Source: Planctomycetota bacterium
GTDB lineage: Bacteria > Planctomycetota > MHYJ01 > JACQXL01
Direction: 5' to 3'
Length of the DNA stretch: 52,597 nucleotides
Assembly: GCA_040753835.1 (NCBI GenBank)
Contig: JBFMDM010000003.1
Coordinates: 1 to 52,597, forward strand
Positions 1 to 52,597 of the stretch are shown here, one piece after another (position 1 is the stretch's first letter; every line of letters starts with the position of its first letter). A model generated the notes under the pieces. The model saw only the letters and a list, made by a program, of their open reading frames with translations, did not search any database and was not told where the DNA came from. The position numbers and the translations under genes are program-made.

Positions 1-585
1 ATGGGCAATCATTTCCGTGATGATGATAATATCCTCCAGAGGCAGGTAGTGGGTGATGCTTGTATCATAGAGCACCTTGAGGGTCTCTATGGCGGGTTGT
101 CCCATCTCGGATTCCCATAAGATAAAGGATATCGGCACATTGGGCAGGACCAGGGCCTTAAGCCGGTACTGGCGTCCGTCCCTGGACAGGTTAAATCCTA
201 TCTTCTCAGCGGCCCTGATAAACCCATCCGGAGCCGAGGCGAACTTCCGGATAATCAGGTTAATACTGCGCGCCTTGTAGGTCGGGTAATAGAAGGCCGC
301 GCCCGGGATGGTTTCCAGTGTAACCTCCTCCCTGCTGAGCGGCGCGCCGTCCGCCGTGACCAGATAGTGCAAAAGCAGTATCTTCTCGCTGATGCGCACC
401 TCGCGCCCTGACGAAACGGTTATGTCTTTGCCACGTTCCTTAATAGTAAACACATCGCCCATCAGTTCCAGCGACAGGGTTTCGCCTTCTATTCTGGCGC
501 TGCTGTTAAAGGCAATGTCATCCAGATTCATCTGCGCCAAGCGGTCGCAGGCCAGTTTGTATGATGTTTCGTAGGGGTTAGGCAT
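1..585 (-). CDS. DUF3786-like protein, 3' end truncated by the window edge
   Basis: Not in the ORF track. Manual translation from ATG at 585 is open to base 1: MPNPYETSYKLACDRL...KILLLHYLVTADG...IPGAAFYYPTY...LPNVPISFILWE...LYDTSITHYLPLEDI. The LLHYL, LP.VP...LW and YLP.EDI segments are typical of DUF3786. Confidence 0.75.
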   Translation of the reverse strand, partial: MPNPYETSYKLACDRLAQMNLDDIAFNSSARIEGETLSLELMGDVFTIKERGKDITVSSGREVRISEKILLLHYLVTADGAPLSREEVTLETIPGAAFYYPTYKARSINLIIRKFASAPDGFIRAAEKIGFNLSRDGRQYRLKALVLPNVPISFILWESEMGQPAIETLKVLYDTSITHYLPLEDIIIITEMIAH

Positions 586-600
586 ATCTGATTTATTAAC

Positions 601-628
601 TTGTAAGTTATCGGGTTATAATTATAAT
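601..628 (+). promoter_or_regulatory. sigma70-type promoter, probably leaderless transcript
   Basis: TTGTAA-16 nt-TATAAT, with ATG 7 nt downstream and no SD. Confidence 0.55.
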
Positions 629-635
629 TAATTCC

Positions 636-1256
636 ATGCCCAAATATTCCATTGTCTTTGAGGACGACTACCTGCTTGTCGTAGATAAGCCCTCCGGTCT
701 CCTGGTCATTCCCACGCCCAAAGGCGAGACGAACACCCTGACCGATTTACTGAATGAATACCTGCAGGCAAAATCCCCAAACAGCCCCAAGTCGCATCCC
801 TGCCACCGCCTGGACCGCGAGACCTCAGGCCTGATATTATACGCCAAAGGCAAGGCAATGCAACAAAAAGTGATGAACCAGTTCCACCGGAAAGAGGTGG
901 GCAAGAAATACCTGGCCTTTGTCCAGGGGCATCCCAAGAAAGAAACGGGCCTTATCAATTATAAACTGGAAGGCAACGAAGCGGCCACCCAATACCGGGT
1001 TGTTAAATACTACGGCTCCAGATATACCCTGGTTGAAGCCGAGCCGCTGACCGGCCGGACCAACCAGATCCGCCTGCATTTCAAAATGATAGGCCATCCG
1101 GTGGTGGGCGAGCGCAAATTCGCCTTTGCCAGGGATTTTGCGGTCAAGGCCAGGCGGCTGATGCTTCATTCGTCCTTTATCTCCTTTACCCATCCGGCTA
1201 CCAATCAGCAGATGAGTTTTAGTAGCAATCTGCCGACGGATATGATAATATTATAG
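636..1256 (+). CDS. RluA-family RNA pseudouridine synthase
   Basis: VVDKPSGL, HRLDRETSG (catalytic Asp), TGRTNQIRLH and GHPVVGE motifs. Confidence 0.92.
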   Translation: MPKYSIVFEDDYLLVVDKPSGLLVIPTPKGETNTLTDLLNEYLQAKSPNSPKSHPCHRLDRETSGLILYAKGKAMQQKVMNQFHRKEVGKKYLAFVQGHPKKETGLINYKLEGNEAATQYRVVKYYGSRYTLVEAEPLTGRTNQIRLHFKMIGHPVVGERKFAFARDFAVKARRLMLHSSFISFTHPATNQQMSFSSNLPTDMIIL

Positions 1257-1257
1257 T

Positions 1258-2343
1258 ATGATTATCCAGCGCTATGTAATCAAAGAATGGCTGATAAACT
1301 TCCTGATGGTGACCACTGTCCTGTTGGCCGTGATTCTGCTGATTGTGCCGTTCTTCCAGTTCCAGAAGTTCACGGCCCTGGATGAGGATTTCATCTTCAA
1401 GGTCCTACCGTATTTCATACCCATCTCGCTGGTCTATATCGTGCCGCTGTCCGTGCTCCTGGCCAGTTTATTCGTCTTCGGCCGGCTGTCCGAGGATAAC
1501 GAACTTCTGGCGATGAAATCATCCGGCATCTCGCTGGGCCGGATAGTCCGTCCGGTGTTTTACCTCGCCGTTATCCTGTCCATCGGCGTAATCCTGATAA
1601 ACACCCGGTTAATCCCGTACTGCCATTCCCAGACCCGGCAGTTGACCATTTCCGTATTTGAGAAGCGTATCTTTGCCGGCGCCCGCGGCGCGGACGAGAT
1701 AAAACTGCCGGACGGCAAGATTACCTACGCCAACCACAACAACGAGGCATTTGAATCGGTGCGGCTCCTCAAGTTCGGCCAGAAGCGCGAGGAACTGGCT
1801 GAGGAACTCTCGGCCCAGAAGGGCAAGTTCACGATTGACAGCGATAAGGCCGAACTCTCCCTGGACCTGGACAGGGTCTATATCACCCGATGGGAAAAAG
1901 GCGCGCCGCACCTGATGAAGTCCGACCGGACGATTTACAAGATGGATATCTCCACGCTCTTTGCCCCGTCCCGCAAGAACCTGGCCAGTTTGACCGACCG
2001 GGAACTGGACGAGATGCTCGCCCAGTATAAAGGAAATCCGGCCAGGACCCGGCAGGTCCTGTTCAACAAATACCAGCGCTATGCCGGCGGCCTGACCCCG
2101 CTGATATTCGCCCTTATCGGCATCCCCATCGGCGTTCTTATCCGCAAGGGCTCAAAGGTGGCGGCTATCGGCGCCAGCATGCTTATCGTCTTTGTGGGCT
2201 ATTATCCCCTGACGATGTTTGCCAACCTGCTGGGCGTGAAAAAGGCCGTTATCCCGGTCTCGGCCTCGGTCTGGCTGGGCAATATCGTTCTCGGGCTGGC
2301 CGCCCTGGCGCTCTTTTATTATATTATCAAAAATGATAAGTAG
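1258..2343 (+). CDS. lptF: LPS export ABC permease LptF/YjgP family
   Basis: 3 TM helices, GRLSEDNELLAMKSSGIS motif, periplasmic domain, 3 TM helices; paired with an LptG-like gene. Confidence 0.85.
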   Translation: MIIQRYVIKEWLINFLMVTTVLLAVILLIVPFFQFQKFTALDEDFIFKVLPYFIPISLVYIVPLSVLLASLFVFGRLSEDNELLAMKSSGISLGRIVRPVFYLAVILSIGVILINTRLIPYCHSQTRQLTISVFEKRIFAGARGADEIKLPDGKITYANHNNEAFESVRLLKFGQKREELAEELSAQKGKFTIDSDKAELSLDLDRVYITRWEKGAPHLMKSDRTIYKMDISTLFAPSRKNLASLTDRELDEMLAQYKGNPARTRQVLFNKYQRYAGGLTPLIFALIGIPIGVLIRKGSKVAAIGASMLIVFVGYYPLTMFANLLGVKKAVIPVSASVWLGNIVLGLAALALFYYIIKNDK

Positions 2344-3517
2344 ATTTACCGGCTACTCCATCAGGAAACTGGATTATTACGTCCTGGAATCCTTCTTGTT
2401 TGCCCTGGCCATTTCCATCCTGTCCCTCCTGGGCCTGTATATCGTGATACATTTCTTCACCAATATCAGCGACTTTATTGAAATCACCCAGCAGGAAATC
2501 CTCATCTTCATCCCCTGGTATTACCTGATACGGCTGCCGATAATCCTGTATAAACTCATCCCGATAATGATGCTCATTGCGGTGATGATAGCCGTCTCGC
2601 GGCTGATGAAGACCCGCGAACTGATAGCGATGCTCTCGGCCGGCATCGGCATCCACCGCATCGTCCTGCCGGTTCTTGTGGCCGTGCTGGTTATTATCTG
2701 CTTTATGTATTTCGTTGACGAGGTGGTCACGCCCTATCTGGGCAAATATCTGACCATCACGGAAAAGATTCTCAAGTCCGAGGGTTCGGACCGCTTTCTT
2801 ATCAGGTCCTCCAGAGGCGGATCCGCCTTCGGCGGACACACCGACGCCGCCGCAACAGACCAGGAGCCGACAACCTACCAGTTCACCATAAAAAAATACG
2901 ACTATGTAAAACAGCAGATGCATTCCGTCTGGGTGAACCAGTATGACCGCGAGAATACGCTGGTTGCCCAGATTGTTGCGGAAAGGGCGCAGTGGCAGGA
3001 AAAGCCGCCCAAGGGCTGGCCGGCCGATAAGTTCGTGCCCGGCTGGATGTTCTATAACGGAACGTTTTATTCCTATGACAGCAATGGCCGGCGCCGGGCG
3101 CTTCCCCAGACATTTAAGAACGAGGGGTTCCTGGTTTTCTGCGACCTGACCCCGCGCTCCATAGAAAAGGTTGAGGAGACCTCGGCCTATATGAATTCCC
3201 GCCAGTTGAGCAACCTCATTGCCCTCCAGCCCAATAATCAGGCCCTGCAGGTAAAATATTATTCCAAACTGACCGACCCGCTGATTGTCCTGATACTGAT
3301 ATTCCTGGGACTGCCCTTTGCCCTGGCCAGCAAGTCCCAGAATTTCTTCACCGGCATCGGCATCTGCCTGTCCAGCAGTTTGGCATTCTTCCTGATAAAA
3401 TTCCTGTTTGAGGGATTCGGCAACAAGGGTCTTCTGCCTCCCTTATTGGCCGTGATATTGCCCTTGCTGATATTCGGCGGGATTGGTATAATATTATCCA
3501 AAAGGATTCGCACTTAA
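2333..3517 (+). CDS. lptG: LPS export ABC permease LptG/YjgQ family
   Basis: LDYYV N-terminus, RELIAMLSAGIG motif, AERAQW...W periplasmic motif, C-terminal LLPPLLA helix; overlaps lptF. Confidence 0.85.
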   Translation: MISRFTGYSIRKLDYYVLESFLFALAISILSLLGLYIVIHFFTNISDFIEITQQEILIFIPWYYLIRLPIILYKLIPIMMLIAVMIAVSRLMKTRELIAMLSAGIGIHRIVLPVLVAVLVIICFMYFVDEVVTPYLGKYLTITEKILKSEGSDRFLIRSSRGGSAFGGHTDAAATDQEPTTYQFTIKKYDYVKQQMHSVWVNQYDRENTLVAQIVAERAQWQEKPPKGWPADKFVPGWMFYNGTFYSYDSNGRRRALPQTFKNEGFLVFCDLTPRSIEKVEETSAYMNSRQLSNLIALQPNNQALQVKYYSKLTDPLIVLILIFLGLPFALASKSQNFFTGIGICLSSSLAFFLIKFLFEGFGNKGLLPPLLAVILPLLIFGGIGIILSKRIRT

Positions 3518-3523
3518 AACCAT

Positions 3524-4369
3524 ATGAATAATCAAGACCAATTCAGCCGCCATACGCGGCTTCCGTATTTCGGGCCTGAAGGCCAGAAGAAGATAGAGCA
3601 GGCCAGGGTATTTATCGTGGGCGCGGGCGGCCTGGGCTCGCCCGCGGCCACTTACCTCGCTGCGGCCGGAGTCGGCACGCTCGGGCTGGCTGACAACGAC
3701 ACCGTGGAACCATCCAACCTGCCCCGCCAGATACTGCACAGCCCGGCCACGGTGGGCGAACTCAAGACCGAGTCGGCTGAAAAGCGCCTGAGACAACTCC
3801 ATCCGGACCTCAAACTTGATATCTATTCCGAACGGCTCAAGGCCGATAATATCGCCGGCATAATCAGGAAATACGACCTGGTGATTGACGGCAGCGATAA
3901 TTTTGGCACCAAGTTCCTGCTGAACGATGCCTGCGTGATGAATAATATTCCATTGATTCACGCCGGAGTCCTGCGCTATACCGGACAGATAATGACTATT
4001 ATCCCATCCAACCCGCCTGACCGTCGGGCAGGTTCGCAATTGGCAATTAGCAATCCGCAATGGGCATCGGCCTGTTACCGCTGTATCTTTCCCGAACCGC
4101 CGCCGGCCAATTCCGTGCCGACCTGCCAGGAAGCCGGCATTCTCAATACCGTGGCCGGAATCATCGGGCTGGTCCAGGCCACCGAGGCAGTCAAGATTAT
4201 TATCGGAGCCGGCAAGCCGCTCGTTAATAAACTGCTCATCTTTGACGCGCTGGAGATGAATTTCAGGACTATAGAGATACAGCGCAATAAAAACTGCCCG
4301 GTCTGCTCCAAGAACGCTGTGATAAAGAAACTTACAGATTGCGATTCTGCTTCATTAGAATGCAGATAA
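3524..4369 (+). CDS. MoeB/ThiF/HesA-family adenylyltransferase
   Basis: VGAGGLGS, DTVEPSNLPRQ, DGSDNF, CYRC and CPVC Zn motifs. Confidence 0.92.
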   Translation: MNNQDQFSRHTRLPYFGPEGQKKIEQARVFIVGAGGLGSPAATYLAAAGVGTLGLADNDTVEPSNLPRQILHSPATVGELKTESAEKRLRQLHPDLKLDIYSERLKADNIAGIIRKYDLVIDGSDNFGTKFLLNDACVMNNIPLIHAGVLRYTGQIMTIIPSNPPDRRAGSQLAISNPQWASACYRCIFPEPPPANSVPTCQEAGILNTVAGIIGLVQATEAVKIIIGAGKPLVNKLLIFDALEMNFRTIEIQRNKNCPVCSKNAVIKKLTDCDSASLECR

Positions 4370-4394
4370 TATAATTACTGATTACTCCACAATT

Positions 4395-5345
4395 ATGACC
4401 ATTTATTTGGTTTATTCTGACATCTATCTGGAACACGACACCGGGCAGCACCCTGAAACCAGCCAGCGGCTGGCCGCCACCATGGCTTACCTCAAAAGAA
4501 AGAAATGGCTGGAGCGGGTCACCCTGCTTGACCCGCGCCGAGCAACAATGGAAGAGATTGAATACATCCACAGCCGGAAACATATTGAATCGGTCCGTAA
4601 GGTGGCTGAAGAAGCGGCCCTGCCTGCCGCAGGCAGGGGTTATCTGGACGGCGATACACCGGTCTCGGAGAAATCCTACGAGGTGGCGCTCTATGCCGCC
4701 GGCGGAGTCCTTACTGCGGTTGACAAGGTAATCAATACTCCAAAATCCAACTCCCTATGTCTGGTCCGCCCGCCCGGGCATCACGCCCGGCCTGATTACG
4801 GTATGGGTTTCTGTCTCTTTAACAACATTGCCATTGCAGCCCGCTATGCCCAAAAGAAACACGGGCTCAAGAAGATTGCCATCATTGACTGGGACCTGCA
4901 TCACGGCAACGGCACCCAGGAGGCGTTTTGGAATGATGACTCGGTGCTGTTCTGCTCCCTGCACCGCTATCCGTATTATCCGGGCAGCGGCTCTGAAGCG
5001 GAAACCGGCTCAGGCAAAGGCAAGGGGTTTACCGTCAATATCCCGGTCTCCGACCATATATCCAGCAGGGAGTACCTGGATAAATTCAGGCAACTGATGG
5101 ACGATAAGGTAAGACCGTTCAGCCCGGATTTAATCCTTATCTCAGCCGGATTTGACGGCTACAAGAACGACCCGTTGGGCGGGCTGGGGCTGGAGATAGC
5201 GGACTTTGCCGCTATGACGCAGATGGTTCGGGCCGCGGCTGACGAATGCTGTGCAGGCCGGATTGTCAGCGCCCTTGAAGGCGGTTATGATATCCAAGGA
5301 CTGCCGCTCTGCATTGAGGCGCATTTGTCCGCACTGGCGTCTTGA
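4395..5345 (+). CDS. Zn-dependent histone deacetylase-family protein
   Basis: HPE, RPPGHHA, GFCLFNN, DWDLHHGNGT, SAGFD and LEGGY motifs. Confidence 0.95.
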   Translation: MTIYLVYSDIYLEHDTGQHPETSQRLAATMAYLKRKKWLERVTLLDPRRATMEEIEYIHSRKHIESVRKVAEEAALPAAGRGYLDGDTPVSEKSYEVALYAAGGVLTAVDKVINTPKSNSLCLVRPPGHHARPDYGMGFCLFNNIAIAARYAQKKHGLKKIAIIDWDLHHGNGTQEAFWNDDSVLFCSLHRYPYYPGSGSEAETGSGKGKGFTVNIPVSDHISSREYLDKFRQLMDDKVRPFSPDLILISAGFDGYKNDPLGGLGLEIADFAAMTQMVRAAADECCAGRIVSALEGGYDIQGLPLCIEAHLSALAS

Positions 5346-5372
5346 TGACTCTGTGGAATCTGTGGCTTTTAT

Positions 5373-5401
5373 TTGACCCTGGTATAGGTTCGTTATATAA
5401 T
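5373..5401 (+). promoter_or_regulatory. sigma70-type promoter, probably leaderless transcript
   Basis: TTGACC-17 nt-TATAAT, with ATG 6 nt downstream. Confidence 0.65.
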
Positions 5402-5407
5402 ACAGCA

Positions 5408-6262
5408 ATGTCAAACATCTATAACATCGCCAGAATCACCTATCAGGAGGCGGTGCGCCAGACACTGTTCTATATCGTGCTGGCCGTCTCGGCCGTCCTG
5501 CTCCTGATATCGCCGCTCTTCTGCCTGTTCGCCTTCGGCGAGGAACTCTCAATGATGCGCGAGGTCGGCTTGGCCACCATTACCTTTGCCGGAATCCTCA
5601 TCGCCATCCTGACCGCCTCCCAGGTCATCACCAGCGAGATAGAAAACCTCACGGCCATAATGCTCCTGGCCAAGCCGGTCCGGCGCGGTGAATTCATCCT
5701 CGGCAAGTTCTGCGGCATCCTCTTTGCGGTCTTTATTGCCTTCCTGTTCCTGGGCGCGGTCTTTGTCCTGACCTACTGGTGGAAGGAGGGCCTGCCGGTG
5801 ATTCAGGCCAATATCAAGACAGGCAAATATCTTGAGGGCTCGTCGTCTGCCCTGAAAGACACCTATAATTTCTTCCGGACCGATATCTGGCTCCTGGCCA
5901 AGGGCATCTACGGCTGTTTCCTGCAGGTAACCATCCTGGCCGCCTTTGCCGTGGTTCTTTCCACCTATTTTTCCCTGGTCATCTCGGGCATCGGTTGCTT
6001 TGCCGTCCTTATCCTGGGCAATATCTCGGACTATCTTTACCACTCGTTAAGCCAGGGCTCGTCAATAATCATCACCGGCCCGGCTCGGATTGTCTCGGCG
6101 CTCCTGCCCCATTTCAGTTTGCTCAACACCAGTTCGCTGGTCACGACCAAGGCCGGGCTGTCAGTCAACTACCTTTTCCTGACCTCTTTTTATACGCTGA
6201 TTTATGTTGCTTTTTTATTATATATTACAATACTGATATTCTCAAGGCGGGAAATTAAATAG
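5408..6262 (+). CDS. ABC-2 type transporter permease
   Basis: IARITYQEAVR start, EIENLTAIMLLAKPVRRGEFILGKFCG motif, FSRREIK end. Start moved to ATG 5408, just after the promoter. Confidence 0.85.
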   Translation: MSNIYNIARITYQEAVRQTLFYIVLAVSAVLLLISPLFCLFAFGEELSMMREVGLATITFAGILIAILTASQVITSEIENLTAIMLLAKPVRRGEFILGKFCGILFAVFIAFLFLGAVFVLTYWWKEGLPVIQANIKTGKYLEGSSSALKDTYNFFRTDIWLLAKGIYGCFLQVTILAAFAVVLSTYFSLVISGIGCFAVLILGNISDYLYHSLSQGSSIIITGPARIVSALLPHFSLLNTSSLVTTKAGLSVNYLFLTSFYTLIYVAFLLYITILIFSRREIK

Positions 6263-6318
6263 GTGATTGTGTGATTAGGGAATTGCCCCAATGACCCAAT
6301 AACCCAATAACCCAATTT

Positions 6319-7044
6319 ATGCGCTATGTAATATTCGGTGATATCCACGGCAACCTGGAGGCGCTTGAGGCCGTGCTGGAAAAGATGGCCAACGAGAAGC
6401 CGGATAAATACATCTGTATGGGCGACCTGGTCGGCTACTGCGCTAATCCCAACGAGTGCATTGAAAAGGCCCGCGCGCTCAATCCCGTCTTTATAGCCGG
6501 CAACCACGACTACGCCGCGGCCGGACTGCTCAACGTGGATTTCTTCAACACCTACGCCTTCCGGGCCATAGAATGGACCAAACAGCAGTTGACGCCGGAG
6601 AACAAGGAATTCCTCAGGAATATGAAACTGGTCCAGCGCATCAACAACCTCACCGTGGTCCACGCCACGCCCTACAACCCGGAGATGTTTGAGTATATGG
6701 AGAACAACTACGACGTCCAGTTGGCCCTGACCTCGCTCAGTACGCCGGTCTGCTTTATCGGGCATTCGCATATTCCCATCTCATTCACGATTAACCGGGG
6801 TACAATATCATTCTCTACCGAGCCCTATACAACCATAAAGGGCAACAACAAGGTGATAGTCAATGTGGGCAGTGTGGGCCAGCCGCGGGACGAGAACCCC
6901 GAGGCCGCCTATGCGGTCTATGATACGGACGAAGCCGTGGTCTGGATTAAGCGGGTGGAATACAATATCCAGAAAACCTCCGAGAAGATAGTCAAGGCCA
7001 AACTGCCCGAAATCCTGGCTGAACGAATTAAATACGGCAGATAA
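6319..7044 (+). CDS. calcineurin-like metallophosphoesterase
   Basis: DIHGN, GDLVGY, GNHD, GHSH and NVGSVGQPRD motifs. Confidence 0.92.
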   Translation: MRYVIFGDIHGNLEALEAVLEKMANEKPDKYICMGDLVGYCANPNECIEKARALNPVFIAGNHDYAAAGLLNVDFFNTYAFRAIEWTKQQLTPENKEFLRNMKLVQRINNLTVVHATPYNPEMFEYMENNYDVQLALTSLSTPVCFIGHSHIPISFTINRGTISFSTEPYTTIKGNNKVIVNVGSVGQPRDENPEAAYAVYDTDEAVVWIKRVEYNIQKTSEKIVKAKLPEILAERIKYGR

Positions 7045-7219
7045 TATATTTCGCCACAAAGACACCCCGCCCGCAGGCGAGTCCCACCGGGACCCAGTGT
7101 GGTCTCGCCAGAGGCGACAAGACACCAAGAATGCGAAACGATTGTGGAAGCGAATACCGCAGTAACTGTAAGAGAACGTTCTTTGTGCCTTCGTGCCTTA
7201 GTGGCTATCTTTAAAATAT

Positions 7220-8098
7220 ATGAATTTAGCAGTTAAGGTTGGCCCCTTCAGGTTCAAGAACCCCATCCTTCTTGCCTCTGGTACTTATGGCTACGGCAAA
7301 TCATCAAAGACCCTGAACGTTGATTCCCGTATCAGCCAACTGGGAGGGTTTGTTACTAAGACCATCACCCTAAAACCCCGGCTGGGCAACAATCCGCCCC
7401 GCATTGTGGAGACCGCATCCGGTATCATCAACTCGGTCGGGCTGGAAAATCCGGGTATGGAGAAATTCTGTCAGGACTACCTGCCTGAAATGGGACGGAT
7501 AAAGACGACCAGGATTATCAGCATCGGCGGCGCGTCCGCAGACGAAATTATCCGGGCCATCCGGGTGTTCCAGAAACACCAATACCGCGTCTTTGACGGC
7601 ATAGAACTCAACATCTCCTGCCCGAATGTGGAAAGGGGTGGACGATGCATTGCTCAATCGCCTCAGGATGTCCGAAAGACCGTGCACCAGGTCTTGAAGG
7701 TGTCGCGCCTGCCTGTCATTGTCAAACTCTCGCCCAATGTCACGGACATCGTGGAGATAGCCCAATCGGCCCTGAAGTCCGGCGCTAAAGTCCTGTCGCT
7801 CATCAACACGGTTGCGGCCCTGGCTGTCAATTACCGTACCGGCAAGCCCATCCTGGGCGCAACTACGGGCGGCCTGTCCGGCCCGTGCATCAAACCCATT
7901 GCCTTAAAGATGGTTCACGATGTGGCCAGCAAGACCAAAGCCGAGGTCATCGGCATCGGCGGCATAATGAACGCCCGTGATGTGCTGGAATTCCTGTCTG
8001 TGGGCGCCAAGGCAGTCCAGGTCGGCACGTTGAACCTCGTTGACCCCTTTGCAGTGTTTAAGATACCGGCTCAGTTAAAGAAAATATCTCGCGGGTAA
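7220..8098 (+). CDS. pyrD: dihydroorotate dehydrogenase, family 1 catalytic subunit
   Basis: NPILLASGT, TKTIT, NSVGLENPG, ELNISCPN, KLSPN, GGLSGP and IGIGGI motifs. Confidence 0.95.
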   Translation: MNLAVKVGPFRFKNPILLASGTYGYGKSSKTLNVDSRISQLGGFVTKTITLKPRLGNNPPRIVETASGIINSVGLENPGMEKFCQDYLPEMGRIKTTRIISIGGASADEIIRAIRVFQKHQYRVFDGIELNISCPNVERGGRCIAQSPQDVRKTVHQVLKVSRLPVIVKLSPNVTDIVEIAQSALKSGAKVLSLINTVAALAVNYRTGKPILGATTGGLSGPCIKPIALKMVHDVASKTKAEVIGIGGIMNARDVLEFLSVGAKAVQVGTLNLVDPFAVFKIPAQLKKISRG

Positions 8099-8164
8099 CC
8101 ACAGACCTATCCCGCCTACCCGCTGCAAGCAGGTTGTATGACGGGATTATACGAATTGATATAA

Positions 8165-9247
8165 ATGTCTAAAAAATCCCTGTTACAATTAGGATTATTT
8201 ACGACGCTTATAATTATGGTCCCTTATCATGCCTATTCCAATACGGGCACGGTAGTAATGTGGGCCGGAATAGCCCATCTGTTTATCGGGAATGCTGTTA
8301 TCGGACTAATTGAAGGCCTGATTATTGGTATTGTCTTTAAAACCAGCAGATTGTTGACTGTTCCGGTTATGATTGCCGCCAACTATATTTCAATGTGGGT
8401 CGGAACTTACCTTTTTGGCAAGATGTCTGATAAATTCCAGCATATTGTCACAATATACAACGCCGCCTTTATTTTAGCGGCATTGATTATTGTATCATTT
8501 CTGTTCACTTTTATCCTGGAATGGCCATTCTGCCTATTCTTATTCCGTAAGCAGGAGAAGAAGATTAAACGTTCCTTATTAGCCAATCTTATCACACAGT
8601 CAATATCTTATGTCCTGCTGATTGCGTTTTATGCCCTGCCCAGCGGCGCCAGTTTGATTACCGATGTAAAAATCGACAAAACTTTATCATTTGCCACAAC
8701 GCAAAAGATGTGGATTTATTATATCTCCACGGATAACGGCGACATATACCGGATTAGGCAAAACGGCGCATCAAATGAAAAGATATTGGATGCCAATATC
8801 ACTGATAAGTTTGATGGTCTTTTCTTACGTCCGTCAAACGACACGCCTTACAGCAATTTATGCGTAACGGAAGGAAGGGGTGATAGAATTTTAATCCCAC
8901 ATTTTACGGCAGAGTCGATGATTCCATATTATCCGGAAAAAGACGAACAGCCATCTTGGTTTAAACCCATTGATTTGAGACCGGTGGACCAGCAGGACTG
9001 GGATGTCTCGGTCGGATTCTGGGCTATTGAAGGACTGCGCGCTAAAAATAAGGTCAATGGGAAAAAGTTCCGGTTGGCTATGGAAACACCTTTTGTTAGC
9101 ATGTCTATAAGAAATATAACATTGCTGCCAAGTAACCAAGCGGTTTTTCAGATTAATGATAATCAGATTGCCTTATTAGATTTGAACAGCAGAAAACTGG
9201 GATTAATTATCACCGGTCGCGGTCCTTTGGTGATTATGGAAAAGTAG
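8165..9247 (+). CDS. hypothetical membrane protein (about 5 TM helices plus a soluble C-terminal domain)
   Basis: 360-aa ORF with hydrophobic N-half; visibly AT-richer than its neighbours; family not recognised. Confidence 0.7.
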   Translation: MSKKSLLQLGLFTTLIIMVPYHAYSNTGTVVMWAGIAHLFIGNAVIGLIEGLIIGIVFKTSRLLTVPVMIAANYISMWVGTYLFGKMSDKFQHIVTIYNAAFILAALIIVSFLFTFILEWPFCLFLFRKQEKKIKRSLLANLITQSISYVLLIAFYALPSGASLITDVKIDKTLSFATTQKMWIYYISTDNGDIYRIRQNGASNEKILDANITDKFDGLFLRPSNDTPYSNLCVTEGRGDRILIPHFTAESMIPYYPEKDEQPSWFKPIDLRPVDQQDWDVSVGFWAIEGLRAKNKVNGKKFRLAMETPFVSMSIRNITLLPSNQAVFQINDNQIALLDLNSRKLGLIITGRGPLVIMEK

Positions 9248-9356
9248 ATTTCTTGGGAGTCCTGGAGTAACATGCTTATTATTTGTCCTAAAACTGGTCA
9301 TTTTCCCCCAACCCCTTTATTCCCGTTGGTTACGTCAAAATAGCGCCTGAATATAT

Positions 9357-9374
9357 ATGTTGGACGTCCAACAT
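9357..9374. promoter_or_regulatory. parS-like 18-bp perfect palindrome, copy 1
   Basis: ATGTTGGACGTCCAACAT; canonical parS is TGTTTCACGTGAAACA; lies downstream of parB. Confidence 0.65.
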
Positions 9375-9424
9375 TTTGACCATGGGTATAGGCAAACCTA
9401 TGTGTATATCATATCCAACGGATG

Positions 9425-9765
9425 TGTGATACAAGCCCAGCGGGCCTGTGATACAAGCCCAGCGGGTCTGTGATACAAGCCCAGCGGGCCTGTGATACAA
9501 GCCCAGCGGGTCTGTGATACAAGCCCAGCGGGCCTGTGATACAAGCCCAACGGGCCTGTGATATAAGCCCAGCGGGCCTGTGATACAAGCCCAGCGGTCC
9601 TGTGATATAAGCCCAACGGGTCTGTGATACAAGCCCAACGGGTCTGTGATACAAGCCCAGCGGTCCTGTGATACAAGCCCAGTGGGCCTGTGATATAAGC
9701 CCATCGGGTCTGTGATACAAACCCAGCGGGTCTGTGATACAAGCCCAGCGGTGGTGTGATACAAG
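9425..9765. repeat. 22-bp tandem repeat array (15 full units plus a partial one)
   Basis: Unit TGTGATAYAAGCCCAGCGGGYC at 9425, 9447 ... 9733, partial unit at 9755; an eroded unit at 9403-9424. Confidence 0.97.
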
Positions 9766-9770
9766 GGTAT

Positions 9771-9813
9771 GGGAGGTGTGGGCAAGAGAGGGGGGTAGTC
9801 CCCCACACCTCCC
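9771..9813. other. 13-bp GC-rich stem-loop between the array and the parB stop
   Basis: GGGAGGTGTGGGG...CCCCACACCTCCC; no U-tract, so a terminator role is uncertain. Confidence 0.5.
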
Positions 9814-9854
9814 TGTATATACGCCCTCAGTTGATTTTTCGCCCTTCTTGGCAG

Positions 9855-10742
9855 TTAGGGTTGATGTTGGACGTCCAACATTTTGAGGACATTCTGGTAT
9901 TGCTCGTCGCTGTAAAAACTTATGTAAATCCCGCCTGACCTGAGTTTATCCTGTAACTTAAAGAGATTGACCCGCACCTCGGCGCCAAACTTTTGCCTGA
10001 GCCGCTGTTCCAATTCCCGGATATTTTTATCGTTGGTGGCATTACAATCCTTAAATTGCTGGACGAACCTGCCGACTCCGGTGCTGATGCCTCTCGGATG
10101 CATATAGGCGTCAACTAATACCCGCAGGACCCGGACCGAAAGGTCTTCGTTTCTTGCCCTTTTCCAGAGCATCAGTCGCCGGGTGGAATCCGGCACGGCC
10201 AAAATAGCCATCGCATGGCTGACCGAGAATTTCTGTTTCTTGATGTCTTCCTGGATTTCCTGGGGAAGCCCAAGAAGACGGATGAAATTGCTGATAGTGG
10301 CCCGGTCTGTTCCAACCCTTTTAGCAACCTCTTCCTGGCTCAAGCGGCACATCTTGACTAATTGCCGGTATGCTTCGGCCCGTTCTATGGGATTGAGGTC
10401 CTTGCGGTGGGTGTTTTCCACCAGGGCGCATTCCATCATCCGCTGGTCGTTTGCCTCGGTGATAATAGCCGGAATGGTCGGCAGTTTGAGCGCCTCACAG
10501 GACCTGAACCTGCGCTCACCCATCATAATTTCATAAATATCCGGCCGTTTAGGGTCACGTCTTACAACGATGGGCTGTAACACCCCGTGCGTACTGATGG
10601 AGTCAATCAATTCCTGGAGTGACTCTTTCTCTATGGTCTTACGGGGCTGGAAGCGGTTGGGCACAATTTTCTCCAGCGGTATCTGCACGACCTCGCCGCT
10701 CACCTTGTCGTGGCTCGGATTATTATCAGAATCTTTCTTCAT
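9855..10742 (-). CDS. parB: ParB/Spo0J-family CTPase DNA-binding protein (no adjacent parA)
   Basis: PNRFQPRK, GVLQPIVVR, GERRFR (GxxR CTPase motif), ENTHRKDLNPIE, HTH SQEEVAKRVGTDRATISNFIRLL, LSVR. Start taken at MKKD (10742). Confidence 0.9.
   Translation of the reverse strand: MKKDSDNNPSHDKVSGEVVQIPLEKIVPNRFQPRKTIEKESLQELIDSISTHGVLQPIVVRRDPKRPDIYEIMMGERRFRSCEALKLPTIPAIITEANDQRMMECALVENTHRKDLNPIERAEAYRQLVKMCRLSQEEVAKRVGTDRATISNFIRLLGLPQEIQEDIKKQKFSVSHAMAILAVPDSTRRLMLWKRARNEDLSVRVLRVLVDAYMHPRGISTGVGRFVQQFKDCNATNDKNIRELEQRLRQKFGAEVRVNLFKLQDKLRSGGIYISFYSDEQYQNVLKMLDVQHQP
9864..9881. promoter_or_regulatory. parS-like 18-bp perfect palindrome, copy 2, inside the last codons of parB
   Basis: Identical ATGTTGGACGTCCAACAT; both copies continue with TTTGA (23 bp identity). 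Confidence 0.65.
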
Positions 10743-10814
10743 AAAATACCTTTTAACTACAGATTTCGCTATTGCGGTCTCTGCGGAGTTCACAGATGGA
10801 CACAGATTAACTTG

Positions 10815-11522
10815 TTAAAATCTTGTAGAGCACAGATATAGACGACCGGCATCTATATCATAAACCACGGTAAAACCAGAATCATCAAACGCTTCGGTGT
10901 CGTAATCATCAAAATAATAACCGTTTTTTATGGTAATTTCATACTTCGTCCCGGAATAATTATTCTGCCAATATTGGGCATATAATTTAGTTGAATACAC
11001 TTTTACACTAAAAGGCGGCCAGGTGTAACGAGGACCGTTATCCACAGATGAAATCCCCAGTCCGCGAAATTTAGGGAACGGGAGTTTTTCATCAGCCCAT
11101 ACGGTTTTGTTATTTTCTTTTGTTATAAATCTAACCGGTTTCCAGCCACGCTTTTCCATCCATGATAGAAAAACTTGTTCTGTTACCTGACAATCATATA
11201 AAAGGTTCAAACCTCCGGCTGAAGTAAAATAATTAACATCAATGGCCTCCAGAGGCATGTCGGGATAGCATTTTTTATTTGCCTCCTGCACCGTCACGTT
11301 AAATGCATAAGAAGTGGTCATCTGGCCTAACCAAGATGTAAGGCCGAACAGAATAAATGGAAAAGAACATATACTTATAATACAAGCCGTAATAATAATA
11401 GGAATTCTAATCCAATTAGACAGTTTCTTTATTTTAACGAACATAATTACAGCGGGAATGGCAACCAATAGAAGGCAAACGGCGCAGGTTAGTAGCAAAG
11501 CAATTATTATTATTCCGCTCAT
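10815..11522 (-). CDS. hypothetical membrane-anchored protein
   Basis: 235-aa ORF, two N-terminal TM helices, AT-rich. Confidence 0.65.
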   Translation of the reverse strand: MSGIIIIALLLTCAVCLLLVAIPAVIMFVKIKKLSNWIRIPIIITACIISICSFPFILFGLTSWLGQMTTSYAFNVTVQEANKKCYPDMPLEAIDVNYFTSAGGLNLLYDCQVTEQVFLSWMEKRGWKPVRFITKENNKTVWADEKLPFPKFRGLGISSVDNGPRYTWPPFSVKVYSTKLYAQYWQNNYSGTKYEITIKNGYYFDDYDTEAFDDSGFTVVYDIDAGRLYLCSTRF

Positions 11523-11587
11523 TTCTGTACCCTTCTTATAAGGTAATCTTCATCCGTGTAATCTGTGGAATCTGTGGAATCTGTGGT

Positions 11588-14575
11588 TTACTTCTCCGTT
11601 TTCAGTTTCTCCAACATCTCACTGATAACCGCCTGGGTCTTTTCGTCCGCCAATGGCAGGGCCTTTTCCAGCAACTCCACTGCCTCTCTGCGCCTGCCCT
11701 TGCCCGCATAGTAGCGCCCCAGGTTATAATACGCCCGGTAGTCCTGCGGATAGTGCTTTATTACCGTGACATTGGCTCGCTCAAACATTATCTCCTGGTT
11801 CTGCTCCCTTAAGTCCGGCATCACCCGGGCCTGTATCTTCACCGCCTCATAATAATTCCTGGCCGCATTGTCCTTGTCTGCGCCTGTGCCGTTGGGTTTG
11901 GTGGATTTCTCCAGATAGGCGTCGCCGATGTGCGAATGGGTCTCTGAGAAGTCAGGCGAGATGGCCAGGGACTTTTCGTATTGCTTGATGGCCTCATCAT
12001 ACCTGCCCATCTCGTGATAGACCTCGCCTAATTCGTTCCTGAGCGCCGGATGCTGGGACGAGAGGTTACAGGCGTTCTCGTAATACTTTATGGCCAGAGT
12101 GAAATTGGCCGTCCGTTTGTCAGGGTCTTTTGCTTCACGGCCCTGGACCCGGTAGAACCGGCCCATATTGGCCTGACGGGTCGGGTTCATTGAGTCGTAT
12201 TCTATGGACTTGACCAGGTAATCCAGGCATTTGTCATACCAGCCCCTTTTCTTCTGCGGGTCTTTCTCCGCATAGTATTTTTCCAGGCACATCCGGGCCG
12301 AGGCGCCGTAGTAATTTCCCTTGTCCGGCGAGAGCGCGGTGGCCTGCTCGTAATATCTCAACGCTATCTCCCACTGCTTTTCCTTTTCCTGGCCTGTGCC
12401 TATTTTGTATATGATGTCGCCCTTGATGGGATTCAGGTCGGTCAGGATGATGAGGAATACAACAGCGACCGTTATCAGGATTGAAGAAAAGACCTGAAAA
12501 GGCGTTGCAGGATTAGGGATTTCGCCGCCCAACTTCGTTGGGCGAGCCTCGCCCCTTTGGGGCGGGGATTCTCGAGTCAAAGCCCAGGCCAGGACGAGAA
12601 CGTTGATAAAGAGCCAGACAAAGAAAATCGTGATGGGTATGGTCGGAATATATAATGGCGGCAGGAACGAGGTCAGGATAATAAAGAATATTCCCGTAAT
12701 ACCGGCTGAAAGCGCCGATGCCAGTATGAACTTTTTAGCCAGCAAATAGAACAGAACTGCCGAAGATAGCCAGGCAAGCGCCACCATCATCATTGCGCGC
12801 ATCACCTTTTCCATATTGTCCGCAGAAACCTGGGTGTAGATGAAGTCAAAGGCCATCGTGCTGAGGATGAGAATAACTATTAGCGCCCAGCACATAGTAG
12901 AAAATGGTTGAGATGGCTGTTTAGAAACTGCATTTTCTTTATTTACCGCAAAGAAACCCTTTACTTGCGGAGCTATGTGCTGGGTAAATATCGCTATGAA
13001 TATAGACAGATAGATATAGAAATAGGTGCGCGAGGCAGTCAGGTCAATTCCAAACTGCACCTCCACAAAATGGCCGATAAAGGCGGAGAGGAGGGCGATG
13101 AGGAGGAGCGTGGAAGAATCGTGAAGCGTAGAGCGTGGAGCGTCGTCCCGTTCCGGCAGGATAACGCATAACGCAGGACACACAGCGCACAGCAACAGAT
13201 ACAACCCCGCGCCTGTCACCATTCCTATCGGCACGCCGACCGCGATGAAGATGGTCTTGCCCAGGGCTATGGGAATAAGCAGTCCGGCCAGGCCAAAGAG
13301 CAATAACAATCCGATAAGAACGGCCTTGCTCCGGACCAGCCCCAGGGCATTGAATCCGTAGAAGACAATCGCGCCGAACAGCGCCAGATACAGCAGAGCG
13401 CCGATTAGCCCGTTGGTGATAACCGTGTCAAAGAACTCGTTGTGCGAGCGGTCCGGAAAGGTAATCTTGTTCTCGCTGGTAATCAGTTCAGCCGGGCAGT
13501 ATTTGTGATAAGGCACGAACATCGCCTCAGGACCGTAGCCGACCACTGCCCGGTAGGAATCGGATTGGACCATCTTGACCACGCCTTCCCAAATCAGAAG
13601 CCGGACCTGAGCCGCGCCTTCACGCGCTTCCAGCATCTGACCCAGACGCCCCATACTCGTCTTCAGGCCCTGGAACGGCGTATTAGGCAAGGCCAACAGC
13701 AGGAAGAATCCCAGCACCAGCGCCGCCGCTATGTAACTGCCTAACGACAGGTAGCGCCTGCCAAAGACCAGTCCGGACAGGACCACGAAGAAGAACATCG
13801 CGGTAATAAGCCCGAGAAGCGGGCCGCGGCTCTCGGTCAGGACCAGGCACAGAACCTGGGCCAGTAATATAATAATATAAAAAATGGCTTTGGGAGCAGC
13901 AAGACCGGATTCTTTTACCGAACGGATTATCAGGTAAATTGTGAGCGGGATGACCATTATCAGATACGAGCCCAGGAAAATCGGATTGCCCATAGTGGAT
14001 GCAATACGGTCTGAAAAGTCCCAGTTAAACACTTCTAACTTGAGTTTCTGGGCAAAGCCATAGAGTATCACCGGAATGGAGGTAAGAATAATGGTTACCA
14101 GAATTCGCTCTACCCGCCCGTACGACCGCACGGTCGGGCGGGTCTGATTCCGCTCTCTTAAAGTCAGCGCGGTTATGGCGAAGATGACGAAGTAGCCCAT
14201 CAGCGAATAGGCGCCCTGGCCCCGGGCATAATTGCCCCACCAACTGCTGGGCGGCAGGACTGATAGAAACGTGGAGACGAGGTAACTCAGGCCCAACAGC
14301 AACGTGATGGCAAACAGGGGTTGCTTGAGCAGTGATTTTACTCCCCGCCCCGCATTGGCGGGGCGAGGCTCGCCCCCTTCGGGGGCGGCTGATAGCGAGA
14401 CCCTCTTTACCAAGAAAGCGGCCAGCATCACCAGGGCAATGGAGCGCACGACCGTGCTCTTGTCCGGCTCAAAGGAAACCGAGGAGTGGAAGTTCATAAA
14501 CAGCGGCGCAATCACCAGCGCGGCCAGCCAGCACGCCTCTATAACCTTGTCGCAGAATATGGTTATCTTATTCAT
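11588..14575 (-). CDS. O-antigen ligase-like polytopic membrane protein with C-terminal TPR repeats
   Basis: STMGNPIFLGSYL, TESRGPLLG, RLLIWEG...GYGPE, DRSHNEFFD (Wzy_C/WaaL-type motifs); several TPR units, e.g. LGEVYHEMGRYDEAIKQYEKSLAISP. Confidence 0.85.
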   Translation of the reverse strand: MNKITIFCDKVIEACWLAALVIAPLFMNFHSSVSFEPDKSTVVRSIALVMLAAFLVKRVSLSAAPEGGEPRPANAGRGVKSLLKQPLFAITLLLGLSYLVSTFLSVLPPSSWWGNYARGQGAYSLMGYFVIFAITALTLRERNQTRPTVRSYGRVERILVTIILTSIPVILYGFAQKLKLEVFNWDFSDRIASTMGNPIFLGSYLIMVIPLTIYLIIRSVKESGLAAPKAIFYIIILLAQVLCLVLTESRGPLLGLITAMFFFVVLSGLVFGRRYLSLGSYIAAALVLGFFLLLALPNTPFQGLKTSMGRLGQMLEAREGAAQVRLLIWEGVVKMVQSDSYRAVVGYGPEAMFVPYHKYCPAELITSENKITFPDRSHNEFFDTVITNGLIGALLYLALFGAIVFYGFNALGLVRSKAVLIGLLLLFGLAGLLIPIALGKTIFIAVGVPIGMVTGAGLYLLLCAVCPALCVILPERDDAPRSTLHDSSTLLLIALLSAFIGHFVEVQFGIDLTASRTYFYIYLSIFIAIFTQHIAPQVKGFFAVNKENAVSKQPSQPFSTMCWALIVILILSTMAFDFIYTQVSADNMEKVMRAMMMVALAWLSSAVLFYLLAKKFILASALSAGITGIFFIILTSFLPPLYIPTIPITIFFVWLFINVLVLAWALTRESPPQRGEARPTKLGGEIPNPATPFQVFSSILITVAVVFLIILTDLNPIKGDIIYKIGTGQEKEKQWEIALRYYEQATALSPDKGNYYGASARMCLEKYYAEKDPQKKRGWYDKCLDYLVKSIEYDSMNPTRQANMGRFYRVQGREAKDPDKRTANFTLAIKYYENACNLSSQHPALRNELGEVYHEMGRYDEAIKQYEKSLAISPDFSETHSHIGDAYLEKSTKPNGTGADKDNAARNYYEAVKIQARVMPDLREQNQEIMFERANVTVIKHYPQDYRAYYNLGRYYAGKGRRREAVELLEKALPLADEKTQAVISEMLEKLKTEK

Positions 14576-14702
14576 AAATAGCCAGTAATCAGTAGTCGGT
14601 AGTCAGTAGTCGGTTCCACGGTGGTTTACTGCCTACTTCTTTATATATAAATCTAATCAAACAATTTGACAACTAATAAAGTGTTTGTTATCAATAAGCC
14701 CG

Positions 14703-14930
14703 ATGTTACAGGTAACACTGCAAAACCGGAAGGAGATAATCTTTGAGGGAATGGCAGAATCGGTATTCCTGCCGGGCGAATACGGCGAGTTTGAGGTCCT
14801 GCCGTTCCATGCGCCCATCATCAGCACCCTCAAAAAGGGAAAGTTAAGAATTGACGACCTTTTCCTTGAGATAAACGGCGGAATTGCTAAAATGGACGAG
14901 GCCAACAAGTTATTATTGTTGGTGGAGTGA
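14703..14930 (+). CDS. atpC: F1 ATPase epsilon subunit, N-terminal beta-sandwich only (orphan)
   Basis: IFEGMAESVFLPGEYGEFEVLPFHAPIISTLKKG...INGG; 75 aa with no C-terminal helices. Confidence 0.8.
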   Translation: MLQVTLQNRKEIIFEGMAESVFLPGEYGEFEVLPFHAPIISTLKKGKLRIDDLFLEINGGIAKMDEANKLLLLVE

Positions 14931-15013
14931 TATATAAATGTAATCCCTCGATTTCGCTCGGGATAACTCGCTGTAACTCACTTTGTTCTAACAGCGAGTA
15001 AGAAAGGATTAAA

Positions 15014-15313
15014 ATGTCAGTAAGAATCAGAATGGTACGCCAGGGCCGCAAGAATGAACCCCATTTCCGTATCGTGGTAACCGACAAACGCAAGAAGATT
15101 GACGGCGCCTATATAGAAAATCTGGGTAATTACGAGCCCAAGGCCGGACCGGACAAGAAAATCACCATCAAGGACGAACGTTTAAACTACTGGGTCAAGC
15201 AGGGCGCGCAGGTGAGTGATGCCTTGTCGGCCATCCTGAAGAACCTCGGCAAAATGCCCAAGTCAGAAAAGCCCAAGAAGGCGGCAAAGCCAAAGGCCAA
15301 GGCGACTAAATAA
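15014..15313 (+). CDS. rpsP: 30S ribosomal protein S16
   Basis: MSVRIRMVRQGRKNEPHFRIVVTD...DGAYIENLGNYEP...YWVKQGAQVSD. Confidence 0.97.
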   Translation: MSVRIRMVRQGRKNEPHFRIVVTDKRKKIDGAYIENLGNYEPKAGPDKKITIKDERLNYWVKQGAQVSDALSAILKNLGKMPKSEKPKKAAKPKAKATK

Positions 15314-15366
15314 ACGAGTTAATAGGTAAACCCGCCTGCGCCGATGCTTCAGCGGGCAGGTAAACT

Positions 15367-15460
15367 GATAAGTTTATACTGGGCTGGTGATTTATCAGGG
15401 AATATACAACCCAGTATAGTCGGCTGTATAATATTATTGTTAAATCAACAGCCGACTATA
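15367..15460. repeat. 94-bp twin-hairpin dispersed repeat, copy 1
   Basis: TATACTGGG..CCCAGTATA plus TATAGTCGGCTG..CAGCCGACTATA; near-identical reverse complement of 19135-19228. Confidence 0.85.
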
Positions 15461-15493
15461 AGGGAATTTACCTTATCAACTACCCTGTCGGAA

Positions 15494-16483
15494 CTACCAC
15501 TTCACCACCGTGACGCCCCATGTCAATCCGCCGCCAAAGGCAACCAGGACCACATAATCGCCTTTTTTCAGCCGGCCCGACTGCCGGGCCTCGTCCAGGG
15601 CAATGGCCGCCGAGGCGGCCGAGGTGTTGCCGTATTTGTGGATGTTGACGAAGATTTTGTCCATTGAGATGTTAAGCCGCTCGGCTGCGGCTTCAAGGAT
15701 GCGCTGGTTGACCTGGTGCGGGACAATCAGGGCGACGTCTTCCACCTTGATATGGCATTGCTTGGCCGCATCAGCCACCAGGTCGGCCATCTTCATTACC
15801 GCGAATTTATAAACCTCGCGGCCGCGCAGTTTAATAACGTGCAGTTTTTTGTCAACGGTTTCATGCGAGGCGGGCATCCGGCTTCCGCCCGCGTATTGTA
15901 TCATCATCTCCGCGCCGGTTCCGTCCGCGCCCAGGTAACTGTAAAGCACTTCGTGGCCGTGGTGATTGGGCTGTAAGATAACCGCTCCGGCCCCGTCCCC
16001 GAACAGAACGCAGGAAGCCCGGTCCGTGTAATCCGTAATTTTGGTAAGACACTCGGCCCCGATGACCAGGGCATTCTTATAATTGCCGGTTGAAACCAGC
16101 CGGTAACCGACTCCTAAACTGTAAAGAAATCCGCTGCAGGCCGCGGAGATGTCAAAGGCCGCGGCATTGGAAGCGCCGATGTTGCGCTGGACGTGGCAAG
16201 CGGTTGAGGGAAAGAGATTATCCGGCGTTACGGTGCCGAGCACTATCAAATCCAGTTGGTCCGCCTTGATTTTGGCCGATTCCAAGGCCTGCTCGGCCGC
16301 CTTGCTCGCCAAATCAGATGTGGCCACGCCGTTCTCCGTCACCCGGCGCTCCTTGATGCCGGTTCTGGTCGTAATCCATTCGTCCGAGGTGTCCACTATT
16401 TTCTCAAAATACGCGTTGTCCAGCACCTTGTCCGGCACGCAGGAACCGCTTCCAATAATTGATACCCTCTTGAGTTCTGGCAT
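15494..16483 (-). CDS. fabH: 3-oxoacyl-ACP synthase III
   Basis: DTSDEWITTRTGI, AACSGF, LFGDGAGA, PHQVN, GNTSAAS and FGGGLTWG motifs. Confidence 0.97.
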   Translation of the reverse strand: MPELKRVSIIGSGSCVPDKVLDNAYFEKIVDTSDEWITTRTGIKERRVTENGVATSDLASKAAEQALESAKIKADQLDLIVLGTVTPDNLFPSTACHVQRNIGASNAAAFDISAACSGFLYSLGVGYRLVSTGNYKNALVIGAECLTKITDYTDRASCVLFGDGAGAVILQPNHHGHEVLYSYLGADGTGAEMMIQYAGGSRMPASHETVDKKLHVIKLRGREVYKFAVMKMADLVADAAKQCHIKVEDVALIVPHQVNQRILEAAAERLNISMDKIFVNIHKYGNTSAASAAIALDEARQSGRLKKGDYVVLVAFGGGLTWGVTVVKW

Positions 16484-16662
16484 TATTTATTCTCCTATAG
16501 GTTGCTTCTTAATGTGCATTGACCGGTTATTTTATAACATAACATATCATTGTCAATATTATTTTTACTTTATTTTGTTATCACGAATCCAGCGAATATT
16601 ACCGAATCACACGAATTTAATAAAGGAATTTCTTGCTTACCCGTGATTATTAACTATTAATT

Positions 16663-18768
16663 ATGGCTATGAGCGACTTTCTCCTGGAACTGGGCACCGA
16701 GGAAATCCCGGCCGGGTATATCCAGCCGGCCATAGCGCAGGGCGTGGCCTTCCTCAAGGAATTTCTGGAGGAGCATCACCTTGCCTATCGGGAAATAAAA
16801 ACTGCCTCCACGCCACGGCGGATGGTTTTTTCCATTACCGGACTGCCGGATAAACAGGCGGATATCAATAAAGAACTGTCCGGCCCGCCCTGTTCGGTCG
16901 CCTTTGATAAGGATAACAAGCCGACCCCGGCTTATTACGGATTCCTCAAGAAGAACTCGCTCAAGGAGTCGGATGTCAAAACCAAGGATACGCCTAAAGG
17001 AAAGGTCTGCTATGCTTCGGTGCTGGTAAAAGGTGAAAAGACCGAGAAAATCCTGGCCGAGGCAGTACCAGGACTGGTCAAGTCATTACCCTTTCCCAAA
17101 TCAATGTGGTGGCTTACCCGAACGACCGATAGGTCGGGCGGGGAGGAACGTCCCCTCACCTTTGCCAGGCCTTTGAGATATATCCTGTCCATACTTGGCG
17201 CCAAGGCGCTGAAGGTTGCAATACCAGGAGTTGCCTCAGGCAACAAGACCTTCGGCCACCCGTTCCTGTCAGCCAAGGCAGTGGTTATCAAGTCGGCTGA
17301 TTTCAACCGATACCAATCCGCACTGAAGCAGGCAAAGATTATTGTTGACCCGGCCGAGCGCCGGACTTTCATAGAAAAGGAAATCCAGAAGGCGCTGGCT
17401 AAATACAACGCGGTCTGCGACGAGCCGGAACTCTTGGACGAGGTGACCAATCTCGTGGAGTATCCGGTGGCCATAGAGTGTGAGTTTGACGAATCCTACC
17501 TAAAACTGCCGGCGGCGGTGATTGAGTCGGCTATGAAGTCGCACCAGCGCTACTTCCCGCTTAAGGACAAGGAAGGCAAATTGCTCAACCGCTTTATCAC
17601 CGTCTCAAATATCACGGCCAATAAGGAAATCAAGGAAGGCAACGAGCGGGTCCTAAAAGCCCGGCTCTCGGACGCCCTCTTCTTCTGGGAACAGGATAGA
17701 AAAATACCGCTGGAGGAATATGCCAACAACTTAAATTCCCTTACTTTCTTAGGCAAGTGGCCTATGGACGATAAGGTAAAACGAGTTAGAGATTTATCTT
17801 TATTTATTGCTAATGGTTGGTGCGATGACAAGAAGAAAGGAACCATCAAGCGGGCCGCAGAATTGTGCAAGGCGGATTTACTGACCGGCATGGTCGGCGA
17901 ATTCCCTGACCTGCAGGGCATTATGGGCTATGAATACCTAAAGGATAAAGAACATGAGGTTGCGTTAGCGATAAAAGAACATTATCAACCCAGGTTTACC
18001 GGAGATTCATTGCCTGAAAGTTCAGCAGGAACATGTCTTTCACTGGCAGAAAAGTTCGACAATATATCAAGTTGTTTTCTATTGACTTTATTACCCACTG
18101 GTTCTTCGGACCCATATGGTTTAAGGCGTCAGGCGCGGGCTATTGTTGATATTATTTGTGCCAGAGGGCTTAATATAATACATCTGCGCAATACCATTAA
18201 AGAATCATTTCGTTTATTAGTATCGCCGTCATCCTCGGTGGAAAGGATGCCAGATGAAGTTGCATGGTTCATTATTGAACGATTTAAAGTCGCCTTGCTT
18301 GAAGAGGGGTATCCGCCCGATATCGTAAATGCCGTATTGGCAAGCGGAACTGACCATTTATATCACAGAAAGAAACTTAATGACTTATTAACAATTTATA
18401 CAAAAGAACCTCAGCTCTGGAACGAACTGGTGGAGGTGGTGGAGCGGACCTATAACATCACCAAAAGCGCCCAGGTGGAAGGCAGGGTTAATGAAGCACT
18501 GCTCAAGAAAAAAGAGGAGATAGAACTCTGGAACGTCTACAAGGACAACAAAGATGCCATACAAAGATTGATAGGCGAGGAGAAGTATGAAGAGGCCTCG
18601 CGGCTGTATCATCAGGCATTTGCCAAGCCGGCTCATATCTTCTTTGAGAAGGTCTTTGTCAATGTGAAGGAAGAAGACATCAAGACCAACCGGCTCTTAT
18701 TAAACCGACACATCAACCGGTTATATTCCGAGGGCATTGCCGACCTGTCCAAAATCCCGAGGAAATAA
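16663..18768 (+). CDS. glyS: glycine--tRNA ligase beta subunit
   Basis: FLLELGTEEIP, TPRR, FPKSMWW, HQRYFP, GNERVLKARLSDALFF, EFPDLQGIMG and PTGSSDPYGLRR motifs. Confidence 0.95.
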   Translation: MAMSDFLLELGTEEIPAGYIQPAIAQGVAFLKEFLEEHHLAYREIKTASTPRRMVFSITGLPDKQADINKELSGPPCSVAFDKDNKPTPAYYGFLKKNSLKESDVKTKDTPKGKVCYASVLVKGEKTEKILAEAVPGLVKSLPFPKSMWWLTRTTDRSGGEERPLTFARPLRYILSILGAKALKVAIPGVASGNKTFGHPFLSAKAVVIKSADFNRYQSALKQAKIIVDPAERRTFIEKEIQKALAKYNAVCDEPELLDEVTNLVEYPVAIECEFDESYLKLPAAVIESAMKSHQRYFPLKDKEGKLLNRFITVSNITANKEIKEGNERVLKARLSDALFFWEQDRKIPLEEYANNLNSLTFLGKWPMDDKVKRVRDLSLFIANGWCDDKKKGTIKRAAELCKADLLTGMVGEFPDLQGIMGYEYLKDKEHEVALAIKEHYQPRFTGDSLPESSAGTCLSLAEKFDNISSCFLLTLLPTGSSDPYGLRRQARAIVDIICARGLNIIHLRNTIKESFRLLVSPSSSVERMPDEVAWFIIERFKVALLEEGYPPDIVNAVLASGTDHLYHRKKLNDLLTIYTKEPQLWNELVEVVERTYNITKSAQVEGRVNEALLKKKEEIELWNVYKDNKDAIQRLIGEEKYEEASRLYHQAFAKPAHIFFEKVFVNVKEEDIKTNRLLLNRHINRLYSEGIADLSKIPRK

Positions 18769-18772
18769 CCGC

Positions 18773-19096
18773 TTACGATTTTATCATTATCAAGAGCATC
18801 TTGAACCTCTTGACCGCCTTTAAGGCATGCGGCTCGCCGGCCGGCATAATTATTGTTTCTCCGGCCGTGAGGTGGAATGGCTTGCCTGAAATATAGATAT
18901 CCGCCTCGCCGTCCGCAACATAGACCATAGCGTCAAAAGGCGCCACGTGCTCGCTCAGGCCCTGACCATGGTCAAAAGCAAAGAGCGTCACCGTGCCGGT
19001 TTTCTTGTTAATCACGGTCTTGCTCACGATAGAGCCGTTCTGATATTCCACCAGGTTTTTTAGGTCCATTATTTCAGGACCCGTGTTCTCAGCCAT
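18773..19096 (-). CDS. cupin domain protein
   Basis: GSIVSKT...TLFAFDHGQGLSEH...MPAGEPHAL. Confidence 0.88.
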   Translation of the reverse strand: MAENTGPEIMDLKNLVEYQNGSIVSKTVINKKTGTVTLFAFDHGQGLSEHVAPFDAMVYVADGEADIYISGKPFHLTAGETIIMPAGEPHALKAVKRFKMLLIMIKS

Positions 19097-19134
19097 ACCC
19101 CTCCTTTCACAGTGAAAGCATTCACCGTTTACAA

Positions 19135-19228
19135 TATAGTCAGCGGTTGATTTAACAATAATATTATACAGCCGACTATACTGGGCTGTATATTTCCTGA
19201 TAAATCAACAGCCCAGTATAAAATTATC
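19135..19228. repeat. 94-bp twin-hairpin dispersed repeat, copy 2 (inverted)
   Basis: Reverse complement of 15367-15460 with a few mismatches. Confidence 0.85.
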
Positions 19229-19301
19229 CCTGGTCGCTGTTTCGGTTAATTCGCTAACGCGCCTGCCTACCCTGTCTGCCGACAGGCAGGCGCAGGCAGG
19301 G

Positions 19302-20165
19302 TCACTTCGTGGTCTTAATCTCTCCTTGAACGCCGATGTTGACTTCTTTGAATGGGATGTCCTGTCCGGATTCAGCCACTGCCTTCTTGACCAGATGCAC
19401 CAGTCCGAAGCAACAGGGCACCTCCATATGCACCACGGTCACTGATTTGATATTGGCTATTCTAAACATATCTGTTAATTTGTCAAGGTAAATTTTCGTG
19501 TCATCCAGTTTGGGGCAGGCAATCAACAATGACTTGCCCTTCAAGAAATCCTGGTGGAAATTAGCGCAGGCATAGGAAACGCAGTCCGCGGCGATGACCA
19601 GGTCACTATTCTGGAGAAACGGAGCTCCGGGCGGCACCAGCATCAGTTGCACCGGCCACTGGGCCAGTTGCGACTCAACCCGGGCGGACGGCGCGGATTT
19701 CGGGGCGGCCTCCGGCTTGGGCGCGAATGAACGCACGGACGAGCCAGGACAGCCGCAGGGTAGAGGGTGCGATTTCTCTTCATTCTCTACAGGCACTGCT
19801 ATATGCTTCTCCTTCAGGAAATCAATCGCCTGTTGGAGGTATTCATCCTGCTTATGCTCTTCAAGGTGTTTAAGGTGCGCCTTGATAGTATTGGCGCCCT
19901 GCTTGACGATATTGACCATCACTTTCCTCTCGTCGTAGGGTTCGGCTTTCCGCTCCTCGGTGGAGATGGCGCCTTCAGGGCAGTGTCCGATGCAGGCGCC
20001 CAGGCCGTCGCAGAACAGATCGCTTATCAGCCGCGCCTTGCCGTCTATTATCTGTAGGGCGCCTTCAGGACAGTTGGGAATACACTCGCCGCAGCCCGTG
20101 CATTTGTCCTCGTCTATCCTGATGATTTGACGCAATGTTTTCCTGGTAGCCTTTGCTTTTTCCAT
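19302..20165 (-). CDS. 4Fe-4S ferredoxin-domain protein with Cys-rich C-terminal domain
   Basis: CTGCGECIPNCP, CDGLGACIGHCP, CGCPGS, QWPVQL, ADC, IACPKLD and EVPCC motifs. Confidence 0.88.
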   Translation of the reverse strand: MEKAKATRKTLRQIIRIDEDKCTGCGECIPNCPEGALQIIDGKARLISDLFCDGLGACIGHCPEGAISTEERKAEPYDERKVMVNIVKQGANTIKAHLKHLEEHKQDEYLQQAIDFLKEKHIAVPVENEEKSHPLPCGCPGSSVRSFAPKPEAAPKSAPSARVESQLAQWPVQLMLVPPGAPFLQNSDLVIAADCVSYACANFHQDFLKGKSLLIACPKLDDTKIYLDKLTDMFRIANIKSVTVVHMEVPCCFGLVHLVKKAVAESGQDIPFKEVNIGVQGEIKTTK

Positions 20166-20179
20166 ATACCCTGTTCCTT

Positions 20180-21196
20180 TCATTCAACATAATAAGGATG
20201 GCCGGTTTTGGCGGCATCCTGAACCAGTTCGCGATATTCATCCACGGAAATATTGTTCTGCCAGACCCCGGCCAGCCGTGCCAGGGTGGTTCCGGCCAGG
20301 AACAGCAGGACTATAACAGCCGCATAGGCCGGGCCGGACAGCGCTTTTCTATTTCTGCCGCCTGACAGGTGCAACGTGTCCTTTACCGGGCAGGCGTTGA
20401 CGCACTGCAGGCAGGCATTACACTCGTCAGACAAAACAGCCGTTTCCTTATGCACCTGGACCTGGGCCGGGCAGACCCCGGTGCATTTCCTGCAGTCAAT
20501 ACAGGTATCCTTGTTACGGCGGATCTTCAGGGGGCTCAGCCAGCTCAACGCACCCAGCAAGGCGCCATAGGGGCATAAATAACGGCACCAAAAACTGCGC
20601 ATCAGAACAGATAATATCGCCAGGCCAGCAATGACTAAGACCGCCGTGGCGGATATCTGGGTGAAGAATTTGAGCATCTTGATATCAGCCACTTTATTAT
20701 AGGCGCCATAGATGAACCTTTCCAGGTATCCCACGTTCATCTGAACCATTATGCTCCAAAGGAAAAACAGGAGGATAAAATATTTAACGCCCCTTAAGGA
20801 GTAATCCAGCCAGCGGGGCAATGACAGTGGCTTCCTGAAAACTAGGCCGTGGACTTTAGCGAGGTATTCCGAAAGCAACCCGACCGGACAGACCCAGCTG
20901 CAAAAGCCCCTTTTGAGGAACAAGCCGGTGGTAATAATAATCAGGAGCAAAACCAGCCCTGAAGGATGAACCTTGTTAAATACCCCGGTCAGCAACCAGT
21001 ATTTCAAGCTGATTAACGCGCTGATAGGCAGAAAGGCCTCCACGCCCGGCGGCCTTGACACGGCCGGAATCACGCCTTGCTCAAGATGCCGGACAAAGAC
21101 GTTGAATTGGATGCCAATCAGGACGCATACGCCGGCAAAGCCAATCTGTATCGCCCGCCTGTACGGCTGGATATTGAACGTATCGCTCTTTTCCAT
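20180..21196 (-). CDS. membrane 4Fe-4S binding protein (YccM/NapH-like)
   Basis: FCSWVCPVG, FWCRYLCPYG, two CxxCxxCxxxCP motifs, TM helices. Confidence 0.88.
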   Translation of the reverse strand: MEKSDTFNIQPYRRAIQIGFAGVCVLIGIQFNVFVRHLEQGVIPAVSRPPGVEAFLPISALISLKYWLLTGVFNKVHPSGLVLLLIIITTGLFLKRGFCSWVCPVGLLSEYLAKVHGLVFRKPLSLPRWLDYSLRGVKYFILLFFLWSIMVQMNVGYLERFIYGAYNKVADIKMLKFFTQISATAVLVIAGLAILSVLMRSFWCRYLCPYGALLGALSWLSPLKIRRNKDTCIDCRKCTGVCPAQVQVHKETAVLSDECNACLQCVNACPVKDTLHLSGGRNRKALSGPAYAAVIVLLFLAGTTLARLAGVWQNNISVDEYRELVQDAAKTGHPYYVE

Positions 21197-21200
21197 TGAT

Positions 21201-21419
21201 TTATACCGACTCCACCGCTACCACTTCCGGAACATCCTGCTTGAGGCGGCGTTCAATGCCTTCTTTTAAGGTCATCTGGGACATCGGACAGCCGCCGCAG
21301 GCGCCTGTAAGCCGCACCTTTACCACGCCGTTGGTTACGTCTACCAGTTCCACATCGCCGCCGTCCATCTGTAAGGACGGCCTGATTGCGGCAAGCGCCT
21401 GCTCCACTTTTTCTCTCAT
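21201..21419 (-). CDS. NifU C-terminal (Nfu) domain protein
   Basis: IRPSLQMDGGDVELV...LTGACGGCPMSQMTLKEGIE. Confidence 0.93.
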   Translation of the reverse strand: MREKVEQALAAIRPSLQMDGGDVELVDVTNGVVKVRLTGACGGCPMSQMTLKEGIERRLKQDVPEVVAVESV

Positions 21420-21432
21420 AACTCGTCTCCTT

Positions 21433-21843
21433 CTAAACCGGCGCCTTATCTGCTTCCAGAAGAACCTTGAGGTGTCTATCCTCAATATCTTCCCGATGGT
21501 GAACAGAGACCAGATAAGCCACTTTTTGGATTACCTCTTCATTTACCTCCAACCCTTTAAGCACGTCCCGGGCTATTTCAGCGCCTTTTTCAGAGTGGTA
21601 TTTTACCTTGACTGCCTGGTCCTTGATATTGCCCGCATAATCACCGCCGTACGGAGCCGAATACCCGATATCGTGCAGATACGCCGATGCCAGAAGAATA
21701 TCCCTTTCCCTTGCATCCCTTACAGGCCGCATTAACCCCTTCATATTATCCACCACCAATACGGTGTGCTTATAATAACGGGGAACAGTGGCTGAGAAAA
21801 TCTCTTCCACCCGGGCTCTTAATCTTTCTTCATCCATATTCAT
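21433..21843 (-). CDS. small HD-domain protein
   Basis: KHT..., YLHDIG, YHSEKGA, VHH, ADK. Confidence 0.8.
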   Translation of the reverse strand: MNMDEERLRARVEEIFSATVPRYYKHTVLVVDNMKGLMRPVRDARERDILLASAYLHDIGYSAPYGGDYAGNIKDQAVKVKYHSEKGAEIARDVLKGLEVNEEVIQKVAYLVSVHHREDIEDRHLKVLLEADKAPV

Positions 21844-21854
21844 CCTGCTTTTCG

Positions 21855-22337
21855 CTATGTTGAAAGCCATTCCTCCTTGAGTATCTCGCCCTGAATGCTT
21901 ACCACGACGTATTTAACCGGAACCTTTCGCTTGCTGGAGGCCGCGGCGCGCTTGGCTAATTCCACCAGGCCCATGCAACAGGGCACCTGCATAATCAGGA
22001 CCGTCAGCGTATTTATCCTGGCATCCTCAATCCAGGACTTTATCTTCTCCTCATAAACGTCCTGTTCCTCGTCAAGTTTGGGGCAGGCGATTGCAATGGA
22101 CTTGCCCTTTAAATAATCGTTGTGGAAGTTGCCGAATGCGTAAGCCACGCAATCGGCGGTCAGGAGTACGTCCGCGCCCTGGTAATAAGGCGCAGACGGC
22201 GAAATAAGGTGCAACTGTATCGGCCACTGCGCCAGTTGGGACGGCATTGCCGTTGCTACGCCACCCTTTTCTTTTTCCTTACTGCGGAGATCCTGCATCT
22301 TTGAACCCGGACACCCTTCAAATCCTGCCATATTCAA
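21855..22337 (-). CDS. Cys-rich Fe-S-associated domain protein, paralogous to the C-terminus of 19302-20165
   Basis: GCPGS, SQLAQWPIQL, ADC, IACPKLD and QVPCC motifs; no ferredoxin domain. Confidence 0.8.
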   Translation of the reverse strand: MNMAGFEGCPGSKMQDLRSKEKEKGGVATAMPSQLAQWPIQLHLISPSAPYYQGADVLLTADCVAYAFGNFHNDYLKGKSIAIACPKLDEEQDVYEEKIKSWIEDARINTLTVLIMQVPCCMGLVELAKRAAASSKRKVPVKYVVVSIQGEILKEEWLST

Positions 22338-22358
22338 TTCTCCTTTCCATCCTATATT

Positions 22359-23159
22359 TTATATTGGTATCTGAACGGGGGATTGTATCTTATTGCTTAA
22401 TTCCTTTATAAAATTACGATATTTCGTTTCGGTGTCTGCGAATTTCCCGTCTGTCTCGTTAAACCTGCCGAACATCTCGCCAATCTGGCTGGTGGAAAGG
22501 TTCTGGTCCATCCAGGGATACAGTATTTCATCCTCCTTTTTAATGTGCTCGGTAAGCAGTTCCCGGTAGCCATTCAGATATTCTGCAATCACTCTCTTAT
22601 CCTTAACCGTGATTCCCTGCAATATGCCTTTGACATAACCGCGGCCTTTCTGGTGGTCTTCGTTCATAACCTTTATTATATCCAAATTGGCGTCAAAATA
22701 CTTGAATAGGATATCCTCTTCCTTAGCGTGGTGGTACCTGTCCGCATACGAGCGGATAAAATCCACGCCATCCTTAATAAGTTGCCGTCCATCTTCCATA
22801 TTTATATCAACGGTCCTTATTATGTCCGGTATCAGGGCAAGAAAATTCTTTATCAGGGTATGCTCGTCGACCAGTTTATTAATGGGCGGAGAGTATTTTA
22901 TCTCGCGCCGCTTAAACTCGGTTTTCCTATGCGCTTTCTTGGGCGCGGGCTCCCGGCCCGGATAAAAGACCTCTGAAAGTTCATCCATTAACGATTCTTC
23001 ATCATCCGGCGACAGGTTGTGTATTCCCACGATATCCTTCAGCAGGCAGGTCCCGACCGAACAGGTAACACAGCCAATGTTATATCTCTGTAGAACATCG
23101 CCGGTTTTCGGGAATTCCACAATCAGTTCTTTTATTCCTTTGTTCAGATATTCATCCAT
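22359..23159 (-). CDS. hemerythrin-domain protein with N-terminal CxxCxxxxC domain
   Basis: IGCVTCSVGTC; hemerythrin ligands DEH, HHAKEEDILF, EDH, HIKKEDEILYP. Confidence 0.85.
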   Translation of the reverse strand: MDEYLNKGIKELIVEFPKTGDVLQRYNIGCVTCSVGTCLLKDIVGIHNLSPDDEESLMDELSEVFYPGREPAPKKAHRKTEFKRREIKYSPPINKLVDEHTLIKNFLALIPDIIRTVDINMEDGRQLIKDGVDFIRSYADRYHHAKEEDILFKYFDANLDIIKVMNEDHQKGRGYVKGILQGITVKDKRVIAEYLNGYRELLTEHIKKEDEILYPWMDQNLSTSQIGEMFGRFNETDGKFADTETKYRNFIKELSNKIQSPVQIPI

Positions 23160-23208
23160 CTTTCCTTTTCTCCTTTTAATGAATGCTGGGTTCACCCCAC
23201 CCCGATGT

Positions 23209-24204
23209 TCATCGGGACGGCGTAAAGCAGCAATACCCGATTTCGTCGCACTTCTTCTTTATTTCCGTCCATTCCTCGGGTTTGATGGTTTTAAGGGCCG
23301 CCTGATAAAGGATGTTGTCTTCCTTGAAAATGTGCTTGGCAAGTTCACGCACGAGGTATTCACCTGCATCTTCAAGACGCTTGAGAAATTCCGCATAATT
23401 ATCAGGCGGGTTTTGGGCTAATTCGTGTAACGACTTCTTGCGCTTGCGGAGTTCCACATGCTCCAGGCGCATAATCTCCGGCGGCTCGGTTATCCCGTAC
23501 CGCTCCAGGGCCGGGAAAATCACCTCCTCCTCGCGCTGGTGGTGCTTTTCCGCCTCCACTAGGTGGTGGGCAACTCCGGCCAGCATGGTCAGGTAATGCT
23601 GCATGTTGTCAAACGACTTTGATTCCCTGAATCGCTTAATCAGTTCCTGCAGTTTATTGAGGTATTCCATAATCATTTTATGCTCTTCCAGCATCGTATG
23701 AATCGGATGGCCCGGCTCGGGCGTAACCTGGTCGGTCTTGAGATTTTCCGCCATTATTTCTAAATGCACATCACACAGTTTCATTATTTCGTCGCGGGGC
23801 ATTCCTTCCTTGATAATCTCCTGCTCCAAGGTAGCCAGTTCTGTTGGCCCGATTCCCCTCAGGGCTTGCTTGGCTTCATCCTTAAGCGCCGAAATATCAC
23901 CGCCGGAATGAAGTTTACGGAATACCTCTTTTATCCGGCTTTTCTGGTCGGTATTGTCTGAGCCACCGACTTTCTTAATCTGAACCACCCAATCTTTAGG
24001 CCCTTGCTGTTTATACTTCCACTCAAAAATATTGGGATATTCCGCCTGGAACTGGTACCTGAGCGGCTTGGGGTCGTGGTCATTGATAATCTCCAGGGTC
24101 TGGCCGGCCTTGAGATTGTTCCAGACCTCAAATATCTTGTCGTGCCGTTCAAACGGATGCATCTTCCTTAAATCCAGTTGTTCTATTGTATTCAGTTCTG
24201 CCAT
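23209..24204 (-). CDS. DUF2249 + DUF438-like + hemerythrin protein
   Basis: LDLR..PFERH...INDHDPKPL (DUF2249); EQEII.EG...LCDVH...PGHPIHTMLEEH (DUF438-like); HHQREEEVIFP, HIFKEDNILY, IGYCCF. Confidence 0.85.
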   Translation of the reverse strand: MAELNTIEQLDLRKMHPFERHDKIFEVWNNLKAGQTLEIINDHDPKPLRYQFQAEYPNIFEWKYKQQGPKDWVVQIKKVGGSDNTDQKSRIKEVFRKLHSGGDISALKDEAKQALRGIGPTELATLEQEIIKEGMPRDEIMKLCDVHLEIMAENLKTDQVTPEPGHPIHTMLEEHKMIMEYLNKLQELIKRFRESKSFDNMQHYLTMLAGVAHHLVEAEKHHQREEEVIFPALERYGITEPPEIMRLEHVELRKRKKSLHELAQNPPDNYAEFLKRLEDAGEYLVRELAKHIFKEDNILYQAALKTIKPEEWTEIKKKCDEIGYCCFTPSR

Positions 24205-24271
24205 AATCGTACCTCCATTTCTTATGGCACCAAAAGCGCCATTAGACCCGCCATAGGCGGGCAAGTTATTA

Positions 24272-24592
24272 CTACTTCTTATCCTTCTCTTCCGGCTCTT
24301 TGGAAACCCCTCTATTCAGGGTTTGTTTTGTGGTATCGCCCTGTTCCGTGGCGCAGGGCGCGGTCTTTTCTATCTCCTTCATGTCCCGGCCGATGCAGTA
24401 CTTGGCATACTGGCACCACTGGGCGCAGCCCATATCCAGTTTGGGATTCCGGAACCGGTGCCCGCACTTCTTGCAACGGCGATAGACATCGTCCTTCCAG
24501 AACTCCACCTTGGCCTTGCAATTGGGACAGTCCACGTCGTAGATATCCTCCGGCTTCCAAAACTGTAAATCCTGTCCGGGACATCGTGCCAT
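24272..24592 (-). CDS. small Cys-rich (Zn-ribbon/Fe-S) protein
   Basis: MARCPGQD...CPNC...EFWKDD...CKKCG...GCAQWCQYAKYC; GGAGG SD precedes ATG 24592. Confidence 0.8.
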   Translation of the reverse strand: MARCPGQDLQFWKPEDIYDVDCPNCKAKVEFWKDDVYRRCKKCGHRFRNPKLDMGCAQWCQYAKYCIGRDMKEIEKTAPCATEQGDTTKQTLNRGVSKEPEEKDKK

Positions 24593-24610
24593 ATTCTCAC
24601 CTCCGCTTAT

Positions 24611-24651
24611 ATTATAACACAGATATGGAATTTCATCTTGACTTATGTCAA
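24611..24651 (-). promoter_or_regulatory. FNR/Dnr-like box with -10 element (class II promoter) for the Fe-S/hemerythrin operon
   Basis: TTGAC-N4-GTCAA palindrome at 24638-24651; minus-strand TATAAT at 24616-24611, placing the box centre near -41. Confidence 0.7.
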
Positions 24652-24851
24652 ACCGCACTAAAAATTTATTATTACGCCCTGCGAGAACACGAATAATACC
24701 GAATCCGGACGAATCATGCGAATTAGATTCTATTCGTGACATTCGCTCTTATTCGCTTCGCGGTCACTGCGTGTTCGTATGATTCGTGTTAAAGAATTGG
24801 TTAATTGGCTTGCGGGATACTATTATTGATACTCACGATGTTAATGTCCTA

Positions 24852-24902
24852 TGTAGTTGCCCAATTTATTGGGCGAAATGCCTGATAAATCAGGCAACTA
24901 CA
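24852..24902. repeat. GTAG-type REP doublet
   Basis: TGTAGTTGCCCAATTTATTGGGC...GCCTGATAAATCAGGCAACTACA. Confidence 0.65.
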
Positions 24903-25113
24903 AGGTATTATTGTGCGAGAATATAGGACATTAATAATGTTACTCTCAATAGTATTTCGGGCGCTTACCAGGATACCAGTTAGGCCTCGTCCCCCGATGT
25001 CCATCGGGGGACTCGGCAACTTATCCAGCACATAATTTATGTGCTGGGTCGTATTGCAGTAATCGCCTAACGCAGTCCCCCGCCCTATTCAATTAGAGCG
25101 GGGTGGAATTTCA

Positions 25114-26310
25114 TTATTGAAATTCCATACGATAAAATATCGCCGCGCCGATAAGGCCGACTACTGAGGCGACCACGAAGAGAACTTCAGGGCCCCATTT
25201 CATCCAGATTAACGCTCCGGCTATAGAAGAACTGCAGAAGGCGAAACTGCGCAGGCCCCAATAGAACCCGATGGCTTTGGCCCGAACGGTCTCGGGCATC
25301 AGGTTGGTAATCATACGTTTGCGGGCCGGCTCGCCTATCTCGCGCAGACCGTAAAGAACAAACGCACCGACCAGAACAACCATACTATTAGTAAAACCGG
25401 CCAGCAGGAACCCCAAAGGAAAGATGGCAAAGAATATGAAGGACAAACCGATATAGGGTTTCAAGTTTCCTTTCTCGGTCGCCTTGCCGATGGGAATATA
25501 AGTCAGTATTGAAGCGGTGATTTCAACAACCGTTAATACGCTGAAAAGCCACGGTTCAATATCCATATTAAACAGGCAGTAAATAACAATAAATTCCTTT
25601 ACCATCCAGAGGCACCAGCGGGTGAAAATCTCGGCTAATAACAGGTGTTTTAGCGTCTGCGGTATCATCTGCCAGATTTGCCGATAGGGCACGGAACCAT
25701 TGGAGTTATTGGCTGTCTTGGGCATTATCTTCCACTGGACCAGTAAGGCAATTATACCTAAGCCGAAAGAAACCCAGACCAACTTCATCGTACCGGAAAT
25801 AATCCCATATCTTGAAAGAACTAAACCGCCTACCACTATCCCGGTAATCACCGGAAGCCGCTTCTGGATGGACTGCAGGGCAAAGGCCAGACCCTGTTTC
25901 TCGGTCCTGGTGGTAGAGCCGACCGAGGTCAGGGTTACGGGTTGAGAGAGCGACTCCCAGCCCCGGATGAGCAGGACCGATATTATGACAATGGCCGGGA
26001 TTGAACCCAGCGTGACAAACAGCAGATAACCGGCCAGGGTCAGGATACTGAAGAGGATTAGCGAACCGCGGTCGCCCAACTTGTGCGTAACCAGGCCGCC
26101 GCCTGTGTAGCAAATACCCTCAAAGAGATTGAAGGCCATAGCATAGATGCCAACAATGAGAATCGGCTGGCCTTTGTCAGTGAGGTAGGCCGGGATGAAC
26201 CTGGACCATAGTTCCTCGCCGAACCCGAAAAGAATAATGGTCAGAAGCACAATAGCCGTGGTCTTATTGATGGCGAAGAAGTCCGCCATTCGGCGCAGAG
26301 GGTTTGTCAT
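25114..26310 (-). CDS. MFS transporter
   Basis: About 12 TM helices, GGLVTHKLGDRGS motif A-like loop, REIGEPARK. Confidence 0.85.
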   Translation of the reverse strand: MTNPLRRMADFFAINKTTAIVLLTIILFGFGEELWSRFIPAYLTDKGQPILIVGIYAMAFNLFEGICYTGGGLVTHKLGDRGSLILFSILTLAGYLLFVTLGSIPAIVIISVLLIRGWESLSQPVTLTSVGSTTRTEKQGLAFALQSIQKRLPVITGIVVGGLVLSRYGIISGTMKLVWVSFGLGIIALLVQWKIMPKTANNSNGSVPYRQIWQMIPQTLKHLLLAEIFTRWCLWMVKEFIVIYCLFNMDIEPWLFSVLTVVEITASILTYIPIGKATEKGNLKPYIGLSFIFFAIFPLGFLLAGFTNSMVVLVGAFVLYGLREIGEPARKRMITNLMPETVRAKAIGFYWGLRSFAFCSSSIAGALIWMKWGPEVLFVVASVVGLIGAAIFYRMEFQ

Positions 26311-26315
26311 TTCTA

Positions 26316-27041
26316 TTATATCTTCATCCCGGATGCGATTTCCTCAAGCCGCGTCTTGTTGAGAATGGTGATTTTGTTTCCCGCAACCTTGATTACCTTC
26401 CTGGATTTGAATTTATTCAACGTGCGCGAGAACGTAGCGCTGATAGTTCCCAGCCGCGAGGCCAGTTCCTTTTTAATAATAGGCAGTTTTATCTCTATAA
26501 CCGCATCGTTCTCTTTCCCGGCTTCCATTACCATGTCAAGAAGATACCTGGCCAGCCGGGCCGGCACGTCCTTAAGGGAAAGGTCCTCTATAACAGCCAC
26601 CATACGGCGCAGATATTGGGACATTGAGGCCAGCATATTGAGTGAAATCTGCGGGTTGTCGCGAATGAGTTTTATCAGGTCGTTCTTGAATAGGAAGAAC
26701 ACCTCGCTGTCGGTTATGGCTGCGGCATTGGCCGGCGCAACACCCCTGGTGAATGCGGCCACCTCGGCAAATGTCCCGCCCGGCGCGACCCAGTGCAGAA
26801 TCTGCTCCTTGCCTTCGGAGGAGAGTTTATAGACCTTGATTTGGCCGGAGATGACGATATAAAAACCCTCCAGTTCCTGGCCTTCGGAGATAATCACCTG
26901 TCCCTTGCGGAATTTGCGCTTGATGACCATCCGGCTGACCCGTTCCAAATCCATTGGATTCAAGCCGGAAAATAGCGCCACCTGCTTCAGTGTCCGCTCG
27001 TATTCCGAAGAGCAATTAGTGCAATAATCGGGATTCTTCAT
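26316..27041 (-). CDS. Crp/Fnr-family transcriptional regulator (Dnr/HcpR-like)
   Basis: LFSGL, SGQIKVYKLSSEGKEQIL, FAEVA, RLARYLL, HTH ELASRLGTISATFSR; N-terminal CxxC. Confidence 0.92.
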   Translation of the reverse strand: MKNPDYCTNCSSEYERTLKQVALFSGLNPMDLERVSRMVIKRKFRKGQVIISEGQELEGFYIVISGQIKVYKLSSEGKEQILHWVAPGGTFAEVAAFTRGVAPANAAAITDSEVFFLFKNDLIKLIRDNPQISLNMLASMSQYLRRMVAVIEDLSLKDVPARLARYLLDMVMEAGKENDAVIEIKLPIIKKELASRLGTISATFSRTLNKFKSRKVIKVAGNKITILNKTRLEEIASGMKI

Positions 27042-27287
27042 AAACACTACTAATTACGAATCTGCGAATTACGAATAATTAATAACTATGCCGTGGTTCG
27101 CCTTCTTCTTTTCCTGCTGATTTTACTATACAAAATATTTCCGCTATGTTAAGAAATAATCTGTGTAAACTTGTGGTGAGGTTGCCGAACCATCTGTGGC
27201 TGATTAGATTGGTGTCCTTCGTCCAAGTAGGACTTCGGAACACCTGTTCTTTAGAGCATATATTTGAAACAATGAGGGGTGGTCTAA

Positions 27288-27433
27288 GAGCGTCTAACAA
27301 AATGACTATTATCGCGCCTATAATGAGATTGCTTCGTCCCCCGAAGCAAGTTCGGGGTCCTCGCAATGACAGGTTCCGGGCGTTGTCATTGCGAGCCCGA
27401 TAGGGCGTGGCAATCTCATTTTGTTAGACGCTC
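27288..27433. mobile_element. 146-bp MITE with 18-bp TIRs and TAA target duplication, carrying a nested palindrome
   Basis: TAA|GAGCGTCTAACAAAATGA ... TCATTTTGTTAGACGCTC|TAA; internal GAGATTGCTTCGTC..CTCGCAATGAC / GTCATTGCGAG..GCAATCTC. Confidence 0.7.
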
Positions 27434-27477
27434 TAATAAACCACTCCGAAGCTTTAGCGTAGGATGGAGTGCTTGCT

Positions 27478-28416
27478 ATGAATCCGATGAAGGATTGCTT
27501 CCTCTTCCTGTCCAGGCAAACCCTGTTGCAGAAACTGCTTTCCACTTCCGGCCCCTGCAAAATCATCTCGCGCCGGTTCGTCTCGGGCGAGACCATGGAC
27601 GAATCCGTCTGCGCGGCTAAGGACCTTAATAAGCACGGCATAAAGGTTACCCTTGACCATCTGGGCGAGAGCGTCTGCGACGAGAAATCGGCCTGCGAGG
27701 CGGCCGATGAATACCTTCATATCCTGGAGAAAATCAAATCAGAGCCGGGCGATGACATCACCGTCTCCCTGAAACTCACCCAGATGGGACTGGATATCAG
27801 CGACAAGTTCTGCCTGGATAATATGCGCCGGATTATGGACAAGACCAAGGGCTATAACAAGAAACTCACCATTGATATGGAAGACACGCCCTACACGGAC
27901 CGGACCTTGAATATCTATACCTCTTTGCTCAATGAGGGGTTTGACGGCACCGGCATCGTCATCCAGGCGTATCTCAGGCGCAGTGAGGCAGACATAAAAA
28001 ACCTGCTTGATTTAGGCCCGCGTATCCGGCTCTGCAAGGGCGCATACAAGGAGCCCGCGAAGTTCGCCTTCCCCAAGAAGGCGGACGTGGACAGCAATTA
28101 TACCAATCTTCTGGCTATTATGTTCAGTAAGGACGCCCTGGCCAAGGGAACCTATCCTGAAGTGGCCACGCACGATGAGAATATAATTAACTGGACTCTT
28201 GACCACGTCAGGAAGAACAACATCCCGGCTGACAAGTTTGAGTTCCAGATGCTTTATGGCATCCGGCGCGACCTGCAGGAAAAACTGGTCAGGGACGGCT
28301 TCAGGATGCGGGTCTATCTGCCATACGGCACGCACTGGTATCCGTATTTTATGAGACGCCTGGCCGAACGCCCGGCCAATGTCTGGTTTATGGTCAAGAA
28401 TATGTGCTACCGGTAG
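27478..28416 (+). CDS. monofunctional proline dehydrogenase
   Basis: RRFVSGET, LDHLGE, SLKLTQMG, IDMED, QAYL, RLCKGAY, ATHD, FQMLYGIR and YFMRRLAERP motifs. Confidence 0.95.
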   Translation: MNPMKDCFLFLSRQTLLQKLLSTSGPCKIISRRFVSGETMDESVCAAKDLNKHGIKVTLDHLGESVCDEKSACEAADEYLHILEKIKSEPGDDITVSLKLTQMGLDISDKFCLDNMRRIMDKTKGYNKKLTIDMEDTPYTDRTLNIYTSLLNEGFDGTGIVIQAYLRRSEADIKNLLDLGPRIRLCKGAYKEPAKFAFPKKADVDSNYTNLLAIMFSKDALAKGTYPEVATHDENIINWTLDHVRKNNIPADKFEFQMLYGIRRDLQEKLVRDGFRMRVYLPYGTHWYPYFMRRLAERPANVWFMVKNMCYR

Positions 28417-28616
28417 GACGGGAACCACAGATAAACGCAGATAGACGCTGATTAATATTAAACACGAATATCGCGAATAAGAACGAATTATGCGGATAAT
28501 TCGTGTTATTCGGATTTATTCGCTGGAGGCGCCTGCCACCCAATGTCCATCGGTGGGTCCCTTCGGGTCTGCCTGCGGTAGGCAGGTTCGTGTAATTCGT
28601 GTTTTCTTATCCGTGT

Positions 28617-29768
28617 TTATCCGCGTAAACTTGTGGTGAGGCCTGTCGAACCATCTGCGGTTGCCTTTTTCCGTCTGAGCCAGAAGAACAGCCCCGCGCT
28701 TACCACGAACAGCCCGATACTCACCCACTGCGAATAGGACAGGTCGGTGATAAAACTCTTGTTATCGCCCCTAAAGAACTCCACACACAGCCGCTCTATG
28801 CCGTATAACATCCCGGCATAGGCAACGATAAATCCGTGCCTTGGCTCAACCGGCTCGCCCTTGCCATCAAACCTTTTCTTATTTGCCCATATAACAGAAA
28901 GAAGAATAAAGAACAGCACACCTAGGAGCGATTCGTAAAGTTGGGCCGGATGGACCGGCAAGCTCAGTTGCGCGGTTTCTGGAATAAGGTGCTGGTGCAG
29001 GTGGTCAAGGAATGCCGGACTGCCCGTAATCTCGCCCTTGGGATTGGTTATTACCGGGAAAGAAACCGACCAGGGCAGGACTTCGGATATCCTTCCGTAA
29101 CAGCATCCGTTCAGGAAACAGCCGATGCGACCGAAGGCCAGCCCCAGCAATATGCCGGGCATCAGCAAATCGCCCATCTTTAATACCGGGATATGCCGCT
29201 TTTTAAGATATACAATAATGGAAACAATCGCCAGAATCACGCCGCCGTAAAAGACCAGCCCGCCGTGCCAGACGAAGAATACCTCCCAGTTATATTGACC
29301 GCGGTGCATCAGCAGATAAACCAGCCGGGCCAGGACTATGGCAGTAACAAAAGATAGGATGAGCAGTTTGAAGAAGGTGCCGAAGACAAAAGGCGCTGCC
29401 TCAGGCGAGGTTCGCCCTGCGGGGCGGGAGTCCGGGTGCTCCTTCTTGCGGTTGGCCCGGTAATGTAGCGCGAATGGAATGAAAAATCCGACGATGCCGG
29501 CGATGATATTCATCCCGCCGTCCGAGAAGTCAAAAAGCCGGAAGTCAAAATTCTCGGTAAAATAAATAATATGGAGAATCCGGGCGCCCACGATGCCGCT
29601 TATCATTGCTATCAAGCCGATATCAAAGACGTCCTCGGACGAGATATCGTCCCGTCCGGCCCGGCGCGCCGTGATGAATATGGCCGTTAAAAACCCCAGC
29701 ATCACCATAAACCCGTAGGAATATATGGGCAGGTGGATGAACGGCAATTCTATTAACTTCGGATGCAT
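28617..29768 (-). CDS. lgt: prolipoprotein diacylglyceryl transferase (long variant)
   Basis: PIYSYG, GARIL, GGLVFYGG, GRIGCFLNGCCYG, HPAQLYES, EFFRGD and SQWVS motifs. Confidence 0.92.
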   Translation of the reverse strand: MHPKLIELPFIHLPIYSYGFMVMLGFLTAIFITARRAGRDDISSEDVFDIGLIAMISGIVGARILHIIYFTENFDFRLFDFSDGGMNIIAGIVGFFIPFALHYRANRKKEHPDSRPAGRTSPEAAPFVFGTFFKLLILSFVTAIVLARLVYLLMHRGQYNWEVFFVWHGGLVFYGGVILAIVSIIVYLKKRHIPVLKMGDLLMPGILLGLAFGRIGCFLNGCCYGRISEVLPWSVSFPVITNPKGEITGSPAFLDHLHQHLIPETAQLSLPVHPAQLYESLLGVLFFILLSVIWANKKRFDGKGEPVEPRHGFIVAYAGMLYGIERLCVEFFRGDNKSFITDLSYSQWVSIGLFVVSAGLFFWLRRKKATADGSTGLTTSLRG

Positions 29769-29878
29769 ATAATGTTAAATCTTAAATCCCAACAGCTAAA
29801 ACCTAAACAATACAAATCATCACAGATGCGGTCAAACAAATATCTTGATTATTTGTGGCTCATTGCTATTATGTGCCT

Positions 29879-30757
29879 ATGAATACTTTTCTTGGAGTCA
29901 GGAACGCGCCGCTGGACAAGGCGAAGTTCGTTATTCTGCCTGTGCCGTATGATGTCACAACCAGTTACATCAAGGGCACGGCGCGCGGCCCGGCCGCCAT
30001 CCTCAAGGCGTCAGCTCAGGTAGAGACCTTTGATGAAGAGTTAGAACAAGACACAGCCCAGAAAACCAGCATCTACACGCTTCCGACCCCTCCGCTGGAT
30101 TTCAGAGCCAAGGCAGACAAGTTTATTCCCGCTCTCAAAAACTCTATGAAGACGCTTGTCAGGAAACTATCGCCCCATCAGACACTCATCACCCTGGGCG
30201 GCGAGCATTCTATTTCATATCCGCTGGTCAGCACCTATCAGTCAATCTACAAGGACTTATCGGTCCTGCACCTGGATGCGCACTCTGACTTGCGCGACTC
30301 GTATGGCGGTACCAAACACAGCCATGCCTGCGTGATGAAACGGATTTATGACAGCGGCATTAAAAGTATTGTCCAGGTCGGTATCCGCAATCTCACCGCT
30401 GATTGCCTGAAACTACTTAACTCTCGTATCCCACATCCCGTATCCCGCATCTATACTTACCTTGCCCACACCCACCCTGACTACAAGGTATTAGGTAAAA
30501 AGATTCTATCCACTCTCACTGACAAGGTATACGTCACCATAGACCTTGACGTCTTTGACCCGTCTGTAATGCCGGCGGTCGGAACGCCAGAACCAGGCGG
30601 GCTGAACTGGCATCAGGCCCTGGACATCCTGCGCCCGGTATTCCAGAAAAAGAATGTGGTGGGATTCGATGTCGTGGAACTATGCCCCATCAAAGGCCAG
30701 ATTGCCTCTGACTTCACCGCGGCCAAGTTAATATACCGGCTGATGGGGTACCGGTAA
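29879..30757 (+). CDS. speB: agmatinase
   Basis: PYDVTTSY, GGEHS, LDAHSDLRD, SHAC, DLDVFDP and GTPEPGG motifs. Confidence 0.92.
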   Translation: MNTFLGVRNAPLDKAKFVILPVPYDVTTSYIKGTARGPAAILKASAQVETFDEELEQDTAQKTSIYTLPTPPLDFRAKADKFIPALKNSMKTLVRKLSPHQTLITLGGEHSISYPLVSTYQSIYKDLSVLHLDAHSDLRDSYGGTKHSHACVMKRIYDSGIKSIVQVGIRNLTADCLKLLNSRIPHPVSRIYTYLAHTHPDYKVLGKKILSTLTDKVYVTIDLDVFDPSVMPAVGTPEPGGLNWHQALDILRPVFQKKNVVGFDVVELCPIKGQIASDFTAAKLIYRLMGYR

Positions 30758-30785
30758 CCCGAACCCCTGTATTCAGAAATCTGCT

Positions 30786-31892
30786 ATGGCCAAAATAATG
30801 TCGCGTCAAACGACTCTAAAAGCCGCCTTTTGGCTGAAATCAACCACGGGATTATTATTAACCATCGCCGGAATATTCTTGGTATCATATTCTGCGATTC
30901 AACATTCCAGGGATATTCCTGTAGCGATTATTGGGGTAATTATCGCCGGCGCTGGAATAACGCTGATTGCCAGGAATAAATCATTTCTAATCGGCGCAAA
31001 GGGCGAAGAAATGGTGAGCCGGGCGCTCGCCGGTTTCCCCGACGACTGGTATATTTTTAATGATGTCTTTATTCAGGATACGCAAATTGACCATATCCTG
31101 ATTTGCCCCAAGGGAGTATATGCAATTGAGACAAAGCACTACCGCGGCACAATTACAGGCAACACGGAATCGCCGGACTGGTGGCAATTCATCCGGCTCC
31201 GGCAGACCAAGATTTATAACCCCGTCCGCCAGGCGGTTCATCATTCAGCGGCGCTGGCAAATTATCTTCGAGAACTGGATTATAACCAACCCTGGGTTGA
31301 ACCCGTTGTTGTGTTCAGCCATCCGGATGTCAAGTTGGATGTGGTGTCCACCCAAACGCCCGTCATCCGCCTGTCCCAATTAAAGGAGTTTTTAGATAAC
31401 CGCGCGATAATCATAAGCCCGTTGGAATGCGCTGAAATATCCGACCGGCTAAACAATTATATCGCAGGAAATAAGAAGAAAAACATTCTGCCTGCGCAAT
31501 GGCTGACAATCTCCCTGCTTATTATGGCAATTTTAGGCGGTATCTGGTGGATAACCAGCGAATATTCCGCTACCAATGAAATCCCCAGGGAGAATGTTAT
31601 TCCCTGGCAGGACGCATCCAGATATTTAAACCGGGAAATAACGGTGCAAGGCCGGATTGCCAGGACTCATTCCGGGGATAAAGCATGGGAAATGAATTTT
31701 GACGACAACTATAAAACGACCCTGACGCTCGTAATATTTGCGGGCCATTTCAATAACTTTCCAAACGGCATTGATAAATACCGCAATAAGTTAATCAGGT
31801 TGAGAGGCAAGATAGAACTTAATGACTATAAAGATTACAATAGGCCTCAACTTATCATAGAGCATCCGAAACAAATAGAAGTATTGGACTAA
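30786..31892 (+). CDS. membrane-anchored NERD-domain protein with C-terminal OB-like domain
   Basis: GAKGEEMV...QIDHILICPKGVYAIETKHYRG...NPVRQ; two TM helices before and one after the NERD domain; C-terminal ITVQGRI...IRLRGKI. Confidence 0.82.
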   Translation: MAKIMSRQTTLKAAFWLKSTTGLLLTIAGIFLVSYSAIQHSRDIPVAIIGVIIAGAGITLIARNKSFLIGAKGEEMVSRALAGFPDDWYIFNDVFIQDTQIDHILICPKGVYAIETKHYRGTITGNTESPDWWQFIRLRQTKIYNPVRQAVHHSAALANYLRELDYNQPWVEPVVVFSHPDVKLDVVSTQTPVIRLSQLKEFLDNRAIIISPLECAEISDRLNNYIAGNKKKNILPAQWLTISLLIMAILGGIWWITSEYSATNEIPRENVIPWQDASRYLNREITVQGRIARTHSGDKAWEMNFDDNYKTTLTLVIFAGHFNNFPNGIDKYRNKLIRLRGKIELNDYKDYNRPQLIIEHPKQIEVLD

Positions 31893-32042
31893 ATTTCGGC
31901 TTGGTAGAGCCCATCCTTCCAGAACCTCTTTTGATTGTTTGATGCGCCAGTTAACGCCTTTTGTTCTGCTGAGCTGCTTATCCGGGCTCATAAATTACAC
32001 ATTTTTCTTGTGTCTTGGCGGGAATGGTGTATATTATTATTA

Positions 32043-32270
32043 ATGCAAGAAACCATTGCCTTAATTCTGATTCTCCTGACCGTGAGTTTGGGCCCGTCAT
32101 TTGTCATTGCGATGGTGGGCTATGCCAGCATCCAGGCCCTGGGCCGCAATCCTTCAGCCGCCCCTAAAATCCAACTGGCAATGCTCCTGGCTTTTATCTT
32201 TGCCATCGGCATCGCCTTTATTTCACTTTTGGTGGTCTTTAACCTTTTTGCGCCCAAAGCAGGCGGATAA
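32043..32270 (+). CDS. atpE: ATP synthase subunit c-like proteolipid lacking the conserved carboxylate
   Basis: 75-aa helical hairpin with LGRNP loop (RQP/RNP); helix 2 reads AFIFAIGIAFISLL, where FAEAIA is expected. Confidence 0.8.
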   Translation: MQETIALILILLTVSLGPSFVIAMVGYASIQALGRNPSAAPKIQLAMLLAFIFAIGIAFISLLVVFNLFAPKAGG

Positions 32271-32272
32271 TT

Positions 32273-33028
32273 ATGGAATTAAGAGAAATACTGTTCTTAA
32301 TCGGCGGGTTTGTAGTGGTGGCCGTGATTCTGGCCCTTCTGTTAAGGATGGTCCTCTCAGGCCAGTCCAATACGGCCATAGAGCGCTTAAAGCGCATCAA
32401 CCAGGACAACCTCCAGCGCGAACTGGAACTGAAGAAGAAACTGGACGAGGCCGAGACCCAATACCAAAAACGGCTGTCCGAGGCCTCCGGCGAAATCCAG
32501 AAGATGCGCGAGAAGATGGAAGAAGAGGTCTCCCTGATAAAACAACGTGTCGTGTCATCGGCCGAGAAGGAGAAAGAAAGCATCCTGGCTGACGCCCGGC
32601 AGGAGGTGGCAGACCTGAAGAATGAACTGACCCGCTCGGCAAATGAGCGGATTGCCGGGTTTGCCGAAGAGGTGATAACCAAATTATTCGCCGGCTCGGC
32701 GGACAGCGATAAAATAGCGGCCGGCCTACATCAGCATTTCCTGGATGAAGCAGTAAAGAAAATCAGGTCGTTGAAGAAGGAGATGCTGTCATCGGCCCTG
32801 GCCGGCTCAGGCGAGATTGTGGTTTCGTCCAGATTGGCCCTGACCGCGCACCAGAAGCAGGCGCTGAACGAAACGCTTTCCGAGGTATCCGGCAAGACAG
32901 TTAAGATTGTTGAAAAACCAGCGGACAGCAAATACCTGGCCGGCGTTTCCGTCAAGATTGGCAACCTGGTCATAGACGCCACGCTCAATAACCGGCTTAA
33001 GGAAATTATTGCGGAGACAGCCAAATAA
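32273..33028 (+). CDS. atpF: ATP synthase b-like subunit fused to a delta/OSCP C-terminal domain
   Basis: N-terminal TM helix, long coiled coil, C-terminal VSSRLAL...LAGVSVKIGNLVIDATLNNRL. Confidence 0.8.
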   Translation: MELREILFLIGGFVVVAVILALLLRMVLSGQSNTAIERLKRINQDNLQRELELKKKLDEAETQYQKRLSEASGEIQKMREKMEEEVSLIKQRVVSSAEKEKESILADARQEVADLKNELTRSANERIAGFAEEVITKLFAGSADSDKIAAGLHQHFLDEAVKKIRSLKKEMLSSALAGSGEIVVSSRLALTAHQKQALNETLSEVSGKTVKIVEKPADSKYLAGVSVKIGNLVIDATLNNRLKEIIAETAK

Positions 33029-33055
33029 AACATCAGCCAACGGGGAAATAATTAT

Positions 33056-34546
33056 ATGGTTATGCCAGCCGCCCATACGGGCGAGCCCGCCCCTCTGGGA
33101 CGGGAATTAGTAGAAATCAAAGAGGTCGGGACGGTCAAAGACGTCCGCCGCGGCATTGCCCGGATAGAAGGATTGACCTCCTGCATCAACTCCCAGATGG
33201 TCCATTTCGCCTCCGGCAGCAAGGGCATTGTAATGGGCTTTAACGAGAAAGAGGTGATGGCCCTGGTAATGGGAGACGAGACCTCGGTTTCTTCGGGCGA
33301 GGAGGTTACCAGCAAAATAGAACCATTCCGCGTGCCGGTCGGCTACGGCTATCTCGGCCGGGTGGTCAATTCCCTGGCCGAGCCGATTGACAATAAGGGG
33401 CCAATCAAGCCGGATGATTCCTATCCGGTCTTCCGCGAGGCAACCGGCGTGATTGACCGTATGCCTGTGGACACGCCCCTGGAGACCGGCATCAAGATTA
33501 TTGACCTGGTCATTCCCATCGGCCGGGGCCAAAGGGAACTGGTCATCGGCGACCGGATGACCGGCAAATCCACGCTGGGTATGGATACCATCATTAACCA
33601 AAAGGGTAAAGACGTTTTGTGTATCTACTGCTGTATCGGCCGGAGCCAGGCGTCGCTGATGAAGACGGTGCAGTTGTTCCAGGAATACGGTGCGATGGAC
33701 TATACCATCGTGGTAGCCGCGACCGGCGCGGATTCGGCCAACGCCCAGTATCTGGTGCCTTACACGGCCTGCGCGCTGGGCGAGTATTTTATGCTGGCCG
33801 GCAAGAATGTCTTTGTGGTCTTTGACGACCTGACCCGGCACGCCTGGGCCTACCGGCAAATTGCGTTATTGTTGGAACGCGCGCCCGGACGCGAGGCGTA
33901 TCCCGGCGACATTTTCTACATACACTCCCAGATGATGGAGCGGGCTGGAAAACTCAAACCCGAACTGGGCGGCGGCACTATGACCTTTATGCCCATTATT
34001 GAGACCATCCAGGGCGATTTCACCGGCTTTATCCCGACCAACCTGATTTCCATCACGGACGGACAGATTTACCTTTCCACCTCGCTGTTCTACGAGGGAT
34101 TCAAGCCGGCCATTGATATGGGACTGAGTATTTCTCGCGTGGGCTCCAAAGCCCAGCATCCAGCCATCAAGGAGGTCTCCAAGATGCTTCGCCTGGAATA
34201 CGTCCAGTACCGGGAACTCCTGAAACTGACCCGGCTGAGGACGCGCTATTCACCCGAGGTGGAGACCAAACTCAAGCGCGGACAGATTCTAACCATCCTC
34301 TTTACCCAGGATAAATACAAGCCGCTGCCGGTTGAAGAGGAAGCGATAATATTCTATGCGTTCAAGATAAGAATCCTTGACCTGATGACCGTGGACGGCG
34401 TCCTGTTATTCAAGACGAATATTATGGAGTTTATGAGCAAGCATTATCCACAGGTGGTGCAGAAGATAAGGGAGAGCGGGAAACTCTCGCCGGACATAAC
34501 CGAGCAACTGGACCGGGCACTGATGGAGTTCTTTAAGCGGAAATAG
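33056..34546 (+). CDS. atpA: F1 ATPase alpha subunit (divergent)
   Basis: PIGRGQRELVIGDRMTGKS, DDLTRHA, PGREAYPGDIFY, PTNLISITDGQI and SISRVG motifs. Confidence 0.95.
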   Translation: MVMPAAHTGEPAPLGRELVEIKEVGTVKDVRRGIARIEGLTSCINSQMVHFASGSKGIVMGFNEKEVMALVMGDETSVSSGEEVTSKIEPFRVPVGYGYLGRVVNSLAEPIDNKGPIKPDDSYPVFREATGVIDRMPVDTPLETGIKIIDLVIPIGRGQRELVIGDRMTGKSTLGMDTIINQKGKDVLCIYCCIGRSQASLMKTVQLFQEYGAMDYTIVVAATGADSANAQYLVPYTACALGEYFMLAGKNVFVVFDDLTRHAWAYRQIALLLERAPGREAYPGDIFYIHSQMMERAGKLKPELGGGTMTFMPIIETIQGDFTGFIPTNLISITDGQIYLSTSLFYEGFKPAIDMGLSISRVGSKAQHPAIKEVSKMLRLEYVQYRELLKLTRLRTRYSPEVETKLKRGQILTILFTQDKYKPLPVEEEAIIFYAFKIRILDLMTVDGVLLFKTNIMEFMSKHYPQVVQKIRESGKLSPDITEQLDRALMEFFKRK

Positions 34547-34548
34547 TC

Positions 34549-34644
34549 AACACGAATGAAACGAATATGGCGAATCACACGAATTATATAGCGCCAAGAT
34601 AAATATTATTCGGCCCATTCGTAATTATTCGTGCGATTCGTGTT
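34549..34644. repeat. CGAAT tandem motifs facing their inverted copies (gene-less hairpin spacer)
   Basis: AACACGAAT..ACGAAT..GCGAAT..ACGAATT on the left and ATTCGG..ATTCGT..ATTCGT..ATTCGTGTT on the right, between atpA and atpG. Confidence 0.7.
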
Positions 34645-34656
34645 TAGGTGTTTGAG

Positions 34657-35616
34657 ATGAAAACAATATCGGAACTGAAAAAAGACCTGGTCTTCAACCG
34701 CGAGATGAACGAGTTGATGGACATCCTCAAGAAGACCGCGATATTTGAGTTTCAGTCGCTCTTTAACCGGCGCAAGATGCAGACCATACAGGAGAAATAC
34801 GTGTCGGCCCTGGAGGATTTACTCAAGATATTCCCCCCCGGAGCGGAACACCCGTTCCTGACCAACCCGCTGGAAAAGGTTACCCTCATCCTGGTTACTT
34901 CTGATATGGGTTTCGTGGGCGGGTTGAATACCGAGATAGTTGACACCGGCCTAAGGCAAATCAGGAGGAAAGACGAACTGCATCTTCTGGCATTGGGCGA
35001 AAAGGGGTATCTGCAACTGGAGGAAAAGGGCTACAAGTTTGATTTCCTGCCCGGCATCGGCGCGGAAATGAACTTCGCGCTGGCCGAAAAGGTCCGGGAT
35101 TACATCTATGCCACCTGCTGGAAGTACAAGGTCGGCCGGGTGATAATCGCTTACCCTAAGTTTATCTCCTTTGCCCGGCAGGAAATCGCCACCGATGTCC
35201 TGATACCCTGCGGGTACCTGTTCAAGACGGCCCCTTCGGCCCCTGATGGGACCTCAGGGCAAGATTCAACATCGCCAACAGAAACCGAGAAAGCCAAGCC
35301 CGTCAGCGCGTCCCGGATACCCACCCGTTCCAGAGGCGGGGGGACAAAGTTCTTATTTGAGCCGTCGCCGGCCAAGGCGCTGGATTATCTGCTCAAAACC
35401 TATCTGGCTTACAAGATTTACGATATCTTCTGGCAGGCGAAACTGTCCGAATTCGCGGCCCGGAGCATGCATCTGGACGGCTCAATGCAGGAACTGACCG
35501 AGATGAAAAAGGGCATCCAGTTGCAGTATTTCCGCAGTAAGCACGAAATTACGGACCGAACCATCAGGGATATCTTCGGGGGAAGGATGGCAACGTTGCG
35601 AAAGTCGCGCAATTAG
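34657..35616 (+). CDS. atpG: F1 ATPase gamma subunit (divergent)
   Basis: LVTSDMGFVGGLN, FEPSP, SEFAARSMHL...RSKHEITD; position between alpha and beta. Confidence 0.88.
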   Translation: MKTISELKKDLVFNREMNELMDILKKTAIFEFQSLFNRRKMQTIQEKYVSALEDLLKIFPPGAEHPFLTNPLEKVTLILVTSDMGFVGGLNTEIVDTGLRQIRRKDELHLLALGEKGYLQLEEKGYKFDFLPGIGAEMNFALAEKVRDYIYATCWKYKVGRVIIAYPKFISFARQEIATDVLIPCGYLFKTAPSAPDGTSGQDSTSPTETEKAKPVSASRIPTRSRGGGTKFLFEPSPAKALDYLLKTYLAYKIYDIFWQAKLSEFAARSMHLDGSMQELTEMKKGIQLQYFRSKHEITDRTIRDIFGGRMATLRKSRN

Positions 35617-35620
35617 CGCT

Positions 35621-37458
<1,838 letters not shown>

Positions 37459-37571
37459 CCGCATCATTTAATAGTAGATAAGTGTATAAGTAAATAGGTT
37501 GATAAGGAAATAATGGTTCTTGTTGCACTTATCAACGTATCATCTTATCAACTTAACGGGGAGTTATAATT

Positions 37572-39875
37572 ATGGTCAAGAACGAAAATATTCTCGGCGA
37601 CATACTGGTCAAAAAAGGCATCATCACGGCCAAGGCCCTGGAACAGGCCCAGGAGGAAAAACACAAGAATTACAACCGCCTGATTTCAACCATCATCAAT
37701 CTCAACCTGGCCAAGGAGGACGCCATCATCCGGACATTCTCCGAGGAACTGAAGATGCCTATTATCCGGATGCGGGACACCAATGTGGAAGCCGCCGTAA
37801 TCAAGAAGGTGCCGGTGCGTTTTGCGGCCTATTACCGCTTTATGCCCGTCAAACTCGTCTCGCCGCCGCCCGACGCCTCGGGCAAAATCTACGAGACGCT
37901 CACCATTGCGGTCTCGTCCCCCCTGGATATCCGGATGCGCGACGAACTCCGGCTCCAGGTCGGCTGTGAAATAGAAATGGCACTGACCAGCACGGACGAG
38001 ATTATGCAGGCCATCAAGAAATACTACGGCTTTGCGGCCGATACCGTGGAAAAGATGTCCAAATACGGGATGAACAACATCACCGAATCGGCCCTGACCC
38101 AGGCAGACGAGAAGGTGGAGGACATAGAAACCGCAGAGAAGGCCGAGGACGCCTCGGTCATCAAACTGGTCAACCAGATAATCCTTGAGGCGCACGCCAA
38201 GCGCGCCACGGACATCCATATTGAACCCTACCGCGGCAAAATAAAACTCCGTTACCGCGTGGACGGCATCCTCTATAATATGAATATCCCGCCCGCGATG
38301 AAGAAATTCTTCCCGTCCATCCTCTCGCGCATCAAGATAATGTCCAACCTCAATATTGTGGAGCGCCGGCTTCCCCAGGACGGCAGATGCATCGTCAAGA
38401 CCGAGAAGGAGACCTTTGATATGCGCGTCTCCATCATCCCCACCCCCTGGGGCGAGAGCATCGTCATCCGCCTGTTGCCCACCAAGATGCTCTACTCGCT
38501 GGCCGAACTGGGCCTTGAGCCTGAGGAGGTCAGCACCCTAAACGGGCTCCTGGACAAGCCGCATGGCATCCTCTTCGTTACCGGCCCGACCGGCTCCGGC
38601 AAAAGCACCACGCTTTATGCCTGTCTCCAGAAACTCAATACCCAAGACGTCAAGATTCTCACCCTGGAAGACCCGATAGAATACGAACTTGAGGGCATCA
38701 CCCAAATCCAGGTAATGCCCGATATCGGACTGACCTTTGCCCGTGGCCTGCGCAGTATGCTCAGGCACGACCCGGACATAATGATGGTCGGCGAGGTGCG
38801 CGACTTTGAGACCGCCGAAATCACCATCCGCATCGCGCTGACCGGACACCTTATCTTCTCCACGCTCCATACCAACGATGCGGCCAGTTCGGTCACCCGG
38901 CTTATAGATATGGGCGTTGAACCGTATCTCGTGACCTCGTCGGTTGAGGCATTTGTCGCCCAGCGGTTAGTCCGGACCATCTGTCCGCAATGCAAGATTG
39001 AAGACACCCTGGTTCCCTTTGAACTGCTCAAGAAGGAATTCAACCTGCCGGACAACGTCACGGCCAAGTCGGCCAAAATCTACAAAGGCAAGGGCTGTGA
39101 TAATTGCAACTTCACGGGCTATCTGGGCCGGACCGCGATTTACGAGATTCTCCTCTTAAACGACAAGGTCAAGCGGCTGATTCTGCAGAAGGCACCGTCT
39201 GACGAACTGAAGATGGCCGGCGTGGAAAACGGGATGCGCACCCTGCGCCAGAGCGGCTGGGCAAAGATTAAGGCCGGGCTTACCACCTTTGACGAGGTTA
39301 CCAGGATTACCCCGTCCGACCCTCCGGGTCACCCTGTGCTCGCCTCGCCAGGCGGGGGCGTCCCGGCCAGCCAGGCAAAAGCCGCGCCCACTAAAATTAC
39401 TGTGTCGGCAGAACCGTCGCTCCGCACCATTTTTGGTAGCGAGGGCGCTCACGCTCCATCTGATTTGAGCGGAGCGCTCAGCCAGACCGGCGCAACCAGG
39501 GTTTTCAAGCGGGCCAACCTGAGGATACCCGTAGAATACAAACTCTACAAGGCATCAATGAACGCCTCGCCTGAGGCCGCATCAAAACCGGTCAAGACCG
39601 TGGCAGTCGGCATCTCGGCCAGCGGACTGCAGTTTGAGGCCAAGGAGTCCCTTATAGTCGGCTCTATTATAAACCTCAAGGTATTCCTGCCTTCCATTCC
39701 GACCATTGACTGCCTGGTCAGGATAATCAGGGTGGAGGTGGAGCACGAACCGCAGAAACGGGCCGAGTTGTCCGAGGACAAATACTGGGTCAGTTGTTAC
39801 TATCTGGACATTGAAAGCGCAGCCAAGGCGTCCCTGGACAACTTCGTCCTGAAGAACATCGCCTCCGTTTCGTAG
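37572..39875 (+). CDS. PilB/GspE-family secretion or pilus ATPase with C-terminal PilZ-like domain
   Basis: ATDIHIEP, RYRVDG, ERRLPQDGR, GPTGSGKST, EDPIEY, LRHDPD, TGHLIFSTLHTND, tetra-Cys motif; C-terminal RVFKR...GISASG. Confidence 0.92.
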   Translation: MVKNENILGDILVKKGIITAKALEQAQEEKHKNYNRLISTIINLNLAKEDAIIRTFSEELKMPIIRMRDTNVEAAVIKKVPVRFAAYYRFMPVKLVSPPPDASGKIYETLTIAVSSPLDIRMRDELRLQVGCEIEMALTSTDEIMQAIKKYYGFAADTVEKMSKYGMNNITESALTQADEKVEDIETAEKAEDASVIKLVNQIILEAHAKRATDIHIEPYRGKIKLRYRVDGILYNMNIPPAMKKFFPSILSRIKIMSNLNIVERRLPQDGRCIVKTEKETFDMRVSIIPTPWGESIVIRLLPTKMLYSLAELGLEPEEVSTLNGLLDKPHGILFVTGPTGSGKSTTLYACLQKLNTQDVKILTLEDPIEYELEGITQIQVMPDIGLTFARGLRSMLRHDPDIMMVGEVRDFETAEITIRIALTGHLIFSTLHTNDAASSVTRLIDMGVEPYLVTSSVEAFVAQRLVRTICPQCKIEDTLVPFELLKKEFNLPDNVTAKSAKIYKGKGCDNCNFTGYLGRTAIYEILLLNDKVKRLILQKAPSDELKMAGVENGMRTLRQSGWAKIKAGLTTFDEVTRITPSDPPGHPVLASPGGGVPASQAKAAPTKITVSAEPSLRTIFGSEGAHAPSDLSGALSQTGATRVFKRANLRIPVEYKLYKASMNASPEAASKPVKTVAVGISASGLQFEAKESLIVGSIINLKVFLPSIPTIDCLVRIIRVEVEHEPQKRAELSEDKYWVSCYYLDIESAAKASLDNFVLKNIASVS

Positions 39876-39880
39876 AAAAA

Positions 39881-40747
39881 CTATATTTGCGCTGAATCTA
39901 ATCCGTGAAATCGGTGCAAACTTGTACTGAGCGCAGCGAACGTATCTGTGGTTGCCTTTCTTCCCACGATTTCCAGATGCCCGGCTGAGCCGAGTAATGC
40001 CTCCTCGGAATTAAGTTTTAACTCCAACTTTAACAGCCGGTCAAACACCTTCTTGTCCTTGAGAATCTCCGATGTGGAATTGAGTGGCAGAACTACCTTG
40101 CCAATCAGGGAAAGAATCTCAAATCCGCTGTTGGCCAGTAATTTGCGCAACCCATCCGGCGTGAAATAGGTTATCGGATATTGCTCCTCCTCATCTCTGG
40201 TGAACCAATTTGTTTTACCGGTCCGGACGAATTGCTCCAGTTCATCTATAGCGGACTGGTTGACGAATACCCGCATCCCGCCGAATTTATTATCCACCGA
40301 GGAGATGAAGAATCCCTTTGGCTTGAGAACCCGATAAACCTCTTTGACTGCCTTGCGGGCGTCGGTGCAATAAGACAGCGGGTCGCCCTGGGCAATGACG
40401 AGGTCAAATAAGCCGGGTTCAAAGATAGACAAGTCGCAGATATCTGCCTTAGCAAAACTAATCTTTGAGCCGAATCCGGCCTGCTCTGCTTTGTCTTTGG
40501 CTGTATCCAGCATCTTATGGGAAATATCAGCGACTGTTACTTCATAACCGGACTTGGCCAGTTTCAAGGCCCAGAGGCCCGTGCCGCCTCCGATATCCAG
40601 GACCTTACTGCCGGACAGGCTGGGCAGGAAACGTTTCAGGTTATGCCAGGTAACCGCGTTATAGAAATCCCAGTATGGGGTCTGGTAGGAGTCGTCATAT
40701 TTCCCGGCCACCCGGTCATAATACCGCTCGCAGGACGATTTTTTCAT
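39881..40747 (-). CDS. class I SAM-dependent methyltransferase
   Basis: YDRVAGKYD, VLDIGGGTG, DIS, FDLVIA and VLKPKG motifs. Confidence 0.9.
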   Translation of the reverse strand: MKKSSCERYYDRVAGKYDDSYQTPYWDFYNAVTWHNLKRFLPSLSGSKVLDIGGGTGLWALKLAKSGYEVTVADISHKMLDTAKDKAEQAGFGSKISFAKADICDLSIFEPGLFDLVIAQGDPLSYCTDARKAVKEVYRVLKPKGFFISSVDNKFGGMRVFVNQSAIDELEQFVRTGKTNWFTRDEEEQYPITYFTPDGLRKLLANSGFEILSLIGKVVLPLNSTSEILKDKKVFDRLLKLELKLNSEEALLGSAGHLEIVGRKATTDTFAALSTSLHRFHGLDSAQI

Positions 40748-40813
40748 ACGACCGAATTATATTTATTTTATACCGTAAGGCAAGATTAAATTATCAAGTG
40801 TCATATTTCTTTC

Positions 40814-40842
40814 TTGACATTTGTCCGCCAACCTGATAATAT
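40814..40842 (+). promoter_or_regulatory. sigma70-type promoter
   Basis: TTGACA-17 nt-TAATAT upstream of 40915. Confidence 0.55.
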
Positions 40843-40914
40843 TCCTAATCCTTTGCGCCCCTTAAACGGGATAAGCACTCGTAAGGATCTCTAATGTGAA
40901 CCAGACGATTGCCT

Positions 40915-41238
40915 ATGTTCCATTTTATCTGCGACCGGTGCGAGAAGGGTCTGCTCCTGGGCGAGGACGTGCGCTATGAAATGACCGTGGAAATCAAGTC
41001 CGCCTACGACCCGATGGAAATCACCGGCGAGGATTTGAAGAAGGATTTTAACGACGAAATACTGGAACTGCTCAATAAGATGAAGCATAAGACCCAGGAA
41101 GAACTGGAAGACCAAGTCTATAAACTGTTTAAGTTTGACCTGTGTATGGAATGCCAGAAAAGAATACTGAAGGACCCGCTGCTCAGGGAAGGTTACAAGG
41201 GTTACAATAGTTACAAAGGTTACCAGGAACAACCATAA
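40915..41238 (+). CDS. small hypothetical protein with two CxxC pairs
   Basis: CDRC...SAYDPMEIT...FDLCMECQK; co-oriented with the activase gene. Confidence 0.7.
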   Translation: MFHFICDRCEKGLLLGEDVRYEMTVEIKSAYDPMEITGEDLKKDFNDEILELLNKMKHKTQEELEDQVYKLFKFDLCMECQKRILKDPLLREGYKGYNSYKGYQEQP

Positions 41239-41259
41239 CTTTTGTAACCTGTTAGATGT

Positions 41260-44200
41260 ATGTATTTAGGCATTGACATCGGTTCTGTAGCGGTCAAGGC
41301 GGTGGTTCTTGACAATGACCTCAAGATAAAAGAGACCCAATACGTGCGCTCGCACGGCCAGCCCTTTGAGACCACGCTTGCCGTACTCAAGGACGTCTTT
41401 ACCCGCCATAATCCCGAACACATAGAATTCATCGCCACAACCGGCACAGGCGGCAAGAACCTGGCCACATTCACCAGCGCGGCCTTTGTCAACGAAATCA
41501 CGGCCCAGGCCACGGGCACCAGCACGCTCCATCCCAAGGTCAAGACCATCATTGAAATCGGCGGAGAGGACGCCAAGGTCATTAAGGTGGATTCGTATTA
41601 CGGCAAGGCGGTGCGGATACTGGATTTCGCCACGAATTCGGCCTGCGCAGCCGGTACCGGCTCGTTCCTGGACCAGCAGGCCTCGCGGTTAGGCATAAAG
41701 ATAGAAGACGTGGGCCAGGAGGCGCTGAATTCCAAGCATCCCTCAACGGTCGCGGCCCGGTGCAGTGTCTTTGCCAAGAGCGATATGATTCATCTCCAGC
41801 AGGTCGGCACCTCGGTGGGCGACATCCTGGCCGGCCTGTGCTTTGCAATGGCCCGCAATTTCAAGAGCAGTATTGCCAAGGGCGTCAATATAGAAAAACC
41901 CATCGCCTTCCAGGGCGGCGTGGCGGCCAACCAGGGTATGCTCAGGGCGTTCAGGGAGGTTCTCCAGATAAACGAGAACGACATTATCGTGCCTGAATAT
42001 TTCGCCTTTATGGGCGCAATCGGCGCGGTGCTGTCCCTGGCTCATTCCTACCGGCCCAGGAAGGTCAAGAGCGTTGCAGTCGGGCCGGCCCGAATTATCA
42101 GCGACATAGAGCGGTATCTGGCCGAGCGTAAACTGGACCTGCAGAGACAGGCGCCGCTCAAGAACGACGACTATAACATACAGGTTGAACCGCTCCAACT
42201 CAAGGATGGAGAGAAGGCGGAGGCGTATGTCGGCGTGGATGTGGGCTCTATCTCCACCAATGTGGTGGTGATTAACAATGACAACCAGGTGCTGGCCCGA
42301 CGTTATCTGATGACGGCCGGACGGCCTATTGAGGCGGTGCGCCGCGGACTTCTTGAGGTCGGCGCGGAGATTGCAGATAAGGTCATCATCAAGGGCGCGG
42401 GCTCAACCGGCTCAGGCCGGCATATGACCGGCGAATTCTTCGGCGCGGACGTAATCAAGAACGAGATTACCAGCCATGCCCGGGCCGCCGTGGCGGCTGA
42501 CAAGCGGGTGGACACCATCTTTGAAATCGGCGGGCAGGATTCCAAATACATCTCGCTCAAGGACGGCGTGGTGGTTGATTTCACGATGAACAAGGTCTGC
42601 GCGGCCGGCACCGGCTCGTTCCTGGAGGAGCAGGCCGAAAAACTGGCCATTAAGATTAACAAGGAATTCGCCGAGCGGGCATTCTGTTCGGGCGGGCCGT
42701 GCTCTTTGGGCGAGCGTTGCACGGTTTTTATGGAATCGCAACTGAATTATTACAAGCAACAGGGCGTGGAAAAGAACGACCTCATCTCCGGACTGGCCTA
42801 TTCCATTGTGGAGAATTACCTCAACAAGGTGGTGGAAAAGCGCAAGGTGGGCGAGCATATTTTCTTCCAGGGCGGCGTGGCCTTTAACCGGGCGGTGAAG
42901 AACGCCTTTGAGCAGGTCACCGGCAAGAAGGTGATTGTCCCGCCCCATCACGACATCCTCGGCGCGGTCGGAGCGGCTATCCTGGCCAAAGAGGAACGCC
43001 AGGCCAATGATTATAAAACCAAGTTCAAGGGCTTTGACCTGAAGCATATCCAATATGAATCCTCATCCTTTGAGTGCACGGACTGCTCGAATAACTGCGA
43101 GATACACAAGGTGAAGTTCAGTCAGCCGGCAGTCCAGCAGTCCAACCCGCCTGACGGACGGGCAGGCAGTCTAGCAAGAATAAAGACATTGCACTACGGC
43201 TCGCGTTGCGGGAAATACGATGACGCCGATGATAAACAGGCGTCGCACATTGTCAGGGAGCGGCTGCCTCATTTCTTCAGGGAACGGCAGCGAGTGTTAT
43301 TAGAGTCAAAGAGCCAACAGACCAGCAGACCGGCAGGACGGCCGACCATTGGCATCCCGCGCATCTCGGTATTTTACGACCTTTATCCGCTCTGGCGCAC
43401 CTTTTTCTCGGAACTGGGCCTGGAGGTGGTTTTATCGGACGACACCAACCGTTCGGTTATCAAGAAAGGCGTGGAGAACGTGGTGGCAGAGCCGTGCTTC
43501 CCAATCAAAACCGCGCACGGACATATCATAAACGTCCTGGAAAAGAAGGTTGATTACCTGTTCATCCCCTTCCAGGTGAATATGCCGCCGCTAAGCAAAC
43601 ACTTTGACCGGTCTTACAACTGCCCTTATATCCAGGCGTTACCGGACACGACCAGGAGCGCCATTGATTACAAGAAATACGATACCAAGGTTATCCGGCC
43701 GGTATTTTATATGGACCGGGGCCGGAAGGAGATAGAGAAGACCTTAAAGCAAATAGCAAAAAGCGTAGAGCATCGGGCAAATATAAACCAGTGTATAGAG
43801 AAGGCGTTTGAGGCCCAGGAAAAGTTCGACCGCTGGCAGTCAGAACACGGCAAGGAAGTTCTGGCGAATACAAACCAGCCCTCCCTGGTGCTGGTGACCC
43901 GCTCGTATAACAGTTATGACACGGGCCTTAACCTGAATCTGGTGGATAAACTGCGCAAACTGGGGATGCCGGTAATCCCGATTGACTTCCTGCCGATGAA
44001 AGAGATAGCCGAGGAAATCGGTCGTGATTATCCGTATATGTACTGGCGCTCGGGCCAGAAAATCTTGGCCGCGGCCCGTTATATCGGCCGAACGCCTAAT
44101 CTATTTGCGGTGTATCTGACCAACTTCAACTGCGGGCCGGATTCCTACATCACCAAATTCTTTGAGAAGGAGATGCACGGCAAGCCGTATCTGTCGCTGG

Positions 44201-45546
44201 AGATAGACGAGCACAGCGCGGACGCGGGAATGCAGACCCGTTGCGAGGCGTTTATTGACACGATGAGGCACGCCCGCAACATGGCCATCAAGAGCAGTCA
44301 TCCGGCTGCGACCGTGCCGCTGGCGTCGCTGTCCCGGAACGGGCGGACAATTTACATCCCCTATATGGACGACCACGGATTCATTGTGGCGGCCGCATTC
44401 CGCTCGGCCGGCATTGACGCCGAGGCACTTCCGCCTTCGGATGACGACAGTTTGAACATCGGACGGAAATACACCTCGGGCCGCGAGTGTTTTCCGAGCA
44501 TCATCACCACCGGAGATATTATCAAGAAAAGCAACAGCCCCGGTTTCAAGGCGGAGCACAGCGCCTTCTTTATGCCTTCGGCCAAGGGGCCCTGCAGATT
44601 CGGGCAATATAATAAACTGCACCGGATGGTGCTGGATGAGGTGGGCTTGGCCGACGTACCTCTGGTAACCTTTGACCAGACCGCCAATTTCCACAAGGAT
44701 ATGGCGGTGCTCGGCTCGGCCAAGTTCAAGAAGAACGTCTGGCGCGGGCTGGTGCTGTTGGACCTGCTCCAGAAAATAGCCCGCGAGACCAGGCCTTACG
44801 AGACGACAAAGGGCGAGACCAACCGGGTCTATGCCGAATCGTTCAAGGCGTTGCAGGATTTTGTTGAATCAGCCCCAAAGGAAAACGGCGATATTGAGGG
44901 CTTTACCAAGAATATTATCAGGCATTTTGACGCCATCAAGACCGACCGCTCCAAGCTCAAGCCGAAAATCGGCATCATCGGAGAGATTTATGTTCGGAGC
45001 AATCCCTTTACCAATAATTACGTGGTCTCCAAGATGGAAGAACTGGGCGCCGAGGTTTCCCTGCCGCCTTTTGAGGAGTGGCTGGATTACATTGATTATA
45101 TCCGCGAGGAGGATTACCTGCTCAAGAACGATTATCTGAATTACCTCAAGCAGAAGATAACCCTGGTATTCCAGGAGCGCGAGGCGAATAAAATCCGCAA
45201 GCACTTCAAGGGTAAAATCCGCCATTTCCATTATGAATCTTCAACTGCGAAAGTGGTCAAGCACGGCTCGGCCTATATTGAGCCAGCCCTGAGGGGCGAG
45301 GCGGTCCTGAGTTTGGGCCGTGCCGAGGAATACGCCCACGCCGGATTCAATGGCATCCTCAATATCATCCCCTTCGGCTGTATGCCGGGCAATATCGTCA
45401 CCGCCCTGCTCAAGCGGTTCAAGGACGAATACAACATCCCAGTCCTGACTATGACCGTGGACGGCATCAAGAATCCGGGCGAGGAGATGCGTATAGAGGC
45501 GTTCGTCAGGCAGGCGGCTGAGTTGGTAAATACCTCTAAACATTAA
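41260..45546 (+). CDS. acyl-CoA dehydratase activase (two BadF/BcrAD ATPase domains plus DUF2229-type domains)
   Basis: GIDIGS and GVDVGS, EIGGEDAK and EIGGQDSK, two CAAGTGSFL, CFPIK, NCGPDS, IDEHS and PFGCMP motifs. Confidence 0.92.
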   Translation: MYLGIDIGSVAVKAVVLDNDLKIKETQYVRSHGQPFETTLAVLKDVFTRHNPEHIEFIATTGTGGKNLATFTSAAFVNEITAQATGTSTLHPKVKTIIEIGGEDAKVIKVDSYYGKAVRILDFATNSACAAGTGSFLDQQASRLGIKIEDVGQEALNSKHPSTVAARCSVFAKSDMIHLQQVGTSVGDILAGLCFAMARNFKSSIAKGVNIEKPIAFQGGVAANQGMLRAFREVLQINENDIIVPEYFAFMGAIGAVLSLAHSYRPRKVKSVAVGPARIISDIERYLAERKLDLQRQAPLKNDDYNIQVEPLQLKDGEKAEAYVGVDVGSISTNVVVINNDNQVLARRYLMTAGRPIEAVRRGLLEVGAEIADKVIIKGAGSTGSGRHMTGEFFGADVIKNEITSHARAAVAADKRVDTIFEIGGQDSKYISLKDGVVVDFTMNKVCAAGTGSFLEEQAEKLAIKINKEFAERAFCSGGPCSLGERCTVFMESQLNYYKQQGVEKNDLISGLAYSIVENYLNKVVEKRKVGEHIFFQGGVAFNRAVKNAFEQVTGKKVIVPPHHDILGAVGAAILAKEERQANDYKTKFKGFDLKHIQYESSSFECTDCSNNCEIHKVKFSQPAVQQSNPPDGRAGSLARIKTLHYGSRCGKYDDADDKQASHIVRERLPHFFRERQRVLLESKSQQTSRPAGRPTIGIPRISVFYDLYPLWRTFFSELGLEVVLSDDTNRSVIKKGVENVVAEPCFPIKTAHGHIINVLEKKVDYLFIPFQVNMPPLSKHFDRSYNCPYIQALPDTTRSAIDYKKYDTKVIRPVFYMDRGRKEIEKTLKQIAKSVEHRANINQCIEKAFEAQEKFDRWQSEHGKEVLANTNQPSLVLVTRSYNSYDTGLNLNLVDKLRKLGMPVIPIDFLPMKEIAEEIGRDYPYMYWRSGQKILAAARYIGRTPNLFAVYLTNFNCGPDSYITKFFEKEMHGKPYLSLEIDEHSADAGMQTRCEAFIDTMRHARNMAIKSSHPAATVPLASLSRNGRTIYIPYMDDHGFIVAAAFRSAGIDAEALPPSDDDSLNIGRKYTSGRECFPSIITTGDIIKKSNSPGFKAEHSAFFMPSAKGPCRFGQYNKLHRMVLDEVGLADVPLVTFDQTANFHKDMAVLGSAKFKKNVWRGLVLLDLLQKIARETRPYETTKGETNRVYAESFKALQDFVESAPKENGDIEGFTKNIIRHFDAIKTDRSKLKPKIGIIGEIYVRSNPFTNNYVVSKMEELGAEVSLPPFEEWLDYIDYIREEDYLLKNDYLNYLKQKITLVFQEREANKIRKHFKGKIRHFHYESSTAKVVKHGSAYIEPALRGEAVLSLGRAEEYAHAGFNGILNIIPFGCMPGNIVTALLKRFKDEYNIPVLTMTVDGIKNPGEEMRIEAFVRQAAELVNTSKH

Positions 45547-45714
45547 AGCATCGTCTTGTCGCCAAGGATATAATTCTTGGGCGCATCTATTTGCGTCAAT
45601 CTGCGTTTATCTGCGGTTACATTTTACTTGATTTTTCCCCAGAATGATATACCTAACGGTATTTCCGCCAAAGGCGGATCCGCCTCCGGCGGACTATAAG
45701 ACCGAACTTTTATT

Positions 45715-47532
45715 ATGTTCAAAAACCTGGGATTGTTTCTGCCGCTGTTAAAAGGCCACTACAGAAAATATATCATCGCCAGTTTGGCGCTGTTTGTAGT
45801 GGATGTTATTGATGTTTCTCTGCCGATACTTATCGGCAAGGCGTTTGACCAGGCGGTAAACGGCATCAGCGGAAAAGCAGGGCTGGCTGAGGCGTCCAAG
45901 AACATCAGTTTGATTGTCCTGATTTTTATCGGAGGGGTAATCCTCCAGGGACTCCTGCGCTATTGGTGGCGCTATTTGTATCACAGCGCCTCGCTTATGG
46001 TCGCCAACGATATCCGGAACCGGCTCTTCGCCCATCTCCAGAAACTGTCAATGAACTTCTTCCACAACGCCCGGACCGGCGACATTATGTCCCGCGCCAC
46101 CAATGACGTGGACTGGGTGCGGATGTTCCTGGGTGAAGGCGCCATCATCATCGTGGATATCTTCTTCTATTTTATGATGGTGCCGTTCATTATGATAAGC
46201 ATGAGCCCGTCCCTGACGCTTTATACGGTGCTCAGTTGCGCCTTCATCCCGTTCTTTGTCTGGTCCACGAGCAAGCGCCTGCACGCCAAGAGCGCAGATG
46301 TCCAGGAATCAATGTCCGACGTATCGCAGTCAGCCGAGGAGAATTTCTCCGGCGTCCGGGTCATCAAGTCATTTGCCCAGGAGGAAAACCAGTTGGACCG
46401 CTTCCGCCAGGCGAACGACACCTACCTGAAGAAGAATCTGTCCCTTGCCAAACTCTCGTCGTTCTTCCATCCGGTCCTTGGGTTCAACGTGGGCTTCAGC
46501 GCCTTTGTCATCCTTTTCCTGGGCGGACTGCAGGTGATTGACAACAAGATTACGCCCGGCGACCTGGTGGCGTTTATGCAACTCCTCGGCCGGATTGCCT
46601 GGCCGATGGTCGGCCTGGGAATGTCGGTTACCATCTACCAGCGCGCCTCGGCCTCTATGACGAGATTATTGCAGATTCTCCAGGTCAGGCCTGAGGTCCA
46701 GGATTCCGGCAATACGCCCGCCCCGCAGACCAATGACCTGGAGGTGGAATTTAAGGATGTAAATTTCTCGCACCGGATACCGGAGTTGTCGCGCGATGGA
46801 ATACCCCAGCAGGACGACTTCAAGACCATCCCGGCGCTCAAGAATATCAATCTCAAGATTCCGCCCAATTCCATTGTAGCCATTACCGGCCCAATCGGCG
46901 GCGGCAAAACAACCCTGCTTAACCTGCTTTGCCGGTTCTATGACTGCGGCTCGGGCGGGATTCTGATTAATGGGACTGACATCAGGAACTTTCCTGTCAA
47001 GGACTTGCGCGCTATGATGGGCATAGTGCCCCAGGACATATTCCTTTTTTCCGATACCATCAAAGACAATATAACCTTTGGGCTGGACGAAGCGCCGCTC
47101 AATGAACGAATAGTCCGGGCCACCGAATCCGTATCTATGCACGATGCCATCCTTTCCATCCCGCAGAAATACGAGGCCTATCTGGGCGAGCGAGGCATCA
47201 ACTTGTCCGGCGGCCAGCGCCAGCGGGTCTCTCTGGCCCGGGCCCTGATAAAGAACCCGCCGCTTCTGATTCTGGACGACTGTTTTTCGGCCGTGGACTA
47301 CGAGACCGAACGCCAGATTCTCAGAAGCATCATAGCCAATAAATCCCACGACCAAACCGTGCTCGTTGTCTCGCACCGCCTGGCTGTGATGAGCATGGCT
47401 GATTTTATCGTATTTATGGACAAGGGCGAGATTGTGGAGCAGGGAACCCATTCGGAATTGCTGGCCAAGAACAACGCCTATGCCCGGTTCTGCGAATACC
47501 AGAATATAAAGGAGCAGCTGGAGAGCGCCTAA
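45715..47532 (+). CDS. ABC exporter half-transporter (degenerate-site subunit)
   Basis: TMD plus NBD: GPIGGGKT, LSGGQRQR, ILDDCFSAVD (Walker B Glu replaced by Asp). Confidence 0.93.
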   Translation: MFKNLGLFLPLLKGHYRKYIIASLALFVVDVIDVSLPILIGKAFDQAVNGISGKAGLAEASKNISLIVLIFIGGVILQGLLRYWWRYLYHSASLMVANDIRNRLFAHLQKLSMNFFHNARTGDIMSRATNDVDWVRMFLGEGAIIIVDIFFYFMMVPFIMISMSPSLTLYTVLSCAFIPFFVWSTSKRLHAKSADVQESMSDVSQSAEENFSGVRVIKSFAQEENQLDRFRQANDTYLKKNLSLAKLSSFFHPVLGFNVGFSAFVILFLGGLQVIDNKITPGDLVAFMQLLGRIAWPMVGLGMSVTIYQRASASMTRLLQILQVRPEVQDSGNTPAPQTNDLEVEFKDVNFSHRIPELSRDGIPQQDDFKTIPALKNINLKIPPNSIVAITGPIGGGKTTLLNLLCRFYDCGSGGILINGTDIRNFPVKDLRAMMGIVPQDIFLFSDTIKDNITFGLDEAPLNERIVRATESVSMHDAILSIPQKYEAYLGERGINLSGGQRQRVSLARALIKNPPLLILDDCFSAVDYETERQILRSIIANKSHDQTVLVVSHRLAVMSMADFIVFMDKGEIVEQGTHSELLAKNNAYARFCEYQNIKEQLESA

Positions 47533-47538
47533 AAATAT

Positions 47539-49635
47539 ATGCAAACGTACCATCAGGAAGACGACATTGTTGACAAGCAGTATGACCTGTCCCTGGTCAA
47601 GCGTCTGCTGGTCTTTGCCATGCCCTATCTCGGACTGGTGACTTTCCTCATCTTCCTGACCCTGATTCTTACCATATTATCCGTGGCAATGGCCCCGAGA
47701 TTGCAGGGCCTGGCGCTGAATGAACTTGTGCCGGCGTCGGACTTCTCAACTGATGAATTTACCGATGCGTTATCCGTTAAAAACCTGTGCGACGCGCTCC
47801 GCAAGGATGGTTTTAACATCCAGAATGATACGGTTAAGGAACTCAACAGGTTGCTGGGCCAGTCGGATACCATTGTCAGATTAGACGACATCAGGAAGCG
47901 GACGCCTGAAAAGGCCGGTATAGACCTCAAGAATGTCTATAGCGTAAGGAAAAAGAGCGAGAAACGCATAAAGAAGGACAACCGGGACGCCCTGCAACTA
48001 ATGTATCCGAAGGAAACGCCGGAATTCAAGAGCGCCCCGGGCAAGTTTAACAAGCGCCAATTTGTCATCCTCGCCTTGATTATCCTGGCCAACCTGGTCC
48101 TCTGCCTGCTCCTGAGCATCTGGCAGAGTTATTCAATGTCCAAACTGGGCCAGCGGATTATCTTTGATATCAGGATGAAGACCTTCGGACACCTGCAGAA
48201 AATGTCCCTGGGCTTTTACGACAAGCAACCGGTCGGCCGGCTGGTCACCCGGGCAACCAACGACGTCAATGCCATCGGCGATTTTCTCTCCACGGCCATG
48301 GTTACCGTAGTCAACGACATATTTATGATTGCCGTGCTGGTCGTGGCAATGTTCTGGCTGGATTACAAACTGGCTATCATCGTGCTCTCCGCCGTAATTC
48401 CTCTCCTTATTATTACGATGATATTCAAGCCGAAACTGAGGATAACCTACCGGGCGGTCCGCAAAAAGATAGCCCAGTTGAACGCCTACCTGGCTGAAAG
48501 TTTGTCCGGCATAAAGGTAATCCAGGCATTCAACCAGGAGCCCAAGACCTACAATAAATTCTCGGCCATCAATTACGAGCATTTCGCCCTTTCCCGCCGG
48601 GCTCTGATTTACCAGGCGACCTTTATACCGTCTGTTTCCATACTCAGGGGCACGGTTATTGCCCTCATCCTGTACTTCGGGCTCCGGCTATCCCTGAATG
48701 ATGTGATTGAAATCGGCGTGGTTTATACCTTCTTGGATTACAGCATGAACTTCTTCGGCCCGATTCAGGACCTGGCTGACAAATACCTGATGTTCCAGGG
48801 CGCTATGGCCTCGGCCGAGCGTATCTTCGGCATCCTGGACACGCCGGTTGATATCCAGGACCCGGCCGCGCCGCGTAAACTCATAGAAGACCCGATAGGC
48901 CACGAGATAGAGTTTGATAATGTTACCTTCTCCTACGAGCCAGACAAGCCGGTGCTGAATAATATCTCATTCAAGATAAAGAGAAACGAAAGCGTGGCCT
49001 TTGTGGGCGTGACCGGCAGTGGAAAATCCACCATTATTAATCTACTCTGCCGTTTCTATGATGTGGACTCAGGCCGCATCCTGATTGACGGCATAAACAT
49101 CAGGGATATGAGCCAACAGGACTTGCGCCGCCGCCTGGGCATTGTCCTGCAGGACGTCTTCCTATTTGCCGGCACTATCACGGACAACATCGCGCTCTGG
49201 GATAAGAGCATTCCGCCTCAGAAAGTAAAGGACGTCTGCGAGGATATCTTTGCCTCTACCTTTATTGAGAAACTGCCCAACAAATACGAGAGCCGGATTG
49301 GCGAGCGCGGAATGACCATCTCAGGCGGCCAGCGCCAGTTGCTGGCATTCGCCCGGACTATGGCATTTGACCCCTCCATCCTCATCCTGGACGAAGCCAC
49401 CTCGTCTGTGGACGTGGAAACCGAATATTACATCCAAGAAGCCATTAAAAAGATGGTCAAGAAAATGACCTCTATCATTATCGCCCACCGGTTATCAACC
49501 ATCCAGAACGTTGACCGCATCTATGTCATTCATAAAGGCGAGATAAAAGAGGTCGGCAATCACCAGCAATTGATGGAAAAGAAAGGCATCTACCACACCC
49601 TCTGCAAAATCCAGACCGACGGCTATCTGGCGTAG
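47539..49635 (+). CDS. ABC exporter half-transporter (consensus subunit)
   Basis: TMD plus NBD: GVTGSGKS, ISGGQRQ, ILDEATSSVD, IAHRLST. Confidence 0.93.
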   Translation: MQTYHQEDDIVDKQYDLSLVKRLLVFAMPYLGLVTFLIFLTLILTILSVAMAPRLQGLALNELVPASDFSTDEFTDALSVKNLCDALRKDGFNIQNDTVKELNRLLGQSDTIVRLDDIRKRTPEKAGIDLKNVYSVRKKSEKRIKKDNRDALQLMYPKETPEFKSAPGKFNKRQFVILALIILANLVLCLLLSIWQSYSMSKLGQRIIFDIRMKTFGHLQKMSLGFYDKQPVGRLVTRATNDVNAIGDFLSTAMVTVVNDIFMIAVLVVAMFWLDYKLAIIVLSAVIPLLIITMIFKPKLRITYRAVRKKIAQLNAYLAESLSGIKVIQAFNQEPKTYNKFSAINYEHFALSRRALIYQATFIPSVSILRGTVIALILYFGLRLSLNDVIEIGVVYTFLDYSMNFFGPIQDLADKYLMFQGAMASAERIFGILDTPVDIQDPAAPRKLIEDPIGHEIEFDNVTFSYEPDKPVLNNISFKIKRNESVAFVGVTGSGKSTIINLLCRFYDVDSGRILIDGINIRDMSQQDLRRRLGIVLQDVFLFAGTITDNIALWDKSIPPQKVKDVCEDIFASTFIEKLPNKYESRIGERGMTISGGQRQLLAFARTMAFDPSILILDEATSSVDVETEYYIQEAIKKMVKKMTSIIIAHRLSTIQNVDRIYVIHKGEIKEVGNHQQLMEKKGIYHTLCKIQTDGYLA

Positions 49636-49798
49636 CCGCAGCGAAGTCCCGATTATTTCGGGGCGTAAAAGGCAACCACAGATACACACAGATATACACG
49701 GATTAATTACGTAATTCTTATCGGCGCTAATCCGCGTCCCATGCGTATTAAATCTCTATGCTATACGCTCCACGCTAAACGCTTTACGCGTATCTTGC

Positions 49799-49852
49799 AT
49801 CTGTGTAATCTGTGCAAACTTGTACTGAGCGCAGCGAACGTATCTGTGGTTG
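49799..49852. repeat. dispersed repeat, also at 39915-39954 and inverted at 51994-52047
   Basis: Core TGCAAACTTGTACTGAGCGCAGCGAACGTATCTGTGGTTG is identical in all three copies. Confidence 0.85.
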
Positions 49853-49932
49853 TATTTCTTCCGTACCCTTTGTGCTCTTAGTGTTTTCTGTGGTTAGTCC
49901 TTCTCCACGCTTATCTGCGTAATCTGTGATTA

Positions 49933-51900
49933 CTACTTCTTCCTTATCTTCTTTATTGTATCCCTGACCTGGGCTGCGTATTCAAAGTCCAGTTTCTCAG
50001 CCGCCTCGTACATCTCCTTTGTGAGTTCCCGGACCAGTTCCGCGCCCTGATAGGCCTCCAGGCGCATTCCAAGAGAACGTGCGCTGATTTCCCTGCCCCG
50101 CTCCTCTAACTCTATCCCTTTCAGTATCTCCTTCTTGATGGTCCGGGGCGTAATATTATTCTTCTTATTGTAAGCCATCTGAATATTCCGGCGCCGCGTG
50201 GTCTCGTCAATCGCCTGCTTCATTGACTCGGTCATATTATCCGCGTAAAGCACCACCTCGCCGTTGACGTTCCGGGCTGTCCGGCCGACCGTCTGGATAA
50301 TGGAGGTAGCCGAGCGCAGGAATCCCTCCTTGTCCGCATCCAATATGGCAACCAGCGACACCTCGGGCAAATCCAGACCCTCACGCAAGAGATTCACACC
50401 CACCAAGACGTCAAACTTCCCCTGGCGCAGTTCGTTGAGTATCTTCACCCGCTCAATCGCATCTATCTCCGAATGCAGATATTTGCCCTTGATTTTATTC
50501 TCCTGTAAGTAGAAGGACAGTTCCTCAGCCAGCCGCTTGGTCAGGGTGGTAATCAGGACGCGTTCCTTAGACCTTACCCTCTGCTGAATCCGTTTTATCA
50601 GGTCGTCAATCTGTCCGGGAATCGGCCGGACCACAATAGCCGGGTCAACCAATCCGGTCGGTCTGATGACCTGCTCCACCACTTCGGATTTATTTATGAG
50701 TCCCATCTCATAGGGTCCGGGCGTGGCTGAGATGAACACGGTCTGGCCTACGGTCGCTTCCCATTCCGGGAACTTCATCGGCCGGTTGTCCAGTGCCGAG
50801 GGCAGCCGGAATCCGTAGTCAATCAGCACCTCCTTACGCGAGCGGTCCCCGAAATACATACCACGGATTTGCGGCACGGTCACGTGCGACTCGTCCACAA
50901 TGGTCAGGAAATTCTTAGGAAAATAGTCAATCAATGTGGTCGGCCTCTGCCCGGCTGGCCGGCCGCTGAAATGGCGCGAGTAGTTCTCTATGCCCTTGCA
51001 ATACCCGATTTGTTCTATCATCTCTAAGTCATAATTGGTGCGTGTTTGGAGACGCTGGGCTTCTAAGTTCTTGCCCTGCTTCTGCAGGACCTTGAGATGT
51101 TGCTCCAATTCCTCGCGGATGGACTTTATCCCCTGCTCAATCTTGTTCTCAGGAATAATAAAATGCTTGGTCGGGAAAAGGGTGTAACTCTTCAGGTCTG
51201 AAACGGTCTTGCCGGTCAGCGGATGAACCATCAGGATTTGGTTGATGCTGTCCTCCATTATAATCCGAATGGCATTATCCTGGTAAGGCGGGAAAATCTC
51301 TATAATCTCGCCGCCCCGCAGGCGGAACGAGCCCGGCTTGAAATCCGTCTCCGAGCGCTCGTATTGCATCTCCACTAATTTCTTCAGGAACTCTCTTCTG
51401 GAAAACGATTCGCCCTTCTTGATGGTCAGGGTCATCTCGGCATAATCCTCAGGCGAGCCGAGGTTATAGATGCAGGAGACGCTTGCCACGATAATCACGT
51501 CCTGGCGCGAGAGCAAAGACGAGGTGGCGGCCAGGCGCAGGCGCTCCAGATTCTCGTTGATGGCCGCATCCTTTTCTATGTAGATATCGCGCTGGGGGAT
51601 ATATGCCTCGGGCTGGTAGTAGTCGTAATAACTCACAAAATAATGCACCGCATTATGGGGAAAGAACTCCTTAAACTCCGCATACAACTGGGCGGCCAGG
51701 GTCTTGTTGTGCGAAATCACCAGGACCGGCCGGTTGACCTTTTCTATCATGTTGGCAATGGTAAAGGTCTTGCCTGAGCCGGTCACGCCCAACAGCACCT
51801 GATTTTTCTTACCGGCCAAGACGCCGTCTGAGAGTTTGCGGATGGCCTGGGGCTGGTCGCCCTGGGGCTTGAATCTGCTAACTAACTTAAACTTGTTCAT
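49933..51900 (-). CDS. uvrB: excinuclease ABC subunit B
   Basis: GDQPQAI, LGVTGSGKT, YFVSYYDYYQPEAY, DESH, GFRLPSALDNRP, NLLREGLDLPEV; C-terminal UVR domain. Confidence 0.98.
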   Translation of the reverse strand: MNKFKLVSRFKPQGDQPQAIRKLSDGVLAGKKNQVLLGVTGSGKTFTIANMIEKVNRPVLVISHNKTLAAQLYAEFKEFFPHNAVHYFVSYYDYYQPEAYIPQRDIYIEKDAAINENLERLRLAATSSLLSRQDVIIVASVSCIYNLGSPEDYAEMTLTIKKGESFSRREFLKKLVEMQYERSETDFKPGSFRLRGGEIIEIFPPYQDNAIRIIMEDSINQILMVHPLTGKTVSDLKSYTLFPTKHFIIPENKIEQGIKSIREELEQHLKVLQKQGKNLEAQRLQTRTNYDLEMIEQIGYCKGIENYSRHFSGRPAGQRPTTLIDYFPKNFLTIVDESHVTVPQIRGMYFGDRSRKEVLIDYGFRLPSALDNRPMKFPEWEATVGQTVFISATPGPYEMGLINKSEVVEQVIRPTGLVDPAIVVRPIPGQIDDLIKRIQQRVRSKERVLITTLTKRLAEELSFYLQENKIKGKYLHSEIDAIERVKILNELRQGKFDVLVGVNLLREGLDLPEVSLVAILDADKEGFLRSATSIIQTVGRTARNVNGEVVLYADNMTESMKQAIDETTRRRNIQMAYNKKNNITPRTIKKEILKGIELEERGREISARSLGMRLEAYQGAELVRELTKEMYEAAEKLDFEYAAQVRDTIKKIRKK

Positions 51901-52152
51901 AAATGTTTACACTGAGCGACCCACCCTTCGACCCTGACGGGTTCTCAGGGCGAGAACCCGGAACGGGCAGGGTTTCAGTGGGAAGCGAATGTGCAACCAC
52001 AGATACGTTCGCTGCGCTCAGTACAAGTTTGCACAGATTACACGGATTATTTATTCAGTATGATACCAGAAAAAGGAAATAAATCAAAAATATTTTTTGC
52101 GGTTTTTCATTTTTCCGGGATAAAAAAGGGGCTTTTTTAAACACTCTGTAAT

Positions 52153-52380
52153 GGGTATGGCTCGTGGCTGTAGGGGGTATGGTTACCAGCCCCAAGGGGT
52201 ATGGGTCGTAGCACTCAGGGGTATGACTACCAGCCCTGACCTCTATGGCTACTGCTCATAAGGGGTATGGTTCCTATTGGTAACGGGTATGGTTCATAGC
52301 ACTAATGGGTATGGGTCTTGACACTGAGGGGTATGGTTAGTAGCCCTAAGGGGTAAGACCTCTGACCGTGAGGGGTATGG
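52153..52380. repeat. degenerate 22-bp-period array with GGGTATGG core (11 cores)
   Basis: Cores at 52153, 52175, 52197, 52219, 52241, 52263, 52285, 52307, 52329, 52351 and 52373; those at 52219, 52241 and 52351 are degenerate; spacing is exactly 22 bp. Confidence 0.9.
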
Positions 52381-52597
52381 GGGGATACCGTATCCCCCAC
52401 CGGTAGGGACGGGAATTAAGATAACTTCAGATAAATCAATGGGTAATATCAAAAAACGCCCCAAAACGGTTGCAGGTTGTATCTCTCCCCACACCCCCCA
52501 CCCCCCACCCCCCACCCCTCCCCACCCACTCCCCACCCCACCCCACTGCCTCCCGAGGGGTATACCCCCCCCACCCTATCTGTATCTCGGGTAGGGG

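What the first reader, a model, noticed from the sequence alone, without database searches (positions are those of the whole stretch)
9357..10742. Orphan ParB with an altered specificity motif next to two copies of a variant parS palindrome: candidate new ParB-site pair
Seen: the perfect palindrome ATGTTGGACGTCCAACAT occurs at 9357-9374 and again at 9864-9881, inside the last codons of parB (encoding MLDVQH). It matches canonical parS (TGTTTCACGTGAAACA) except that TC becomes GG symmetrically in each half-site. The ParB keeps its CTPase motifs and HTH Arg, but the highly conserved GHAR after the HTH reads SHAM. There is no adjacent parA and no N-terminal LGRGL ParA-binding peptide. Established, from my recollection of the Caulobacter ParB-parS structure and needing verification: the Gly and Arg of GHAR read central bases of the half-site, including the C:G pair that is changed here. 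Inference: protein and site co-diverged into an orthogonal ParB system, Noc-like or autoregulatory, that loads on its own 3' end.
Basis: partly seen in the sequence, partly recalled or inferred. Interest (0 to 1): 0.82.

Follow-up and report, generated by a model that had tools for sequence, protein, structure and literature searches.

The report
Orphan ParB with private parS sites
A spare copy of the bacterial chromosome-partition protein ParB sits beside its own altered docking sites and a block of 22-base repeats, and relatives show that protein and site changed together, giving natural non-cross-reacting ParB/site pairs.

Summary
ATGTTGGACGTCCAACAT is exact at 9357-9374 and 9864-9881, and the second copy lies in the last codons of a 295-aa ParB with no parA beside it and no LGRGL peptide.

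The ParB belongs to a well-supported clade found only in a few Planctomycetota families. It is sister to those organisms' ParA-linked ParBs.

In 13 of 15 clade loci with downstream DNA, parB is followed by G-box, 22-bp array and a TGTnnnACGTnnnACA palindrome. None of 153 non-clade ParB loci has such an array.

The residue at Caulobacter position N178 (N/H/D) matches base 4 of the half-site (T/G/C) in 14 of 14 loci. This needs at least 5 changes on the tree, and three loci were predicted blind. Synonymous codons of an in-gene site follow the same classes. R204 is never Arg in the clade.

The picture is wider, though. Relatives carry parB-less modules that mix palindrome classes, often beside HTH_17 genes. 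22-bp arrays are a lineage-wide feature tied to that HTH_17 family.

What the module does in the cell is inferred, not shown.

The parts
9855..10742 (-). parB paralogue, 295 aa: CTPase N-domain, HTH, linker, C-terminal dimer domain. No LGRGL peptide. Residues at Caulobacter positions 173/178/179/184/201/204 = R/N/F/G/S/M.
   Evidence: AF2 model pLDDT 85. Tree placement.
9864..9881 (.). Proximal palindrome ATGTTGGACGTCCAACAT (core TGTTGGACGTCCAACA), inside the last codons of parB (MLDVQH).
9771..9813 (.). G-box GGGAGGTGTGGG and its perfect inverted partner CCCACACCTCCC, 19 nt apart. The partner is the first, ancestral-type repeat core. The G-box is conserved in front of the array in the other clade loci.
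   Evidence: The G-box regex occurs in G000 only at C3, C89 and C205.
9425..9765 (.). Tandem array, 22 bp x 15.5, 90% matches. Unit TGTGATACAAGCCCAGCGGGCC on the + strand. Homologous to the array of the G001:C14 hub.
9375..9424 (.). Spacer between the array and the distal palindrome. This is the position of the terminal box CTGCCAATAGGGTTAG in other loci; here it has diverged.
9357..9374 (.). Distal palindrome, identical to the proximal one.
8104..11571 (.). Variable 3.5-kb slot that holds the module plus two membrane-protein ORFs (8165-9247 +, 10815-11522 -). In same-genus G001 the flanks are collinear, but a different 9.6-kb segment lies between them.

Best explanation
The gene encodes a ParA-independent paralogue of chromosomal ParB. 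It arose within one Planctomycetota lineage and recognises its own variant of parS, TGTTGGACGTCCAACA.

Shown here:
- The fold and the CTP-binding motifs are intact.
- The site is a perfect palindrome present three times in the genome, twice flanking a 22-bp array just 3' of the gene.
- Among relatives, the DNA-contacting residues at positions 178 and 204 change together with bases 4-6 of the half-site.

Inferred:
- A ParB dimer docks on the palindromes through its HTH.
- It closes as a CTP clamp and accumulates on and around the roughly 500-bp interval between the two loading sites, and on the third site on contig C112.
- It lacks the LGRGL peptide, so it cannot stimulate ParA. The complex would therefore mark or organise a locus rather than drive ParA-based segregation.
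- Divergent specificity keeps it from cross-reacting with the canonical ParB and with co-resident paralogues.

The G-box and 22-bp array are conserved parts of the same cis element, but they do not covary with the HTH. Their most likely binder is a second protein. A lineage-specific HTH_17 family encoded beside most such arrays is the candidate, with other surfaces of ParB as the alternative.
For: Site.
- Exact copies, 0 of 100 shuffles with any match.
- All 6 matches to TGTnnnACGTnnnACA in G000 are perfect palindromes and lie at ParB-type arrays.
- Five relatives hold 13, 6, 2, 7 and 3 forward matches, against 0, 3, 0, 0 and 1 for the reversed control pattern.

Protein.
- ParB domains.
- GERR, ENxxR and QPR are invariant in 30 clade proteins.
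- AF2 gives a standard ParB with a disordered tail over the palindrome codons.

Clade.
- 16 rows with 100/100 support, sister to the ParA-linked ParBs of the same family. The first branch inside the clade is still ParA-linked and keeps LGRGL (G007:C191).

Covariation.
- N/H/D at position 178 pairs with T/G/C at base 4 of the half-site in 14 of 14 rows.
- This needs at least 5 changes of each on the tree.
- Three new loci (L051, L053, L133) fitted the rule after it was framed.
- D-class in-gene sites read GTC..CAG in 4 of 4 loci. N-class in-gene sites read GTT..CAA in 2 of 2. These are synonymous Val and Gln codons.
- Position 204 is M/I/L/K/T in 30 of 30 clade proteins and never R.
- N178 and R204 are among six parS-contacting residues conserved in ParB and Noc (PMC7383237, passage).

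Orthogonality.
- Co-resident clade ParBs differ in class in 4 of 4 genomes.

Module.
- An array follows parB in 13 of 15 clade loci and in 0 of 153 non-clade ParB loci.

HTH_17.
- 24 of 30 loci of this family carry a 22-bp array.
- The family has the same family-level spread as the ParB clade.
Against: - No binding, CTPase or localisation data exist, and no sequencing run could be listed.
- The independent-pair test has too few pairs: 3 of 3, 3 of 3 and 1 of 1 go the same way, sign test p 0.25 to 1.
- M versus I at position 204 does not track G versus T at base 5 strictly. L133 has M with TGAC.
- Near-complete relatives carry site classes with no matching ParB in the assembly. G001 (96% complete) has one clade ParB but at least 5 classes, including this exact palindrome. 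G004 (97% complete) has one clade ParB plus H- and N-type sites. Sites therefore persist or act without a resident cognate ParB, or some ParBs are unassembled.
- The module lies in a variable slot that is absent from same-genus G001.
- Paralogues in G000 are broken: C89 has an in-frame TAG and C126 is truncated.
- G007:C255 has parB and a palindrome but no array.
- No HTH_17 gene lies next to the window's array.
Confidence: 0.72

Rival explanations
1. The module is a decaying remnant of a plasmid-like or otherwise mobile partition cassette. It would be parB plus centromere that has lost parA, with no present role for the host.
For: - It lies in a variable slot replaced by other DNA in same-genus G001.
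- There are several paralogues per genome, some broken: C89 has a TAG, C126 and G014:C29 are truncated.
- parB-less modules exist.
- 22-bp direct repeats resemble plasmid iterons or centromeres (recalled).
- A survey reports that orphan ParBs are often on mobile elements (PMC12704722, abstract and passages).
Against: - The ORF is intact with invariant CTP motifs.
- All three copies of the palindrome are perfect.
- Module anatomy is conserved across genera at 53-73% protein identity.
- No integrase, transposase or rep gene lies beside the clade loci.
- No clade member was found among 43 viral-contig relatives; the best was 39% identical.
- The clade stems from the lineage's own chromosomal ParB.
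Confidence: 0.12
2. It is a KorB- or VirB-like transcription regulator. ParB would load at the palindromes and silence or control neighbouring genes, including its own through the site in its 3' codons.
For: - There is a site inside or at the end of its own gene in many members.
- Hub palindromes lie upstream of HTH_17 genes.
- KorB is a distant PDB hit (8qa8, E 2e-11).
Against: - In the window the element lies between convergent genes, not at a promoter.
- The promoter scan found nothing above shuffles.
- There are only three sites in the genome.
- No KorA-like partner was seen.
Confidence: 0.1
3. The palindromes are not ParB sites. They would be hairpin terminators or end-pieces of the 22-bp array element, read by another protein such as the HTH_17 family, and parB is merely a frequent neighbour.
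For: - The palindromes sit at array ends also where no parB is present, in mixed classes.
- A/T runs flank them (AAAATGT...ACATTTT).
Against: - This does not explain the 14 of 14 match with a ParB DNA-contact residue.
- It does not explain the sites inside parB coding sequence with class-specific synonymous codons.
- It does not explain the TGT..ACGT..ACA frame shared with parS.
- The terminator scan did not call them.
- The other 82 of 86 arrays in G000 have no such palindrome.
Confidence: 0.05

Closest known systems
Noc / NBS of Bacillota (a ParB paralogue with switched site specificity)
   Same: It is an orphan ParB-derived paralogue that arose by duplication of chromosomal ParB. It keeps the CTPase fold and reads a 16-bp palindrome differing from parS at two positions per half-site.
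   Different: Noc switches at positions 173 and 201, with permissive 179 and 184, to read bases 1 and 6 in that paper's numbering (PMC7383237). Here R173 is invariant, and the changes are at 178 and 204, which are conserved in both ParB and Noc. They go with bases 3-5 of that numbering. The protein scores 207.7 bits against a Noc cut-off of 315. There are three sites in the genome; I recall that Noc has dozens. There are several classes rather than one.
Replicon-specific ParABS systems of Burkholderia cenocepacia and other multipartite genomes
   Same: Several ParB paralogues sit in one cell, each with its own parS variant, presumably kept apart to avoid cross-talk.
   Different: Those systems each have a ParA and serve separate replicons. 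I saw these papers only as entries in the reference list of PMC7022226; the details are recalled. Here the paralogues lack ParA and its docking peptide and sit in chromosomal contexts.
Plasmid centromeres built of tandem repeats (F sopC for SopB; parC for ParR; tubC for TubR)
   Same: A partition-type DNA-binding protein gene is followed by a block of tandem direct repeats.
   Different: This comparison is recalled, not tested. In sopC each repeat holds the SopB inverted repeat. Here the repeat units do not hold the ParB half-site above chance, and the palindromes lie outside the array.
Canonical chromosomal ParB/Spo0J with a parS inside its own gene
   Same: Same domain order and motifs, and a site within or at the end of the parB coding region. 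The canonical ParB of same-genus G001 also has a degenerate 22/44-bp array after its gene.
   Different: No parA, no LGRGL, R204 lost, and a different site.

Membership tests
ParB/RepB/Spo0J family (TIGR00180; Pfam ParB_N + HTH_ParB) | ParB N-terminal CTPase-fold domain scoring above the curated cut-off | tested here: met
   PF02195 104.3 bits (cut-off 26.3). TIGR00180 179.7 bits (cut-off 58.45).
ParB/RepB/Spo0J family (TIGR00180; Pfam ParB_N + HTH_ParB) | Central HTH DNA-binding domain | tested here: met
   PF17762 99.8 bits (cut-off 22.6). Aligns to solved ParB and Noc over residues 17-211.
ParB/RepB/Spo0J family (TIGR00180; Pfam ParB_N + HTH_ParB) | CTP-binding boxes (QPR, GERRxR, ENxxR) | tested here: met
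   Present in the window protein and invariant in 30 clade proteins. CTP binding itself was not tested.
Canonical chromosomal ParABS ParB | Adjacent parA | tested here: not met
   No parA among the ORFs of 7000-13500. The genome's parA-parB pair is on contig C28.
Canonical chromosomal ParABS ParB | N-terminal ParA-binding motif (L/F/I)G(K/R)G(L/F/I) | tested here: not met
   Absent from the window protein. Present in C28, G001:C29 and G007:C191. The motif definition comes from PMC12704722.
Canonical chromosomal ParABS ParB | Cognate site TGTTNCACGTGNAACA | tested here: not met
   The adjacent sites are TGTTGGACGTCCAACA. The genome has no match to the canonical pattern with 0 or 1 mismatch.
Noc (TIGR04285) | Score above the curated cut-off | tested here: not met
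   207.7 bits against a cut-off of 315.
Noc (TIGR04285) | Specificity residues Q173, K179/K184, R201, with an NBS site | tested here: not met
   The window protein has R, F, G, S at these positions. The site keeps G at base 1 and A at base 6 of the paper's numbering.
Noc (TIGR04285) | N-terminal membrane-targeting amphipathic helix | not tested
   Residues 1-13 are low-confidence coil in the AF2 model. No dedicated test was run.
KorB-type regulators | KorB family match and a KorA-type partner | tested here: inconclusive
   Only a distant PDB match to KorB (E 2e-11, N-domain only). No partner search was made.

The most novel reading that the evidence does not exclude
These FtsZ-poor Planctomycetota may run a multi-locus, two-key chromosome-marking system. 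Composite modules (G-box, 22-bp array, one to five parS-like palindromes) are dispersed around the chromosome. The arrays would be read by a radiating family of HTH_17 proteins, and the palindromes by a radiating family of ParA-independent ParB clamps with at least three mutually orthogonal specificities (TGTT, TGTG, TGTC). 'Hub' modules that mix classes would bring different ParB complexes together. If so, this would be a ParB-based genome-organising or segregation scheme unlike the single ori-proximal parS cluster of other bacteria.
Probability: 0.2. Interest if true: 0.85.

Novelty: new variant of a known kind. Interest (0 to 1): 0.7.

Why it matters
It gives a natural series of closely related ParB proteins (53-73% identical) whose sites differ by one to three bases per half-site. 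The differences map to two DNA-contact residues, 178 and 204, that were held to be conserved across ParB and Noc. That is a second route of specificity change, independent of the ParB-to-Noc route and directly testable by residue swaps.

Such pairs could also extend the set of orthogonal ParB/parS tags used for multicolour labelling of DNA loci.

The link to 22-bp arrays, to an HTH_17 family and to mixed-class hubs points to a chromosome-organising layer that I found undescribed in the two literature searches I ran. It occurs in a lineage whose cell biology is little known.

Tried and rejected
- Array units as arrays of ParB half-sites: rejected. Own half-sites match the units at 4-5 of 8 positions, which is the mode for random units. 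Exceptions: G007:C191 at 7 of 8; the window unit at 7 of 8 to the canonical TGTTTCAC but 5 of 8 to its own half-site.
- Palindromes as intrinsic terminators: the scan called none at the palindromes.
- Array as a known RNA: only sub-threshold hits to Gut-1 (33.5, 27.6 and 26.6 bits against a gathering score of 50). This is a resemblance (tandem short hairpins), not membership.
- Extra DNA-binding domain in the ParB: the AF2 model shows only the standard three domains. No fold search was run.
- Phage origin: no clade member among 43 viral-contig relatives.
- Inverted 'cap' as a general feature of all arrays: weak. 23 of 71 arrays have one, against 5 of 71 control flanks, and many units are themselves palindromic.
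- Wider sampling: the metagenome scan added only 3 clade loci and the genome scan only 1.
- Expression: no sequencing run could be listed and no RNA holder was listed.
- Array-neighbour families A and B: no Pfam or PHROG family. The Atlas gave no usable name.
- The first tree held two mis-framed rows and two wrong ORFs. It was discarded and rebuilt (which left out L020 and L038).
- Literature: no paper holds 'tandem repeats' + '22-bp' + 'Planctomycetes'. None of the 12 listed ParB/Planctomycetes/parS papers concerned this (listing only). The Helicobacter Spo0J-parS paper (PMC4450421) is not held. Figures and supplements of PMC7383237, which hold the base-contact map, could not be seen.
Full report
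**1. The observation**

The 18-mer ATGTTGGACGTCCAACAT is exact at 9357-9374 and 9864-9881. The window has no further match at up to 3 mismatches, and 0 of 100 shuffles gave any match.

The ORF 9855-10742(-) ends ...KMLDVQHQP*, so the second copy lies in its last codons. The protein has ParB_N, HTH_ParB and a weak ParB_C, and passes TIGR00180. It fails the Noc model, at 207.7 against 315 bits.

Alignment to solved ParB and Noc chains places the four Caulobacter specificity positions 173/179/184/201 at R/F/G/S. It places the conserved contact residues N178 and R204 at N and M, so 'SHAM' stands for GHAR. The LGRGL peptide and its linker are missing.

- a perfect 12-nt inverted repeat, 9771-9782/9802-9813;
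- a 22-bp x 15.5 tandem array, 9425-9765.

**2. The genome**

The window is contig C3 of a 2.49-Mb, 280-contig assembly that is 92% complete. Record titles of relatives name Planctomycetota and Candidatus Brocadiia MAGs.

The assembly has a canonical clpC-parA-parB locus on C28. That ParB starts MEKKLGRGL. It is followed by TGTTTCTCACC twice, by CGTTTCTCGTGGAACA, and then by transposase fragments.

No canonical parS with 0 or 1 mismatch exists in the assembly.

Four further ParB_N hits belong with the window protein:
- C3, intact;
- C89, with an in-frame TAG;
- C126, truncated;
- C140, which runs off its contig.

All six TGTnnnACGTnnnACA matches in the genome are perfect palindromes:
- C3, twice;
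- C89 and C205 (TGTGCTACGTAGCACA);
- C112 (TGTGCGACGTCGCACA, abutting a third copy of the window's site).

**3. A clade with a conserved module**

Proteins more than 50% identical to the window ParB form a clade of 16 rows with 100/100 support. It is sister to the ParA-linked ParBs of the same family. Its first branch (G007:C191) still has parA upstream and LGRGL.

In the genomes searched, the clade occurs in families f1 and f4 of one order and not in f2, f3 or f5.

Where downstream DNA is available, 13 of 15 clade loci show the same order:
1. parB stop;
2. G-box (CAGGGGGAGGTGTAGGGG, the inverse of the repeat core);
3. 8 to 19 units of 22 bp, with core CCTACACCyC;
4. a terminal box (CTGCCAATAGGGTTAG in many loci);
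5. a palindrome.

The exceptions are G007:C255, which has a palindrome but no array, and G014:C29, which has a truncated gene and neither feature. None of the 153 non-clade ParB loci fetched has an array of period 21-23.

The sister locus L051 (73% identity) repeats the window's layout, palindrome-array-palindrome.

**4. Protein and site covary**

The residue aligned with Caulobacter N178 goes with the fourth base of the half-site:

| Residue at 178 | Half-site start | Loci |
|---|---|---|
| N | TGTT | window, G007:C191, canonical C28 and G001:C29 |
| H | TGTG | G001:C1, C89, G008:C76, G007:C255 |
| D | TGTC | G005:C1, G004:C7, G008:C148 |

After I had framed this rule, three new loci fitted it: L051 and L053 (N with TGTT) and L133 (D with TGTC).

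On the tree, residue and base agree in 14 of 14 rows, and each needs at least 5 changes. The independent-pair test goes the same way in 3 of 3, 3 of 3 and 1 of 1 pairs, but has too few pairs for significance (p 0.25 to 1).

An in-gene site lies in the codons VGRQT, just before GHAx. It reads GAT GTC GGA CGT CAG ACA in 4 of 4 D-class genes. In the 2 N-class genes that have the site, it keeps GTT for Val and CAA for Gln. Synonymous positions therefore follow the class.

Position 204 is never R in 30 clade proteins: M 12, I 11, L 4, K 2, T 1. Position 173 is always R. K at 204 goes with CTAC. M and I go with GGAC and TGAC, but not strictly (L133).

Jalal et al. 2020 (PMC7383237; passages read, not figures or supplements) list N178 and R204 among six parS-contacting residues conserved in both ParB and Noc. 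They also report that S at 201 is tolerated by parS binders. The clade thus varies along an axis different from the ParB-to-Noc switch.

Co-resident clade ParBs differ in class in 4 of 4 genomes: G000 N+H, G007 N+H, G008 D+H, G014 N+H.

**5. The array**

The units do not contain the locus's own half-site above chance. Their core is shared across ParB classes; the units of L051 (N class) and L133 (D class) are nearly identical. The array is therefore not read by the variable HTH surface.

The array next to parB belongs to a much larger population:
- G000 holds 86 arrays of period 21-23 bp (48, 37 and 1 for 22, 21 and 23), each with its own unit. Almost no other tandem repeats occur.
- Relatives of the family have 3.7 to 5.1 arrays per 100 kb.
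- Two other families of the order showed 1 array each, in 40 to 42 kb sampled.
- A class-level genome showed 0 in 120 kb.
- Arrays are intergenic and rare between divergent genes: 2 of 55 arrays whose flanking-gene orientation could be classified, against 224 of 1654 gene pairs genome-wide.

Only the ParB-type arrays carry the G-box and the palindromes.

**6. parB-less hubs and HTH_17 genes**

A census in five relatives found modules without parB that hold several palindrome classes side by side:
- G001:C14:153986-154423 has two palindromes, then G-box and array, then three palindromes, in three classes.
- G001:C19:22463-22625 holds three classes, including the window's exact palindrome.
- G001:C14:44531/44624 and G004:C2:103211/103244 are further examples.

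The genes facing these arrays are DNA-binding proteins, not transposases. They are Zn_ribbon_IS1595 + HTH_17 with no DDE hit, or three HTH_17 domains.

A search with one of them shows a multi-copy family in f1 (8 of 9 genomes) and f4 (2 of 2), and in none of the 4 genomes of f2, f3 and f5. This is the spread of the ParB clade. Of its 30 fetched loci, 24 carry a 22-bp array with its own unit; the count is 22 of 28 after merging two overlapping pairs. In G000, 4 of 8 HTH_17 genes lie within about 0.7 kb of an array.

The window's array is homologous to that of the G001:C14:44-kb hub, at 82-87% over units and with the same C-box. G000:C112 is the orthologue of that hub, with the same leader and the same palindrome pair.

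G001 and G004 are 96-97% complete. Each shows only one clade ParB but more site classes. 'One private ParB, one private site' is therefore too simple.

**7. Context**

G000:C3 and G001:C29 are collinear up to pyrD and again from the 995-aa gene. The 3.5 kb in between (two membrane ORFs, parB and the cis element) is replaced in G001 by 9.6 kb of other DNA.

Other clade members sit after murG or ddl at the end of the cell-wall gene cluster (G001:C1, G007:C255, G014:C51) or elsewhere. No integrase or rep gene is adjacent, and no clade member was found in viral contigs.

**8. Verdict**

The finding is real, and its core inference, co-divergence of a ParB and its site, is supported by comparative evidence.

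It is a new variant of a known kind: ParB paralogues with altered parS. Three things distinguish it:
- the residues involved;
- several coexisting classes;
- a composite cis element tied to lineage-wide 22-bp arrays and an HTH_17 family.

Binding, clamp behaviour and cellular role remain inferred.

Noticed in passing
G000 genome-wide (e.g. C5:39246-39515, C8:10872-11171, C19:9876-10219, C161:1598-2011); window 52259-52355: 86 tandem arrays of period 21-23 bp (3.5-19 copies), each with a different unit. They are almost the only tandem repeats in the genome. Density is similar in family relatives, and a sampled class-level genome had 0 in 120 kb. 21-bp units often hold a short internal palindrome.
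   Followed up: partly
L312-L341 (order-wide loci); G000:C12:18473-19336, C74:312-812, C112:4762-5628, C19:9295-9549: A lineage-specific HTH_17 family, some members with an N-terminal IS1595-type zinc ribbon and no DDE domain, is encoded next to a 22-bp array in 24 of 30 loci. Each array has its own unit. This may be a set of protein/array pairs.
   Followed up: partly
G000: C131, C142, C145, C16, C53, C86, C11, C239 (family A); C102, C106, C20, C248, C44, C49, C6, C91 (family B): Two multi-copy gene families without Pfam or PHROG hits each have an array just upstream of the start: 22 bp for family A, 21 bp for family B (8 of 8). In C6 a TTGACA-N17-TATAAT promoter-like site precedes the array, which would put the array in the 5' leader.
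   Followed up: partly
G001:C14:153986-154423, G001:C19:22463-22625, G001:C14:44531-44639, G004:C2:103211-103259, G000:C112:6370-6402: parB-less 'hub' modules hold two to five parS-like palindromes of different classes around one array. Site classes outnumber the ParB classes found in those assemblies.
   Followed up: partly
window 9446-9701 (+): Sub-threshold matches to Rfam Gut-1 (RF01706; 33.5, 27.6 and 26.6 bits, gathering score 50). The Gut-1 consensus is itself three tandem 'UGAAAU + hairpin' units, like the array unit UGUGAUACAA + GCCC-AGC-GGGC.
   Followed up: partly
G000:C28:9071-11711; G001:C29 (L050 8900-9520): Canonical parA-parB is followed by direct half-sites TGTTTCTCACC x2 and one imperfect site (CGTTTCTCGTGGAACA). 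In G001 a C-rich tract and a degenerate 22/44-bp array follow. In G000 transposase fragments follow instead. The canonical ParB here has T at position 201 and L, D at positions 171, 172.
   Followed up: partly
G000:C89:660-1541; C126:121-669; C205:1821-2290: One paralogous parB has an in-frame TAG where relatives have CAG. A second breaks off after residue 182. C205 is a second copy (90-92% identical) of the C89-type array plus palindrome.
   Followed up: partly
L040 (G001:C1), L046 (G007:C255), L048 (G014:C51): Three clade parB genes lie directly after murC-murB-ddl or murF-mraY-ftsW-murG, at the end of the cell-wall/division gene cluster.
   Followed up: no
L133 (JACQXV010000038.1): A 3.9-kb contig filed under a Candidatus Woesearchaeota MAG carries a complete Planctomycetota-type parB/array/palindrome module. 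It is probably mis-binned.
   Followed up: no
G000:C12 near 19600: A run of N lies immediately left of the 22-bp array at C12:19629-19885. It is either a scaffold gap or a withheld stretch.
   Followed up: no

Follow-up and report, generated by a model that had tools for sequence, protein, structure and literature searches.

A Planctomycetota F-type ATPase gene cluster without subunit a, linked to a PilB/GspE-type ATPase, as a probable non-chemiosmotic rotor

Textbooks present the F-type ATPase as a rotor coupled to a flow of ions; a full rotor that lacks the channel and is inherited with a secretion or pilus ATPase would mean that a rotary motor has been turned to mechanical work. A gene cluster of this kind was found in the window, by which is meant the whole 52,597-nucleotide stretch of Planctomycetota DNA analysed here. 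It is likely that the cluster is the Planctomycetota version, from a lineage labelled Brocadiia, of a widespread F-type module lacking subunit a, and that it serves as an ATP-hydrolysing, non-chemiosmotic rotor for a T2SS/T4P-like machine. The locus type itself is already known, a 2023 paper having reported it in Omnitrophota (Seymour et al. 2023, Nat Microbiol, PMC10066038). What the window adds is its Planctomycetota host, a dispersed layout, a PilZ fusion and a subunit c free of its carboxylate. The features in question are the following.

14703-14930, + strand: short epsilon, 75 aa, beta-sandwich domain only (PF02823, 46.7 bits)
31893-32042, + strand: 150-bp gap between a NERD-domain gene and c, a possible operon start
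32043-32270, + strand: c subunit, 75 aa (PF00137, 23 bits against a cut-off of 24)
32273-33028, + strand: b/delta fusion, 251 aa (PF00430 at residues 17-138, PF00213 at 174-245)
33056-34546, + strand: alpha subunit, 496 aa (TIGR00962, 562.9 bits, cut-off 484.45)
34648-35616, + strand: divergent gamma, 322 aa (PF00231, 108 bits; TIGR01146, 77.7 bits, cut-off 194.45)
35694-36083, + strand: GxxExxY / PD-(D/E)XK ORF (TIGR04256, 94 bits)
36088-37458, + strand: beta subunit, 456 aa (TIGR01039, 586 bits, cut-off 462.85)
37459-37571, + strand: AT-rich beta-pilB spacer, 113 bp, with GGGGAG 8 nt ahead of the pilB ATG
37572-39875, + strand: PilB/GspE-type ATPase, 767 aa, MshEN-like at the N-terminus and PilZ at the C-terminus (PF00437, 425.6 bits; PF05157, 46.9 bits; PF07238, 22.6 bits)

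ORF calls and family models confirmed the order given by the original prediction, namely c, b/delta, alpha, gamma, the GxxExxY insert, beta and PilB/GspE-PilZ, all on one strand. All reading frames of the cluster are intact. Purifying selection was indicated for c, b/delta, alpha, gamma, beta and pilB by dN/dS values of 0.06-0.18 against the relatives G001 and G002. The Walker A and GER motifs of beta and the SRVG of alpha were likewise found intact as claimed, reading GGAGLGKT and GVGERIREG in beta and GDRMTGKS and SISRVG in alpha, and the catalytic P-loop, catalytic Glu and alpha Arg finger of canonical F1 are present. Walker A and GER.REG motifs occur in all 33 atypical betas. Since alpha and beta score above the NCBI atpA/atpD equivalog cut-offs, catalysis in either direction is possible. 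The b/delta fusion, which has an N-terminal membrane helix, a b-like coiled coil and an OSCP/delta-like C-terminus, is the single peripheral-stalk gene and is kept in 12 of 12 related loci. It matches the alt_F1F0 B model TIGR03321 over its full length yet below threshold (49 vs 224.7 bits).

The start of gamma may be read differently, as relatives begin at the M encoded at 34657, and the alignment shows a variable low-complexity insert at residues ~195-235. Gamma matched 112 representative clusters at E <= 1e-30, and a search of the ESM Atlas with it returned generic gamma clusters only. The GxxExxY ORF is an insertion and lies outside the machine; it is absent from the gamma-beta junction of 12/12 related loci.

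The prediction that subunit a is missing from the cluster was borne out by a subunit-a HMM search of 4184 ORFs, those of the window together with 80 metagenome and 14 Planctomycetota loci; neither the window nor any related locus gave a credible match (one match, E 0.036). A search for atpB and for a second F-type ATPase located a full housekeeping set on other contigs of the genome, which is 92% complete, so the cluster is not its sole ATP synthase. An atpI-like gene, a, c with its E, b, delta, alpha and gamma lie on contig C88, the gamma C-terminus and beta on C14, and epsilon on C94. The only PF00119 match over cut-off in the genome is the subunit a of this housekeeping operon on C88. The same pattern, one subunit a per genome and that one within the housekeeping operon, was observed in 15 of 17 genomes; no subunit a was matched in the remaining two, which are 55% and 77% complete. 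The complex might still be served by a subunit a that is strongly diverged or shared. A full-text word search of open-access papers for F-ATPases lacking a and associated with pili in Planctomycetes returned nothing relevant.

Subunit c retains the two-helix hairpin and the family loop GRNPSAAPKI. In the alignment, however, its second helix reads FAIGIAF where relatives have FAEAIAI, so that I replaces the E that would carry the ion. The corresponding residue in G001, G002, G003 and G009 is V, I, I and T, respectively, and by sequence neither helix of the window c holds an acidic residue elsewhere. This loss was not part of the original prediction. The c gene is nevertheless under purifying selection (dN/dS 0.08-0.10 against G001 and G002). 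Loss of the carboxylate from genes that remain under such selection is comparative evidence against a need for ion translocation, and it is independent of the missing subunit a. The E is kept in 78 of 82 c genes from metagenome loci, which suggests that ion binding, or a partner for it, matters in most of the family; the window lineage may thus be atypical within it. A full-text word search of open-access papers for carboxylate-free F-type c-rings gave nothing relevant.

The pilB gene starts 113 bp after the end of beta, and a terminator scan of the spacer gave no call. The survey of this linkage that the original prediction had suggested found the adjacency conserved and the linked PilB to be a distinct orthologue group. 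Beta is followed by pilB in 9 of the 13 cluster-bearing genomes of the order, in two distant Planctomycetota (G055 and G295) and in 21/22 informative metagenome loci, all of these being locus counts that include kin and near-duplicate contigs and so are not independent. The gap in the 21 metagenome loci ranges from -4 to 174 bp. In four of the 13 genomes pilB is not adjacent, but a PilB-PilZ orthologue is present in every cluster-bearing genome, these four included; genome G005 keeps the PilB orthologue without the ATPase cluster. GspF is among the next two genes in 13/15 loci, and a gene for a giant surface protein lies upstream in 12 of the 16 loci with enough upstream sequence. GspF, GspG-like pseudopilins, a REC-GGDEF protein and the giant surface protein recur in the metagenome loci, and Pfam assigned T2SSF, T2SSG, T2SSK, GGDEF and Peptidase_MA_2 to the conserved neighbours. 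In the window genome the locus is dispersed, with GspF, the pseudopilins and the giant protein on other contigs; the giant-protein homologue, on C18, has at least 4902 aa.

By orthology the window PilB belongs with the F-ATPase-linked GspE proteins rather than with any of the five other PilB-like genes of its genome. Its T2SSE core is present, but both the GspE equivalog (576 vs 630.25 bits) and the PilB equivalog (576.1 vs 675.65 bits) were missed. In the PilZ domain the RxxxR motif is retained, and DxSxxG has G in place of its D. Like GspE of the T2SS and PilB of the T4aP, the window protein has T2SSE, MshEN and PilZ domains and, in the fuller loci, GspF, GspG and GspK partners; unlike them it falls under both cut-offs and into an F-ATPase-linked clade. 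Judged by these neighbours, the partner machine resembles a T2SS (GspE/F/G/K) more closely than it does a classical type IVa pilus. A conserved '268-aa' membrane protein was also modelled: Foldseek found no match to the model in the PDB at E <= 0.001, and its predicted fold (mean pLDDT 71.8) has a signal peptide, a beta-sandwich, a helical bundle and a C-terminal membrane helix.

A strong gamma match was obtained in 12 of the 15 further genomes searched in the order and in none of 25 further genomes of the class; in a sample of 401 genomes of the phylum, eight had one. A gamma-alignment search of genome contigs gave at least two loci, both already-known relatives. The phylogenetic check that had been suggested was carried out for beta, and it placed the atypical proteins apart from both housekeeping and N-ATPase sequences. 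In this tree, which like the PilB tree came from a 'quick' search without bootstraps, the 33 atypical rows group together as a single clade (SH-aLRT 100) on a long stem, apart from 19 housekeeping rows. The N-ATPases appear as its sister (SH-aLRT 98), which may be a long-branch artefact, and the true N-ATPase betas of eight Planctomycetota form a clade of their own. The F-linked PilBs lie on one side of a branch against their own paralogues (SH-aLRT 100). Both the beta and the PilB of the window share clades with metagenome loci of the full layout.

The short epsilon qualifies one statement of the original prediction. That the cluster itself has no epsilon is correct, but the window does have one, displaced ~17 kb upstream of c and adjoining rpsP (15014-15313), with TTG at 14685 as an alternative start. 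It covers only positions 7-72 of the 130 in TIGR01216. A gene family, fam5, encoding epsilon-like proteins of 75-79 aa lies directly 5' of c in G004, G008, G012-G015, G055 and G295, and its members are homologues of the window protein (blastp, 41-63% identity). The window gene is the orthologue of this c-adjacent epsilon. In some loci epsilon sits between gspE and gspF. The short epsilon was considered as a marker of a hydrolysis-only enzyme, but this is weakened because the housekeeping epsilon, a separate gene on C94, also covers the N-terminal domain only; the short form is not specific to the atypical complex.

The Omnitrophota loci mentioned in the original prediction were matched by the 'symbiotic' (non-respiratory) F-type ATPase and type-4a pilus loci described in passages of PMC10066038, where both gene sets lie within 10 kb in 57/66 contigs. 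As in those loci, the window has F-type alpha/beta apart from the respiratory set and a PilB-type gene within 10 kb; it differs in its Planctomycetota host, its dispersed layout, its GspE-PilZ fusion and its carboxylate-free c. The same passages do not describe a missing a, a short epsilon, a b/delta fusion or the c-ring site. They state that the Omnitrophota alpha clusters with Mycoplasma type 2/3, whereas model scores point indirectly the other way for the window alpha, with 562.9 bits to atpA and 311-421 to the Mycoplasma models. Canonical F1Fo has homologues of alpha, beta, gamma, the epsilon N-domain, c and b/delta and shares the intact catalytic motifs, but the window cluster lacks a and the c carboxylate, its gamma is divergent and its beta falls in a separate clade. 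Where canonical F1Fo has a two-domain epsilon and separate b and delta, the window has an N-domain epsilon and a fused b/delta. The best solved relatives of the window beta are ordinary F1 betas (490-526 bits), with the G1-ATPase beta at 348.

Membership of other known families was rejected. N-ATPase operons contain subunit a. The N-ATPase, an alternate F1Fo (Dibrova et al. 2010, PMC2881411), resembles the window cluster as a second F-type operon besides the housekeeping one and in having a long b without separate delta. However, the alt_F1F0 models fell below cut-off for beta (533 vs 752), alpha (505 vs 750.5), B (49 vs 224.7) and gamma (18 vs 282), the window beta clade is apart from the eight true N-ATPase betas, and there is no subunit a. 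Mycoplasma Type 2/3 clusters are described by Beven et al. 2012 (PMC3369863) as sets of seven genes, four of them alpha-, beta-, gamma- and epsilon-like and three coding for unrelated proteins, with neither c nor b among them. Like them and like the M. mobile gliding G1-ATPase (PDB 9io5), the window cluster is an extra F1-like ATPase beside a genuine F1Fo, and for the Mycoplasma enzymes too a drive other than ATP synthesis has been proposed; the link to a large surface protein is an analogy only. The window proteins stayed under the cut-offs of NF045934, NF045936, NF045858 and NF045863 (405 vs 570, 438 vs 850, 311 vs 520 and 421 vs 600), and c and b/delta are present. The FliI/YscN model TIGR01026 gave 168-211 bits against a cut-off of 379.5, and here alpha and beta are distinct genes, unlike the homohexamers of that family, which have no alpha/beta pair.

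The absence of the channel subunit, the absence of an ion site in the ring and co-inheritance with a secretion ATPase together suggest that the complex probably burns ATP for the linked secretion/pilus machine rather than making ATP. The module lacks subunit a and comprises the short epsilon, c, one b/delta stalk protein, alpha, gamma and beta. It is inherited along with a GspE/PilB ATPase dedicated to a pseudopilus system of T2SS/T4P-like type, to which fuller loci add GspF, GspG-type pseudopilins, the REC-GGDEF protein and the giant surface protein. The alpha3beta3 head would hydrolyse ATP and turn gamma-epsilon-c-ring against the b/delta stalk. No ion would be translocated, the ring of the window lineage being presumably unable to bind one, and the output would serve the secretion/pilus machine or the surface protein that it handles. 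Control by c-di-GMP may be exerted via the MshEN and PilZ parts of GspE. It is conceivable, though rather doubtful, that the c-ring is a purely mechanical rotor, spun by F1 and coupled in the membrane to the GspF platform/pseudopilus or to the giant-protein anchor under c-di-GMP gating.

The cluster might instead encode an export ATPase of the FliI-FliH-FliJ kind, handling substrate or activating a gate for the giant surface protein, with the c-ring as a membrane anchor that transmits no torque. The b/delta fusion would share the architecture ascribed to FliH, the giant-protein gene is a frequent upstream neighbour with a very large homologue on C18, and loss of the carboxylate would suit a passive anchor. 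However, a full gamma-epsilon-c rotor set is maintained under selection, the FliI/YscN models score far under their cut-off and the conserved neighbours include no export-gate homologue, which makes this reading unlikely. Still less probable is a second ion-coupled F1Fo, an alternative ATP synthase or ion pump that uses the housekeeping a or an unrecognised a-like protein and has pilB beside it for regulatory or historical reasons. The equivalog scores of alpha and beta, the presence of c, stalk, gamma and epsilon, the carboxylate of most family members and the one a encoded in the genome would all fit such an enzyme. But the window c is carboxylate-free yet under purifying selection, a second a was found in none of 15 genomes and in no locus, and the housekeeping a is already paired with a c of its own operon; the GspE/GspF synteny is also tight and deep, with epsilon between gspE and gspF in some loci, and chance is an unlikely explanation of it.

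Accidental adjacency, or a decaying remnant, can hardly be credited. The locus is indeed fragmented, with epsilon 17 kb off and GspF, the pseudopilins and the giant protein elsewhere, a selfish-looking GxxExxY ORF sits inside the cluster and c has lost its key residue. The reading is contradicted by the conservation data, as the frames are intact under the dN/dS given above, the adjacency is kept across deep divergence and both gene sets co-occur. The reading of the original prediction, a non-chemiosmotic rotor, is supported, as neither of its two refuting conditions was found: the genome has another ATP synthase and the pilB linkage is conserved in relatives. Were the c-ring also the purely mechanical rotor considered above, the complex would be a rotary drive, powered by ATP, for a secretion machine or a surface machine. 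In function it would correspond to the motor behind gliding in Mycoplasma, or to the rotary one by which giant adhesins are moved in Bacteroidota that glide, but it would be made of an entire F-type rotor. The carboxylate-free lineage would then be natural proof that ion flow is unneeded. With the window, a lineage of a second phylum joins the known loci, one that has an ordinary F1Fo as well, and c with and without its carboxylate offers a concrete test system.

The region upstream of c gave less than was predicted. A promoter-like sequence had been claimed there, but a consensus scan of the 150-bp gap came back without a site, and the 12 sites called over the whole region, against 7.2 +/- 2.3 expected, are not above chance. 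The genes 5' of c (NERD, arginase-family and Lgt) are not conserved neighbours in relatives. By eye, a lone -10-like TATATT can be seen 12 nt before the c ATG.

The window carries a complete set of F-type rotor and stator subunits without subunit a, and in its lineage the ion site has been lost under purifying selection. The predicted gene order (c, b/delta, alpha, gamma, GxxExxY, beta, PilB/GspE-PilZ, on one strand) was recovered as seven ORFs, every assignment being backed by Pfam and NCBIfam.

Genes of the atypical cluster (32043-39875), in order
within 32043-39875, + strand: c subunit, 75 aa, just under the Pfam threshold (23 versus 24 bits)
within 32043-39875, + strand: b/delta fusion, 251 aa (Pfam/NCBIfam)
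within 32043-39875, + strand: alpha, 496 aa, atpA equivalog 562.9 (cut-off 484.45)
within 32043-39875, + strand: gamma, 322 aa, NCBIfam 77.7, far under the cut-off of 194.45
35694-36083, + strand: GxxExxY/PD-(D/E)XK ORF, 129 aa, TIGR04256
within 32043-39875, + strand: beta, 456 aa, atpD equivalog 586 (cut-off 462.85)
within 32043-39875, + strand: PilB/GspE ATPase, 767 aa, MshEN-like N-terminus and PilZ C-terminus

Alpha and beta thus score over the NCBIfam equivalog cut-offs of ordinary atpA and atpD. The catalytic motifs quoted for both subunits were found in the sequence, and Walker A and GER.REG are present in 33/33 atypical betas. The promoter-like sequence claimed to precede c was not borne out, as a consensus scan calls no promoter in the 150-bp gap, which holds only a TATATT resembling a -10 element; the scanned region is not enriched in such sites (12 versus 7.2 ± 2.3 expected). 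The GxxExxY ORF is missing from all 12 related loci. A small ORF, probably selfish, lies at the gamma-beta junction of both F-type operons of this genome; in the housekeeping operon it is a four-helix-bundle protein (TIGR02436, 99.8 bits; G000:C14:373-759, locus L004).

Of the other 15 genomes in the order, 12 have a strong match to the cluster's gamma (E ≤ 1e-35), against 0 of 25 further genomes in the class. Among 401 sampled genomes of the phylum eight gave such a match, namely this genome, five of its order and the distant Planctomycetota G055 and G295. A library of 1.84 billion representatives contained 112 clusters that matched the gamma profile at E ≤ 1e-30. When metagenome contigs were scanned with the c alignment, at least 511 of 598 candidate stretches were confirmed, and 80 loci (569,018 bases) were kept. 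Tandem gene pairs were seen for alpha in four metagenome loci (L163, L166, L172, L173) and for c in the order members G004, G008 and G015, one c of G015 having no carboxylate.

The atypical cluster is not the ATP synthase of the cell, since a full F1Fo coexists with it. The assembly is 92% complete in 280 contigs, and the search for a second ATPase located a housekeeping set, with its own subunit a, on contigs C88, C14 and C94. C88 carries an atpI-like gene, a, c with the usual carboxylate (ALIETL), b, delta, the second alpha and the start of gamma, and C14 carries the end of gamma, the small ORF and the second beta. The housekeeping operon provides the sole PF00119 match over cut-off in the genome. 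Among this genome and 16 relatives, 15 of 17 have exactly one PF00119 match, always housekeeping; the two with none are 55% and 77% complete. An HMM built from the 15 a subunits found no credible subunit a among 4184 ORFs of the 80 metagenome loci, 14 Planctomycetota loci and the window, its lone match (E 0.036) lying on the wrong strand over alpha. The claimed absence of subunit a holds for the cluster, the window and the related loci searched.

The original prediction also saw no epsilon in the cluster; this is true of the cluster only and not of the system, because one of the two epsilon-like genes of the genome lies in the same window at 14703-14930, adjoining rpsP. It is homologous to an epsilon of 75-79 aa found directly 5' of c in more distant relatives. 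The other lies on C94, and its orthologue comes after housekeeping beta in several relatives; in this genome the gene lies away from housekeeping beta (G000:C94:5412-5714) and consists of the N-domain only (100 aa). As the housekeeping epsilon is equally short, the shortness of epsilon carries no weight as evidence.

In the alignment of c subunits the helix-2 glutamate of the relatives is replaced by I in the window. It is also gone from G001, G002, G003 and G009 of the same order (V, I, I and T, respectively) and is kept in G004, G006, G008 and G012-G015. The 80 metagenome loci contain 82 c genes, of which 78 have the glutamate; of the four that lack it, three come from close relatives of the window and the fourth is an additional c paralogue. 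When the window was compared with G001 or G002, both of which also lack the glutamate, dN/dS was 0.06-0.18 for c, b/delta, alpha, gamma, beta and pilB; in more distant pairs the synonymous sites are saturated. Taken with the loss of the glutamate, these ratios indicate that selection maintains the complex in a form whose canonical site cannot bind a coupling ion.

The module shares its inheritance and its location with a dedicated GspE, and usually with GspF, pseudopilins, c-di-GMP components and a giant surface protein as well. The linkage to pilB proved to be conserved in relatives: pilB directly follows beta in 9 of the 13 cluster-bearing genomes of the order (the window, G001, G002, G003, G006, G007, G009, G013 and G015). 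In the remaining four (G004, G008, G012, G014) a PilB-PilZ orthologue with 59-67% identity lies on a different contig from the cluster, followed in G004 by a GspF/PilC homologue. In the cluster-less G010, G011 and G016 the best PilB match is 41-46% identical. G005 (95% complete) has no cluster, yet it encodes a 608-aa PilB orthologue without the PilZ part (G005:C41, L226 1483-3309, 79% identity). G055 and G295 have the order short epsilon, c, b/delta, alpha, gamma, beta, pilB, with pilC next in G295. Among the 80 metagenome loci, 22 were informative, having a complete beta followed by 1 kb or more of sequence. In 21 of them pilB comes next, separated from beta by -4 to 174 bp, and the single exception is the contig of G004. 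One of the two genes that come next encodes GspF/PilC in 13 of 15 loci, and in some loci epsilon lies between gspE and gspF. Several of the contigs are near-duplicates or kin, so that these counts overstate independence.

Pfam identified T2SSF, T2SSG (122.8 bits), two N-methyl pseudopilins, T2SSK, REC-GGDEF and Peptidase_MA_2 among the conserved neighbours. From these families, the partner machine seems closer to a T2SS pseudopilus system than to a classical type IVa pilus. Upstream, a giant repeat protein was present in 12 and a bitopic membrane protein of ∼268 aa in 10 of the 16 loci with enough sequence. The single-domain form of the latter had no Pfam match and no PDB fold match. In L137, L141 and L167 the corresponding ORFs end, as judged by eye from the C-terminal residues, in GGDEF-like sequence, a hint that c-di-GMP signalling may feed into the system across the membrane. 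In the genome studied here these machine parts are scattered over contigs, with GspG/I/J/K-like genes and a PilM/GspL-like gene on C1 and GspF-like genes on C126 and C11. The giant surface proteins encoded upstream of the cluster in G055, G295 and metagenome loci have a homologue in an open-ended, repeat-containing ORF of at least 4902 aa (G000:C18:3-14711). The last ∼250 residues of this ORF match the separate '268-aa' protein of those loci, thus the two proteins appear to be joined in it.

A beta tree of 65 sequences (33 atypical, 19 housekeeping, 8 N-ATPase, 3 intermediate and 2 alpha outgroups) was made with IQ-TREE in 'quick' mode with SH-aLRT support only. In this tree the atypical betas were separate from both housekeeping and N-ATPase sequences, forming one clade (SH-aLRT 100, stem 1.01) in which the window's order is a sub-clade (98). 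Its position as sister to N-ATPases plus intermediates (98) in the present sampling is unsafe because of long branches and a distant outgroup. The best solved-structure matches of the window's beta are ordinary F1 betas (490-526 bits), whereas the beta of the M. mobile G1-ATPase is much further away (348 bits). A PilB tree split 26 F-linked proteins, including that of the window, from the five other PilB-like proteins of the genome with a support of 100. In both trees G055 (L096) and G295 (L097) nest among metagenome sequences, apart from the window's order, suggesting inter-lineage transfer or mis-binned contigs.

The cluster is real and conserved and belongs to a locus type that was described in 2023. 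In agreement with the original prediction, Omnitrophota have been reported to carry a non-respiratory F-type ATPase beside type-4a pilus clusters (Seymour et al. 2023, PMC10066038), the locus occurring in 56 of 111 Velamenicoccia species with both gene sets within 10 kb on 57 of 66 contigs. The passages on the locus in that paper give no account of a missing a, a short epsilon, the c-ring site or a stalk made by fusion. Giant genes flanked by T2SS-like loci and pilZ genes have been reported (West-Roberts et al. 2023, bioRxiv 10.1101/2023.11.21.568195), and the term 'F-type' is absent from that text. According to a 2026 preprint (10.64898/2026.06.07.730766), 125 of 176 Omnitrophota genomes have alpha and beta and just 30 have gamma, a scarcity that would fit a gamma as divergent as that found here. 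The window's cluster is a variant in four respects: it is in a second phylum, a full F1Fo coexists with it, its layout is dispersed with a PilZ-fused GspE, and its c is carboxylate-free under selection.

The F1 head would hydrolyse ATP and turn gamma-epsilon-c against the b/delta stalk, and either the rotor motion or the ATPase cycle would serve the secretion or pilus machine. Gating by c-di-GMP could act through the MshEN-like N-terminus and the PilZ domain of PilB/GspE; this PilZ domain keeps RxxxR, while DxSxxG has G instead of D in the window and A instead of D in G001 and G002. A much less likely rival is a complex that is ion-coupled through a shared or hidden path; the main ground for retaining this rival is that most of the family keeps the c carboxylate. 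The rotor driven by ATP hydrolysis is the reading adopted here.

Two further observations were made. The betas of three Planctomycetota loci, L217-L219 (G138, G178 and G143), reach 655-660 bits with the N-ATPase beta model, whose cut-off is 752, and fall next to true N-ATPases; two of the three do not match GER.REG as a regular expression. These betas may represent another F-type variant. Downstream in the window (41260-45546, + strand) lies a 1428-aa fusion of the CoA-enzyme activase type, with two BcrAD/BadFG ATPase domains, DUF2229 and an HGD-D-like part.
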